Translations under genes and position numbers: made by a program | Shown here: positions 1-64,000 of the stretch, piece by piece | How the letters are laid out: every line of letters starts with the position of its first letter | How positions within the stretch are numbered: position 1 is the first letter of the stretch | Notes under the pieces: model-generated | Told to the model about the DNA's origin: nothing | Seen by the model: only the letters and a program-made list of their open reading frames with translations | Databases searched by the model: none | Assembly (NCBI GenBank): GCA_951406725.2 | Contig: OX597823.1 | Location: 52,204,001-52,268,000 of the forward strand | Direction: 5' to 3' | DNA length: 64,000 bases | Source of the DNA: Octopus vulgaris | Taxonomy: Eukaryota

Positions 1-178
1 AAGGCTTAGCAGCATTTCATCTATCTTTATGCTCTGAATTCAAATTCTGCTGAGGTCAACTTCGCTTTTCGTCCCTTCAGGCTTGATAGAAAAAAAAGTA
101 CCAGTCATTTACAGGGCTCAATGCAATTGACTTATCCCCACCCCAAAATAGCTGGCCTGGTCCCAAAATTTGAAATCA
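1..178 (+). mobile_element. SINE family A (tRNA-like head, Meta/MESC-like central domain), cut by window edge
   Basis: Shares TTCTGAGTTCAAATTC..GAGGTCRACTTTGCCTTTCATCCTTTCRGGGTCGAT..AAGTACCAG with many other copies in the window (8630, 8859, 9131, 28752, 34397, 51786, 60529). Confidence 0.8.
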
Positions 179-480
179 TTATCTTTTATTCTTTTCCCTA
201 CATCATACATATCATTAAAAAAAAAAAAACTTTTCACTTTCCATGCATTTACTTTGGCACTATATTTTTATATTCCAAGATGATATTTTAGCAACAAGTT
301 TTGTACGCACGAAAAAAATAAACCACAAAACATATTTCAAATTATATGTTGTATTTAGAAGATAAAAAGCACTGGTGTAGCTAGAATGTGTGCCACCATG
401 GGCAGCCTTTGAATCTGGTGACCCTTTGCTCCTCATACAGACTTATACAGTAGACCAAAAGGTGCCACCTGGGGAAGCAA

Positions 481-482
481 TT

Positions 483-539
<57 letters not shown>

Positions 540-620
540 GTCTGTCTGTCTGTCTGTCTGCCTGTCTGTCTGTCTGTCTGTCTATCTATGCATGTGTGTG
601 TGTATATATGTATATGAATG
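481..620. repeat. Compound (TATC)n/(TGTC)n/(TG)n microsatellite
   Basis: Directly visible; explains ORF 390..617. Confidence 0.95.
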
Positions 621-2584
621 TATGTATCCTCTGCTTATTGGTTACTTTCCCCTACCCCTGAACCATTTCCATTTCTTGTTATCTTAGTTTTTGATACAAT
701 GGTTGGCAGCGGGGTTAATATTTGCCAGTTTGAAAACCACTATTCCATTTAACACGATAAAAAATTAAAATGGCCAAGAAGCTAAAGAAATGCTAATTAG
801 CTTCTGCGGCAATAGAATTGTTACTGGCATTGAAAACAACAAATACGGTTTGAGGGATGATTCTGAAAAGTCTTCAGTCAAAATGTCATATATTACAAAT
901 TGCTTTCATTGGCAATAAAATCTATCTGCAAATCTACTAATAGCAGTACAGCCTGAGAGTAGGGTTCTGATTTATGCTACAGTAGTAAAATACAACTTGT
1001 TGTTTATCTGATGAAATACTAAGTCTTTACATAGCCAGTACTAAGTGCCAGCAAACATAATCCATTAGACAAGGAAATAAATGAGAAGCCTAGGATACAG
1101 TGACAAAATAGTTTTCTGCTAAAACATCTCTTGCATTGATAAGCATCTGTTGGACAAATGTGAGCTTCAGATTTATCATGTCTGACATTGTTTTATTGGC
1201 AGCTCTGCTTAACTGATTGTCTCTATCATGTTAGATGAGTTGTGACCTGCTTTCAGTTGACACATGACATGATAAAAACAGTGAATATTAACTGTTACTC
1301 AAGCTTTGCATTGTAAAGCAACAAAGGAATTATAAACAGCGCTGACAACTTCTCTTTTCTCACACTGCCGATATCTAACAGTGTTCTTTAGAAACAAATT
1401 GATAAACTGACAGAAAAGTTCCTACTAGATCGTCCAACCATTTATCATGAGTCTAAATAAAATGACATTGACAATATATAAGGATTATTTTTCTCAGAAA
1501 GAGATGCATTACATGTTATAGCGAGAGATGAAGCTTATTACATGATTACCGTAAAGAAGATTTAGAGTAGTGATATTACTTTTTAAGTGGTATTACATGG
1601 AAAGGGTTGAGTGTACAACCTTTTGGACCATAGAAGCAAGGGTAGATTCAATTATTGATCTCTGACTTGAAATGTAATAAGCCAAGACTTGCTATGAATG
1701 TTACTTCATGTAAATGTATGTTGAGAGGAATAAATCATGAAGAAAACAACAACTGCCACATCTAAAACATTCTGTCAAAGTGAATTAAACATAAAAATAA
1801 TGGTGCAAACATCTGATGGATTTTAAGTCAGTTACTTTTACATGAGTTAAACTATAAATACAGAGTATTTTGTTTTATAATAAATATTAAATTAAGGGAA
1901 ATGATACACTGTAGCAGATAGATTTAGTGCCTAACATTGTATTTTTGTTCCAATGTTTGTGACAAGCACTATAAATCAGTAGCTCTCTGACAAATTGAAC
2001 CAACAAATCAGTTTTGATTTCTGATCAGGACTGCTGCCTTAACGTGGTGTTTTTATTATTATTTTTTTTCTTATATTCTTTCCATAATTCCAGTGTATAA
2101 GCTCCACAAACTGATAGCAAGCTCCCAGAAAAAGCCAACCACGAGAGTTTATGTTGATTCTCAGTTCCAGACATTACTGGAACGTTTGGAGATGGGTGAT
2201 CTCTGGGAGACTAGCATTTCTTTTGGCAAACTATATGGAGAAACGGAGAGGAATTATTTGGTGGTGTTCCATACTTTTTGTTTTGCAAGCCAAAGACTTT
2301 GTGTCAAATTAGGAAATTGTTGTTATTAAAAGTAGCACAATCACTGCAACAATACAAAATTGAAGTATATTTACCTCACAGAAGTATTTGAAATGAACAT
2401 CTCACATTAACCCTTAATATTATTTCAAATATACTTCTAATAGCTTTCTAAATTCTTATCAACTAGAAATACCTTCTCTGCCCTTCTTGGGTCATTTCCT
2501 ACATAATTCCTATAGCTCAATTACTTATAGTTCTATTATATATTAAAAGTTAGTTTTTAATCTTTGCATGTGCATACATATATA

Positions 2585-2874
2585 TATAATGAATGAGGGA
2601 AACAAAATGGATTTAGCAAAAATCTTTATTCAGCACAACGATCGTTTCAACCCATCCTGCATCTGTCCTTTACAAGTGGGATATAGTATATAGTGCATCT
2701 AGTTGTGTTGCATCCATCAATGCAGGCTGTGTCTCATCAGGTGTTGTCTGATGTAAATAAGATATACTGAGATTCGCTTGGCATGTTGTTGTTTCCCGCT
2801 GTGTTGGCTACACTGGCATAGGATGGAATAAAGATCCTTGCTAAATCCATTTTCCATTTCCCTCGTTCATTATA
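2585..2874 (-). mobile_element. Short element with ~47-bp terminal inverted repeats enclosing a hammerhead motif (Penelope-like, non-autonomous)
   Basis: TATAATGAATGAGGGAAACAAAATGGATTTAGCAAAAATCTTTATTC (2585-2631) is the near reverse complement of 2826-2874; starts at a (TA)n run. Confidence 0.65.
2631..2746 (-). ncRNA. Type I hammerhead ribozyme motif, long stem II, slightly decayed
   Basis: Minus strand: CAACAC-CTGATGA-GACACAGCCTGCAT...ATGCAGGATGGGTT-GAAAC-GATC-GTT-GTGCTG, then AATAAA. Stem III region AACGATCGTT is a perfect palindrome; one stem I mismatch. Confidence 0.7.
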
Positions 2875-4649
2875 AATTTAACAAACACTGTAGGATTCCT
2901 GACATAGATCTAGTGACAATTATATCATAACTGTAGATGACATCAGATAGCCTAAATGGTTAAAGTGCTCTAATCGACATACTACTAGCCATCTACCCCA
3001 AGTCCAAATAACTACCTCTGTGTGTGTGTGTGTGTGTGTGTATACACACACTATCCTATAGTCAGTTGTTATGATTATGACAATTCATGATGCTGGCATA
3101 ACTTGACAAGCTTTCTCCATACTGGTCATATTTTCGCTTGTGTTTACCATTTATACATATTGTGTTTGCATAAGCAAATTCTTTTCATGTAGAAAAACAA
3201 GTGCAAATAATTTTGGTTGAGCCATCATTCCTACTATATGTTATGCACTTAGAATGATTTGAAGTTAGCACTTCCGCTTAATAAAATGCTTGTTGATTTT
3301 ACAATTCTGCCACCTCATATAACAAGCAGTTGCTCTCACACTCTTGTCACTTATACTGTGAACTGGGCCATTTCAAAGCAAACTAACTCAACAAGGTTCT
3401 GATGGTAGGATACAAACTTGTTCTGTCAAGTGGTTGTCCACTATGCTATCAAGTAAATTCAGGTGTCTGAGGAAAATGAAGTGAAGGCAGTCTGCATTCG
3501 CAAAAGTTAATCAATAAATGTTCGTAAAGCAAAAATAAGTATCAGAAGTTGATTGGATGTGAGGAGCGAGAAATCAAATGTCTTACACACCTTTTTTTTT
3601 TTTTATAGAGACAGTATATCAAAGTCTTAATGTCATAGTTTAGTTGTGAAATTGCAAATGAGAAATAGAAAAGGTGAAGGAATGCTGTGGTAAAGAATTG
3701 TCGGGGAAAGAAGAGGAAAGGCTAGTGTTACGCAATAGAACCTATGTACACACAGCTAAATTGGAAGGAGATTAAGCTATCAGTCAAAATTTGTCTCCTC
3801 TTATAAGAGGAGTTTCTACTCTTATACAAGAAAGTGCTGAAAAGTTCCAGGATTGGGGTAAAAGAAAATACAGGAGGCTCTGATGATGATGTAATATATC
3901 TGTTATCATTTTCTTTCACTTGTTTCAATCAATAGACTATGACCATGCTTGAAGAGATTTAGAAAAAAGTAGAAAGATATATTTTTTCAACACATAAATA
4001 CCGAACAGTATATATAAAGGATAAAATCCTTTTAAGTGCAGAAAAATTTGCCGGCAAACTTTTCTGCTCTATATATATGTATATGTGCATACATGTAAAT
4101 ATATGCATATGTTGATTTCTCTGTATGTGTGTATTAGGAATGCACTTGGTTGGAGTGGGTTCATGACTGACTTGTGTTACTTCTAAATTTGCTACACCAT
4201 GCCATTCCCCAAATTTTTATACATTTATTTGTATGCAGCCAGGAGGACAAGTGGGGATCATTGCAGACAAATTGATAGCTTTAATTTATAACTTGGCGTC
4301 AGCATTATTGATCAGCAAAGAGGAAACTAATATGGGTCTTATTCATAGAAAATTGACAAAGATATCATAATTAATGTAGTTTGTCTATTGAAATAAAAGC
4401 TTAAAGTTTAAGGAAAGTAATTGACAAAATCGTGGAAATAGTAGCATTCATCAAGAATTTATAAGGGGCCTTGTGCACTAAGGTGCACTTGATGAGGACA
4501 CATATTTGTGGAGTGTGTGTAGGTTCTGTCTATGTATACACATACATATACATATATATATATCCATACACACATACATACACAGTATATATACATACAT
4601 ATATATCTGTATATGTACATTCATACATACATACATATATACATATATA

Positions 4650-4700
<51 letters not shown>

Positions 4701-4891
4701 TGTGTCTTTTGTTGTTCGAAAGAATAGTTCATGTTCCATGTACTCGTGCTTCATATTTTTTTGTTGTACATGTTTTGTGACGTCCTGTGCCCACATGTGC
4801 ATATATATATGTATAGATAGATATAAGTATGTACATATACGTATGTATTTATGCATATATATATATATATATATGTATATATATCTGTAGT

Positions 4892-5269
4892 GAAAATTTT
4901 CCTGATCATATAACCCCTAATATTCGGCCTCCTAATTTCCCAGATCTCAATCCATTGGACTATCACATGTGGAGCGTTGTTGAGTGAGAGGTCAATGAAC
5001 ATGCCCATAATACCAAAGATTCTTTGAAAGCTGCCATAGTCAGAGTAATGTCTCAAATGAACCAGGACCACTTGATTCGAGCATGCAGATGATATAGATC
5101 TCATACAGAAGCAGTTATTGATGCTGAAGGTGGCTTTATTGAATAATATTATAGGAATGAAGCTTTATTTTTATCCTCATAGCATTTTTTGATAACTAAA
5201 ATTATCTGTTATTATATATCTGTTTTTTTAATAAACATCAGTCTGTCCTCATATAGCTTATGCACCCTG
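4892..5269 (+). mobile_element. 3' fragment of Tc1/mariner-superfamily (maT/DD37D-like) transposon with right TIR
   Basis: Frame from 4892 reads ENFPDHITPNIRPPNFPDLNPLDYHMWSVVE*EVN...CR*YRSHTEAVIDAEGGFIE* (xPPNSPDLNPLDY motif, two in-frame TGA); ends GCACCCTG followed by TA. Confidence 0.85.
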
Positions 5270-5307
5270 TATATGTATATATATATATGTGTGTGTATAT
5301 ATACACT

Positions 5308-5354
<47 letters not shown>

Positions 5355-5388
5355 ACACATGCATTCACACACATACACACACATATAA

Positions 5389-5425
<37 letters not shown>

Positions 5426-6242
5426 GAAATTAATAAATATCAGGAGAACAGAAATTTACACATGCTAGCCACCAGGATTATATATCCCTTGGAACCATTT
5501 TTGGAAACATACATAGTCCAAGATGTCAAAGTGGCAAATTTTCTGTTTGTTTACTTCATCATATGTTTTGATATATAGCATTGTTTGTTTCATTTATGCC
5601 TTTTTTTAATCAGTGATAATATACATTCTGTTTTTAGGGCTCTTTGAAAGTTTTGTTGTTTTGAAGTGTTTGAAAAAGTGCCAAAATCTTTACATTTTTA
5701 ATCAAGTTGATTAAGTCTGTTTCAAAATATTGGTGTGAAACACAAATCAACCTGTTCAACATCGTGGACTTTTACACTTCCACATTTAATTTCCTTCTTC
5801 TGAAATCCCTATTCTATGAGAGACAATACACTGGGATTTATGTTTGAGGCATCAGAATAATGATGGTTGCTTGAAGGTCACTCTTGCATCATACTTGTTC
5901 TTACAAGGTCAAAACAGAAGGTGACCCTTCTATATTTGACCTCTGCATCAAAAGTTGTTGGATAGATGTCAAAAATTTCATTGGATATCTATACAGGACA
6001 CCAATAAGAAGCATACTTCGCCCTGTAGGGCAATCTTGTACAGAAGATTCTGTCTTTTTAAGAACATGTGGGGGCTCTTTACTGGCTAACTTTAAACCAC
6101 CACCTGTTAATGCTGTCTCTTAACATCTTACTATAATTCTGTCCGTTGCTTTCTTCAGAATCCTTTTAAAGGATGGCTCTTATTCCACCTGATAGCATTT
6201 CAAGACACTACTTGCAGATAATAATGTCAAGGGAAATTTATC

Positions 6243-6396
6243 TGGTTGGCGTTAGGAAGGGCATCCAGCTGTAGAAACATTGCCAGATAAGACTGGAGCC
6301 TAGTGCAGCCTTCTGGCTTCCAAGATCCCCGGTCGAACCGTCCAACCCATGCTAGCATGGAGAACGGACGTTAAACGATGATGATGATGATGATGA
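6243..6396 (+). mobile_element. SINE family C, 5'-truncated, RTE-type tail with (GAT)n
   Basis: GGTTGGCGTTAGGAAGGGCATCCAGCTGTAGAAAC...CCAACCCATGCTAGCATGGAGAACGGACGTTAAACGATGATGA; TTTATC on both flanks (possible TSD). Confidence 0.85.
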
Positions 6397-7512
6397 TTTA
6401 TCAAATGTGCTCCTTCAGGTTCAGGAAATCCATGACCAGGAAATCATTTCCAGACAGCACAATCTAAGGCATTCTGGAGAAAGTTCATCTGCTCAGAAAA
6501 TATTGCTGTCATTCTTGTCTCAGTGAAAAACTGCACATTTTGCAACAGTTAAATATATATTTTAAGAAAGAAACTGAGCTACTAAGCTGTTAGCTTTCAT
6601 AAACTTTCTTGGATACCAGCATTAACGTTCTATAATCCATTGCAATGCTTCATAGACTTTTATGATTGTAATATCACCATTCAGAACAATAAAAGCTACT
6701 TCTTCACATGATACATCAGACTTCTACCAGTGATCCTACTATTAGCAAGTAGCAATCCCTATTCAGTAGCATTCAGCTGTCAATAGCAGTTACAGTCACC
6801 TAACAGCCAATGTATGTCAACATCTACCAATTACACTTGGGTGATCTAATGATCTAACCAACTAATGAGAATGATAGTCATGCATCATTCAATGGTAACC
6901 AGCTTTAACTGGAAGGTAGGAAAGATTTGCTATTCAGCAGCAGGCATTCAAAGACTCAGAAATATTTTTCTTAATTCTGGGAAAGTTTAAGTGAAGCAGT
7001 TCTGAGTTAACTTCATAATAAGTTAAAGTGATGATAAAAACTACTTAATTCAAAGTGGTAATAAACGCTACTTTTTGGTTTGTATACTGCTTCTATCTTT
7101 GACAGAGACTTTCAAACAGACTAGTTTTCTAGTTACAAGATCAGTGATTGTATGACACTGTATTTTCTATCTATTGCAAGCGAGGTCAGACTAATACCAT
7201 GCTTGACAAATGAATGCACACCACTAAAATGATCCAATAGGACCAAAATCACATGATCCTATGGTCTCTGAGTTAGGGTGGTCAGAGTTCTCTCCCACTT
7301 GCAATGAATATCGAGTGCAAAATTGCACTGAATGACCAGCTGGAGGAGATGCCTTCTTGGGGGTAAAATAGCAGTATCGTTGGTTATTAGAGAACACACT
7401 CATTAAAGTGACAATAAACACTATTTTGTAATAAATATAAACTTCATAAAATCTCTCGAGCATTCTGTCCTTTCATTTGCAGATCTATCTCTCTTCTCTC
7501 TCCTTCTCTCTT

Positions 7513-7558
<46 letters not shown>

Positions 7559-8629
7559 GGTGTGTGTATACACATACACACACATACATATGTATATATA
7601 TATATAGTTAGCATTGTAATGTGTAGTTATAATAATAAGCATTGACAATAAAAGTAGATTTGATCAACTGCTCAAGCAGATACTCTACCAGACACATTTC
7701 TTAAGGTAAAAATACTTTTGTAAATGTTGTTTTTAATGAATAAATGACTCTTTATAGCTTTGGCATTATCATAAGCAGAAATTGACTTATTCTATATGGA
7801 TATTCTGAGGTAGACATATAGAACTCTTAAAGATATCTACTGGAGACTATTTTTACATTGAAATTAACAGAGAAAATATATCAAGAATTAGACTGGTTTT
7901 GATTGAGAGTACCACTAACAATAATGATGATATTATTGCAACAATATGAGAAACTGTGCTGTGAACAATATTATTTGTTCTGGCGAATGCAGATATTTGT
8001 CTTTAGCACTGTAAAAAGTATATTTGTTTTGGTCATATATTGAAGACTTAAGGGTCAGTAATTTTAAGAATCCAAATGCTAAAGCTGGGTAGAGTGATTC
8101 TTCTATTTGTACCATCAGTATCATCAATATAGTATAGGAGGCAATAATTGTAATTAAAATAATAGATATGATAGCATCTGCTTTTTGATTGATTCTGATA
8201 TCAATGAGATATATTAGGGTCAACATTAGTTCAGTAGGCCTTGGCTATAACTACTGCTTTATCTGGCACACATATTATATTGACTCATCTTGTGTCTGCA
8301 TAATTGAAATTTATTTGAATCATTCTAAATTGAATCAATTGTCAAATATTTTCAATATAATGCTTGTAAATATTTCATAATTAATAGAAATAATTAATGA
8401 TTGTATCATTCATAGTTCTTCCTTGGTAATTATAAAATGACTTTCGCAAATTAATTATTGGTAAATAGTTTGTAATTATTAATTATTATTTTTAAAAGAT
8501 AAAGCATTGACTAAAGATGCAAAGATGCCATTGAATAAGAAAGGATTCAAATGAAGTTTCCAGCAAATCAATACAATAGAAGATCTACTGAGAATAACAA
8601 TATAGTTTGTTTATTATTATAGTGTCCCT

Positions 8630-9072
8630 AAGGTGGTGAGCTGGCAGAAACATTAGCATACCAGGTGAAATGCTTTGCAGTATTTTGTCAGTCTTTACGT
8701 TCTGAGTTCAAATTCCACTGAGGTTGGCTTTGCCTTTCAACCTTTCAGGGTCGATAAATTAAGTACCAGTTACATATTGAGCTCAGTCTAATCGATTAGA
8801 ACCCCACTCCTCAAAAATTTTGGCCCTAGAGTAGAAAAGATTATTATAATATCTATAAAGGAGGCAACAAACTGGCAAAATCGTTAGCATGCCAAACAAA
8901 ATGCTAACAGCATTTCATCTGTCTTTACATTCTGAGTTCAAATTCTGCCGAGGTACATTTTGCCTTTCATATTTTCAGGGTCGATGAAATAAATACCAGT
9001 TACACACTGGCTCAATGTAATAGACTAACCCCTTCCCTCAAAATTTCAGGCCTTGTGCCTATAGTAGAAAGG

Positions 9073-9131
<59 letters not shown>

Positions 9132-9316
9132 AGGCAGTGAGCTGGCAGAATTGTTAGCACACCGGGCAAAATGCATAGCAGTATTTTGCTCATTGCTACT
9201 TTCTGAGTTCAAATTCCACCGAGGTCAACTTTGCTTTCATCTTTTCAGGATCGATGAAATAAATACCAGTTGAGTACTGGGATCAATGTAATCGACTATC
9301 ACCCTCCCCCAAATTA
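8630..9316 (+). mobile_element. Three head-to-tail copies of SINE family A (about 8630-8847, 8859-9128, 9131-9316)
   Basis: Each starts AAGGYRGYGAGCTGGCAGAA-like and carries the GAGTTCAAATTC B-box; separated by (ATT)n tails. Confidence 0.9.
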
Positions 9317-9321
9317 CATAT

Positions 9322-9692
9322 ATGTGCAGGAGTGGCTGTGTGGTAAGAAGCTTGCTTCCCAGCCACATGGTTATGGGTTCAGTCCCACTGTGTTGCACTT
9401 TGGGCAAGTTTCTTCTACTATAGCCTTAGGCTGACCAAGCTTTGTGAGTGTATTTGGAAGATGGAAACTGAAAGAAGCCCATCCTATATATATGTGAGTG
9501 TGTGTGTAAATATTTGTGTGTGTGTGTCTTTATGGCTGTGTTTGTTCAACCCCCACCATCGCTTGACAGCTGATAGAATAAGTACTAGGCTTACAAAGAA
9601 TAAGTCCTGGAGTTGATTTGTTCAACTAAAAGTGATGCTCCAGCGTAGCCACAGTCAAATGACTGAAACCAGTAAAAGAAGAATAAAAGAAT
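9322..9692 (+). mobile_element. SINE family B (~400 bp, tRNA-derived, CORE-like segment, internal (TA)/(TG) microsatellite)
   Basis: GCAGGAGTGGCTGTGTGGTAAG..GGTTCAGTCCC..TTGGGCAAG..GCTCCAGC..CAAATGACTGAAAC; resembles described octopus tRNA-derived SINEs (OK/OR type, exact family not assigned). Confidence 0.85.
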
Positions 9693-9761
9693 ATACATAT
9701 ACATATATAGAGAGACAGACAGACAGACTGACAGACAGATATAGATAGATAGATAGATAGG

Positions 9762-9837
<76 letters not shown>

Positions 9838-10080
9838 CGGACGCAAATAAGAAGGCATGGAATAAATAACACAGCTTTATTTTAGTAACAATTGTATCTG
9901 TATGGCTCCATTTCTAACCACATTACATATAAACGATTCCATGTGAAAAGTTACACAATATATAAGATTGATTATATCCTAGTGTCACTTCATCAGACTA
10001 GCATTAAGTTGTGTGTCTTTGTATACATACATACATATACATACAAACATACAAACATACATATACATACATACATACAT

Positions 10081-10123
<43 letters not shown>

Positions 10124-11335
10124 CATATATGTATATATGCATATATATGTGTATGTGTATACATATATACGTCAAACTCATTCATATACAGACACACGCA
10201 CAAAGGAGACATTATAGTAATCAATTCTATCCATGGTCTCCCTTTATTTCATATAACGGGTATCACTATACATTGAATTGGCATTACTTCTATTGAATAT
10301 ATCCTCCTTATCATACAGGAAAATTAGCTTTAAACCCTCTAAAGCAGTCAATTTCTTCATTAGATGTCATAACTACACTTACTATAGCAAACGTTTTGGA
10401 CAATTCCTTTTCGAAAGAGACAAAGGACAAATAAACAAATCTTTGAATGTAATGAGCTGCTAAACTAGTATATAATGCACACAGATAAATTGATACTATT
10501 TAGGGGATATAATCCTCTCCTATTGGTAGTATTCTTATTTATTATAATATATTGCAAAAGAGTAAAGGTTTAGCTGCTGCACATCATATTTGAACCACAG
10601 CCTCTAAATCGTTGCAATCAAATTTGAATTTTAAAATTATTCAGCATGTTCTACCTTCTTTTCAACTTATGATGGAAATATGAGAATAAATTTTGATAGA
10701 TTAAGAAGAAAATTGTTGGTTAGCAAGTGGAGCTGATAAATGTTTTTAAGAGAACACTTTTAAAGCAGCAATTTAGAATTATAGAAATAAACTGTTTGTA
10801 CAATGGGAAGTTGAAAGATATGAAAGAAATGCATTAAGAAGATAGATTCGCTGGGAAATAAGGATGAAGCCATTTCAAATAAAGTTTCCTGAAATGTAAT
10901 AATTTGATTGAAGAAAGAAGCAAATGGAATGAATAAGAGAAAAAGTAAGGAATATGAAAACATAAGAGGCGAAATAAAATAAAACCTCCATGATGCAATA
11001 ATTTATCATGTGATATTTCAAACTGAATGAATAAAGCACTCTAAATACTCTAATAATTTTCAATGAAACTGCTTTTCTTGATGTTTAAAGATTGCAGTCC
11101 ATCCAATTATGAAAAACTGTTGCTGGTGTTAAAATACAGCAAAGTTTCAGTTCGCTGATCAACTAAAGAATTTTGTGTATAGCTGATCGCTAGTACTGTG
11201 TTACATTAAGAATAAAGTACCAAATAACCTGTGCTCATACTTGGTAATAGAGAAAATTAAAACTTAAAGAGAACAACTTGGATATAACATACTAAAGCTA
11301 ATGAGGAACTCAACATGTAATTAAATAATCCTGTA

Positions 11336-11580
11336 TCATCATCATCATCATTTAACAGCCATCTCTCCTGCTGGCATGGGTTGGCTGGTTTGACCAGAGC
11401 TGGCAAGCCAGAGAACTGGGCCAGGCTCCATTGTCTGTTTTGGCACAGTTTTAGAGTTGCATGCTCTTCTTTATGTCAATCACTCTACAGAGTGTACTGG
11501 GTGCCTTTAACTCGGCACCAGCACCAGTGCTTTTTACATGGCACCAGCAATGATGGAATCACCAAGTAACTTGCAAGACA
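11336..11580 (-). mobile_element. SINE family C / RTE 3'-end copy
   Basis: (CAT)n-TTTAAC..TGCTGGCATGGGTTGG and degenerate GGTGCYTTTTACATGGCACCAGCA units. Confidence 0.75.
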
Positions 11581-13645
11581 AAGACCTCTTAACAGAGAGG
11601 GTAAGTTGTATTGAAGGAGTTAGTCTAGTGCCAGTTGGGAGGTCAAAGTATAACCGAGGGATACAGGATAGATGTCTTGCTACATTGCTGCACTTGTTGG
11701 AAAGGTAAGAAAAGAGAGAGATAGTTAAAGAGAAAGATGGAGAGATGGGGAGGGAGAATAATAGAGCGGGATAGATGATAATGGAGACGTGACAGGACAT
11801 ACCTTCAAATATGTTGGACGTGTATATAAGTGAAGTGAGACAGGATTTGACGGTGAATGGGCAGGAGTAGTACTGAGGTATGTTACATAAAAGTGTGAGG
11901 GGAGATGGTTATAGATGGAGAAGAGGTGACTGTAGCAAGTGAAGATGAGAGATATAGGAATGACTCTGGGTGGGGGTGGGTCTATGAAAAATATGTGAGG
12001 GTATTGAAAATGAAAGCAGAATAAAGGATAAGGACAGAGTCTAAGGATGGAAAAAGCAGGATAAAGGGTAAGGCTGGAGTATGGCTGAAGGCACAGAAAG
12101 AAGGTGAAATCATCTTTCTATGCCTTCAGCCATTGTTTCTTTATCCCTCTGCTGTTTAGGTAAAATATTTTCACATGAAAATGAAAGCCTAATGCATAGA
12201 AATAATATCCACAAACACCAATAGTATTTGTTTTATCTATTAAAATAAATCATCATGTGATTTTTCTCTAAGACCCTATTCAGTACATCAACCTCAGCAG
12301 TAATTCAACTTACTAAAAACAGGAAAAGCTGACCTTAAGACACAACCTGTAAAATATATGCATGGTTATCACTAGTAATTGTGGATTACTTAGCATCCAC
12401 ATTTTCCAAGCTTTTGCTAAGTGTTTCAGGTGCCCATATTATCCCAAACTGACACAGACACCCTTTTTGCCTCCCTATCATTAATCCAGGAAAACATCCA
12501 GGATAGTGACAGGGAAAGAGAAAGCTACACTAGCTGATGTTTTATTTATTGCAAAAGGACATAAAGCCAAATTGAATGCAGCAGAACTTGAACACAGAGT
12601 ACAGAAAGCTTAAATAAATATCATAACACATTTCATTTAATGTTCTGCTAACCAACTGCCTAAAATGATACCTTATTATCTTAAAAAATGTAAGTAGAAA
12701 TACATGTATCTTGGATAACGTGATCCTAGTCTAAGAGGAAAATATGGGATTATTACAGCTTTATTGCATTTTATCAAAGTTCTGCAGGTTTAGGTATGGC
12801 CAGGAATGAAACAATAATAACCAAAACAATTCCTTTTACTTGATTTGGTTCTTTCTAGAGGAATCACAGGTATCCCTAAATTTCACGGATTGTCATTGAT
12901 CATATATTGCTTGTCCCTTTCCCAAATTTACAAAGGAAGCTAACTTAAATAATATCTCTCCTTGTTATATCCACCATCTAAAGTCATTATTTGGTCAACA
13001 TTTTGACATGCTGAAATAATGACTAGTTTTACAAGGCTGACCCAAAATTGAAATTACAGTTCACTAGAAATCTGACCAAGCTTAACATTCTGGATTAAAA
13101 GAGAGATAATGACCCTGGTAGTACAGATATTTGGACATGATAATTTATTCAGATCTTGTTATTGAACTACCTAACATGATTTTTTTAAATATATTTCTTT
13201 ATCCTTACTTTTAGACACCATACTCTGCCACAAAACAAAGGGTTCTTTCATTTCAGTGCTTAATGTTATGGCTATTATGAAAGAGCACATTAGTGACTAG
13301 AAAAAGACTCTTGCTAGATCTGCTTACTGACAAAAATTACCACAGAGCTACTTTTCTGCTTGTTTACCAGCAAACACCAAACCAGTATAAAAGGGACACT
13401 ATATGACTACTCAGACTGCTAAAATTAGCAACAACTCTCTCTCAGATCATCTTGCAATCTTCAAATTAGAAAAAAATATCTGCAGAAATATTGCCTTATG
13501 CAGACTATTTCTGGAAACAGAAAGATAATCAGAGTTAGAATGTCTTTGATATCATAGCTCTGTTTGATTAGGACAGACTTGGTAGTTAAATGACTACACC
13601 AGCCCTTCATGTAGATGGTCATTTGTGACATCGTTGCATACACTC

Positions 13646-14046
13646 TTTATTCTTTTTACTCTTTTACTTGTTTCAGTCACTTGACTGTGGCCATGCTAGA
13701 GCACCGCCTTTAGTTGCGCAAAGTGACCCAGGACTAATTCTTTGTAAGCCTAGTACTTATTCTATCGGTCTCTTTTGCTGAGCCGCTAAGTTGTGGGGAC
13801 GTAAACACACCAGCATCGGTTGTCAAGCGATGTTGGGGGGGACAGACACAGACACACAAATGTATACACACACACATACATATATGTATGTATACATATA
13901 TATGAAGGGTTTCTTTCAGTTTATGTCTACCAAATCCACTCACAAGGCTTTGGTCGCCACGGGGCTATAGTAGAAGACATTTGCCCAAGATGCCACACAG
14001 TGGGAAAGAACCCGGAACCTTGTGGTTCATAAGCAAGCTACTTATA
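13646..14046 (-). mobile_element. SINE family B, near full length
   Basis: Reverse complement of the copy at 35209-35621 over ~400 bp. Confidence 0.9.
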
Positions 14047-16537
14047 ACAAAAAAGTTATAATTCCCAAGCAAATGTCAATTTAACACATGGTAATTATGT
14101 AAACAAACATTTGCACAGAAATTTGTCTAGAACATAAGTAACGACAAAGCAACTTCCATTCAACTTGGTGATATATCAGCACCTCTCAAAGTTCAAGAAA
14201 CTAGTGATATATGTAGTTTTGAAGTGTTTTCCCTGCCTTTTTATACAATTTGCATGACTAAATACATGAAAACCCAGTTGCTATGAGAAAGTAATACATT
14301 AATTGCATGTGGATCTTAATAAAGAAAAATGTAAATACTGTATTATGTTGACTTTCTTTTTTGAACAATCATCTAACAGAAAGATTTGGCTCCAAATTTA
14401 GGCATGGAATCAAATGAAACGGAATTAATTTAGCTAAAGAAATATAGACAACACATTGTTTGGATTTGGACTTTAGCCAAGGAAAATATAATTTGATAAA
14501 GAGAATTTTTGTTTTGGTCATACAAATTTTTATTTGCTGACTACCATTGGTAAATAATTTCTTTTTATATACATTCTATTTAAAATACAAATTGCTTGAT
14601 CTATCTTGGAAATTCATTTGATTTCTTTTAAAGAGCTCTGCATAATTTTGACTTTCATAAAAGATTAATTGATCTTCAAATTTAATAATGGTATTGGATC
14701 CCTTTTTATTTTTTCCAATAATAGAATTAGTTCCATTGTCTAGTTATTTGTTTTCCTCAGTTAAAAGTACAACTATTGTTCAATGTTAACCCTAAGATAA
14801 AAGTAAAATTAAATGTTTTAAAAACTATGTGAAGACGGTATCTTCAAAGCGTATTTTTCTCCATTGAAGAAATAGTTTAGAATTAGAATTCATTTCAATA
14901 AAAATAATTATCCCTCTTCATTTTGTAGAATTCACCTGTAGAAACTCAGAATATACTGTTTGTCATTTTAGCTTTTTGTTTCTTAGAAGGCTATTGAATA
15001 AGCAAACTTTTTCAAGACACCAAATTACTACAGTGCTAATATGACTTGATATTCAGTGAAAAACCAATAACATGGATAGTAACAATGAGCATTTGGTGCT
15101 TGGCCAATTGAATTACTTGATGTTATTTAAGCCTTATCAAACAAATTTAGCAGAAAATAGCCTCCATTTGCAGCCTAGCACAATAGTTCTTATGCAGAGA
15201 GAAACTAACAAATACTAATAATTATTGTTTATTGCGGCCAGTCAGCACAGCCTGCGGTAATTTTTGTAGAGTTTGAATTTGTTCAACAGCCAGCAGTTTT
15301 CCACTTAATCTTTTGTACAAACATTTCTAAATAGATCACCTTCACTTCTCTTAGAAGAATACACAAAACAAGCAAAAGACAAAATAAAATACAACCAACT
15401 TTATGAGAGGAAATTAGAGATTTTGCATGCTGGTAGTTCTATTAGGATTCCTATTAAGGTCATTTGGACTTAATGTGATTAAGATTGGTCCTGAAGAGAT
15501 GAGTAGGTTTGAAAGGGAAATAAAAACGGAGAATTTTGCTGAAATAATTAGGCAAACTAATTGGTCTCTGCAAGTCAGCATTGATAGCTAAATCAGCTTA
15601 GGAAAGAAAAGACAATACCAAAAGAAAACAAATTCTATTGCTCTTAATATTATACAGTTGGCTGTTTGCATGATTTTTTTTTTCTTAAGACATTGTTTGA
15701 TTCTTTCAGTACATTTGAAGCTTAGCATTTTTGACTTGCTTTCTTCACTTATCGCCTAATCTTCTACAACTTTTCCATATCTTAAGAACCAAAAACTTTT
15801 TAATGATTACAGCAAAGTGTTACTAAGTCTCAAAGATATCATTATTACTACAAATTCTCTTTCAAGTTAAAAACACAAAGAAAGTAATGTGAAAACTTCT
15901 TACTTTTAAATTCTAATCATTGACAAAAGTTTTTGATCAAGTACTATGCAGTGTGTTCATGTGTGTGCATGTTTGTGTGTGTGTGTGCATGTATATGTGT
16001 GTGTGTGCATGTATATGTGTATGCATCAGACATGAATTTCAACATCTGTTGTTTTTTGAACAAAGATTAGAGTCTCAGTAACACAGAAATTTGTGTCTAC
16101 ACATATATTACTTTGTATGATATATTTAAGATTCATTAGCTCCATGCTCTTTCATTCCTATTGAAATTACTGTCTTAGCTTTAGTTTATTTGATTAAAGT
16201 TAAGTTGCTTATTGAGCTCATAAAAAGATATTATCTAAGAAATGTTACATAAAAAAAGTAAATTAGCACCCAAATTATCTATTAGCATAAAGCTCCAATT
16301 CATTTAAAAAGATTATAACCCAGAATTTTTCATGCCTTCAATTACCCCCAGGATGGCAAAAGGGTTAATTAGTCCAGTTTTCTCTCTACTTTGAAACAGT
16401 TAAGAATATTATTATTCTCTGAAAAGAGAAACCAAAGCTTAAGCTGTGAAATCAAAGCCGGAGTGGGCAGCAAGGAACGTCATCATTATTTTGATTGAAA
16501 GTATTATGAATAGTCTGAGTGAATGATGAGATGATAC

Positions 16538-17075
16538 ATCATCATCATCATCATCATTTAACGTCCGCTTTCCATGCTAGCATGGGTTGGACGTTTTGAC
16601 CGAGGGCTGGTGAACCAGATGGCTGCACCAGGCTCCAATCTTGATCTGGCAGAGTTTCTACAGCTGGATGCCCTTTATAATGCCAACCGCTCCGAGAGTA
16701 TAGTGAGTGCTTTTACGTGCCACCAACATGTGGGCCAGTCAGGCGGTACTAGCAACGACCTTGCTCGAATCTTTCTACACATGCCACTGGCACAGGTGGC
16801 AGTAAGGCGATGCTGGTAATGATCATGCTCGAATGGTGCCTTTTACGTGCCACCAGCACAGAAGCCAGTTAGCTGCTCTAGCAATGATCACACTCGGATG
16901 GTGCTCTTAACACCCTATCAGCACGGGGCTCAAGTGCCAGTAAGGCGACACTTGTAACGATCACACTCGAATGGTGCCTTTTATGTGCCGCCGGCATGGA
17001 AGCTGGTTAGCTGCTCTGTCAACGATCACACTCGCATGGTACTCTTTGCACCCTGCTTACATGGATGCCAGTCAT
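16538..17075 (-). mobile_element. SINE family C with internal array of ~65-bp units
   Basis: (CAT)n tail then repeated GGTGCYTTTTACGTGCCACC-type units at about 16710, 16780, 16840, 16905, 16980, 17045. Confidence 0.85.
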
Positions 17076-17976
17076 CGAATTTGATTTTGAACAAATTTTT
17101 GTTCCTTGTATCTGTTAGTTTGTCAGTATAAGAACACATTTTCTCAGTTTTGAAGTGATACTGAAAACGTTTGTCACTTTCAAGTGATATTCAAAATGAA
17201 ATCATTTAATTATATAGCTGTTACAAGTGAAGGTGTAATTAAGCCAGTGATTGAAAAAAATCAGCATTTGTTTCTGTTATGTTTGGTGAGACTACAGACC
17301 TTCCAATGAAATCTTAACTGTCACACATTTTGCAATTTGTTGATGACAAGGAAAGGCTTCAAGAAAGGTTTAGGGGATAAGTTGATGACAGTAAAGACAG
17401 AAAAGCTGCATCACTGACAGAAGTTGTACATTCTTATAAATATTCACTTAATTTAGTACTCTCTCAATCAGCTTCAAAAGTTCAGTAATGTTGAATTTTC
17501 TTCCAAACTTTAAAAAGAATTTCAACTTTTTCTCAAAGTTGATTCCCTGAATAGCCCCTACTGGATGAAATTGTTGGAAGATGATTTCCAAAGTTATATG
17601 TATGTTTCTTGTGTTTTAATAACTACTTCAAAATGGTACATCATAGGGGGGGGGGGGGAAACTATTTTCATTTTCAAACTCCCCATACCTCATATATATA
17701 TACATATATATATATCATATAAATTCATGTATGTTTTTATACACAAAAGAAGTGACACTTTACATGCTGGAAAGGGCAGTTAAAGCCCAAACCACAAATA
17801 AGAGTAATTTCAAGGGGAATAAAAAATAAAAACATTTCAGTAGTTACCCTTATACTCATGTTTCTGCATCAATGTGCAAATCTTAATTAATAAGATTATC
17901 TATTATAGCTTCAGGTTGACCAAAGCCATGTGAGTGGTTTTGGTAGTCATAAAATGAAAGAAGCCCATCATGTATA

Positions 17977-18017
<41 letters not shown>

Positions 18018-18534
18018 AGAGAGAGATACATATATGTGTATGGGGATGTAAACTGCTCATTGTAGCATGTGAGAAGTCCTGTCAAGCATCTCCTCTTTGT
18101 AAATTTTTATACACTCTTATATTTAAGAATATGTCTTATGACTTACTACACAGTAAAACTCTTACTACACAGTAAAATACTCTGCTAATAAATTATTTCA
18201 ATTTATTACCCTCATGTTTACTGTATATATATATATATATGTATGTATAGTGAGTAGATGAAAACAAAATAAGCTCAGTATAGATGACACAGAGTAGTGC
18301 TAAAATAAATGGGAACTAACTCCAACATCTTCATCCAAGGCCAGCACATTGGTATCAAAAGTGATTATAAGAGCAATTTTTATTGAGTTGTTGTGGAGGG
18401 AGTAAGGTACATAAACACAGTTAGGTTTCAGCCATTTATCTACATGGACCACATTGGTGGATATAGTTAACCAAATTCATTTAAAACCGAGTACTTTATT
18501 GATATCTGCCTGGATTTTTTAATCCCCTTTTTCA

Positions 18535-18612
<78 letters not shown>

Positions 18613-18808
18613 CATACATACATACACATACATACATATATATATATATAAGAAAATAGAGATAATTAATAATTATTTCTTAATTACAAAAATGAACATA
18701 ATCTCTGACAGCTAATTACCTTACAGTTGAATATTAAATATAATATTCAATACTTATTGTAATAGGTAATAAACCAGTATATTCATTGCATTTTATTACC
18801 TCTTAATG

Positions 18809-18871
<63 letters not shown>

Positions 18872-18939
18872 CATATATATATACATACATATATATATAT
18901 ATACATACATACATATACATTTATATATATATGTATTTG

Positions 18940-19167
18940 TGTGTGCATGTATGTATTTCTGTCTGTGTTTGTTCCACCACCATGACAGCTGGTGTTGGTG
19001 TGTTTTTGTCCTCATTACATAGCAATTCAGCAAAAGAGACTGATAGAATAAGTACTAGACTTAAAAAGAATAAATACTGGGGTCAATTCATTCAACTAAA
19101 ATTTCATCAAGGCGGTGCTCCAGCATGGCTGCAGTCTAATGACAGAAACAAGTCAATGATAAAAGAC
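18940..19167 (+). mobile_element. SINE family B, 3' half
   Basis: GCAAAAGAGACTGATAGAATAAGTACTAG..GGTGCTCCAGCATGGCTGCAGTC. Confidence 0.8.
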
Positions 19168-19824
19168 AGCATTTTTTGTTTTAACAATTATTTAACACAT
19201 CTTGTTGTTAGATTTCTTACTTTCAATATTCACAAAGTTTAAACAGTAATTGTTGATCTGTTTTTACATATCTTTCTTTTCCTATTTATTTATCAATTTA
19301 TTTTTTTTATCAGTATTTGCCAATCAAAAGTCAGAGATTTTACTATTGTGGTTACAGATAATATAATTCTCAGTTCACAAATATAATTAATTGCACCGAA
19401 GAGATAATAAATTAGCCTCCTGTGGGATGTGATATGTTAGTTACAAACAAATTAAAAACTGAGTCTACAAGCAAAATGCAGATAAAAACAATAAATAAGG
19501 AAAGAAAAAAGGAAGGAAATAAAAGAACAAAAAAAAAACTGAAAGCTAGAGTCTTTCAGTTATGGAGCTGTATACACATAGGGATTCTTAGGAAAATTGC
19601 TTGTCAAAATAAATCTTCTAAATGAAGGACTTCACTGTTTAGAAAAGTCCCATAATAGCTGATAAATTCCCTAAAAAGCCATTTCTCATCCCAATAGCAA
19701 TACAGTGCATGATGTGAGACTGTTCACTGCTGCCAGGCTAAAGAAATCGCTATTTAAATTTGATATAAATAATGATCTATATTATCTAACATAGTTGCAG
19801 ACAAGAGATAGCATATATACATAC

Positions 19825-19907
<83 letters not shown>

Positions 19908-20074
19908 ATTTAATAATCTGAATGGAGGCAATGCAATTGGAAACGGGAGGAACATAATTAATAACCACACACAAAATCAAATCTATATATATATATTCTT
20001 CTACATTTATAAAACTGATAATTGTATTTCTGTATTTGCTTTTGTTTTTTTTTTCTTTTTTTTTTTAGTGTGAA

Positions 20075-20160
20075 AACATCCTGATGAGGATAGTGTCAGT
20101 TTTAAAAATATGAAATATATCATATAACTTGGCATGTCTCTGAAATGGCCCGTAGATGGT
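20075..20160 (+). ncRNA. Decayed type I hammerhead ribozyme motif
   Basis: AACATC-CTGATGA-GGATAGTGTCAG...TTGGCATGTCTCT-GAAAT-GGCCC-GTA-GATGGT; stem I pairs 5/6, stem III resembles the palindrome ACGGCCGT; lies in a ~400-bp segment between two (TA)n runs. Confidence 0.6.
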
Positions 20161-20294
20161 ATTTTTAAATTTTTGTAATATTTTCGTGGTATTTTAGTAC
20201 GTCCATTTAATGTTTTATCATCTCAAATTTTTATTACACTAATGTATTGGAACTTTTAAATCTAAAATTCACTGTGTTTTATGTATCATATTGG

Positions 20295-20337
<43 letters not shown>

Positions 20338-20429
20338 CATATGTATATTTGTAAATATATATCATCATCATCGTCATCATCATCATTGTTTTACGTCCTC
20401 TCTCCATGCTTGCATGGTCCTATAACTGA

Positions 20430-20753
20430 AAGCATGTGCCTTAGTATTTAGGGTATTCAACACACAGTTGTAAGGTCATGACTTCGATACCTGATGGTGC
20501 ATTGTGTTCTTGAGCAAGACACTTTATTTCATGTTGCTCCAGTCCAATCAGCTGGCAAAAGTGAGTAGTAACTGTATTTCAAAAGACCAGCCTTGTCACA
20601 ATCTGTGTCATACTGAATCTCCCTGAGAACTATGTTATGGTTATGCAGCATGTCTGTGGAGTGCTCAGCCACTTGCATGTTAATTTCACAAGCAGGTTGT
20701 TCTGTTGATCCAGTCAACTGAAACCCTTACTATTGTAACCGACAGAGTGACAG
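20430..20753 (+). mobile_element. SINE family D (tRNA-derived, V-domain-like)
   Basis: Degenerate tRNA head followed by TGTGTTCTTGAGCAAGACACTT and CTCCAGTCCAATCAGCTGGCAAAAGTGAGTA. Confidence 0.7.
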
Positions 20754-21205
20754 TCCTATACAATTACAAGTCTCAATGCTACTATATTCTCCTACACTTA
20801 CATAAAAAGAATTGAGTGGATCTGATATTTTTCAGTCAAACTGAATCTCCATCAGAAAGCAGATATTTTCCAATATGCATAATAATCTAAATTTCATAAT
20901 CTGTTATTATATATCTTAGCAATGTCTGAATGCTGATCAGGAGGGATTTTGAGATAGTAGAATAAAATTTGACAATATCAACTTTTGAATTTGAAGACAT
21001 TTTTTTTATTATTAATGCCATTAAACCAACCAATAACTATGTTACTATTATTCCATGGTTAGAAATCTGTTTCCTTAATATTATTAAAATTTCCTAGTTA
21101 ATTAATCCAACACCGTTGATATGATTATATATATATATATAATATATTAAATAAATACATATATGTTTACATACGCACACATACATACATACATACATAC
21201 ATACA

Positions 21206-21238
<33 letters not shown>

Positions 21239-21724
21239 TTATATATATATGTATATATATATGCCTGTCTTTGTATATTTCCAATAATTACTTACATGTA
21301 AATGTACTGTCTGATAAGCTTGGTTATATTTCGCTGTAAGTTATTGATTGTTCCTTCCAACATCTCCTCAAGTTAAAATATCCCAATTATTAAAATATGA
21401 TATATAAGAAAATTTTATCTGCCATGACAATTTGGCATATGGATTTTAACAGGATGGTGATCAACACATACATAGCATATATACACTGATATAAATATAT
21501 ACATACAGCCCCAGCATGGCCACAGCTCATAAGCTGAAACTAGAATCAATCAATCAATCAATCAATAATTGCTTTTAATATGCTATCATATTCTCAATTC
21601 TTGTGTGAATATACTTGCTAATATAGTTCACATTATCCGTCTAACAACACTCTCATTATGAGACTATACCAAAATATGTCATACATTGTTCCACTTTTCA
21701 TAATCTACCTTTCTTTAATCTTTA

Positions 21725-22055
21725 ATCTTTTATCTTTTACTTGTTTTAGTCATTAAACTCTGGCCATGCAAGGGCCCCTCCTTGAAGAATTTTTAGTTGA
21801 ATGATTTGACCCGGTACTTATTTTATCGTTCTCTTTTGCTGAACCACTAAGCTGCAGGGATGTAAGCACACCAACATTGGTTGTTGATCAGTGCTGGGAA
21901 ACAAACACAGACTTCTTTCATTTGTATCTACCAAATCTACTCACAAGGCTTTGGTCAGCCCAAGACACTTGCTTGAGGTGCCATACAGGGGAACTAAACC
22001 TGAAACCTGAAACCACATGATTGGGAAGAAAACTTCTTACCACACAACCATGCCT
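21725..22055 (-). mobile_element. SINE family B, diverged
   Basis: CTTTTACTTGTTT..CTCACAAGGCTTTGGTCAGCC..TTACCACACAACCATGCC. Confidence 0.8.
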
Positions 22056-23919
22056 GACAATTTAGAACTTTTTCTGCTGTCCTTTAATAGATTCAGTAGA
22101 TCATTGGTATATATAGGTTTTAGGGAACTATCAAATCTAAGACATTTTATTGTAACTTGAAAAACTCAAATTTGAAATATTTAGGGCTGAAGAATAATTC
22201 TTATAAACATCTATTGGTGTGTATTTCACATTGAATTCCTCAATAAACATCTTGTTGACTATAAGTTTCAAATACCTTTGTGCATGGCTTATTCATTATT
22301 TCTTGTATTTCATATACATCCATTTTATATAGTTCCCAGTTGAATACAATAAAGGGAATCTTGTTGACAACCTCTAAATTATCAGTTGAGAAGTAGTGAT
22401 GTACTTGTAACTTAATTTCCCTTATTATCACCTGCAATTATAAACCTTTGTGTATCTTATGATCTTCTTACTAGAAATATGGCATCTATGATTTCATGTT
22501 CGGTACAAATGTAACTTATATGTTATCTTAGCTAATCTTATCTTGAACTAACTTTGTGAAATACATGACAGAACTCCCTTGTGGCTTGCAGCAATTTGTC
22601 CTTTACAACTGCCCAGTTGCTCTCTGTATTATAGAGCTCTGTCTCATATATTTCTTTTTAAGTGCTATTTAATAGTTTCAAAAGAAAAATAATTATAAGG
22701 CGTAGGAGTTGCTGTGTGATAAGAAGCTTGCTTCCCAACCACAGAGTTCTGGGCTCAATCCTGCAGTGTGGCACCTTTGGTAAGTGTCTTCTGCTACAGC
22801 CTCAGGCCAACCAAAGCTTTGTGATTCAGGGATATTCATAAGTATACCTCATACAAGTATACTTTGAGACAGTAATCACTGTTAAATTTTATTATTATCT
22901 TGTAACTCTTTCAATCCATGCTGGATGTTTGTGTAAAAACAAACGCTGGCCTATCAACAGATCACTTCCTAGTTGTCTGCAACCGAAGACTGTTAGAATT
23001 CATAGGTAGAAGACAGGTAGAACTTGCACAGAATGTATAATAACTAAAATTATCAATTAATGAAGTATTTTATAAGGCTAACTTTCATAAATGCATTTAT
23101 TTCTTTTTTATTTACTTGATACAAAACCTATGTGTACTTGCATATGTACATGGAACAGGTAGTGCTTTCCAATATTTTGCACACTTTATGGAAGTTTTAA
23201 TTTGCTGAATTCTTAGACCTAATAACAGTGAAGATTTTGTTTCAGTAATTTTAGTTGGTAATATGTTAAAGTTTAAGATATGAATTATGTAACATCGATC
23301 AGTTATCTTCTCAGCAGCTCTTCTTCTAGTCTTTAGTTTTACATCTTTAATTTTAGATTTAATTACTTCCTTTAAAGATTTCTCTCACCTAACTTTCTTT
23401 TCCATAGCTAGTACGGTCACAGAGCTGTGGCATAGTAGAAATAGTGGAATATAACATTTGTAAACACTATAACTTTGATTTCCAATGCAATTGACTTAAT
23501 CCTTTTATTCATGGGGTTAATAACTCAAGTATCAGTAAGGTGCTGGGGTTGATTTAATCAACTATGTTCATATTGTGTTCTTGTCAACAACTTTTATGCT
23601 CCATAGTTATATTCTACTCCTACATAAAGATCTTCAAAAATGTCACCAGGGTGCCTTTTTGCATAGAGTACATAACATGGTAAAGAGCTTTTAATTAATT
23701 GTGCCAACAAAAATTGTCTCCACACAGTATGTCTTTGTTTAATTTTTAACCAATTTAAATTTGCTAAATTACTGTCCGTTATCGCCCTTAGCAAGAATTT
23801 TAATTAATGCTATGATGACTTTCATTCTCATTATGGGTGCGATTTCAATTGATTAAAACTTATTTATTGTTTATTACTGTATGTATGTTAGTTTGCATAT
23901 AAGTATATATGTATATATA

Positions 23920-24345
23920 TCATCATCATCATCATCATCATCCTCATTTAACATCTGCTTTCCATGCTGGCATGGGTGGGACGTGGCCCCCGTGCAGGTG
24001 ACACGTAAAAGCACCGTCCGTTCGTGGCCGTTTGCCAGCTCTGTCTGGCCCCGTGTCGGTGGCACGTAAAAGCACCATCCGTTCGTGTCCGTTGCCAGCA
24101 TTGCCTGGCCCCGTGCCGGTGACACGTAAAAACACCATCCGTTCGTGGCCGTTCGCCAGCTCTGTCTGGCACCTGTGCAGGTGGCACGTAAAAAACACCC
24201 ACTACACTCGCGGAGTGGTTGGCGTTAGGAAGGGCATCCAGCCGTAGAAACACTGCCAAATCTGACTGGGCCTGATGAAGCCTTCCGGCTTCACAGACCC
24301 CAGTTAAACCGTCCAACCCATGCTAGCATGGAAAACGGACGCTAA

Positions 24346-24376
<31 letters not shown>
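23920..24376 (+). mobile_element. SINE family C with four ~61-bp internal units and an inverted copy of its own 3' tail at the 5' end
   Basis: CACGTAAAA at 24002, 24063, 24123, 24185; 23920-23982 is the reverse complement of the tail at about 24310-24376. Confidence 0.9.
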
Positions 24377-24377
<1 letters not shown>

Positions 24378-24429
24378 ATATATATATATATATATATAAA
24401 GATAGATAGATAGATAGATAGATATATAA

Positions 24430-24508
<79 letters not shown>

Positions 24509-25808
24509 CAATATTAAAGCTCCTATAATAGGTTATACAAATTTTAACATGAATTACTTTCACATAAAATATTTTCTTTTCTTTATAAGCTGACCATCAT
24601 CTTGTTTGTTTCAATATTTCAGTGACTAGAAATCTATACTTCATTTGTAGATTCTATTTAACTTAAAACAAAAACACAAATAACAATATTACTACTAATA
24701 GCTCATGGTTGGTACGGATATTTTGCCAAGGAAATTCTTTATTTTTAATGCATAAACTATTTTTTTCCTTTCACTACAAGAGAAAGTATATTACAACCAG
24801 TATAATTCAGTAAATATATTAAATTGGATCACAGGTACTTTGACTAGATTTCATTTTTTTTTTCTTTTCAAGTAATCTTATTTTAGCCACATATTTTCCT
24901 CTCTTGAAACGAAGAATCTGTTGTTCCTTGTCTCTGTATGAATCTTAACTGTTTCTTGCTTGTATTTATCATTTCATAGATCTGCAATTTTCATATCTGT
25001 AACCTTCATCATTTGATTTATTAACCCTTTTCAAGTCTATATCTACTAACAGCATGTGTAATATGCACTTCACTGCAGTTTTTGATGATAAATCATGTCT
25101 TGAATGAGACAAACTGAAGTGACAAGCAGAAAATGAGATTTAGATCTAGTTATATCTATTTGTACCTTTGAATGCGCTAACCTTCTGTTTTACATGTCAA
25201 TTCAAGTTCTGCGTGTATCTCATGTAACTCTGCATTTAAAAAGGTTTAGCGTTCCTGAAATGTCTCCACTTCCTCATCATAACAGTTGACAATAGTACAG
25301 ATTTGTCAGTTGCCCAAAAGTTTACTCTTGCATAGAATCTAATCATCTACATTATTGCAGTCTAAGGTTTTTCTGTCTCTTAGAGCACTTGCTTGTAGAT
25401 TTGAATTACTATCAATGCTGTCTCGTATGTTGCTGTTGTTGTTGCTGTTGTGTTTGTCCCTATAGAAATTCAATGTTGCAATTTGAGTTGAAGTAGTGGA
25501 ATGACTTCAAATGAAATTGACTTCAGATTTGAATCTTCTGGAGAAGAACTAGGCCATGAGAAAGAGCTACACAAGGGTACGTTTAGTTGAACAATTTCTA
25601 TTTCATTCAGAATATAGTTAAATGTCAGTAACATTGCTCCATTGGAACCTGCTATTTCATATAGCATGTGTCACAGATATTTTAATGAAAACCCTTTTAT
25701 AAAAATCAAACTTTCATCTATTGATTTGATTCCTGTTAATAGTCCAAAACATCTCCAGTTTCTACTTTATCACAATGTCTAGGTTTCTAAACAAGAGAAT
25801 AATTATTC

Positions 25809-25948
25809 ACATTATTTACACTTGACAGATATTTGTCCTCATCTTGTTTGTTGTTAACGTTTTGGCTGATACACCCTCCAGCCTTCATCAGGTGTCTTGG
25901 GGAAATTTCGAACCTGGGTTCTCATTCCTAGGGTATTTTTCGATGTTG

Positions 25949-25980
<32 letters not shown>

Positions 25981-26093
25981 GTTATTATTATTATTATTAT
26001 TATTACTATTATTATTATTATTATTCAGGTCACTGCCTGGAATTGAACTCGGAACCTTGGGGTTAGTAGCCCGTGCTCTTAACCACGCCATAT
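25809..26093 (-). mobile_element. tRNA-headed, (AAT)n-spaced, hammerhead-containing element, copy 1
   Basis: Minus strand: ATGGCGTGGTTAAGAGCACGGGCTACTAACCCCAAGGTTCCGAGTTCAATTCC (A box, anticodon arm, B box), (AAT)n, then GACAC-CTGATGA-AGGCTG..CAGCC-AAAAC-GTT (25896-25856). Homologous to 55135-55417. AAGAGAATAATTA repeated at 25793-25805 and 26118-26130. Confidence 0.85.
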
Positions 26094-26200
26094 CTCATCT
26101 CTTAAATATAGAACTGTAAGAGAATAATTACTCTATTTCACCATTATTTTCTAAATGCATTGAATAGTGCCACAGCATTTAACCAGAAGTTGTCACTTAA

Positions 26201-26414
26201 CCCTTTGGTATTCAGATTATTCTGTCAAAATATAATGCTTGTTTATTCACAGAATTTTGAATTAATCATGCTTTATCTTGTATCTTATGATGTCATACTT
26301 TGTTTATGTAGAATGACATTGTTAGGTAGGTGTGAGGAGCCAGATCTGGCCAGTGTGAACACAAAATTGATAGAATATTTAGGCTGGATAAGGCCAGTTT
26401 ATACACTAAAGGGG
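26201..26414 (+). mobile_element. piggyBac-type MITE (~215 bp, TTAA flanks)
   Basis: TTAA-CCCTTTGGTATT...CACTAAAGGGG-TTAA; homologous to 41270, 42227, 49851, 58801 copies. Confidence 0.8.
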
Positions 26415-26476
26415 TTAACAAATATTATGGGGTTTAGTTCTTTTTTTTTTTTTTTTTTTGGATTTTAAAAATAAAA

Positions 26477-27283
26477 GTGGATAGCTTAAATTTGAAACAT
26501 TTCCACAAAAGCTGTTCGCCAGGAGCTGCACAAAGCTGGATTTCACAGGAGGACTGCAATCAGAAACCACTACTTTCAAAAACAAATGTTGCAAACCATT
26601 TACAGGGGAGTAAAGACCTACAGAATTGGTCCCTAGAGCAGTGGAAGAATGTTATTTTCTCGGACGAGTCATCCTTTATCTTATTTCTGACTACTGGCCT
26701 AGTATACATCTGGAGACAGCTAAAAGAGGTATTTGATTCAGTCTACCTTCTTCCAACTGTTAAACATGGACGAGGATCTGGGTGGAGGGTGGCTATATCT
26801 TGGAAATCCACTGGCCCAATGGTTTTCCTTCATGGCAGAATTAATAATCAAGACTATTTAAGAATTTTATCTGATCAAATTCATCCTATGGTTGCGGAAC
26901 TGTTTCCGAAGGGAAATACAATCTTTCAGGATGATAATGCACCAATTCACACAGCTAAAGTTGTTACTGAATAGCACAAGGAATATTCTAGTGAAGCTGA
27001 ACGTCTTATTTGGCCACCACAGTCCCCAGATCTCAATATTATTGAACATTTATGGTGCACTTTAGAAAAACAAGTAGAGTCGATATACTATCATCACTAC
27101 AAGAACTGGACACTGTTTTAGCTGAAGAATGGACAAAAATTCCTTTGGAAACAATTCAAACTTTGTACGAGTCCATACCTTATAGAATTCAAGCTGTAAT
27201 TACTGCCAAAAGTGGCCCTACCTCATATCAAAATAAATTTGTTTGAAATTTTAAGGTGTTTCTATTATTTTGTCCAACCCCTG
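26477..27283 (+). mobile_element. Decayed Tc1 (DD34E) transposon, 5'-truncated
   Basis: ORF 26477-26974 contains WKNVIFSDESSF, PTVKHG, FQDDNAPIH; continues past a stop to WPPQSPDLNIIEHLW and after a frameshift to SIPYRIQAVITAKSGPT; ends TTTTGTCCAACCCCTG + TA. Confidence 0.92.
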
Positions 27284-27473
27284 TATGAGATTAATACAAA
27301 AATTGATTCAATATAGAGATAACGAATTTTAAATATTCTAACAGCCAGCTTGCCCGGCTTCAGTTTGATTTTTACTGTAGCAAGTAGATTATATGTGGAA
27401 ATTGACAATTTAATAGTCTGTTGTCAGCATATTGACTTTGAAATAATTTTCTTTAGCCCTTACTTATAAGTTG

Positions 27474-27537
<64 letters not shown>

Positions 27538-27594
27538 CATACACACCCACACAATATGTATATGTATACACACACACACTCACACATATATATG

Positions 27595-27812
27595 TATGCC
27601 TTTATGTCTATGTTTGTCCCCCCAACATCGCTTGATAACCGGTGCTGGTGTGTTTACATCCCCATAACTTAGCGGTTTGGCAAAAGAGACTGATAGAATA
27701 AGTACTAGGCTTACAAAGAATAAGGCCTGGGGTCAATTTGATTCGACTAAAAGTGGTGCTCCAGCATGGCCACAGTCAAACGACTGAAACAAGTAAAAGT
27801 GAGTAAAGAGTA
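27595..27812 (+). mobile_element. SINE family B, 3' half
   Basis: TTTGTCCCCCAACATCGCTTG..CTGAAACAAGTAAAAG. Confidence 0.85.
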
Positions 27813-28611
27813 ACGTAGTTTTAAATATGATATACTGGAAGAAAAATGGAGTAATCTGCGATTGCCATGTCTTTTGTCTCTGGATGTCTCAGTTAAGATC
27901 AGCTGAGTGCCTAAACAACAACAATAAAAACCTGGACATGGTTGGTAGAAATCATAACCAAATCCAGTCTCCAAGAAATAGCCAAGAAATTTTCCTCAAA
28001 ACAATCTACCGTTCTAGAATAATTTCAATAATTACTCCAGAATAATCACTCAAATCTCTTTCACAAATCAGTACTGAGCTGGCTAAACAACAACAACAAC
28101 AACAACAAAAACAACAATAACAACAACGATGACGACAACAACAACAACAGCAGTGATATAACTTTAATGTATTCCTATTAAACAAAATATTAAAAATTCA
28201 TTAGTTTTATTGCTATGTAACTATTAAGTGCAATGGGTTGTCAGAATCAGTAGAGTGACTGACAAAATGACATGTGCTACGTAGTTATGACTCATTGCAT
28301 TTGGATTCTGAATCTTACTAAAATCAACTTTGCCTTTTATCCTTTGACTGTAAATGTGTAGTCACCATTTGAGATCATTGAAGATTATGTGGCCTAATAC
28401 TTGAAAAGCTTCAGAATGTTTTAATTGTGAGGTGTTCATTGATGCTGTTGTTTTTGTTGTTTAATTCCCAAACTGATTGGACAGATGTATGAGTAAAGAA
28501 GGTCCAACTATGGGTATACTTTATCTGGGATAATGTTTATTCTATGTATTTTTCTTTCCTTCACGATGGCAAGATGCAATGGGAGGGAGACTGGGGTCCT
28601 ACTTTTCTGAA

Positions 28612-28998
28612 GGATGTGTCAGTGTGGTAAGGGGTTTACTCCTCAATCAAATTATTCCAGGTTCAGTTCCCTTGTGTGCCAATTGAGGCAGGTGTCTTTC
28701 CTTATAGCCCCTGGCCAACCAAAGTTTTGTAAATGGATTTGGTTGACAGAAAGGCGGCGAGCTGGCAGGAACATTAGCACACCAGGCAAAATGCTTAGTG
28801 GTATTTCATCTGCCATTACATTCTGAGTTCAAATTCCACTGAGGTCGACTTTACCTTTCATCCTTTTGGGGTCAAGAAATTAAGTATGAGTTACACACTG
28901 GGTTGATGTAATCGACTTAATCCCTTTGTCTGTCCTCGTTTGTCCCCTCTATGTTTAACCCCTTGTGGGCAATAAAGAAATAAGAAACTGAAAGGAGC
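28612..28998 (+). mobile_element. SINE family A (28752-28985) nested inside an older family B copy
   Basis: Family B reads to GGATTTGGTTGACAGAAA, switches to GGCGGCGAGCTGGCAG, and resumes GAAACTGAAAG after the A tail. Confidence 0.85.
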
Positions 28999-29007
28999 TC
29001 ATTGCAC

Positions 29008-29053
<46 letters not shown>

Positions 29054-29372
29054 GCATGCAGAAGAGCTTTGAGGTCAAACTTGATACCTGGCAATTGTAA
29101 GCACAAGGTAGCCCTGCTTGGTGTAGGTATGCTTATAGATGTGCCACCTCCTACAAATAGGGCAGAATTGTAAGGACATGAAGAAAACACAAACTACACA
29201 AGTCCAGAGCCCACTCCTTGCCTTTAGTTTCAATGGGCCACCAGTGCCTAACCAGTGACAGAGCCTTCCAAGCATACACTGGACTGATTGTTCACTGTGT
29301 CCCATCTTCTTTTTCCATGTAATGTCCTTCATCATCATCAACAACAACAAATGAAATAATAATAATAATAAT

Positions 29373-29620
29373 ATGATAGTAGGTGCATTAGGTGTGCTAA
29401 AAATAATTCAGACAAATATATAACAAAAACACCAGGATGTACAAATATATATAACATACAGAAAATTGCACTACTGGGCACTGCACACATTCTACACAAA
29501 ACACTCTCAATATAGTAACCATAAGAGCATCACAACAAACCAGAGCACATACTCAAGGCACACAGAGCTCACTCGGTAGTGAAGTGAAAGCATGATATAA
29601 AAATAAAACATCTGAATAAT
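29373..29620 (+). mobile_element. 3' end of a Dong/R4-clade (restriction-like endonuclease) non-LTR retrotransposon in a (TAA)n tract
   Basis: Translates MIVGALGVLK/(frameshift)NSDKYITKTPGCTNIYNIQKIALLGTAHILHKTLSI*, matching the R4/Dong C-terminus; (AAT)n on both sides. Confidence 0.8.
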
Positions 29621-30188
29621 AATATTAAAAGCAACAACAACAATAATAATGATAATAATAATGGACGATCATTTTAACATCCATGCAAGAAGTGCAAAAG
29701 ATTGTTTTAATTGGTATGTCACACTTATTGAGAAAAGCATTGTCACTGTGAATTTTCTTTCCTTGTTTTCCCTTTTATTTTATTTTTCTGTTTCTCATTT
29801 CTTCCTATGTTTTTGTTTTTTCTTCTTTTTCTTTCTTTTATTCTTCCCCAATTATTTTTCTACCGCATGACTTTGTAAATAAACAATCTGGTGTGCTTAT
29901 TTTAATGGCCTGCCAATATATACAGAGAGCTTCTTTGCCCTAGGTGTTATGGAAATATTATAAGTAAAAGTTGACGATCAGAAGGGCATCAAAGCATGGG
30001 AGATCTGCCTCAATAAAATCTGTCTGGCCCATGCAAACATGGAAAAGTGGATTTTAAGATGATGATAATGAAGGGACTATCTAGATGTGCTCATGAATAA
30101 GTTGCACCCAAAAGTTGCACCCATTGTTTAAGATGCATTTTCTTTATAAGAGTAATAGGTATATCTAGAAACATGTTTGGTGTATTTT

Positions 30189-30381
30189 GTGCTGGTGCCA
30201 CATAAAATGCACCCAGTCCGCTATGTAGAGTGGCTGGTGTTAGGAAGTGCATCCAGCAGTAAATACCTTACCAAAACAGACACAGTAGCCTGGGGTAGTC
30301 TTCTAACTGGTTGGCTCCTGTGAACTGTCCCACCCATGCATGCATGGCAGATGGACATTAAACGATGATAATGATGATGAT
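30189..30381 (+). mobile_element. SINE family C, diverged
   Basis: GTGCTGGTGCCACATAAAATGCACCC..TAGGAAGTGCATCCAGC..GGACATTAAACGATGAT. Confidence 0.8.
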
Positions 30382-31096
30382 TCAGACACAAATGTAAATA
30401 TATGTAGAAGCAAACAAATTAACACACACACATACACTCACACACACACACACACACATTAACACCTACCACCCACCCCCACACTCACACACATCTACAC
30501 CTACCCACCATACACACACACACACACACACCCATCCACACATTCCACCCCACCCCCACCCCACACACACATACAAATAAATAAAGTCATTAACACTGTA
30601 GGCATTATTTTCTTTTTCGTTCAACATAGATGACATGCATTTAAGTATTTTCATATTCCAGATGCTACAGTTAGAAATGATTAAGTAGGAATTCAGAGCT
30701 GAAATGAGTTCTGAATCCATTTTGGTGAGAACTGAGTTCTTATTGGAGTTACACATGATTGCAGAGAGAGGGGGCAGCCAGGAAGAGAATAACAGAAGCA
30801 GTGTTAGGGAAGAGCGCAACAGAAGACAAAGAAAACAAAAAGTTTTGCCAGAGAGTTCAGTAGGGGAAGATGAAGTGTTACACCATATTATATTTTAGGT
30901 GGGTAGAGTAGCGCATGAAGGAAAGGTAGAATGATGAGGAAGAGTATCCAGAGCATGTCCTTGAGGGTAACTTGTCCAAGATAGTATGGTGATAGAAGAA
31001 TCAAGGAGGATGGACAAATGTTGCCAGAGTGAAGAGGCATCATGATTTGGGAGGATAGAAGAGAGAGGGGAAGTACGATCTGAGTCTTGGAGGTAG

Positions 31097-31367
31097 GTTG
31101 TTTGTTCCTTCTCGAGCCACGCCCGGCTCATAAGGGCTGGTTTCCCGGTTCCCTTGGCATATAGGTTCCTCATCTGGACAAGACGCCAGTCCATCACAGG
31201 TGAGCTGCAAGATGCAGGAGGAAAGAGTGAAAGAAAGTTGTGGTGAAAGAGTCAGCAGAACTTAGGTGTTTCACTCATAAACACACACATCGCCCGGTTT
31301 GAGATTTGAACCCGCAATCCCTCGACCACACGTCCACTGCTCTAACCACTAGGCCGTGTACTTCCAT
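31097..31367 (-). mobile_element. SINE family E (tRNA-derived head, V-domain-like segment)
   Basis: Minus strand GGCCTAGTGGTTAGAGCAGTGGAC..GCGGGTTCAAATCTC head; GATGGACTGGCGTCTTGTCCAG segment. Confidence 0.75.
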
Positions 31368-31645
31368 TGGAGTAGGACAAGTTAGGAGGGGTATACAATA
31401 TGTACAGGTCAAGTGCTTTCCCATCAGAGGTGGGTGGCATGCTATACTGAATGGAGAAAAAGATGATGATGAGATAAGAGGGTATAGAATAAGTACATTG
31501 CATAAGAGACTGACCACCATAAAGACACTCATAGACATGCTCCAACCTCTAGCCCACAGGTCTGTTTTCTCAGTTTCTTCCATAGCTTGTTGTTTACAGT
31601 ATGACCTTTATGGCATGTAACTTTGTGACTTAACATAAAAGAACC

Positions 31646-32156
31646 ATCATCATCATCATCATCATCTTTATCATCATCATTTAATGCCTGTTTTCCATGC
31701 TGGCATGGGTTGGACGATTTGACAGAAGCTGACCAGCTGAAGGGCTGTTCAGGCTCCATGTCTGCTTTGACATGGTTTGTATGGATGGATGCCCTTTCTA
31801 ACACCGACCACCTCACTGAGTGTACTGGGTGCTTTTACACAGCACTAGCATGGGTGCTTTTTAAATGGCACCAGCACTTATGAGCCCACAAGATTAGGGG
31901 TGCTCAAATAGAGAGGCTTGCAGGGGATAAGCCTGTATGTGAGAGCAACCCTGTTTTTACTTACCTTGATGTGTCATTTCAAGCACAGTAAATTGCCAGG
32001 TGCCTCAGTCCCCTGTCATCCTCTCTGTGAGTCCCAACATCTATAGATCCTTTCCCACCACTACGCCCCACTTCTTCCTGAGTTTACCCCTTCCACATGT
32101 TCCCTCTACAATTAAAGATCAGCACCTCTTGATGCAACTGTTTTCAATCATATGAG
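31646..32156 (-). mobile_element. 5'-truncated RTE-clade LINE (ORF2 C-terminus + 3' UTR)
   Basis: Minus strand translates CIKRC*SLIVEGTCGRGKLRKKWGVVVGKDL*MLGLTERMTGD*GTW (G-RGRPRK-W..DL..DR..W pattern); 3' end is the family C tail with (GAT)n. Confidence 0.8.
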
Positions 32157-32572
32157 TTACATAATAAAAAAAATTACTAGTTCTGGGGTTGATATGACCT
32201 TCAAGATGACATCCCAGCATGGCTACAGTCCAAATCTTCAATGAATCAATAGATGGATAGATGGATGGATGGATGGATGGATGCATAGAGAGATAAGCTG
32301 GTAGGTAGATAAGTAGGTAGATATGCTGGTTGTTTGTTTGGTTGGTTGTGATGTGTAGTGGTTCATTTTGGGATTTTTCTGTGTCTGTCAGTGTTATTCA
32401 TGAATTGTTTGATGAAGACAAGGACAAATGTTTTGGTAGAGAGTATTAAGAATAGCAAAGTATATTTTGTAGCATAAACAGTAGACTTCGTATCAGAAAT
32501 ATCCAGTTATTTATCTTGTCTTTCAGACACAAGGACAAGATATAAAAATATCAGTGGTATGCATATGTAAAT

Positions 32573-32607
<35 letters not shown>

Positions 32608-32877
32608 CACTTACATATAGACATCTACTCATGCAGAATAGGATTTAAGAAACATACTAGTTAAGTATAAATGTATTTGCAAAGAAAGATTTAATAAAAT
32701 ATTCCTAAAACAAAAGAAATAAGCCTTGTGACTTTTCTGTTTTCTCCTGTATTCTGGCATATAAACTTATATACATGCATACATATATACATACATACAT
32801 GTTGTACTTGCACAGACATGTATGTGTACAAATATGCACTACACACAAAGCCATATATGCCTATATTTGTAATATTT

Positions 32878-32962
<85 letters not shown>

Positions 32963-34396
32963 CATTTATGTATGTATGTATGTATGTATGTGTAGATATA
33001 TATAAACTTATATATGTGTATATATCTATGAGAGTTCTAAAAATCAAAATCAGGATTTTCTCAGTGTTCCAATCTATATGTAAATCTTTTGTCTTCTTAT
33101 CCAAGAAAAGCTTTTCCATTTTGTCTAAATCTTTGCTTCTTAAAGGGATCTTTCACATGAAAAGAAATCAGTCCTTTTGGTTATAGCAGTCATTTTGACT
33201 TGTACAAAGTATATGTCAGATATGAAGCAAATAACAGTTTGATTGTCTTTAGCTTCTTTTCAAAGGAATCAAGGGACAACCGCAGTGTAATAAGTTCGAT
33301 GTACAAAGAGCAAATGTATAGTTTATCACAGATTTTACAATAATACTCTAAACACTGGCAGAACACTTGCCCTTTGAGGTCATTCAAGTAGTTATTTATC
33401 ATCATTGTTTACTTATTTTTATATGAAAATATACACACATAAAAAAAATTGTAACTGAATTACATTGCTCTAATCATAGAAGAAGCAATGAAAAGATGCA
33501 GGCATTTGAAAAGTGTAATGTTTGTGAGTAATAACTTGTGTCTAATCTTTGATTGTTCCAAGTCAAAAGAAAGATAACTATTTGAATGTCCAGTTTTGTT
33601 ACATAAGATTTTATAGGAATAGAAGAGAAATAGTTTACTTGCTGTTAAGGTTATATGCATTCTGTTTATTTATATTTGAGTATTTTTACCTCTTCTACCA
33701 AAATAAACATTTTAGAATTAGTATTGGAATATAGAATAAGCAGTGTTCTGTCTATCTAAGAAGCTGGAGAAGTGAGTGAGGGAAAATGCTCAATGATCTT
33801 ACTAGCTGGCTATAGAAAGCTCAGCATGATAACATGGTAAATATTATGATGGAGAGAAGAGGTAGAGGCTCATCAAGGAATAGTTAGTTTATGTCACCCA
33901 GGTTAGCCCCTGATTTTGCCTCCCACCCCTTTCAGCCTTGCAGCTTTTACAGGCTTATACAGCAAACCCAAAAGTGCCATCTCCATAAAAGCATCACCTG
34001 GGGGCAGACTGCAAACTGGCCTCTTGTTCTAGCTATGCTACTGAAGTTTGTAATTATTGATGTGTGTAAACACGACACTTGAAAAAGCTCCACCTAAAAA
34101 ATGCAAAAGTAAATCACCTATCAATTTAACACTCTTTGTATTGTCTTCCTTCCTCTCATCTACAAAATACTGAGAGGTGAGGAAATTCCAAGTTTGGAAT
34201 GTAAACTGCTTTAACAATTGTATTTACAATAAAACCTCTTGGCTCATCCAACTATCCAGTAATTAGAAGACGATAAAAGTAATAGGTGTGATTGGGCTGT
34301 GCTAACCAAACTTTTCCTCAACTGGGGAGAAAGCCCTCTGCCTATCTATTTCAATGATTTCATTTCAATATTTATTTTCTTATCTAACTAAGCACC

Positions 34397-34560
34397 AAGC
34401 TGGCAGAATCGTTAGCATGCCAGAGGAAATGCTTAGCAGTATTTCATCTGCCCTTACATTCTGAGTCAAAATCCCATTGAGGTCAGCTTTGCCTTTCATC
34501 CTTTCAAGGTTGATAAAATAAGTATCATTTGAACTTTTGGGATTGATGTAATTGACTTAA
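34397..34560 (+). mobile_element. SINE family A
   Basis: AGCTGGCAGAATCGTTAGCATGCC..TTTGCCTTTCATCCTTTC. Confidence 0.85.
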
Positions 34561-34745
34561 CTACTCCTGGATAAGAATATAAAAACTGCACCACACTGCC
34601 AAGCTATATCAAGCCTGTGTGACAGTGTAGGCTCATCAAACAAGTATGATCTCAAGTTCGAATTCACAGCCTTCAGATCAGACTGTGGCTGTAGAATGTG
34701 GTGAAGAGATCATGCTGAGGCCTTCATCCTGCAGTGGACTGGAGA

Positions 34746-34966
34746 TCATCATCATCATCATCATCGTTTAACGTCCGCTTTCCATGCTAGCGTGGGCTGG
34801 ATGATTTGACTGAGGACTGGCAAACCAGATGGCTGCACCAGGCTCCATCTTGATTTGGCAGAGTTTCTACAGCTGGATGCCCTTCCTAATGCTAACCATT
34901 CCGAGAGTGTAGTGGGTGATTTTATGTGCCACCAGCATGAGGGCCAGTCAGGCAGTACTGGCAACA
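34746..34966 (-). mobile_element. SINE family C
   Basis: (CAT)n CGTTTAACGTCCGCTTTCCATGCTAGC..GGATGCCCTTCCTAA. Confidence 0.88.
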
Positions 34967-35208
34967 ATCCCAGAAATCGTGTATTTTTTTTTGTAATCTA
35001 ATCCACTCTAACTAAATATATTTTACTCTCCATTTTTTTTTTGCCCTCTCTCCTTTTTCCTTTCTATAGAAGAGCATAGGCTTGATATGTCAAAGACTGT
35101 TCCAATTTCCCTGAATGTTAAATTAATACATTGTGTTTATTGTTCCCTCACCAGTTTCTTTCTTTCATCTTTGTTTTTTGTACTATTTTAAATTATGAAT
35201 ATTTAATA

Positions 35209-35621
35209 GCGTTGGAGTGGCTGTGTGATAAGTAGCTTGCTTACCAACCACATGGTTCCAGGTTCAGTCCCACTGTGTGGCACCTTGGGCAAGTGTCTTC
35301 TACTATAGCTTTGGGCCAACCAAAACCTTGTGAGTGGATTTGGTAGATGGAATCTGAAAGAAGCCCGTCGTATATATGTATATGTATATATATGTAAGTG
35401 TGTGTATATGTTTGTGTGTCTGTGTTTGTCCCCCCAACATCACTTGACAACTGATGCTGGTGTGTTTACGTCCCCGTAACTTAGCGGTTCAGCAAAAGAG
35501 ACCGATAGAATAAGTACTAGGCTTACAAAGAATAAGTCTTGGGGTCGATTTGCTCGACTAAAAGGCAGTGCTCCTGCATGGCCACAGTCAAATGACTGAA
35601 ACAAGTAAAAGAGTAAAAGAA
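35209..35621 (+). mobile_element. SINE family B, full length
   Basis: A/B-box head, CORE-like CACCTTGGGCAAGTG, internal microsatellite, (GTAAAAGA)n tail. Confidence 0.92.
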
Positions 35622-36337
35622 CCTAGCAACCATTCCCACATCATCATTTAATTTAGTGTATTCATTTTCTATCAATGTAAATGTAAAATTATCTTTTGTT
35701 TTGTTTGCACAAGATTGCTCTGCCTCTTCATAATTATCTTCCCACCACTGAATGGTTATTTGTTTAAAAAAAAAAAGAAACGAATTCTGTGAGTATTCTT
35801 TTTCTATGTGAAATACTGTTGATCCCTAAAATGGAAAAACCATTTTAAAGCTTAAAGAATGCAAATGGATTATTTTCACTGTAGTCGTTGAAGTACCTCA
35901 AGAGAAGTAAAAGAAAGTTGAGATAATTGTGTATTTCCTATGGAAATAATGGAAGCAACTAAAATATTTCAGACTCAGAACTGAAACCAATAAACCCATC
36001 CCTGCATTACTAGAGTTTTATCAGTTTTCTCATAATCTCAGATTAAATCGCTTGCTAAACAAACACAGCTCCAGAATGTTGGTAAATTCTATTATCTGAT
36101 TCCTGAAAAACAGAAAGGAAAAAAAAAAAAAGCAAAGATTAATACTCTGCTAAAGTTTCCCCATTAAACATTGTATCTCGCACAAAACATGCAAAAAGAT
36201 TGGAAACAATCATTACGAAATTTTATCTAACAAGAATATGAAAAAAAAAGAAATCTTTTGGACTGAAGTGTATTTTAATGACAACCATTAAAATCTAGTT
36301 GTATTTTGTTTAGTTGTTCTAAAATGTGATAGTATAT

Positions 36338-36380
36338 ACTTTCCTGATGAGGTCAAACAAGACCAAAACATGTTTGGAGT
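36338..36380 (+). ncRNA. Decayed minimal hammerhead motif
   Basis: ACTTTC-CTGATGA-GGTC-AAACAA-GACC-AAAAC-AT-GTT-TGGAGT: perfect stem II, palindrome AACATGTT, but G12 changed to A at a CpG and weak stem I. Confidence 0.5.
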
Positions 36381-36515
36381 TTTCACTACTGATGTGGCTG
36401 TGTTGTAAGAAGTTCCCTTCTGAACCATATGGTTCTAGGTTCAGTCCCACTGCATGGCACTTTGGGCAAGTATTTTCTACTATAGCCTTCCATATATATA
36501 TATATATATATATAT

Positions 36516-36556
<41 letters not shown>

Positions 36557-38496
36557 CACATATATATATATATGTATATATATATATAGTTCAAATTTAT
36601 AGAAAACCATGTATATATATGTATGTGTGTGTGTGCATGTGTGTGTGTGTATACACTCACATACATATAAGGATTGGTAGGGGTGATACAATTTTGTTTA
36701 CAAGTGTGGGAAAAGAACTCAGTGCATCAATCAGATTGCTTATATATTTTATAAGAAACTCTAGCTGCCTGATACATAACTCTGAGTTCCTCCTTGCCAA
36801 CTGGTTGGACAGTTTTGAAGAATCAGAAACTTGAAACATGAGTTATGACCAAAGACACTTCACACCCTAATGAAATACATACACACTCTCATGTGCATGT
36901 TTGTCTATATGTGTGTGTGTGTGTGTGTGTGCATATGTGTGTGTGTGTGTGTGAGCATGTGTGTGTGAATGCATGTAACCTTGTGTATGTCAACTTTGTG
37001 CATTTCATACTGTTGTAATATACATTCATTTCCCTAATCATAATCATTACCGGTGAAATATATCTCAATCAATGACAGGCAGCAGAAGAATTCATAAGGG
37101 GAACTTGGGAAGTTAATTAGTCAGCTGTTAATTAAAAGTGAAATTTCTTAGTAAGAGACTTTTGTCACTAATTTCTTGACTCTAGCCTATTTAATAAGAA
37201 GATCAACAGAAACTGAATGCTACATCTTAAGCAGCTGTATATGCAGGTGACTGAATGCCTTACCATATTTTCATATGCGTCCACACCAGCATCTCTTCCT
37301 ATGTATATTTGTGCTACAATATTTTGCATGTATGTATGTAAATATTTGAATGTGAGACTATCATCTTGCATAGTTGTTATATGTATCTGTGCATGCATTT
37401 ATGTATTCATATATAGAGATATGTATATATATATACACACATATATATATATATATATACACACATAGGTACATATGCATATATATGTGTATGTGTATGT
37501 TTAAATCTATATCTATGTTTTACACACACACATATATACGTGTGTGTATGTATATATATATACATGCATATATATGTATGTATGCATATATGTATATATG
37601 TATATATGGGTGTGTGTGTGTCTGTGTGGGTGGGTGTATGTGTGTGTAGATACATTATATGTATATATATATGCACACATGTATATGCACAAGAACACAC
37701 ACGAGGACATACAAGCACATACGAACACTCAAAAACACACACTCATACACACACACACATACAGACACACTCAGACACACTCACACACACTCAAACACAC
37801 TCATATTCTCACACTTGAAGACAATAAACAGACACACAAATCACTATAGAGAACTTGACTTAACCACAAATTTTGCCAGTGAACTATCAGAAAGATGATG
37901 ACCTACTAAGAATTAACTTACTAATTATACAGCAGTATGATTAATATATACGTTCGTTAATGCATTGTCGGGAGCAGTTGCACACTTATCATGCAGCTTT
38001 TGATTGATTGGCTATTGACTGGTGATGTTTCGATTGCAAAGTTAATAAACTAATTTGTGACAATGCAAGTAATAGCCAGTGATCTATCTGAGTACATTGT
38101 GATGGCCGTTATGGCCTTTCTGTAATAATTAATAACACACTAACTATTGTGTGTCATAACCTTTTGATGGAGTGATACATTGGAATAACAGTGCAGGATT
38201 GATATGAAGTCAAAGGTTTGCGAGAAATACGGAGCTAATTGATAGACGTCCTGGCCAGATAGCTACCAACAAAAACAAACAATTGCCCGATAAATGGGTG
38301 TGTCAAGCTGAAGTTTACCTTTCCTGTCATCAAAATACACCCACACACACCCACACATACACAAATACAAATATATATATACACATACATATAAAAAGGC
38401 AGAGAGAGACAGACAGACAAACAGACAAACAGACCAGCAGACATGAGTATAGATGTATGTGTCTCTGAAAGTGTTATTATATTCAGTATACCCACA

Positions 38497-38542
<46 letters not shown>

Positions 38543-38948
38543 TATATATTATATATATATATTATATATTATATATATATATATTATATATTATATACAT
38601 ATATATATATATAAATATATAAATATCTATATATATATGTAATATATATGTATATGTATGTGTGTATATATATATATGCATATATATATACATAACCTAT
38701 ATATATTCATATGCATATATATACATATGTATATATCTATCTATATATGTATATATGTATATGTATATATATATATATAAACATATATATATATACATAT
38801 ATACATTTTGCATATATGCATATTTAGATTTATGTGTGTGTATCTATCTATATATACATAATATATACATACACACACACACATACACACATATATCTAA
38901 ATATAGTTTTATATTGTGCCTAGATGCTTTTATCAATTTATTGTGTGT

Positions 38949-39010
<62 letters not shown>

Positions 39011-39913
39011 GCACACAGGTGTGTGTGGATATTAGCATCTGTTGTCTGTAGTAATATATATGGAGAGAGTGTGAAGAAGAATGGAAAGTAAAATGGACAA
39101 AATGTGACAGAGTCACAATCAAATTTATTAGTTTAATACTTTAAAAATGTGGGTAAAGTTAGTAATGACATTCAGATACTCTCTTTCTTCAGAATATAAG
39201 AGTTGGGGTTGAAAGATGGGGTGGGAAACATAAAGAAAAACAAATGAAAAATGAAAATGGAAGGACAAAATAGATGAAGATATATATGTTAATGCATGTA
39301 TCATCATCATCATCATATAATCATCATCATAATAATAATAATCCATCATCATCATCATAATCATCATCATAATCGTCGTTGTCGTTGTCGTCGTTGTCAT
39401 CATCATCATCATCACCATCGTCATCATTGTGTTAATGTCCATTTTTCCATGCTCACATGGGTTAGCCAGAATTTGTAGAGGTAGGTTTTTTATGGCCAGA
39501 TGACCTACCTGTTGCCAACTCTCACCAAGTGAGGTAAAATTTCCCATGTCCAAAATGGAAAAGGCTCATCTAATTTGAGTATGTCAATGCTTCTGACCCT
39601 GTATTGAAGCAGCCATTGATGCTAATACTGTATTCACTAAATAGACAAGACAAAAGGATTCTCAAGATTATTTGTACAAATTTGCTTTTAAATACAGCTT
39701 CTCATTGATGCTCAGTTTGTCTTTTTCTAAATTTGTACAAATTACCTCAATAAAGTAACACACCCTTATATGTGTATGGTGTGTGTGTGTGTGTGAGTGT
39801 GTGTGCATGTGCATGCATGTGTCAGTGTGCTCAGCTTGCATGAAATATTGTCTGATATACATAATACGGAGGAAAAAAAATCGCCAATGATACACACGTG
39901 GAAATGAAACTCA

Positions 39914-40374
39914 ATGACTGGCATCCATGCTAGTGGAGCGCTAAGAGTACCATATGAGCATGATCATTGCCAGAGCAACAAACTGGCCTCTGCGCCAGTG
40001 GCACGTAAAAAGCTCCATTCTAGCGTGATCGTTACCTGCGTCACCTTACTGGCGCTTGTGCTGGTGGCACGGGAAAAAACATTTGAGTGAGGTCATTGCC
40101 AGTGCTGCTGGACTGGCTCCTGTGCAGCTGGCACATAAAAAGCACCATTTGAGCATGGCTGTTGCCAGTACCACCTGACTGGCCCTCGTGCTGGTGGCAA
40201 GTAAAAGCATCCACTACACTCTCAGAGTGGTTGGTGTTAGGAAGGGCATCCAGCTGTAGAAACTCTGCCAGATCAGATTGGAGTCTGGTGCAGCCATCTG
40301 GTTTGCCAGACTGCAGTCAAATCGTCTAACCCATGCTAGCATGGAAAACAGACATTAAACGATAATGATGATGA
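39914..40374 (+). mobile_element. SINE family C with ~65-bp internal units
   Basis: TGGCACGTAAAAAGC-type units at about 39998, 40063, 40128, 40193, then the common tail. Confidence 0.88.
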
Positions 40375-40511
40375 TATATATATATATATATATATATAGT
40401 GTAAACAGATTTAGTGGTTATAATATATATATATTGAGATACCTGGTGCCTTGCTCCACAGCCAAAGTGTTAAAGTTTGTAATGTTGCAGAGGATTGGCC
40501 TACAAGAGTCT

Positions 40512-40918
40512 TGTGCTGGTGACACGTAAAAAGTACTTGTGCTGGTGCTATGTAAAAGCACTCATGTGCTGCCCCATAAAGCACCCATTACACTTTGTAA
40601 AGTGGTTGGCACTAGGAAAGGCATTCATTTATAAAAATTGTGCCAAATCAGACTAGGGCCTGGTGCAGCTCTCCAGTTTGCCAGCTCTGGTCAAACCGTC
40701 CAACCCAGGCCAGCATGGACAATGGACATTAAATGACGATGATGATGATGATGAAGATGATGATGGGCTTCTTTCAGTTTCTGGCTACCAGATCCTTTTA
40801 TAAGGTTTTGGTCAGTCCAAGGCTATAGCAGAAGATACTTGCTCAAGTTGCCACACAGTGGGACTGAACCCAGAACCATGTGGTTAGGAAGCAAACACTT
40901 TACCACATAACCACGCCT
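40512..40918. mobile_element. Family C copy (+, 40512-40765) abutting a family B 5' half (-, 40764-40918)
   Basis: (GAT)n tail runs directly into GGGCTTCTTTCAGTTT..ACCACATAACCACGCC. Confidence 0.8.
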
Positions 40919-41269
40919 GTGTCTCAATATGTGCATCTTTGTTGACTAAACTATCATTTAAAATGACTCTAAAGTATATGGCTAAAATTGTTTTTGTTTC
41001 AATTGAAAGAAGATTTCTCTATAAATGAGAGACAAAAGTACAAGAATATTGTTTACAAATCCTTTGATCTTTCCTAATATGGCAATTTTCCAAACTGAAC
41101 ATATGACTGTAATTGGATTAATAGTTACCTTGTCTGTGTAAACAACAACCACAGAATGATATTTGACTTTATATTAGCTCTCCAATTGAATACAATTGAT
41201 CATATTGATGGCTCAATTCTTGTTGGTGGTTTTGATATTAATAATGAGGAGCTGATATTAATAACACTT

Positions 41270-41496
41270 TTAGCCTTTTAGTATTTAAGCTGGCCATAGC
41301 AAGCCAAAATATTCTACTTGTTTTAAGTTCAAACTGATCAGAACTAGCCTCACACACATACCCTACAATGTCATTCTAAAAATAAACAATCACTTTGTCA
41401 CAATCCCAAAATAAGAAGTTAATGTGTGATTAATTAAAAACAATGTGAAAAAAGTAGCCATGCATTTGACAGAGTAATCTGAATGTTAAGGGCTAA
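41270..41496 (-). mobile_element. piggyBac-type MITE, diverged
   Basis: Reverse complement of 42227-42447. Confidence 0.75.
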
Positions 41497-42226
41497 ACAA
41501 TTGTGCTTCTATGAGACACACAGGTTTGTTCTAATATCTAGATGGAAACTAAAGGTCAGAAAATGACATGCAAAAACCTTTTAAATGTGCTAAAATTTTT
41601 CCAGCTCGTTGACAAATTGCAGTTAGATTTCCTGCTACTGCATTATAGATTTTAACAGATAGAAGTGAGAAATCCAAATACTATTTCAATGGGATTAGCA
41701 ATTAGGATAACACATAGGAAGTTAGTTTATAGCTTCAGATAATTATTCTGATCCTAAAATTCTGTTCAGAATTAGAAAAGTTAGAAAACAACTAATGGTA
41801 GGATCAATACCATTGCATGTTAAATAGATCAAAGGAGGTTCTCTGTAATTAGCTGAACACTTAGATTAATAGGGAATTGTCAGATGGAATTTGAAAAATT
41901 GGTGTTGGTGAGTATTAAGGGTGAAAATTAAGGAATTCACAGTTTTCAGACTAATTTACACCAAAGGAAAAGTGAAAAGAAAGGGCCCGTGAAGGAAGCT
42001 AAGAGAACATTTTAAATTAGGGATAAATGTAAGGTAAATGAACATAGAGTTACTGAAGCAGATCTTCGATGGATTAAATGGATTAAATTTGTGTAGAATG
42101 AAATCAGTGGAGTCAATAACTGCCAGCAAACAATGAATATAATGCTGAAAATTATACTAAAAAAATACTTATAACACATCAGAAATACTGCTTCTCATCT
42201 GTTCATTAAATTTAAGCAACACTTAA

Positions 42227-42447
42227 CCCTCTAGCATTCAAATCACTCTATCAAATGCTATGCTTGCTTATTCACATTGTTTTGAATTAATCATGCATTA
42301 TCTTATAGTTTTGAGATTTCAATGATGTGCTTATTTACTTTTAGAATGACATTATAGGGTAGGTGTGAGAGGCCAGATCTGACCAGTGTGACCATAAAAC
42401 AGGTAGAAAATTTTGGACCAGATATGGCTGGTTTAAATGCAAAAGGG
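42227..42447 (+). mobile_element. piggyBac-type MITE (TTAA flanks)
   Basis: TTAA-CCCTCTAGCATT...AATGCAAAAGGG-TTAA. Confidence 0.85.
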
Positions 42448-43109
42448 TTAACCTAGTTAATAGTTAAAAGGGTGACTGCTTAGGAAACTTAGGTGTTGTA
42501 AGAATCTTTTGTCATAAGCACAAGTATGACTATGTGGTTAAGAAATTTGCTTCACCACTATATGGGTTTCAGGTTCAGTCCCACTGCATGACAGCTTATA
42601 CAAGGTGGTGTGCAAAACAATGTCTGTTATAGTCTCAGGTCAACCACCACCTTGTCAGTGAAATTTGGCAGACAATGTGTATGCTTGTATGTGGGTGAGT
42701 GTGTGTGTGTACATTTGTTTATTTATGCCCATAACATAGCAGTTTGCTTAACAGAAATGATAAAATAAGCATCATAGTGAAAATGAGTGTTGGGGTTGAT
42801 GTGATTTACTAAAACCAGTGAAAGAATGAAGCAATATGAGAACAAACTGTTTTAATTTCCAATTTTTTCCTCATTTCCTAATCTTTGATTATGAACTTTT
42901 AATATTCGATAAGATGGACATACATATCAAAACCAGAATTATTTAATAAAGATCACTTAATGTAACAACTAGAAAATTACTCATTCTGTCCAATCAGAGG
43001 GGAAAAAGTAAAAGAATCTTTAAACATACTTCTGTGCTGTTTCCACTTTTACTTTTAACCTATATATATAGGAAAGGAGGTAATGAGTTCAATTCCTGGA
43101 CCAGGCTGT

Positions 43110-43367
43110 GTTGTGACACGTAAAAAATACCATTTGAATGTGTCCATTGCCAGTACTGCCTGACTGGCCCTCGTGCTGGCAGCACATAAAAGCACCCACT
43201 ACACTCTCGGAGTGGTTGGTGTTAGGAAGGGCATCCAGCTGTGGAAACTCTGCCAAATCAGATTGGAGCCTGGTGCAGCTATCTGGCTCACCAGTCCCCA
43301 GTCAAACCATCCAACCCATGCCAGCATGGAAAGCGGACGTTAAACAATGATGATGAGGATGATGATG
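43110..43367 (+). mobile_element. SINE family C
   Basis: Two internal units then the canonical tail GGAAAGCGGACGTTAAACAATGATGA. Confidence 0.85.
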
Positions 43368-46160
43368 TATGCATGTATGTACGTATGTATGCATACTTGT
43401 ATGTATGTACATGTTATGTATGTCTGTCTTCATGTATGTATGTATATGTACGTTTGTATGAATGCATACATGTATGTATGTCTGCAATGTATATTATGTA
43501 TGTATGAATTCATAAATGTATGTATGTTATGTATGTATGTATGTATGTAATGTATGTATGCTATGTATGTATGCATATATGTATGTATGTACATAAAACT
43601 GGATTTTTTTTTGACATCTTGTCAAGTTGTTTGGTGATGGACATCTGGTAATTTCCTCTCAGAGTAAATGGTATTTTTTGTTCCTTTAATGGTCTAGTCA
43701 TGAAAGTGATCTATCTTTATCCATGATCTGCTTTTTGCAGGCTCTCCAAGGCTAGTGACAATGATCTAGTTGATGCTCATCTTGAACATCTGCTAGTTGT
43801 CAATTACAGAAGAAAAGCATGTGAAGATGGGGTGAGGTGGAAGGGAGTTTAGAGATATGACAATCTAGGATGGAAGGGGTTAATGCAAGACATGGGAGGT
43901 GAGGAGATACAGTGTGGGTGAAAGGAAGAGTAGAGAGGTGTGTTTGTTGGGTGAGATTAGGTGAAAGGGACACACAACAAGCTAACTTCAAGAAATAGAG
44001 GCTTTTTGAAGAGCAAAGTGAAGAAATAGGACATATGTGGACTAGGTTTTTGAAGTGTATTGGTGTATGGTGACTCCATACCAATCTGTTGGTTAGTTTT
44101 ACTTTAAATAAAATTATGGGGTGGCTAGTACATCACGAGGAGATCAATGCTTTATTTATAGAGAGAATTCATTGCAAGATTTAGGAATAATTCTCTAACT
44201 TGCATGTCCTAATGCTGGAAAGCATGTCACAGAAATGATGCAAAAATTTCCTTTAGTTAGACAGCTGAAGGAGAAATACTGAAAGTCAGCAAGCTGGATA
44301 ATTGACAGAAAATATTTGGCCAATAAGACCTTTGATCACACATCTGATCAATCAGGACTGATTTGGAGCTATACAACAACAGCAACAATAACAGCAGCAA
44401 CAACAGCATCAAACCTCATTTTTCCCCCTCGTTTATTTTTGTGAATGAAATAAGTGTACACACAATGAAATACACCATACTTGATGATAGAGCTGATTAA
44501 TTACGTATGGAGTGAATGATATTCTCAAAAGTAATTTGGGAAAAGAAAGAGCAAAGAAATCTGATAATGAATTCCTTCCCCATCAGGTGCAAAAGTAAAT
44601 GAGTAGGCTGGTGTTTTATTGACAGCAAGAGAAATAAGTTTATAAACAGTTATTATGTAAGATGATTACAACAAAGAATGATTACCCTGAACTGCATGGA
44701 AAGGCAGCCTCCCTACAGCAACAGAGAAGTAGTCATATTCAGTGTGACAGAAGTGAGTAGACAAGAGTTAGTATTCGTTTTTGATAGTGCAATGAATTGG
44801 TTCAGAATATATGCATTCTCTTTTCAGATTGATTGTCAGAGAACTAACACTTCAAGTACACTAAATGTTCAGATGCATTTGACAGTGTAGACCTACAGGC
44901 TATACACTTTTGTGATGATTTGAATAGTCATTGCTATTCCACTAATGTTTGTTAAAATTTGAACCAGAGTTAGTGTAGTGTCAAAAGTTGAAGGCACAAG
45001 ATTTAGGATTCAGTGTTCTTCGTAGAGAGAAAAGTTTTCGAAAAGTAACAGGAGGCTGGGTGATGTATGTGTGTAATGTTTGATCTTATTTAGTAATGAA
45101 AAGTAATCCAGGAAATTATAACATTTGCACACGGCAGACAAAAAAGAAAAATCAAACAGCAAAGAAATGAAAATGGCATGTTGGATGTTAAATGTAGCTA
45201 AGATAGAATTAGCAGAAATGCTATAGAAAGAAAATGTTCTAGCTTATGACAACAATAGCAATTATTTTAATGGGAAAGTAAGAATAAATGCCATAAGTTT
45301 GGTAGAAAATATTACAAACATTCATTCCATGTTAATGTAAATCATTCATTATTAGAATTCAAATGAGTGAGTTGGCTTAAAATGAAGAGAAGAACTTTAC
45401 TTTATTGATGTTCTCACATGAGCTGTTATTGCAATTTATTCCTGTAGAGCTGCCAAAATATGTACTGCTGGTATAATTTATTTGATTCCATTGCCTATAT
45501 AATTTTTTCCTGTGTAAAATTTATTGAAAAGAAATGATATTTAACAATTTAAACATGCAATAGATTATAGAGGTACCTCCTAACAAAATGACCCAACAAC
45601 TCAATTTGTATGTGTAGCCAGTTCCCCTAACCTACATTATGGATATCAAATGAGCCTTTATGTCATTATCTGACCTGCTAAAAATATCTAACAAATCTCC
45701 TTCAAATCACATTTTAGTGTCTTAGAAAAGACTGGATGTTCACAGTTAGACTGCCTTTGATTATAGATATTTTTAATTAAAGGTGAGGTCGGGAAAACAA
45801 TAAAAACCACACACAAGTTTGAGAATGTCATTCTTGCTCCTTGTTTCTATGGCGTAAGAGAGGAACCTCTTGCTAGTTAGCCAAATTATTTTAAGAGTGT
45901 TAATTGTTCTAGCTAGGATTGAACTCCTATATAGTTTGTTGGTAATTAAGTAGCATAATCTCAGTGGTATAGTATGTATGCATAAATGCGTTGACATACT
46001 TACATGGGTTATGTGTCTGTAACAATGTACACACACCTATATGTATATACACATATGCATGCACATACACACACACATATACACACACGTATTGACTAAC
46101 TCATAATAAGTAGGTTTTGTAATGAAAACAGAAAAAACACAACTCAAAGCATGAGTATAT

Positions 46161-46370
46161 ATAATTCTTTTTTGAGATCTGGTTCTCATGGCACATAAAT
46201 GCTATAAATTATAGAGGGTCAATATTTGGTCGAAAATTCCTTTTGGATAGGACAAGTCTAAGGTAAGCCTTCAATATTTTCTATCTAAAAGAGGTTTTCT
46301 ACCCAATATTTGCATGCTCTTATTTATAGCATTTATGTGCTTTGAAACCAATTCCCCAAACGAGAATTAT
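46161..46370. repeat. ~210-bp imperfect foldback (inverted repeat)
   Basis: Perfect 19-bp core GCACATAAATGCTATAAAT (46191-46209) vs 46322-46340, extended imperfectly on both sides. Confidence 0.85.
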
Positions 46371-46406
46371 TTCATTTTTTTGTTGTGTCGGAGGAGAGTC
46401 ATACTG

Positions 46407-46608
46407 TCTTAATGCCTTATTATCTAACACACTCACTGGTTCAATTTCCCCTCATTTATTATTTAATTTTTTTTGTCTTCCCAAATTTTTGTTGCTTTTC
46501 TAATAGATAAGGTTGCAAAATCAACGAAAATTTTCAAAGAAAAAGATACATAAATAATAAATAGGTGAAAATTGAACTGGTCAGGTGTTAGATAATAAGG
46601 CATTAAGA
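46407..46608. repeat. ~200-bp imperfect foldback (inverted repeat)
   Basis: Perfect 24-bp TCTTAATGCCTTATTATCTAACAC (46407-46430) vs 46585-46608, with imperfect inner arms. Confidence 0.88.
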
Positions 46609-46962
46609 AAATTTGCTTCACTTAAAGAATCTTACAAACCAGATACAAAAACCAAGAATTATTATTTCATATTCTCTCAAAAGTTCATAGATTCTTATGA
46701 ATATATAGACGCAGGCATGGGTATGTGGTTAAAATGGTATGTTCGCAAAAAAAATTTGTATTCCATGTTTTCGTATTTCGTATTTCATGTTGCTTTCGAA
46801 TTTTATGTTTATTTTATGTTGTTTACGTTCCATGGTGTCCTGTATCCATATATGCATGTATATACCAATATATGTATGTATGCATATATATTTATACACA
46901 TATACATATATACTTATACATACATATACATATATACTTATACATACATATACATATATATA

Positions 46963-47754
46963 CACAGATATGCAAGAAGTAAATAGACACCTTTAATTTT
47001 CAAAATCTCTGATTTAATATGCAAAGTGAACAATTGAAATGTAATCGATAGATAAGACTACATACTTTAGTATTTAGTTGACATTCCCTTTGCAGGTTTT
47101 TAATTCAGAAGCTCTTTTTGGTATAGAACTGATGAACTTGGTGATTTTTCTCGTGTGGAACTTCTGCCCACTTTTTATGCAACAATCGAAACAATTCATT
47201 TTTAGATTTAGATTTCTGTCGAGTTTTTCATATACCTCTATCTAGTATGCTCGAAAGATTTTCAATTGGGTTCATGTCAGGAGATTGGTTCGACCAAGGA
47301 AGCTTTTTGATTCCATTTTCAGTCAGCCATTATTGATTCCTTTTCACTGTGTGGCAAGGGGTTCGTTTCCCACAATTCTCTTCAAACAGCAAAGCTTCCT
47401 TTCTGGGGACCCAGGTCAGCCGGGACAAGAATCTGTTGATTCTTTTCCTTGGCTTTTGAACTGCACTATAATTCTATTAACAGTAGCAAGAGAAATTTGA
47501 AGATTTTTGGCAGTTTTTTTGCTGGCTAAGACAAGTTTCAGAATGCCCAACAATACCACCTCTTTAAAAATCTGACAGTTCTACTGAATTCTTTGTGTGT
47601 GGCATGGTTACTCTTCACAAATGTTTAATATAATGGCACCTGGAATGAAAAAAATAATTACATTGTAAATTCTGCACTGCTGAAAACATATTAAGACACG
47701 TAGTTAAAAAATTTTGAAAATTAAAGGTGTCTATTTACTTCCTGCATGTCTGTG
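46963..47754 (-). mobile_element. Internally deleted Tc1 element with both 44-bp TIRs and TA flanks
   Basis: CACAGAYATGCARGAAGTAAATAGACACCTTTAATTTTCAAAAT at both ends (2 mismatches); internal minus-strand LPWSNQSPDMNPIENL. Confidence 0.9.
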
Positions 47755-47771
47755 TATTTGTGCACACACAT

Positions 47772-47804
<33 letters not shown>

Positions 47805-47947
47805 CATGTATGTGTGCATATATGTGTATATATAGATATATATATGTGTATACTTATATGTATGTATATATATATATATGTGAGTGTGTGTGTATCATCA
47901 TCATTTCATGGATATTAAATGATGAAAATGATGATGATGTGTATATA

Positions 47948-48074
47948 CAGGGTGTCCACAAAGTCTTGGTAGATGGGGATTAACACATACTTTAAGAAAT
48001 TATTATTTCTTATATCTAATTGCTTATGTTATGATTTTATTTATTCCATGGATCCAGACTTTGTGGACACCCTG
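47948..48074. mobile_element. 127-bp Tc1/mariner-type MITE
   Basis: TA-CAGGGTGTCCACAAAGTCT...AGACTTTGTGGACACCCTG-TA, perfect 19-bp TIR. Confidence 0.92.
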
Positions 48075-48122
48075 TATATATATATGCACACACACAAATA
48101 TATATATACACACATATATGTA

Positions 48123-48231
<109 letters not shown>

Positions 48232-48449
48232 GAACTCTCAATCTAGTGATCTCGTTCAGAGATTTATTATTGTTATATATTAATTGTTATCGCCATATTA
48301 ATATGGCAGTCTTACAAATATAAGACTAAAAGCTGTCACTGATTAGCTCCATGAGGCCATCGCCTTAAGATAGCTATTTGACACACAAACTGTGTCCATT
48401 ATAACCTTCGAACAAGGGAGGTCAGCCGCTTCACACTGCTAGTCAGACA

Positions 48450-48492
48450 GCTACAGACGTGTTTCAGGGTATTTGCCCTTTGTCAATGTAGC
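48450..48492 (-). ncRNA. Decayed minimal type I hammerhead ribozyme
   Basis: Minus strand GCTACA-TTGACAA-AGGGC-AAAT-ACCCT-GAAAC-AC-GTC-TGTAGC: perfect 6-bp stem I; core differs from CTGACGA and GAAACGCGTC by transitions only. Confidence 0.7.
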
Positions 48493-48677
48493 GTAGTCGA
48501 CCCAGCAGGTGTCGCCACTGATCGTCTCTGTTCGAAGGTTTTATTTACCTAGTTTCGGTGGAATACATCCACTTGTTTTCAATAATAGAAATATTAAAAT
48601 TACTAAGTCTCTCTAAAAGAGATTACGGCATATATATATTTTTTTTCGACTATATATTTATACACACACACACACAT

Positions 48678-48727
<50 letters not shown>

Positions 48728-49509
48728 ACACACATACAGATTGTCATTTTGTTTTCTTCTGAATAAAATATCCTCTCACGTCAGCACCAAATCATGTGGT
48801 GGTCATTATCACAAGTGTCTGCACCACTGAAATTCTTACAAGTTGAATTCTGGCATGAACATTATTCTAAGATAGACATTATGTTTTTCCAGTGTGTATT
48901 ATTACAAAATTCAAAAACAAAAATTAAAACTAGATTATATCACAATACTGCAAGGACAGATTTATAAAGAAAATCAGTTTCAGTTAGTGAATTTTTAGTA
49001 GATTTATATAAAAGGGGAAGTGCCCTAGCATGGCTGCAGTCCAATGACTGAAATCAATACAAACTAAAAGATAAAACTTAATGAGTACAAGAAGTGCACT
49101 GGCAGAATGTTGTTCTCTCATTTTCTTTTTTTTTTTTTTGACAAATTTCTATTATTCCAATAATCTTCTCAGTGACATATCATGGTAACTATTCAGTGTG
49201 CACTGCTATCTGAGAACTTACTCAGTATTTCATAAGTACTTGTAGAATAGATGCATGTGCAGTAGTGCATCACTGCATACACCATTTGTTGGTGATTCCC
49301 TACTACTTCTGGTGGATGATGGCTCTGCACCATTCAGAGGACCTTCATGGGTCTGTACTCCACTATTCATGGGTCTGTTAGGGTAATCATTTTTGGTGAG
49401 AGTTTTAAGCAGTCAGGGTGCAAATCATATCCCAATCTCTTTTAGTCACACTTTATAACATATAGAGATGTTGGATCTATCCTTCAACATGCCAGTATCG
49501 ATATAACAC

Positions 49510-49628
49510 TAAAGCAAACTGAGATGAAGTGTTTTGCTCAAGAACACAACACTATCAGTCTAGGAATTGAACTCTCAATCTAGTGATCATGAATGCCATA
49601 CACTAACCACTAGGCCACGTACCTTCAC
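49510..49628 (-). mobile_element. 5' part of a family D/E-type tRNA-derived SINE
   Basis: AAGTGTTTTGCTCAAGAACACAAC..GGAATTGAACTC..CTAACCACTAGGCCAC. Confidence 0.7.
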
Positions 49629-49850
49629 CTGCCATTTCATAAGTGTGCATAAAAAATTAGTTTCCCATTATGATCCTTATTGATATTATTAAATGAGCCA
49701 AGATATTTTTGTCATCAATTTACATCTTTGGTGGATGTGCAACACATACAAAGCATGCCTAAGATATGCTTTTGGTAGATTAAAGTTTAATAGTAGTATG
49801 GTATTAGGGAAAATGTCTTTTTGGATAGTAACAACCAAAGCTTATATAGG

Positions 49851-50078
49851 TTTACCCTTTTAGCATTTAAACCAGCCATATCTGTCCCAAATATTCAACT
49901 TGTTTTATATCAAAATTGACCAGCTCCAGCCTCTGATACCTACCGTACAATGTCATTTTAAAAATATACAGGCACAACATTGAAATCTCGAAGCTACAAT
50001 ATACTACATGATTAATTCAAAGCAGTGCAAAATACATAACAAATACAGTGACAAAGAAATATGAATGCTAAAAGGCTA
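49851..50078 (-). mobile_element. piggyBac-type MITE, diverged
   Basis: CCCTTTTAGCATTTAAACCAGCCATATC..GAATGCTAAAAGG. Confidence 0.75.
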
Positions 50079-51785
50079 TGGAACACTTTTAAAATGTTAA
50101 GAAATAGTTAAGAGTTGAATTTTTCAATATGCAGTGACACTAGACATGATAACTATTGATTTAACACAGAAAAGTGCAACAGCTGTATTGGTAGTACACT
50201 AACTCTGTATATGTCCCTTATGAGGTGACTACTTTACAAAATACATTTTCAAATGAAGTAGAATAATGTATATTGGATAAAGTACAAAATGTGAATTTAA
50301 TACATGCACAAAAATATTAATGACTAGCGTTCTGCAGCCCTTTTTTTAAACTATAGATCTCTTTGATCCCTATTTTACTTGGGTGCACCCTCCTAGTCAT
50401 TCAGTGCTTAAAAAATCCTATTATATTTTTATCATTGTCAAAATATCTGGTGTTTTGTAGAAGTACAACCAATTTATTGCTGATAAATTTTAACATTAAA
50501 ATCTGATATGGATCCCCAAGTGTCGTATAGTTGAGGGCCAGTGCTCTAGTCTTACTGATCTGAGAAATTTTTCATCTTAATCCCATTGTAGAAAATGTTA
50601 TATTGTTATTATTGGCAACGCCAGCAACAGCGTTTTGTGTCTGCCATTCCATGCTGGTATGGGTTGGATGGTTTTTCTGAGACAATGCATCATAGCTTGA
50701 TGTCCTTCTTTCATCAACCCTTTTAGTCATTTCTTATAACAATTAAGGATGCAATGTACCTTTTCTAAAATCAGGATACACACACACATACAGTATTTTA
50801 AATGATGTCATAAAACTTAGAAATATAAAAATAAAATGTAATATAATCTGATTAGATTCAAGTATTTGCTCATACTTTTTATATTTGTATAGAAATTCCA
50901 ATTGCTTTGAGAATTCATTTAAATTTGCACAATAATAAGGGGTTGTGAAAGTTGCATTTATTCTCACCTGTCATAAACTATAGACTGTGTATAACAAACA
51001 CTTTATTCTGCAGTTGATTTACATTAAAACTATTGTTATGCATTCAACTTTCAAAGGAATTCACGGTAATTTGAAGAGCCTTAAAACAAATTTATTCATA
51101 GAGATGTCCATTTGATACTGGAGGGATACTACTCTCGAATTATATCATGTCTTGTAAATCAACATGGTGATTTGTTTCATTAACAGTGTAATGAATACAA
51201 GAAAAGAAAGAGGCTCTCTGTGATATGAAAGTGTGAATGAATGAGATGAGAGTTGTCATCTAGGAAAATTACTGTGATTCAATTAGCATTGCATAGAAGA
51301 CAGCTACAAAGTCCAGCAATATCAGTGGTACATTTTAAGAATAATAGAATATAAAGATTTTAAAAGAACTCAGAATTATTTTCTTTTAAATAGCATTAAT
51401 TTCCTTTGATTTGGCAGAAGACAAATGTTTACAAAAGAAGGAGTTATGTAATCAAATCAATTCTGTTATCTTGCTAGTGGTCATTATTCTAGCTTCTGAC
51501 TTAGAAAATGGGGAAAGATTTGATCCTGATAGGATTTGAACTTGGAACTTAGAGAAACAAAACCACCAATTTTAAAAACTGACATAGGTTTCAATTATGT
51601 CAGAGAGTAGAGTCAAAAGAGATTGATTCCATTTCCTATCTGGTTCTAATTTTGTTGACTCCAGAAGGTGGAGGGAGCTATTAAAAGAAAAGACCTATCA
51701 GTAAATGATATCATACATGCCAGTTGATGCTCTACCAATTCTGTCGCTTAATTGCTTGCTTGTACTAATATTACAAACACCTTAA

Positions 51786-51998
51786 AGCGATGAGCTGGTA
51801 GAATTTTTAGCATGTTGAGAAAATGCTCGGCAGCATTTCGCCCATTTTTACTTTCTGAGTTCAAATACCACCAAGGTCAACTTCACCTTTAATCCTTTCA
51901 GGGTCAATTAAATAAGTACCAGTTGAACACTGGGGTTGATGTAATCAACTTACAACCTCCTCTGAAATAGCTGGCTATGTGCCAAAATTTGAAATCAA
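51786..51998 (+). mobile_element. SINE family A
   Basis: GCGATGAGCTGGTAGAAT..TTCTGAGTTCAAATACC..CCAAAATTTGAAATC. Confidence 0.85.
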
Positions 51999-54047
51999 TA
52001 TTATAAGCACCTTCATAGCAATATTTGTCACAGTCTCTGGTGTTGTTTCTTTATATTTTGAATTCTAATCTTCCCTTGAACAACTTAACCATCTACTGTT
52101 CTGGAATTGGTAAATGTAGTACTGAGATCAATTCACTCAGCTATAACCATCCCTTTAAAATATTTGGCCATCTTCCTAGTCAAAAGAAATCAATATTATT
52201 ATAAACCTTCAAACAGTGGAATAATTGTTAAACCGTTAGAAAGAAGAAAAGTTTAATGTTGTGGGCCAAACCCTTCGTTTGAAAGAGTTGAGTTGCTTTC
52301 TGCATGGACTTTTCATATTAGTATTTGCCAATGTCAACCATTACTTGTTTCTTTGGATTCTGCAGTTTCAGTATTATTTGATCTTCCTAAATACTTTTAA
52401 GATAGCTTTCTTACACAATCAAGTAAAAGAAAGTAACTCCTCAAAGTCTTATAACAATCAGCAAAGGAAACCTAAGACATACCATTGTATTTATCTAAAT
52501 TTATTTTTATAACTGCATAAAACATTAATACCATTTATAAAAAGTATACTGCAGTGATTAACCAAGAATCTGTTTTTATTATAAAGAAATATATTGATTT
52601 CTAACATAAGCACAAGGCCACACATATAATGAAAAATATTATAGGGATTTCTTGCATAACTTGTACAAGTGAATAAGGGGGACAGTAGTTTTGGTAGTAG
52701 TGCTTATGGCTAGATGAGTCATAAATTTACAGCTTGGAACTACAGGGCAGTTCTATTATATTAGTCAGTGAGTCAGAAACCAGCATGGAATAGTTGAATA
52801 ACACTATTACAAGCAATATAGTCTCACAAATGTGACTGTCTGCAAGAGAATCACCTACTATTTTCACAGTCACTGACCACTGCTGTGGTATATATTATAA
52901 AGGCATGAGTGAGGCAAAGGTATTTTCTGCTAACAGCATAAAACATACTGATATTTGGTATTTCAAACAATTGACTTAAATATCCAAATTGAATATCAAC
53001 ATTTTTTCTTAAAAAAAAAAGAAGAAAAATTAATGGATTAATTCTAAGAAAGTTTGAAATTATTGAAGATATTTTTTCCTCTTTCTCTTCTTAATTATTT
53101 AACATGAGGAAATTTGAAATAACAAATCAAATAACTGATGAAATAAAATAAAATAAAATAAAATAAAATAAAATAAAATAAAAAATATAAGTCAGTCAAT
53201 ACTTACTTCTGAGAGAAATAAACTTGTACTGTTTAACTAAGGGGCAAAATTATCAATGCCAATTTGTCTGAACACAAGAGAGTAAGGACAGAAAAATTTG
53301 GTAAATGTCCATTGAATAACAGATAGCGATTCTGTTACACAAGACACTTTCTCAATACATTTATTGAACATCTGCTTCGACTAATCAAATACTTTCTAAA
53401 TTTTCTCACTGGTGGACTTGACATCAAGGGCATTAATTCTGGACACCTAACTAACCTTCTCTATATCATTCATTATATTTAAGATTACAAACTGTCCAAG
53501 TTTATGCCGAGTACCTTAATAATGTTACTACTATTATTTTGTTTCTCAGTTAATTTACATTTATATTGTGTGATTCAACAAATTACTTAATAACACATCC
53601 ATCCAGACCTATAGGTATTTATTTATTTCCTTAACCATACATGTGTCTGTAGAAATTCTTATTCAGCCATTCATCAAAGTAGGTATCTATCTTCTCATAA
53701 ATTTATTCATGTACTAATTGGTTTACCTTCCTATTTACCTACAAATACATTCATCCATATTTGTGTCTATTCTTCCCTAACATGTTACAATGCATCTGTC
53801 CATGCCATATTTTATATAACAAACTTTCCATCGAGTTTTGTCTGCCCACCCCTACCACCACAAATTTCTTTCTTTCTCTCTGGCTAAATAATCAATCAAT
53901 GAAGTGTTGTGTTTATCCATATATCGTATGTACTATGTGGTGTTAGTGCACAGGTGTATGTGTACATACATATACTTATAGGTATATATTTATGTCTATT
54001 TATCCTTTTATTAAGCCTTCCATCTATCCAAATAACCATCTGTCTAT

Positions 54048-54089
<42 letters not shown>

Positions 54090-54963
54090 CAAATGAAAGA
54101 TGGAAGACGGAATATGCAAGAATTAATTATTAATTACAACAATTGTTTTGATGCATCTAGCATCGATTCCTCATGGGTGGGACACCCAACAACTGGTTTA
54201 GGAGCATCCAGTGATGCAAATGTATGTTGTCAAGTGATAAATAAATACAACACGTTAAAATAACTATTTCACAATGTAACTTCCCGTTTTGTAGAGAAAA
54301 AAAAAAGCAACCAGACAGAGGAAATATTTTCATTTATATAGAAGATCAAAAATAAAATCACAAATGGCAAAAAGAGAAATGAACAAGCAATCCAGTGAGA
54401 AACGTATTGAAAATAACCATTAACAAATATAGATGTATAAACGCCCTCGGGCAAGCTGCAAGGTGTGAGTACACTCGCTCATACAAGCATCCGCAAAAAT
54501 GCTCATACAGCATATGCACACGTGAGGTATGGTGCACCCATGATCATAAAGCGAATCAGCTATCAACTTGGTGCTTGTAAGAATGGGAAGGTTACAAGTA
54601 AACCTAAGTCATCCATACCTTAAAGTAAATTAAGTAAATGAAGCTAACGGTTACTCAAAATTCATCCCCACTGCATTGTGCAAAAGTACATTGATATGCA
54701 CATAGGCATCTCGAGAGTCGTTCAGAAATTCTTTTAATGATACCTTCATTAGTCCACAGAATAGACAGGGATTCCTCGGAGCAGAGACAGTATCGCCTGG
54801 AAATTATATTGTATAATTTTGCATACCTTAATATGGATCAAATTATGCTGTACTTCATTTTATCCTCCTTCAGTCACCATACAAAATCAGCCAAAGATGT
54901 TGAATTTCTCTTATTGATTGACTTGATGCTGGCAACATGGTTTTGATAACCATTCTTAAATGA

Positions 54964-55024
54964 ATCAGCTGTCTAGGGAAATTTCGAACCTGGTTTTTCA
55001 TTCCTAAGGTATTCTTCGATGTTG

Positions 55025-55062
<38 letters not shown>

Positions 55063-55417
55063 GTTCAGGTCACTGCTTGAAATCGAACTCGGAATCTTGA
55101 GGTTAGTAGCCCATGCTCTTAACCATTATGCCATATGGCGTAATGGTTAAGAGCACAGGCTACTAACCTCAAGATTCTGAGTTCAATTCCAAGCAGTGAC
55201 AATTATAATAATAATAATAATAATAATGATAATAATAATAATAATAATAACAACAACATCGAAGAATACCTTAGGAATGAGAACCCAGGTTCAAAATTTC
55301 CCCAAGACACCTGAAGAAGGCTGGAGGGTATATCAGCTGAAACATTGTGTTAACAACAAACAATATTAGGACAAATATCTGTCGAGTGTAGATAATGTAA
55401 ATAGTGTAAATGATGTA
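54964..55417 (+). mobile_element. tRNA-headed hammerhead element, copy 2, with head-to-head inverted duplication
   Basis: Palindrome centred on CCAT|ATGG (55134/55135), arms about 54964-55134 and 55135-55315; right arm continues through GACAC-CTGAAGA-AGGCTG..CAGCT-GAAAC-ATT-GTGTT (55306-55351) and a short AAATAATGT-like repeat tail. Confidence 0.9.
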
Positions 55418-56613
55418 TAAAATATACTCTCCTTCATTTTCTACAATGCTCTTCCATCTATCTGGTAGACCTGCAAGGCCCTCTTCCAAAATTCACTTGT
55501 CTGTGATGAAAAATACTCTTCCAGTATTGTTCTGACCTCATCTACAGAATTCATATTTTTTCAGTCTAAAAGACTTTGAAGACTGTGGAATAAATGGTAA
55601 TCAAATGGGGCAATGTCCACCGAATATGGTTGATGGGGCATCGTTTCCCATTCTGACTGCTCCAGCCTTTGGAATGTCGTTGTCACTGTATGTGGCCAAG
55701 CATTATCCTGATGGAAGAACACCTTTTGTTGTGAAACCAAAGATGGTCATTTTTCTTCTAGCGCTGACTTAAGCTGCTTACCGTAAATCTCCTCTGTTAT
55801 CATTTAATTGGGGTTTAAAAGTTCAAAGTGGACTAAATCTTTCATATACCACCAAACAGATGACAACACCCTACATGGGTGAAGACTTTCTTTAGCCTGG
55901 GTTGCCAATGTTTCTCCTTTCCCTACCCACTGTCTTTGGCACTTGATGTTTTTATAGAGAAACCATTTCTCATCACCAGTTACTTTTCAGTACAAAAAAA
56001 GGTTTATTTGTGAGACATGGCAGAAAAGCAGAGCACACATTCACTCTCTGTACGTGATTAAACTCAGAAAGTTTGTGAAGAACCAATTGACCTAATTTGC
56101 TGACTTTTCCAATGGCACGGAGGTGTCGATGAATAGTTGAATGACCAAATCCAAGCTTTCCTGCTAGTTCCTGAACTATTACAATGGGATTTTGTTTCAC
56201 CAGGGTTTGCAGGACATACTCATTGAACTCTACAGATCTTCCAGAATGAGGCTCGTCTTCTAGGCCGTAGTTTCCGGCTCTGAATTTCTGGAACCACTGT
56301 TGACACTGGCTTACACTTATTGTCCAATCCCCATATACTGCATTAATATTCCTCACACTTTCTGTTGCATTGTTGTCTTTATTGAACGCATACAGCAAAA
56401 TATGCCTAATATTCTCTTTTGTCACTTCCATTATAGGTTAAAAAAAGGAACTGTTAAAATCGCATTGCAATCATCTAAACTTGCACTAAGAATAAGGACA
56501 GAGTAAAATTACTACCTGCTTGTATTGCAAGTTAATGCAGGTGGCTTATCACATCCCCCTCCGACTATTTGTTCATGCAATTGAAAAAACCGCATTATTT
56601 ATGGGAAGATCCA

Positions 56614-56615
<2 letters not shown>
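55418..56615 (-). mobile_element. Decayed mariner (DD34D) transposon, near-complete transposase pseudogene
   Basis: ORF 55973-56431 has the mariner HTH region (WFQKFRAGNYGLEDEPHSGR; LVLHKL from WVPHEL); downstream HQDNAWPH, PHQPYSVDIAPFDYHLF and LPDRWKSIVENEGEY; 5' TIR near 56590-56615; 3' TIR absent. Confidence 0.92.
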
Positions 56616-56656
<41 letters not shown>

Positions 56657-57150
56657 ATATATATATATATAGATATATGAATTGATATAGATCAAGATAG
56701 ATACATATGCACGCACATCTAATCTACTTCTCTGTCTCTCCCTCAGTCTAGCACAACACACCTATATATATGTATATGTGTATATATACATACACACATG
56801 CATGCACAGACACACACACACACACACTCTGACATGACATTAAAATATATTTGTCAGTTCTTGCAAACCATTCATACATACATCTATAAACTTATTTCCT
56901 AGTCTATCTATATATTCAAGAATCTATGCATCTATCTCTGAAAACATACACCCGCTTTTACATCCTTCTTTGTATATATGGCTGAAGCTGCTTTGCAATT
57001 TTATGTCTGTGTGTTCAGCTTTGTTAAGCTTTTGCACAGCAACTGAAATCAGATTTTCTTAATATTTATCTTGTACCAGCAATAACCTATACATGTTCAT
57101 GGTCAATTACATACAAATATGCATTGATATCTACACACACACATACATAA

Positions 57151-57382
57151 TCTTTTACTCTTTTACTTGTTTCAATCATTTGACTGCAGCCATGCTGGAG
57201 CACCGCCTTTTAGTCAAGCAAATCGACCCCAGGACTTATTCTTTGTAAGCCTAGTACTTATTCTATCGATCTCTTTTGCTGTACTGCTAAGTTACAGGGA
57301 CGTAAACACACCAGCATCAGTTGTCAAGCTATTTTGGGGGGACAAACACAGACACACGAACATATACACACACATACATACA

Positions 57383-57423
<41 letters not shown>

Positions 57424-57705
57424 GACGGGTTTCTTTCAGTTTCCATCTACCAAATCCACTCACAAGGCTTTGGTCAGCCTGAGGCTATAGTAGAAGACAC
57501 TTGGCCAAGATGCCATGCAGTGGGACTGAACCCAGAACCATATGGTTGGTAAGCCAGCTACTTACCACACAGCAATTTCTCACCTATACCACAAGGCTTT
57601 GGTCTGCCCAAGGCTATAGTAGAAGACACTTACTCCAAGGTGCCATACAGTGTAACTGAATCATGTACCCTATGTTTGGGAAGCAAACTTCTTAACACAT
57701 AGCAA
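57151..57705 (-). mobile_element. SINE family B (57151-57571) plus adjacent second 5' half (57589-57705)
   Basis: Reverse complement of family B; CACAAGGCTTTGGTC..GGCTATAGTAGAAGACACTT occurs twice. Confidence 0.9.
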
Positions 57706-58800
57706 CATCTGAGCCTTGTAGCAACAATCTTTAAATATTTTTATGTAATTCTTTATTCTTGTTCAAGCAATTCAGCCTTTTCAATATTAGGATTTGGGGT
57801 TTGCTTTACTAGCTTTACATTTATTGGTCCTATTCCAAATTCTCCACTAGTCCATTGTTCTCTATGATCCTTTACATTTCCCAAACTGTTTTCTGTCTTT
57901 AAGGATTACCATTTCTCTTAAGTATCAGCATACTAATTAATTGTTACCATCTTGTGTGCACACTACTGTTTTAAATTTGGCCACAAGCTATTATGATCAA
58001 AAGGGTTTAGCTAATTTCAATATGATACCTGCTTGAATTTAAGTTGAATTTCACTAGCAAACAGATAATGGTCGGATCTGCTATTTGTAGTTCTGTGAAT
58101 GTGTACAACTCTCAAACAGAATCACCATTTTTCTCTAACACAGAGATAAAATCAATTGCATCTTATCTGATATCATCCAGTGATCTCCATGTTCTCTCAT
58201 GGATGTCTTGATGTTTGGATAACGTATTTCCTATTAATAAACTAGTGATTATGTTGGATGAAGTAAAATCTAATGCCAATGCCATTTGTCTCATCTGATG
58301 ATCCAAAGTGTTCAATACTCATTTCCCCATCTCTGTAATCATTACTGGTTTTAAGCATTGAAGTTCCCTATGTGAATCTTGATGTCATATCACTGTGTTC
58401 TCTCTATTATGTTTTGTATTTAATTGTAGCTGTTATCTTTTATCTTCTTGGATCTCAGTTCTGTTGGGACTAGACTACAGTAAAGCTTTTGATTACTTGA
58501 TTTAGAAACAATCTGTTAATCCCCAAATGGATTAGTTTCTATTTTATCAATTAAGTGGCATCAAATACCTTTTAAAAAAATAATTAATCTCTAAGTGTGA
58601 TTACATTTACCTCAAACACTTTGGTACCATTTGCTACCTGCCTATTTTGAGCCATTTCATTTCATTAATGAATTCTTCAGCAGCCTTAATTAAATCTATT
58701 ATTATTTGCAATTAAATATTAAGCTAAAACAGTAGCATATTTTGGAGCTGGATGTTTTCTTCAGTTTTCTTCACCTCCCATTGACATGTACACAGATTTG

Positions 58801-59025
58801 GTCCTTTAGCATTTAGATTAATCTGACAAATGTAATGCTTACTTATTCACATGGTTTTGGATTAACTGAGAATTATCTTGTAGCTTTGAGATTTCAATGA
58901 TGCTATTGTTTTGTTTTACAATGACATCGTGGAACAGGTGTGAGAGGCTAGATCCATTTGGCTTGAACATAAAATCAGTAGAATATTTTGGCTGAAGATA
59001 GCAAGTTTAAATGTTATAAGGTTAA
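58801..59025 (+). mobile_element. piggyBac-type MITE, diverged
   Basis: CCTTTAGCATTTAGATT..GGTGTGAGAGGC..TTTAAATGTTATAAGGTTAA. Confidence 0.75.
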
Positions 59026-59706
59026 ACTGTAGGACATTTTAAAATCAGCTTCAAACCTCACCAGATTTTTGCATTTCTTGTTTTCAAGGTATTTACCTTA
59101 AAACAGGAAAACACACAATCCGTTTCTTATGAAAAGTTACAATTCTCACTCTAGCAGCTTCTACTTGATTATTTTTATTATTATATCTCAAACACACTGA
59201 AATCTTTCACAAATTCTCTCCCCATTTTATTCAACAGTTCTCATCTCACAATTATACAAAACTACCATGGGTGTTGCTTGCTGATAGCGAATAAAAATGC
59301 CTGTCTGTCTAGGGCTGCATGTACAAGTAACTAACAATACTTGTGAACAGTTAACAGGAGATTTAATTACTGTATATAGTTTTTTCTGTGTTGGTCATTT
59401 AACAAAATCTAACATCAACAATCACACACCAGGTGAGACATACTGTTGGGACCTATAACAATTAACTAGTATAGCTATCCATGGTGGATCCATCACAACT
59501 GGAAACAAATGATCATGTGAAGCTACTGTGCTTTGTCCTTGATCTCTACTTGACTATCTAGTGATTCAGCTTGAAATCCACTACATAGCCATACCTAATG
59601 AGAACAGCCACTCTATTAATTGTATCTACATATTTACATGTTGGCTGTTACATCTATAACTCTATATCTTTAAAATAATAATAGCAATGAAATTATTGTA
59701 TACATA

Positions 59707-60047
59707 GGCGCAGGAGTGGCATCTTGGGCAAGTGTCTTCTGCTATAGCTCCAGGCTGACCAAAGCCTTGTGAGTGGATTTGGTAGACAGAAACTGAAAGA
59801 AGCCTGTCGTATATATGTATATATATATATGTATGTATGTGTGTGTATGTGTTTGTGTCTGTGTTTGTCCCCCTAGCATTGCTTGACAACCGATGCTAGT
59901 GTGTTTACGTCACTTAGCAGTTTGGCAAAAAAGACCGATAGAATAAGTACTGGGCTTACAAAGAATAAGTCCCGGGGTCGATTTGCTCGACAAAAGGCGG
60001 TGCTCCAGCATGGCCGCAGTCAAATGACTGAAACAAGTAAAAGAGAG
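59707..60047 (+). mobile_element. SINE family B with internal deletion of the tRNA head
   Basis: GGCGCAGGAGTGGC joins directly to ATCTTGGGCAAG. Confidence 0.9.
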
Positions 60048-60223
60048 TGCTCAGGTGCACTACAACTTGTTAAAAATGTGTATAAAGTATATGCAGTAAT
60101 GTACAAATGTCTGGAAAGTGAACAGTGTATGAGTCAGATACATGCTTGCGTGTGTATAAGGGGACAAAATCAGGTGTAGTGTTGGCGAATCTCAGGAAGC
60201 ATGGAAGTTTTGAAGGATGCAGT
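60048..60223 (-). mobile_element. Probable LINE (CR1-like) 3' fragment
   Basis: Minus strand ACTGCATCCTTCAAAACTTCC (TASFKTS) followed by a UTR-like tract ending TGTAGTGCACCTGAGCA; assignment by resemblance only. Confidence 0.4.
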
Positions 60224-60528
60224 TGCTGAACACTTAATTTTGTGTTTCATAAACAATATTGTTTGCACTACATGTGAAATACTAAATTTTTACTTACTTC
60301 TGTTATCTCCCATGCTGAACTCCCCTCTTCATTGATGCTGATGATATTTTTTTTGTTTTAAATCTTCAACTACTAATTAATCATTAAGTCATTGCTATGT
60401 TCAACTTCAAGCTAGATGACTGAAGCTTTCTTGTTTAAGTTTCTAAGTTTTTTCCAGATTTTTAATTGTTTCTGCTAGCCTCTAAAACCCAGATGAAAAA
60501 GCTGACAAAGAAAGAAACAAGGCTTCTT

Positions 60529-60760
60529 ATTTCTTTATTGCCCACAAGGGGCTAAGCACAGAGAGGACGAACAAGGACAGACAAATGGATTATGTCGATT
60601 ATATCGACCCCAGTGTGTAACTGGTACTTATTTAATCGACCCTGAAAGGATAAAAGGCAAAGTCGACCTCAGTGGAATTTAAACTCAGAACATAGCAGCA
60701 AACGAAATACCACTAAGCATTTCACCTGGCGTGCTAACGTTTCTGCCAACTTGCCACCTT
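60529..60760 (-). mobile_element. SINE family A with 15-bp target site duplication
   Basis: GAAACAAGGCTTCTT at 60514-60528 and 60761-60775. Confidence 0.92.
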
Positions 60761-61589
60761 GAAACAAGGCTTCTTGAAGACGTATTTAACTAAATTCATT
60801 ATCAACGTTAAGCCTAATTCTAAACAAACACTTTCATGCTGCTAACCATGAGCCAATCAGCAGCTGATAGTTTTTTCATTCTCCAGATAAAAGAATGCTA
60901 AGGTCTGAAGATTAATGGACCCAAAAGTAAAGTGTTAAAACTACCATGAAGAAATAACACTAAATGATATCTGAGAAATTGGCCATTTCAATTATTCTGA
61001 AAGACAAGAATACAATATTATGTAAATCCCTCTGAACAACAGCTGCCCTAATGAATCTCTGGTATGTAAAGAATGCCTGATTTTGAGGTCTACAAAATAA
61101 TCTAGATCATAGGCAGCATTAAACCAAAGGCAACAGAGCATTTAGATGGATGGAAGTAGTAAAGAAGTTCCATTACTTTGCGGCATATTTTGTTGGAGAA
61201 ACGCAGCTTGTGGTAGGATAAGGATTAAGATTTGAGGGAGGTAGTTTATATGTAGGTGGATCGACATGAGGCAAAATATAGAAAGAGGTATGTGACTAAA
61301 GCAATGATGCTAAACGACAGCGAAATATAGGCAGTGGTTATCAAAAATAGAGAATGATAGTAGGGAGTGTGTTGAGCATGATCTGTAAGATGTGCCATGT
61401 TAGCTCAAGAGACTGGTTAAGTGTTTCAATGTTAACTTGAGAAATAGGTTGAGTGGAAGTAATTTGAGTAAGTAGCTGGTCCTGAAATGCATCAGCCAAT
61501 ACACAGAATACAAACAACAATACTTGTGTGGATCTTTAATGTGTATGGTTGGTGAATGTTGCCATCAACTATTGATAAACAATGAAATG

Positions 61590-61700
61590 ATTGAGTGTAA
61601 TTAGATCAGACTTAAGAAGTTTAAGTTTCACAGCTGAGATGATGAAGGATCAAGATGCATGGAAAGAGATATTATTTGCATGTGTTCAAGTCTTGGTAAA
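61590..61700 (+). mobile_element. Old RTE LINE ORF2 C-terminal relic
   Basis: VIRSDLRSLSFTAEMMKDQDAWK matches the V..DL..L.....M..DR..W pattern seen at 32000-32100. Confidence 0.5.
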
Positions 61701-61831
61701 TTGTAAAAACGTGCCTGCTTCAATGAGACAACATGCCAAAATATCTCATGTAAAGAAACGATGTGCATGTATATAAGAATATGTGTATGCATATTTATAT
61801 ATAAATATATATATATATTTATATATATATA

Positions 61832-61881
<50 letters not shown>

Positions 61882-62015
61882 GTGTGTGTGCATATATTTG
61901 TATTAAGGGCATTACTACACATAAATGCCTCATGCTATGAGGTACTCAAAGTCAAAACTACCATAATAAATATGGGATAATGGGAATAATTATAAATTTT
62001 ATATATGAAAAATAA

Positions 62016-62069
<54 letters not shown>

Positions 62070-62070
<1 letters not shown>

Positions 62071-62362
62071 AGCCTTGTGAGTGGATTTAGTAGATGGAAA
62101 CTGAAAGAAGCCTGTCGTATATATGTATATATACATATATATGTGTGTGTGTATATGATTGTGTGTCTGTGTTTGCCCCTGCCCCAACATTGCTTGACAA
62201 CCAATGCTGATGTATTTACGTCCCTGTAACTTAGCAATTCGGCAAAAGAGACCGATAGATAAGTACTAGGCTTACAAACAATAAGTCCTGGGGTTGATTT
62301 GCTCGCCAAAAGGTGGTACTCCAGCATGGCCACAGTGAAATGACTGAAACAAGTAAAAGAGA
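62070..62362 (+). mobile_element. SINE family B, 5'-truncated
   Basis: AAGCCTTGTGAGTGGATTT..TGACTGAAACAAGTAAAAGAG. Confidence 0.88.
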
Positions 62363-62370
62363 ATATATAA

Positions 62371-62413
<43 letters not shown>

Positions 62414-62750
62414 CATCATCATCATCATCATCATCGTTTAGCGTCCGTTTTCCATATAAATAATGATAATAATAATAAGGGTAAAATTAATTAATTAAGT
62501 AATAATTAATAATTCTACCAAGTAGTGATTCGGTATGTAAAAGACCATTATTGGCAAATTTAAACAATATTTATCATAATAAGGGTTAGGCAAAAGAATT
62601 TGCTTCACCACACACCGAACTTTAGAAATAGCAGCTAAAAAAACTAGCTATTTCTTCTATTGTAAGAAACAACTCCCAGACAATATATGCTCAAAAACAT
62701 ATCATGTAGGCAGAGAAAGAAAACAACGAAATTCACCCGGCATTAGATCA

Positions 62751-62835
62751 ACTGTGTACGCGTTTCGAAATTAGATAGATATGAAAAATGCAAGAATTGC
62801 ATTTCCATTCTGATAATTTTTCTCATCAGCACAGT
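62751..62835 (-). ncRNA. Type I hammerhead ribozyme with intact catalytic core
   Basis: Minus strand ACTGTG-CTGATGA-GAAAAATTA..ATGGAAATGCAA-TTC-TTGCATTTTTCAT..TAATTTC-GAAAC-GC-GTA-CACAGT: perfect 6-bp stem I, G-C closing stem II, palindrome ACGCGT, GUA cleavage triplet. Confidence 0.88.
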
Positions 62836-62971
62836 ATTTCCATATATTTTAAATTTGATAGCACTGAAAAAACCTGAACATACCTATCTGATTCCAGTAA
62901 CATCAGACAAATTATATCCATGACCAGTACTGCCGAATTCAAAATATGCGAATGAGGTCAAGACATGTGCA

Positions 62972-63035
<64 letters not shown>

Positions 63036-63859
63036 TGTGTGTGTGTGTATATATATGTATATATATTCTCTATAGCTCAGCAATTTGGCAAGAAGTGACC
63101 AATAAAATAAGAACCAAGGTTGTAAAAGAATAATAAGCACTGGGTTCAATTCATTCCACTAAAAGTTCTTCAAAGCAGTGCCCTAGCATGACCACAGTCT
63201 TATGACTGAAACAGGTAAAAGATAAAAAAGAAACACACACAGATACACACACTTAAATGTAAATATATTGTGTTCTTCCACACACATAGATAGAAGCCAA
63301 GGATAGAGGCCAACAATGAATGATATATATAATTTAACCATCAAATTTCCATAAGTATACACATGAGTAAAATCCAATAGTAATGGTATTTACACTCGTA
63401 GTTAAAAATCTGAAGAACTTATGATTGGTAAAAAACTATACAAGAGACTAATTGGTGCAGAGAGACTTGAAATAATATGAAATATTATAGATGCAGTATA
63501 TATATATATATATAAATGGATGAATGGATTATCCTTTGTTTACCGTTAACATGGAAAATTCAATAAACAGTTAAATAAGTTATTTACTTATATATATATA
63601 TATATAAAACTTAGATAACTTAGATATGTTTCGACCGAAGATTGGTCCAGGCCATGTCTAACTTAATAGCACCACCTGACAGGATTATTCGAATCCTGTT
63701 TAAGTCAAGTTTTGTGTATTGTACAATTAATATTTTGCACAAAAAGAATCTTCATAAATAATCTGATGCTTAAGTATTATATTTAGAATTTTTGACAATC
63801 CCACTTGTTTACAGAAAATTCAAAGCATTTCCAAAATGATATGACAGGCATCGCTGTAT

Positions 63860-64000
63860 AGGCACAAGTATAAGAAGTTTTCTCTCCAACCACATGGTTC
63901 CATGTTCAGTCTCAGTGTGTGGTACCTCGGACAAATGTCTTGTATCATAGCCTTAGACCAACCAAAAGCCTTGTGAGTGGATTTAGTCGAGAGAAACTGA
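63860..64000 (+). mobile_element. SINE family B 5' half, cut by window edge
   Basis: CCAACCACATGGTTCCATGTTCAGTC..AAGCCTTGTGAGTGGATTT. Confidence 0.85.

What the first reader, a model, noticed from the sequence alone, without database searches (positions are those of the whole stretch)
54964..55417. Chimeric retroelement: tRNA-like Pol III head + (AAT)n + hammerhead ribozyme, arranged as a head-to-head palindrome
Seen: from 55135 the + strand reads a tRNA-like head (A box TGGCGTAATGG, arm GGCTACTAACC, B box GAGTTCAATTCC), an (AAT)n spacer, a unique ~50-nt segment and a hammerhead motif at 55306-55351. The first ~170 bp are mirrored exactly about CCAT|ATGG, and the mirrored arm stops inside the ribozyme core. 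A second copy lies at 25809-26093 (minus). Neither copy is intact, but their defects are complementary. The two-copy consensus GACAC-CTGAWGA-AGGCTG-loop-CAGCC-GAAAC-GTT-GTGTT has a full core and a loopless palindromic stem III (AACGTT). Known: Penelope-like elements carry minimal type I hammerheads with palindromic stem III that cleave as dimers and often insert with inverted terminal repeats; Schistosoma SM-alpha is a precedent for a tRNA-related repeat with a hammerhead. Inference: this is a Pol III-driven, self-cleaving, SINE-like element mobilised by a Penelope-type rather than a LINE-type reverse transcriptase. I am not aware of this being described in cephalopods, but cannot check.
Basis: partly seen in the sequence, partly recalled or inferred. 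Interest (0 to 1): 0.85.

Follow-up and report, generated by a model that had tools for sequence, protein, structure and literature searches.

The report
Penelope retrotransposon with tRNA-like promoter end
This repeat is the terminal repeat of a protein-coding Penelope-type retrotransposon, present in many thousands of copies, and it carries a tRNA-like segment that likely acts as an RNA polymerase III promoter, which would be an unusual way to transcribe a protein-coding mobile element.

Summary
The feature is real, but it is not a free-standing SINE. Head, (AAT)n, hammerhead and 'unique segment' together form the pseudo-LTR (pLTR) of an autonomous Penelope/Poseidon-type retrotransposon (RT + C-terminal GIY-YIG). 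The head follows the ORF's stop codon in 28 of 30 ORF-end loci, and the 'unique segment' holds the ORF's start codon. About 25,000 arms are estimated genome-wide. Inverted pairs, one arm with a 30-40 bp extension (61 of 65), target-site duplications (41 of 65) and a minimal type I hammerhead inside the ORF start are published PLE features. I did not find in print: a tRNA(Arg)-like segment with A and B boxes inside the pLTR; a roughly six-fold drop in copies at that segment's 5' end; and a 2.6-kb unit with no run of four T's (7 of 8 relatives have 8-25). Together these suggest Pol III transcription, so that most insertions are SINE-like solo pLTRs. Pol III use is inferred, not shown; hairpin self-priming or Pol II initiation are rivals. 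No intact ORF was seen. Verdict: new variant of a known kind, interest 0.55.

The parts
54964..55134 (-). Inverted pLTR arm: head 55069-55134, (AAT)n, ORF start (ATG at 55001); outer end missing, stops inside the hammerhead core
   Evidence: 154 matches, 17 mismatches to the right arm; no TSD seen at this insertion
55135..55200 (+). tRNA(Arg)-like head of the pLTR; lies about 30 nt after the ORF stop codon in longer copies
55136..55146 (+). A-box-like motif
   Evidence: sequence; box consensus recalled, matched against host tRNAs
55179..55190 (+). B-box-like motif
   Evidence: sequence; the ORF-linked copy L245 scores 14.7 on a host-tRNA B-box matrix, the highest of the elements scored
55201..55256 (+). 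(AAT/AAC)n spacer, variable in length, often hit by later insertions
55277..55416 (+). First ~46 codons of the PLE ORF (ATG 55277), part of the pLTR; ends at the 'short' 3' end
55306..55351 (+). Minimal type I hammerhead inside the ORF start: stem I 55306-55310/55347-55351, core 55311-55317, stem II 55319-55323/55334-55338, predicted cut after 55346; this copy has lost the stem III palindrome
   Evidence: motif as described by Cervera and De la Pena 2014
25806..26093 (-). Second copy, solo pLTR: head 26029-26093, spacer, ATG at 25925, damaged hammerhead (starts 25896), short 3' end
26094..26116 (+). Inverted 23-bp stub of the long 3' end (PLE 'tail') of the second copy
25793..25805 (.). Target-site duplication of the second copy (13 bp)
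26118..26130 (.). Target-site duplication of the second copy (13 bp)

Best explanation
The finding is an inverted pair of pseudo-LTRs of an autonomous Penelope/Poseidon-type retrotransposon whose RNA likely starts at a tRNA-derived, polymerase III-type promoter inside the pLTR. Shown by sequence: the full unit is pLTR (tRNA-like head, (AAT)n, start codon, hammerhead) - 831-codon RT/GIY-YIG ORF - pLTR; the unit has no run of four T's; short copies end sharply at the head's 5' end. Inferred mechanism: Pol III starts a few bases upstream of the head and, meeting no T-run terminator, can read the whole unit. As shown in vitro for the lizard Poseidon PAc, the protein would nick both target strands and start reverse transcription at two internal sites, here about 120-130 and 160 nt into the ORF. 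On the 5' pLTR of the RNA this copies only ~300 nt up to the RNA's 5' end, giving SINE-like solo pLTRs; on the 3' pLTR it gives 5'-truncated ORF copies. The two cDNAs join head to head, often through the self-complementary hairpin at the RNA's 5' end, giving palindromes with one long and one short end inside one TSD. The hammerhead would cleave only as a dimer or with protein help and need not be required for insertion.
For: Element identity: head directly after the stop codon in 28 of 30 ORF-end-picked loci and downstream of 13 of 20 RT-picked loci; pLTR directly upstream of the ORF in 12 of 30 N-terminus-picked loci, 4 with head; natural 569-aa RT+GIY-YIG frame in L218 followed by head and tail, with an inverted arm upstream; the frame runs from the ATG through the ribozyme in natural copies, and homolog P0123 has the same in-frame ribozyme peptide. 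PLE integration: one long plus one short end in 61 of 65 (p 2e-14), TSD-like repeat >=8 nt in 41 of 65 against 2.8% in shuffled pairs, both arms share the core N7 variant in 51 of 56 against 35.5 expected. Promoter: estimated arms 25,600 at the ribozyme, 14,800 in the head, 2,500 just upstream of the head; only 3 of 70 arms that reach the head's 5' end continue upstream; beyond that point truncation is slow (median extent 666 nt among 29 copies picked for >=~216). T-runs: 0 in 2,636 nt against 4.6 (base shuffle, P 0.008), 4.0 (codon usage of five other ORFs of this genome, P 0.011) and 2.9 (own synonymous shuffle, P 0.025); 7 of 8 near-whole relatives have 8-25 runs, and the eighth (L297, 2 runs) has a B-box-like motif at the same distance from its hammerhead (-103 against -107). 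No free SINE with this head seen: 169 of 185 head hits run into the (AAN)n spacer and the other 16 share no alternative body (overlapping loci counted more than once).
Against: No direct test of Pol III use. The drop in copies coincides with a 5-bp hairpin in the master that can self-prime, and palindromes at inverted junctions are described for PLEs with TATA/Inr-like pLTRs. The D. virilis Penelope promoter is a TATA-less, DPE-containing internal promoter. T-run tests are only P 0.01-0.03 and compare a majority sequence with single copies; natural copies have 0-3 runs per 1.1-1.7 kb; 7 of 80 relatives have no T-run in their matched RT/EN stretch, and an unrelated 565-codon ORF in L208 has 0 against 3.4. 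L345 has a B-box match yet 22 runs. L297's tRNA-likeness is weak: no Rfam hit, no hit with the host-tRNA HMM, and relaxed ARAGORN also rings in 3 of 19 other relatives. An uncapped Pol III RNA is a poor mRNA (recalled). Two RNA runs of a related species showed no start or end pile-ups and equal depth in both directions. 5 of 56 pairs differ at N7.
Confidence: 0.6

Rival explanations
1. Same Poseidon-type element, but the tRNA-like segment is a passenger (a SINE or tRNA fragment captured in the 3' UTR). Transcription is by Pol II from the pLTR or by host read-through, and the sharp 5' boundary comes from hairpin self-priming, RT stalling on the tRNA-like fold, or a Pol II start that happens to lie there.
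For: The PLE promoters in the papers read are Pol II-type; the hairpin lies at the boundary and 459 exact mirrored junctions use it; T-run absence has only P 0.01-0.03 and occurs in an unrelated ORF; reads show only passive co-transcription.
Against: Many boundaries at head positions -7..+5 have no mirror at all; both boxes are kept while the cloverleaf is lost; no free SINE with this head was seen; the seven other near-whole relatives have about twice the expected T-runs (108 against 55).
Confidence: 0.3
2. One reading: an independent non-autonomous SINE (tRNA head plus PLE 3' end) with its own master loci, mobilised in trans; ORF-linked copies are one branch and most short copies descend from short masters.
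For: Arms carrying the head outnumber arms that continue upstream of it about six to one; any solo pLTR with an internal promoter and RT start sites could in principle be re-mobilised; Sm-alpha is a tRNA-related SINE-like element with a hammerhead.
Against: Short copies match the pLTR, including the few bases upstream of the head; the N7 variant has similar frequency in ORF-linked (3 of 20) and short (17 of 90) copies; the head is fixed in the autonomous element.
Confidence: 0.1

Closest known systems
Poseidon PAc of Anolis carolinensis (Frangieh et al. 2024, PMC11167929; parts 1-2 of 4 read)
   Same: pLTR-ORF-pLTR, RT plus C-terminal GIY-YIG, hammerhead overlapping the ORF start with the cut downstream of the ATG, two internal RT start sites giving a 30-40 bp tail
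   Different: No tRNA-like segment, A/B boxes or Pol III mentioned in the parts read; here most copies are solo or inverted pLTRs ending at a tRNA-like 5' end
Adineta vaga Penelope families (Arkhipova et al. 2013, PMC3846280; passages)
   Same: Inverted pLTRs, palindromes at the inverted junction, tail on one pLTR, 8-10 bp TSDs, pLTR holding the first codons, solo pLTRs
   Different: Their pLTR has TATA/Inr-like motifs and few copies; this one has tRNA-type boxes and ~25,000 arms
Minimal type I hammerheads of metazoan PLEs (Cervera and De la Pena 2014, PMC4209133; parts 1-2 of 4 read)
   Same: 5-bp stem I, unpaired base before stem II, loopless palindromic stem III; mostly found as single dispersed motifs
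   Different: No tRNA head described in the parts read; activity of this motif untested
Schistosoma Sm-alpha / Sj-alpha (as described in Copeland et al. 2009, PMC2770079; passages; the 1998 original was not held)
   Same: tRNA-related SINE-like repeat carrying a hammerhead, high copy
   Different: Described as SINE-like; no autonomous parent given in the passages seen; canonical hammerhead. Here the unit is the pLTR of a coding element
Non-LTR retrozymes (Cervera and De la Pena 2020, PMC7229834, passages; Li et al. 2026, 10.64898/2026.07.22.740005, parts 1-3 of 5)
   Same: Short hammerhead-bearing repeats related to PLE pLTRs
   Different: Tandem head-to-tail arrays; here dispersed single or head-to-head copies; the 2020 paper has no occurrence of SINE or Pol III in its main text

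Membership tests
EN+ Penelope-like element | Single ORF with RT and C-terminal GIY-YIG endonuclease | tested here: met
   Natural 569-aa and 465-aa frames, RVT_1 E 3e-6 and 6e-10; nearly all of the 120 best homologs carry RVT_1, PF26215 and/or PF28514, a few PF01541. Pfam GIY-YIG itself did not hit L218; the motif was read from translations
EN+ Penelope-like element | pLTRs flanking the ORF and holding the first codons | tested here: met
EN+ Penelope-like element | Inverted 5'-truncated copy, 30-40 bp tail on one end only, TSD | tested here: met
   61 of 65 and 41 of 65; definition
EN+ Penelope-like element | Minimal type I hammerhead in the pLTR | tested here: met
   Majority motif and fold; Rfam models do not detect it; cleavage not tested
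Penelope/Poseidon clade | CCHH motif present, CX2-5CxxC linker finger absent (Craig et al. 2021) | tested here: met
   Translations; criterion; the other family PLE-A has the linker finger
Penelope/Poseidon clade | Phylogenetic placement with named Poseidon references | tested here: inconclusive
   Quick tree separates it from PLE-A by a long branch but holds no named reference; no PDB relative
tRNA-derived SINE | tRNA-derived head with A and B boxes | tested here: met
   (29 distinct host tRNAs of a few isotypes only, so the parent tRNA is provisional); Rfam and ARAGORN negative
tRNA-derived SINE | Non-autonomous, independent of a coding element | tested here: not met
   The unit is the pLTR of a coding element; marker shared
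tRNA-derived SINE | Transcribed by Pol III | not testable with these tools
   Indirect only: 5' boundary and T-run absence; read data uninformative
Non-LTR retrozyme | Head-to-tail tandem repeats, each with a hammerhead | tested here: not met
   Copies are single or head-to-head; no tandem array in those loci
Known octopus SINEs OK/OR1/OR2 or any Repbase/Dfam entry | Sequence identity to a deposited consensus | not testable with these tools
   Ohshima and Okada 1994 not held; no repeat database available

The most novel reading that the evidence does not exclude
An autonomous, protein-coding retrotransposon transcribed by RNA polymerase III from a captured tRNA promoter, with its 2.6-kb unit purged of T-run terminators, whose own terminal repeat behaves as a SINE; a similar arrangement may have arisen in at least one distant Poseidon lineage (L297). 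It would show a route to SINE-like families that needs no LINE partner and might explain tRNA-plus-hammerhead repeats such as Sm-alpha.
Probability: 0.35. Interest if true: 0.8.

Novelty: new variant of a known kind. Interest (0 to 1): 0.55.

Why it matters
The PLE promoters in the papers read are Pol II-type, and SINEs are defined as non-autonomous. An element that joins a tRNA-type promoter to its own RT/endonuclease ORF blurs that line and gives a testable link between PLE pLTRs and tRNA-headed hammerhead repeats. The thousands of dated insertions also record the PLE mechanism in vivo (two RT start sites, one TSD, shared template), matching the only in vitro study I found. Practically, about 25,000 arms that a pipeline would likely label SINE belong to one PLE family.

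Tried and rejected
Intron in the pLTR (GT..AG, 38-47 nt): gave an open frame but was rejected, because homologs keep an aromatic residue that is encoded across the supposed acceptor and the unspliced frame is open from an upstream ATG. Partner among Pfam GIY-YIG hits: 0 of 30 loci shared head or tail; those are Neptune-type families. Ribozyme with a different upstream sequence: 44 matches; the 30 fetched are truncation or deletion junctions, not a second family. Rfam: no tRNA or hammerhead (one search showed 150 of 233 rows, none of them these). Centre dinucleotide (AC or GT) against long or short arm: no clear relation. Stem covariation within the family: not informative, changes are mostly CpG decay; only 8 of 80 arms keep the full motif. 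Expression: no RNA holder listed on record; in two RNA runs of another species label, pLTR depth reached ~1,400 per direction against up to ~13 in the ORF, with equal directions, 92% of reads running into unlike sequence and no start or end sites; not evidence either way. Viral contigs: nothing. PDB: nothing. L374's tRNA-like palindrome has no hammerhead and is not that element's pLTR. Earlier findings of this scan: none returned. Paper searches for a tRNA-headed or Pol III PLE or a cephalopod case listed no title or abstract opening that describes one; most listed papers were not read, subscription papers and Repbase/Dfam are not covered, and bioRxiv supplements were not seen. DNA of the closest relatives (P0121-P0127) was not obtained.

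Full report
Observation. The arms are 90% alike, not exact. An exact 24-mer across the ribozyme core occurs 6,767 times (control 0). It is exact in 27 of 102 arms picked by other parts, which gives about 25,600 arms. Arms differ from their majority by 5% on average (80 arms, biased towards the queries). Head and ribozyme are linked: 27 of 30 head-picked loci carry the tail downstream, and 169 of 185 head hits run into the (AAN)n spacer.

Ribozyme. The majority of 80 arms has a 5-bp stem I, core CTGA(T/A)GA, one unpaired A, a 5-6 bp stem II and a loopless GAAACGTT. This is the minimal PLE hammerhead of Cervera and De la Pena 2014 (parts 1-2 read), which showed no cleavage as a monomer and low cleavage as a dimer. 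Rfam does not detect it. Copies decay mainly at CpG; 8 of 80 keep the whole motif. Cleavage is untested.

What it belongs to. The Pfam GIY-YIG search gave Neptune-type families that share nothing with the repeat (0 of 30). A position-ordered sample then showed an ORF end directly upstream of the head (L141). Searching with that ORF end, 28 of 30 loci have the head about 30 nt after the stop codon. Of 20 loci picked by the RT core, 13 have the head downstream; L218 holds a natural 569-aa RT/endonuclease frame, then head and tail, with an inverted arm upstream. Of 30 loci picked by the N-terminus, 12 have the tail directly upstream of the ORF, 4 of them with head. The frame opens at the ATG in the 'unique segment' (window 55277) and runs through the ribozyme; homolog P0123 encodes the same ribozyme peptide in frame. 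The majority ORF is 831 codons. It has the CCHH motif and lacks the linker finger, which places it with Penelope/Poseidon by the criterion of Craig et al. 2021 (passages); the quick tree has no named reference. The longest open frames among 150 RT hits were 569 and 559 aa, so the family is probably inactive.

How copies were made. Of 71 distinct two-armed insertions, 65 could be scored: 61 have one long and one short 3' end, 4 two short, none two long; 41 of 65 have a direct repeat of 8 nt or more at the outer ends (2.8% in shuffled pairs); both arms share the N7 variant in 51 of 56 (35.5 expected). So each palindrome is one event, mostly from one source. The two ends lie about 120-130 and 160 nt into the ORF. 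Frangieh et al. 2024 (parts 1-2 read) showed for Poseidon PAc that both strands are cut and extended, that RT starts at two internal sites that define the tail, and that the hammerhead overlaps the ORF start, needs protein and is dispensable for insertion in vitro. Arkhipova et al. 2013 (passages) describe inverted pLTRs, junction palindromes, tails and TSDs. This part is known biology. The window's second copy is a compact example with a 13-bp TSD. The first has lost the outer end of its left arm, and its centre lacks the family hairpin, which is exact at 459 loci.

What is unusual. (a) The head aligns best to host tRNA-Arg(TCT) and Arg(TCG) among 29 distinct host tRNAs (score 58.5, shuffled maximum 43). 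It keeps A- and B-box-like motifs but not the cloverleaf. (b) Exact counts are 4,485 in the head and 862 just upstream; calibrated on 40 of 132 and 10 of 29, that is about 14,800 and 2,500 arms (the second figure is rough). That is a six-fold fall over some 70 nt, against 1.7-fold over the 150-200 nt before it and slow decay after it. Only 3 of 70 arms reaching the head's 5' end go further (the classifier found 1, two more were read by eye). (c) The 2,636-nt unit has no run of four T's (P 0.008-0.025 under three nulls). Seven of eight near-whole relatives from public contigs have 8-25 runs, about twice expectation; the eighth, L297, has 2 and a B-box-like motif at the same distance from its hammerhead. 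Four or more T's as the Pol III terminator is established knowledge (see the abstract opening of PMC3141230 in the listing).

Against. None of this shows Pol III use. The boundary coincides with a hairpin that can self-prime. The T-run tests are modest and use a majority sequence. 7 of 80 relatives lack T-runs over their matched 0.9-1.7 kb (6 of 86 loci were dropped as duplicate, short or fragmented, and several of the rest are copies of one family), as does an unrelated ORF in L208. L345 has a B-box match and 22 runs. L297's tRNA-likeness is not confirmed. D. virilis Penelope uses a TATA-less promoter with a downstream promoter element (passages). RNA reads from another species label were uninformative.

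Verdict. Membership in the EN+ PLEs is close to certain. A Pol III start at the head is likely (about 0.6); Pol III transcription of the whole coding unit is less so (about 0.35). An independent SINE is unlikely: the marker frequency is similar in ORF-linked and short copies (3 of 20, 17 of 90). Sm-alpha is the published tRNA-plus-hammerhead precedent (passages). Ten paper searches listed nothing that describes a tRNA-headed or Pol III PLE. A 2026 octopus repeat annotation (part 1 of 3 and a supplement search) has no 'hammerhead' or 'Poseidon' in its supplement; its consensus library was not seen. Ohshima and Okada 1994 (not held), Repbase, Dfam and bioRxiv supplements could not be checked, so a prior entry, perhaps labelled as a SINE, is possible. 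Other papers opened for passages only. New variant of a known kind; interest 0.55.

Noticed in passing
L091-L098 (e.g. L094 2126-4468; pLTR 244-747 and 4957-5460): A young Neptune-type PLE family: 16 of 148 GIY-YIG rows have the same 781-aa open frame, several copies 97-99% identical, with an upstream 479-aa frame; its pLTR holds a candidate hammerhead with the U3-A8 core variant. Probably recently active.
   Followed up: partly
L297 4200-4522 (public metagenome contig; same N-terminus as P0239): Distant Poseidon-type unit of 2,791 nt with a hammerhead in frame in the ORF start, a B-box-like motif 103 nt upstream, a short AAT run and only 2 T-runs; a possible second case, tRNA-likeness unconfirmed.
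   Followed up: partly
L004, L052, L149, L020, L034, L131: The (AAT)n spacer is often split by later insertions: fragments of a LINE with a restriction-like endonuclease (Dong/R4-like, label recalled) and other SINEs.
   Followed up: no
window 55420-55990, minus strand: Decayed mariner-like transposase fragment directly right of the finding (label from a recalled motif); the left flank does not obviously continue it.
   Followed up: partly
G000:C1:170000-1510000: 31 exact ribozyme 24-mers in the first 1.5 Mb of contig C1, against a genome mean of 2.4 per Mb: enrichment at a chromosome tip.
   Followed up: no
L374 1659-1929 (public metagenome contig): A 270-bp head-to-head palindrome of two tRNA-like sequences, each with the same short tail, no hammerhead.
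   Followed up: partly
window 8630-9427, 22700-22824, 28608-28900, 31300-31354, 34389-34538, 35209-35333, 40855-40904, 49563-49619: Several other SINE-like families, some with tRNA-like heads; not classified.
   Followed up: no
L208, 565-codon frame on the minus strand: An unrelated LINE-like frame with no run of four T's (3.4 expected).
   Followed up: no
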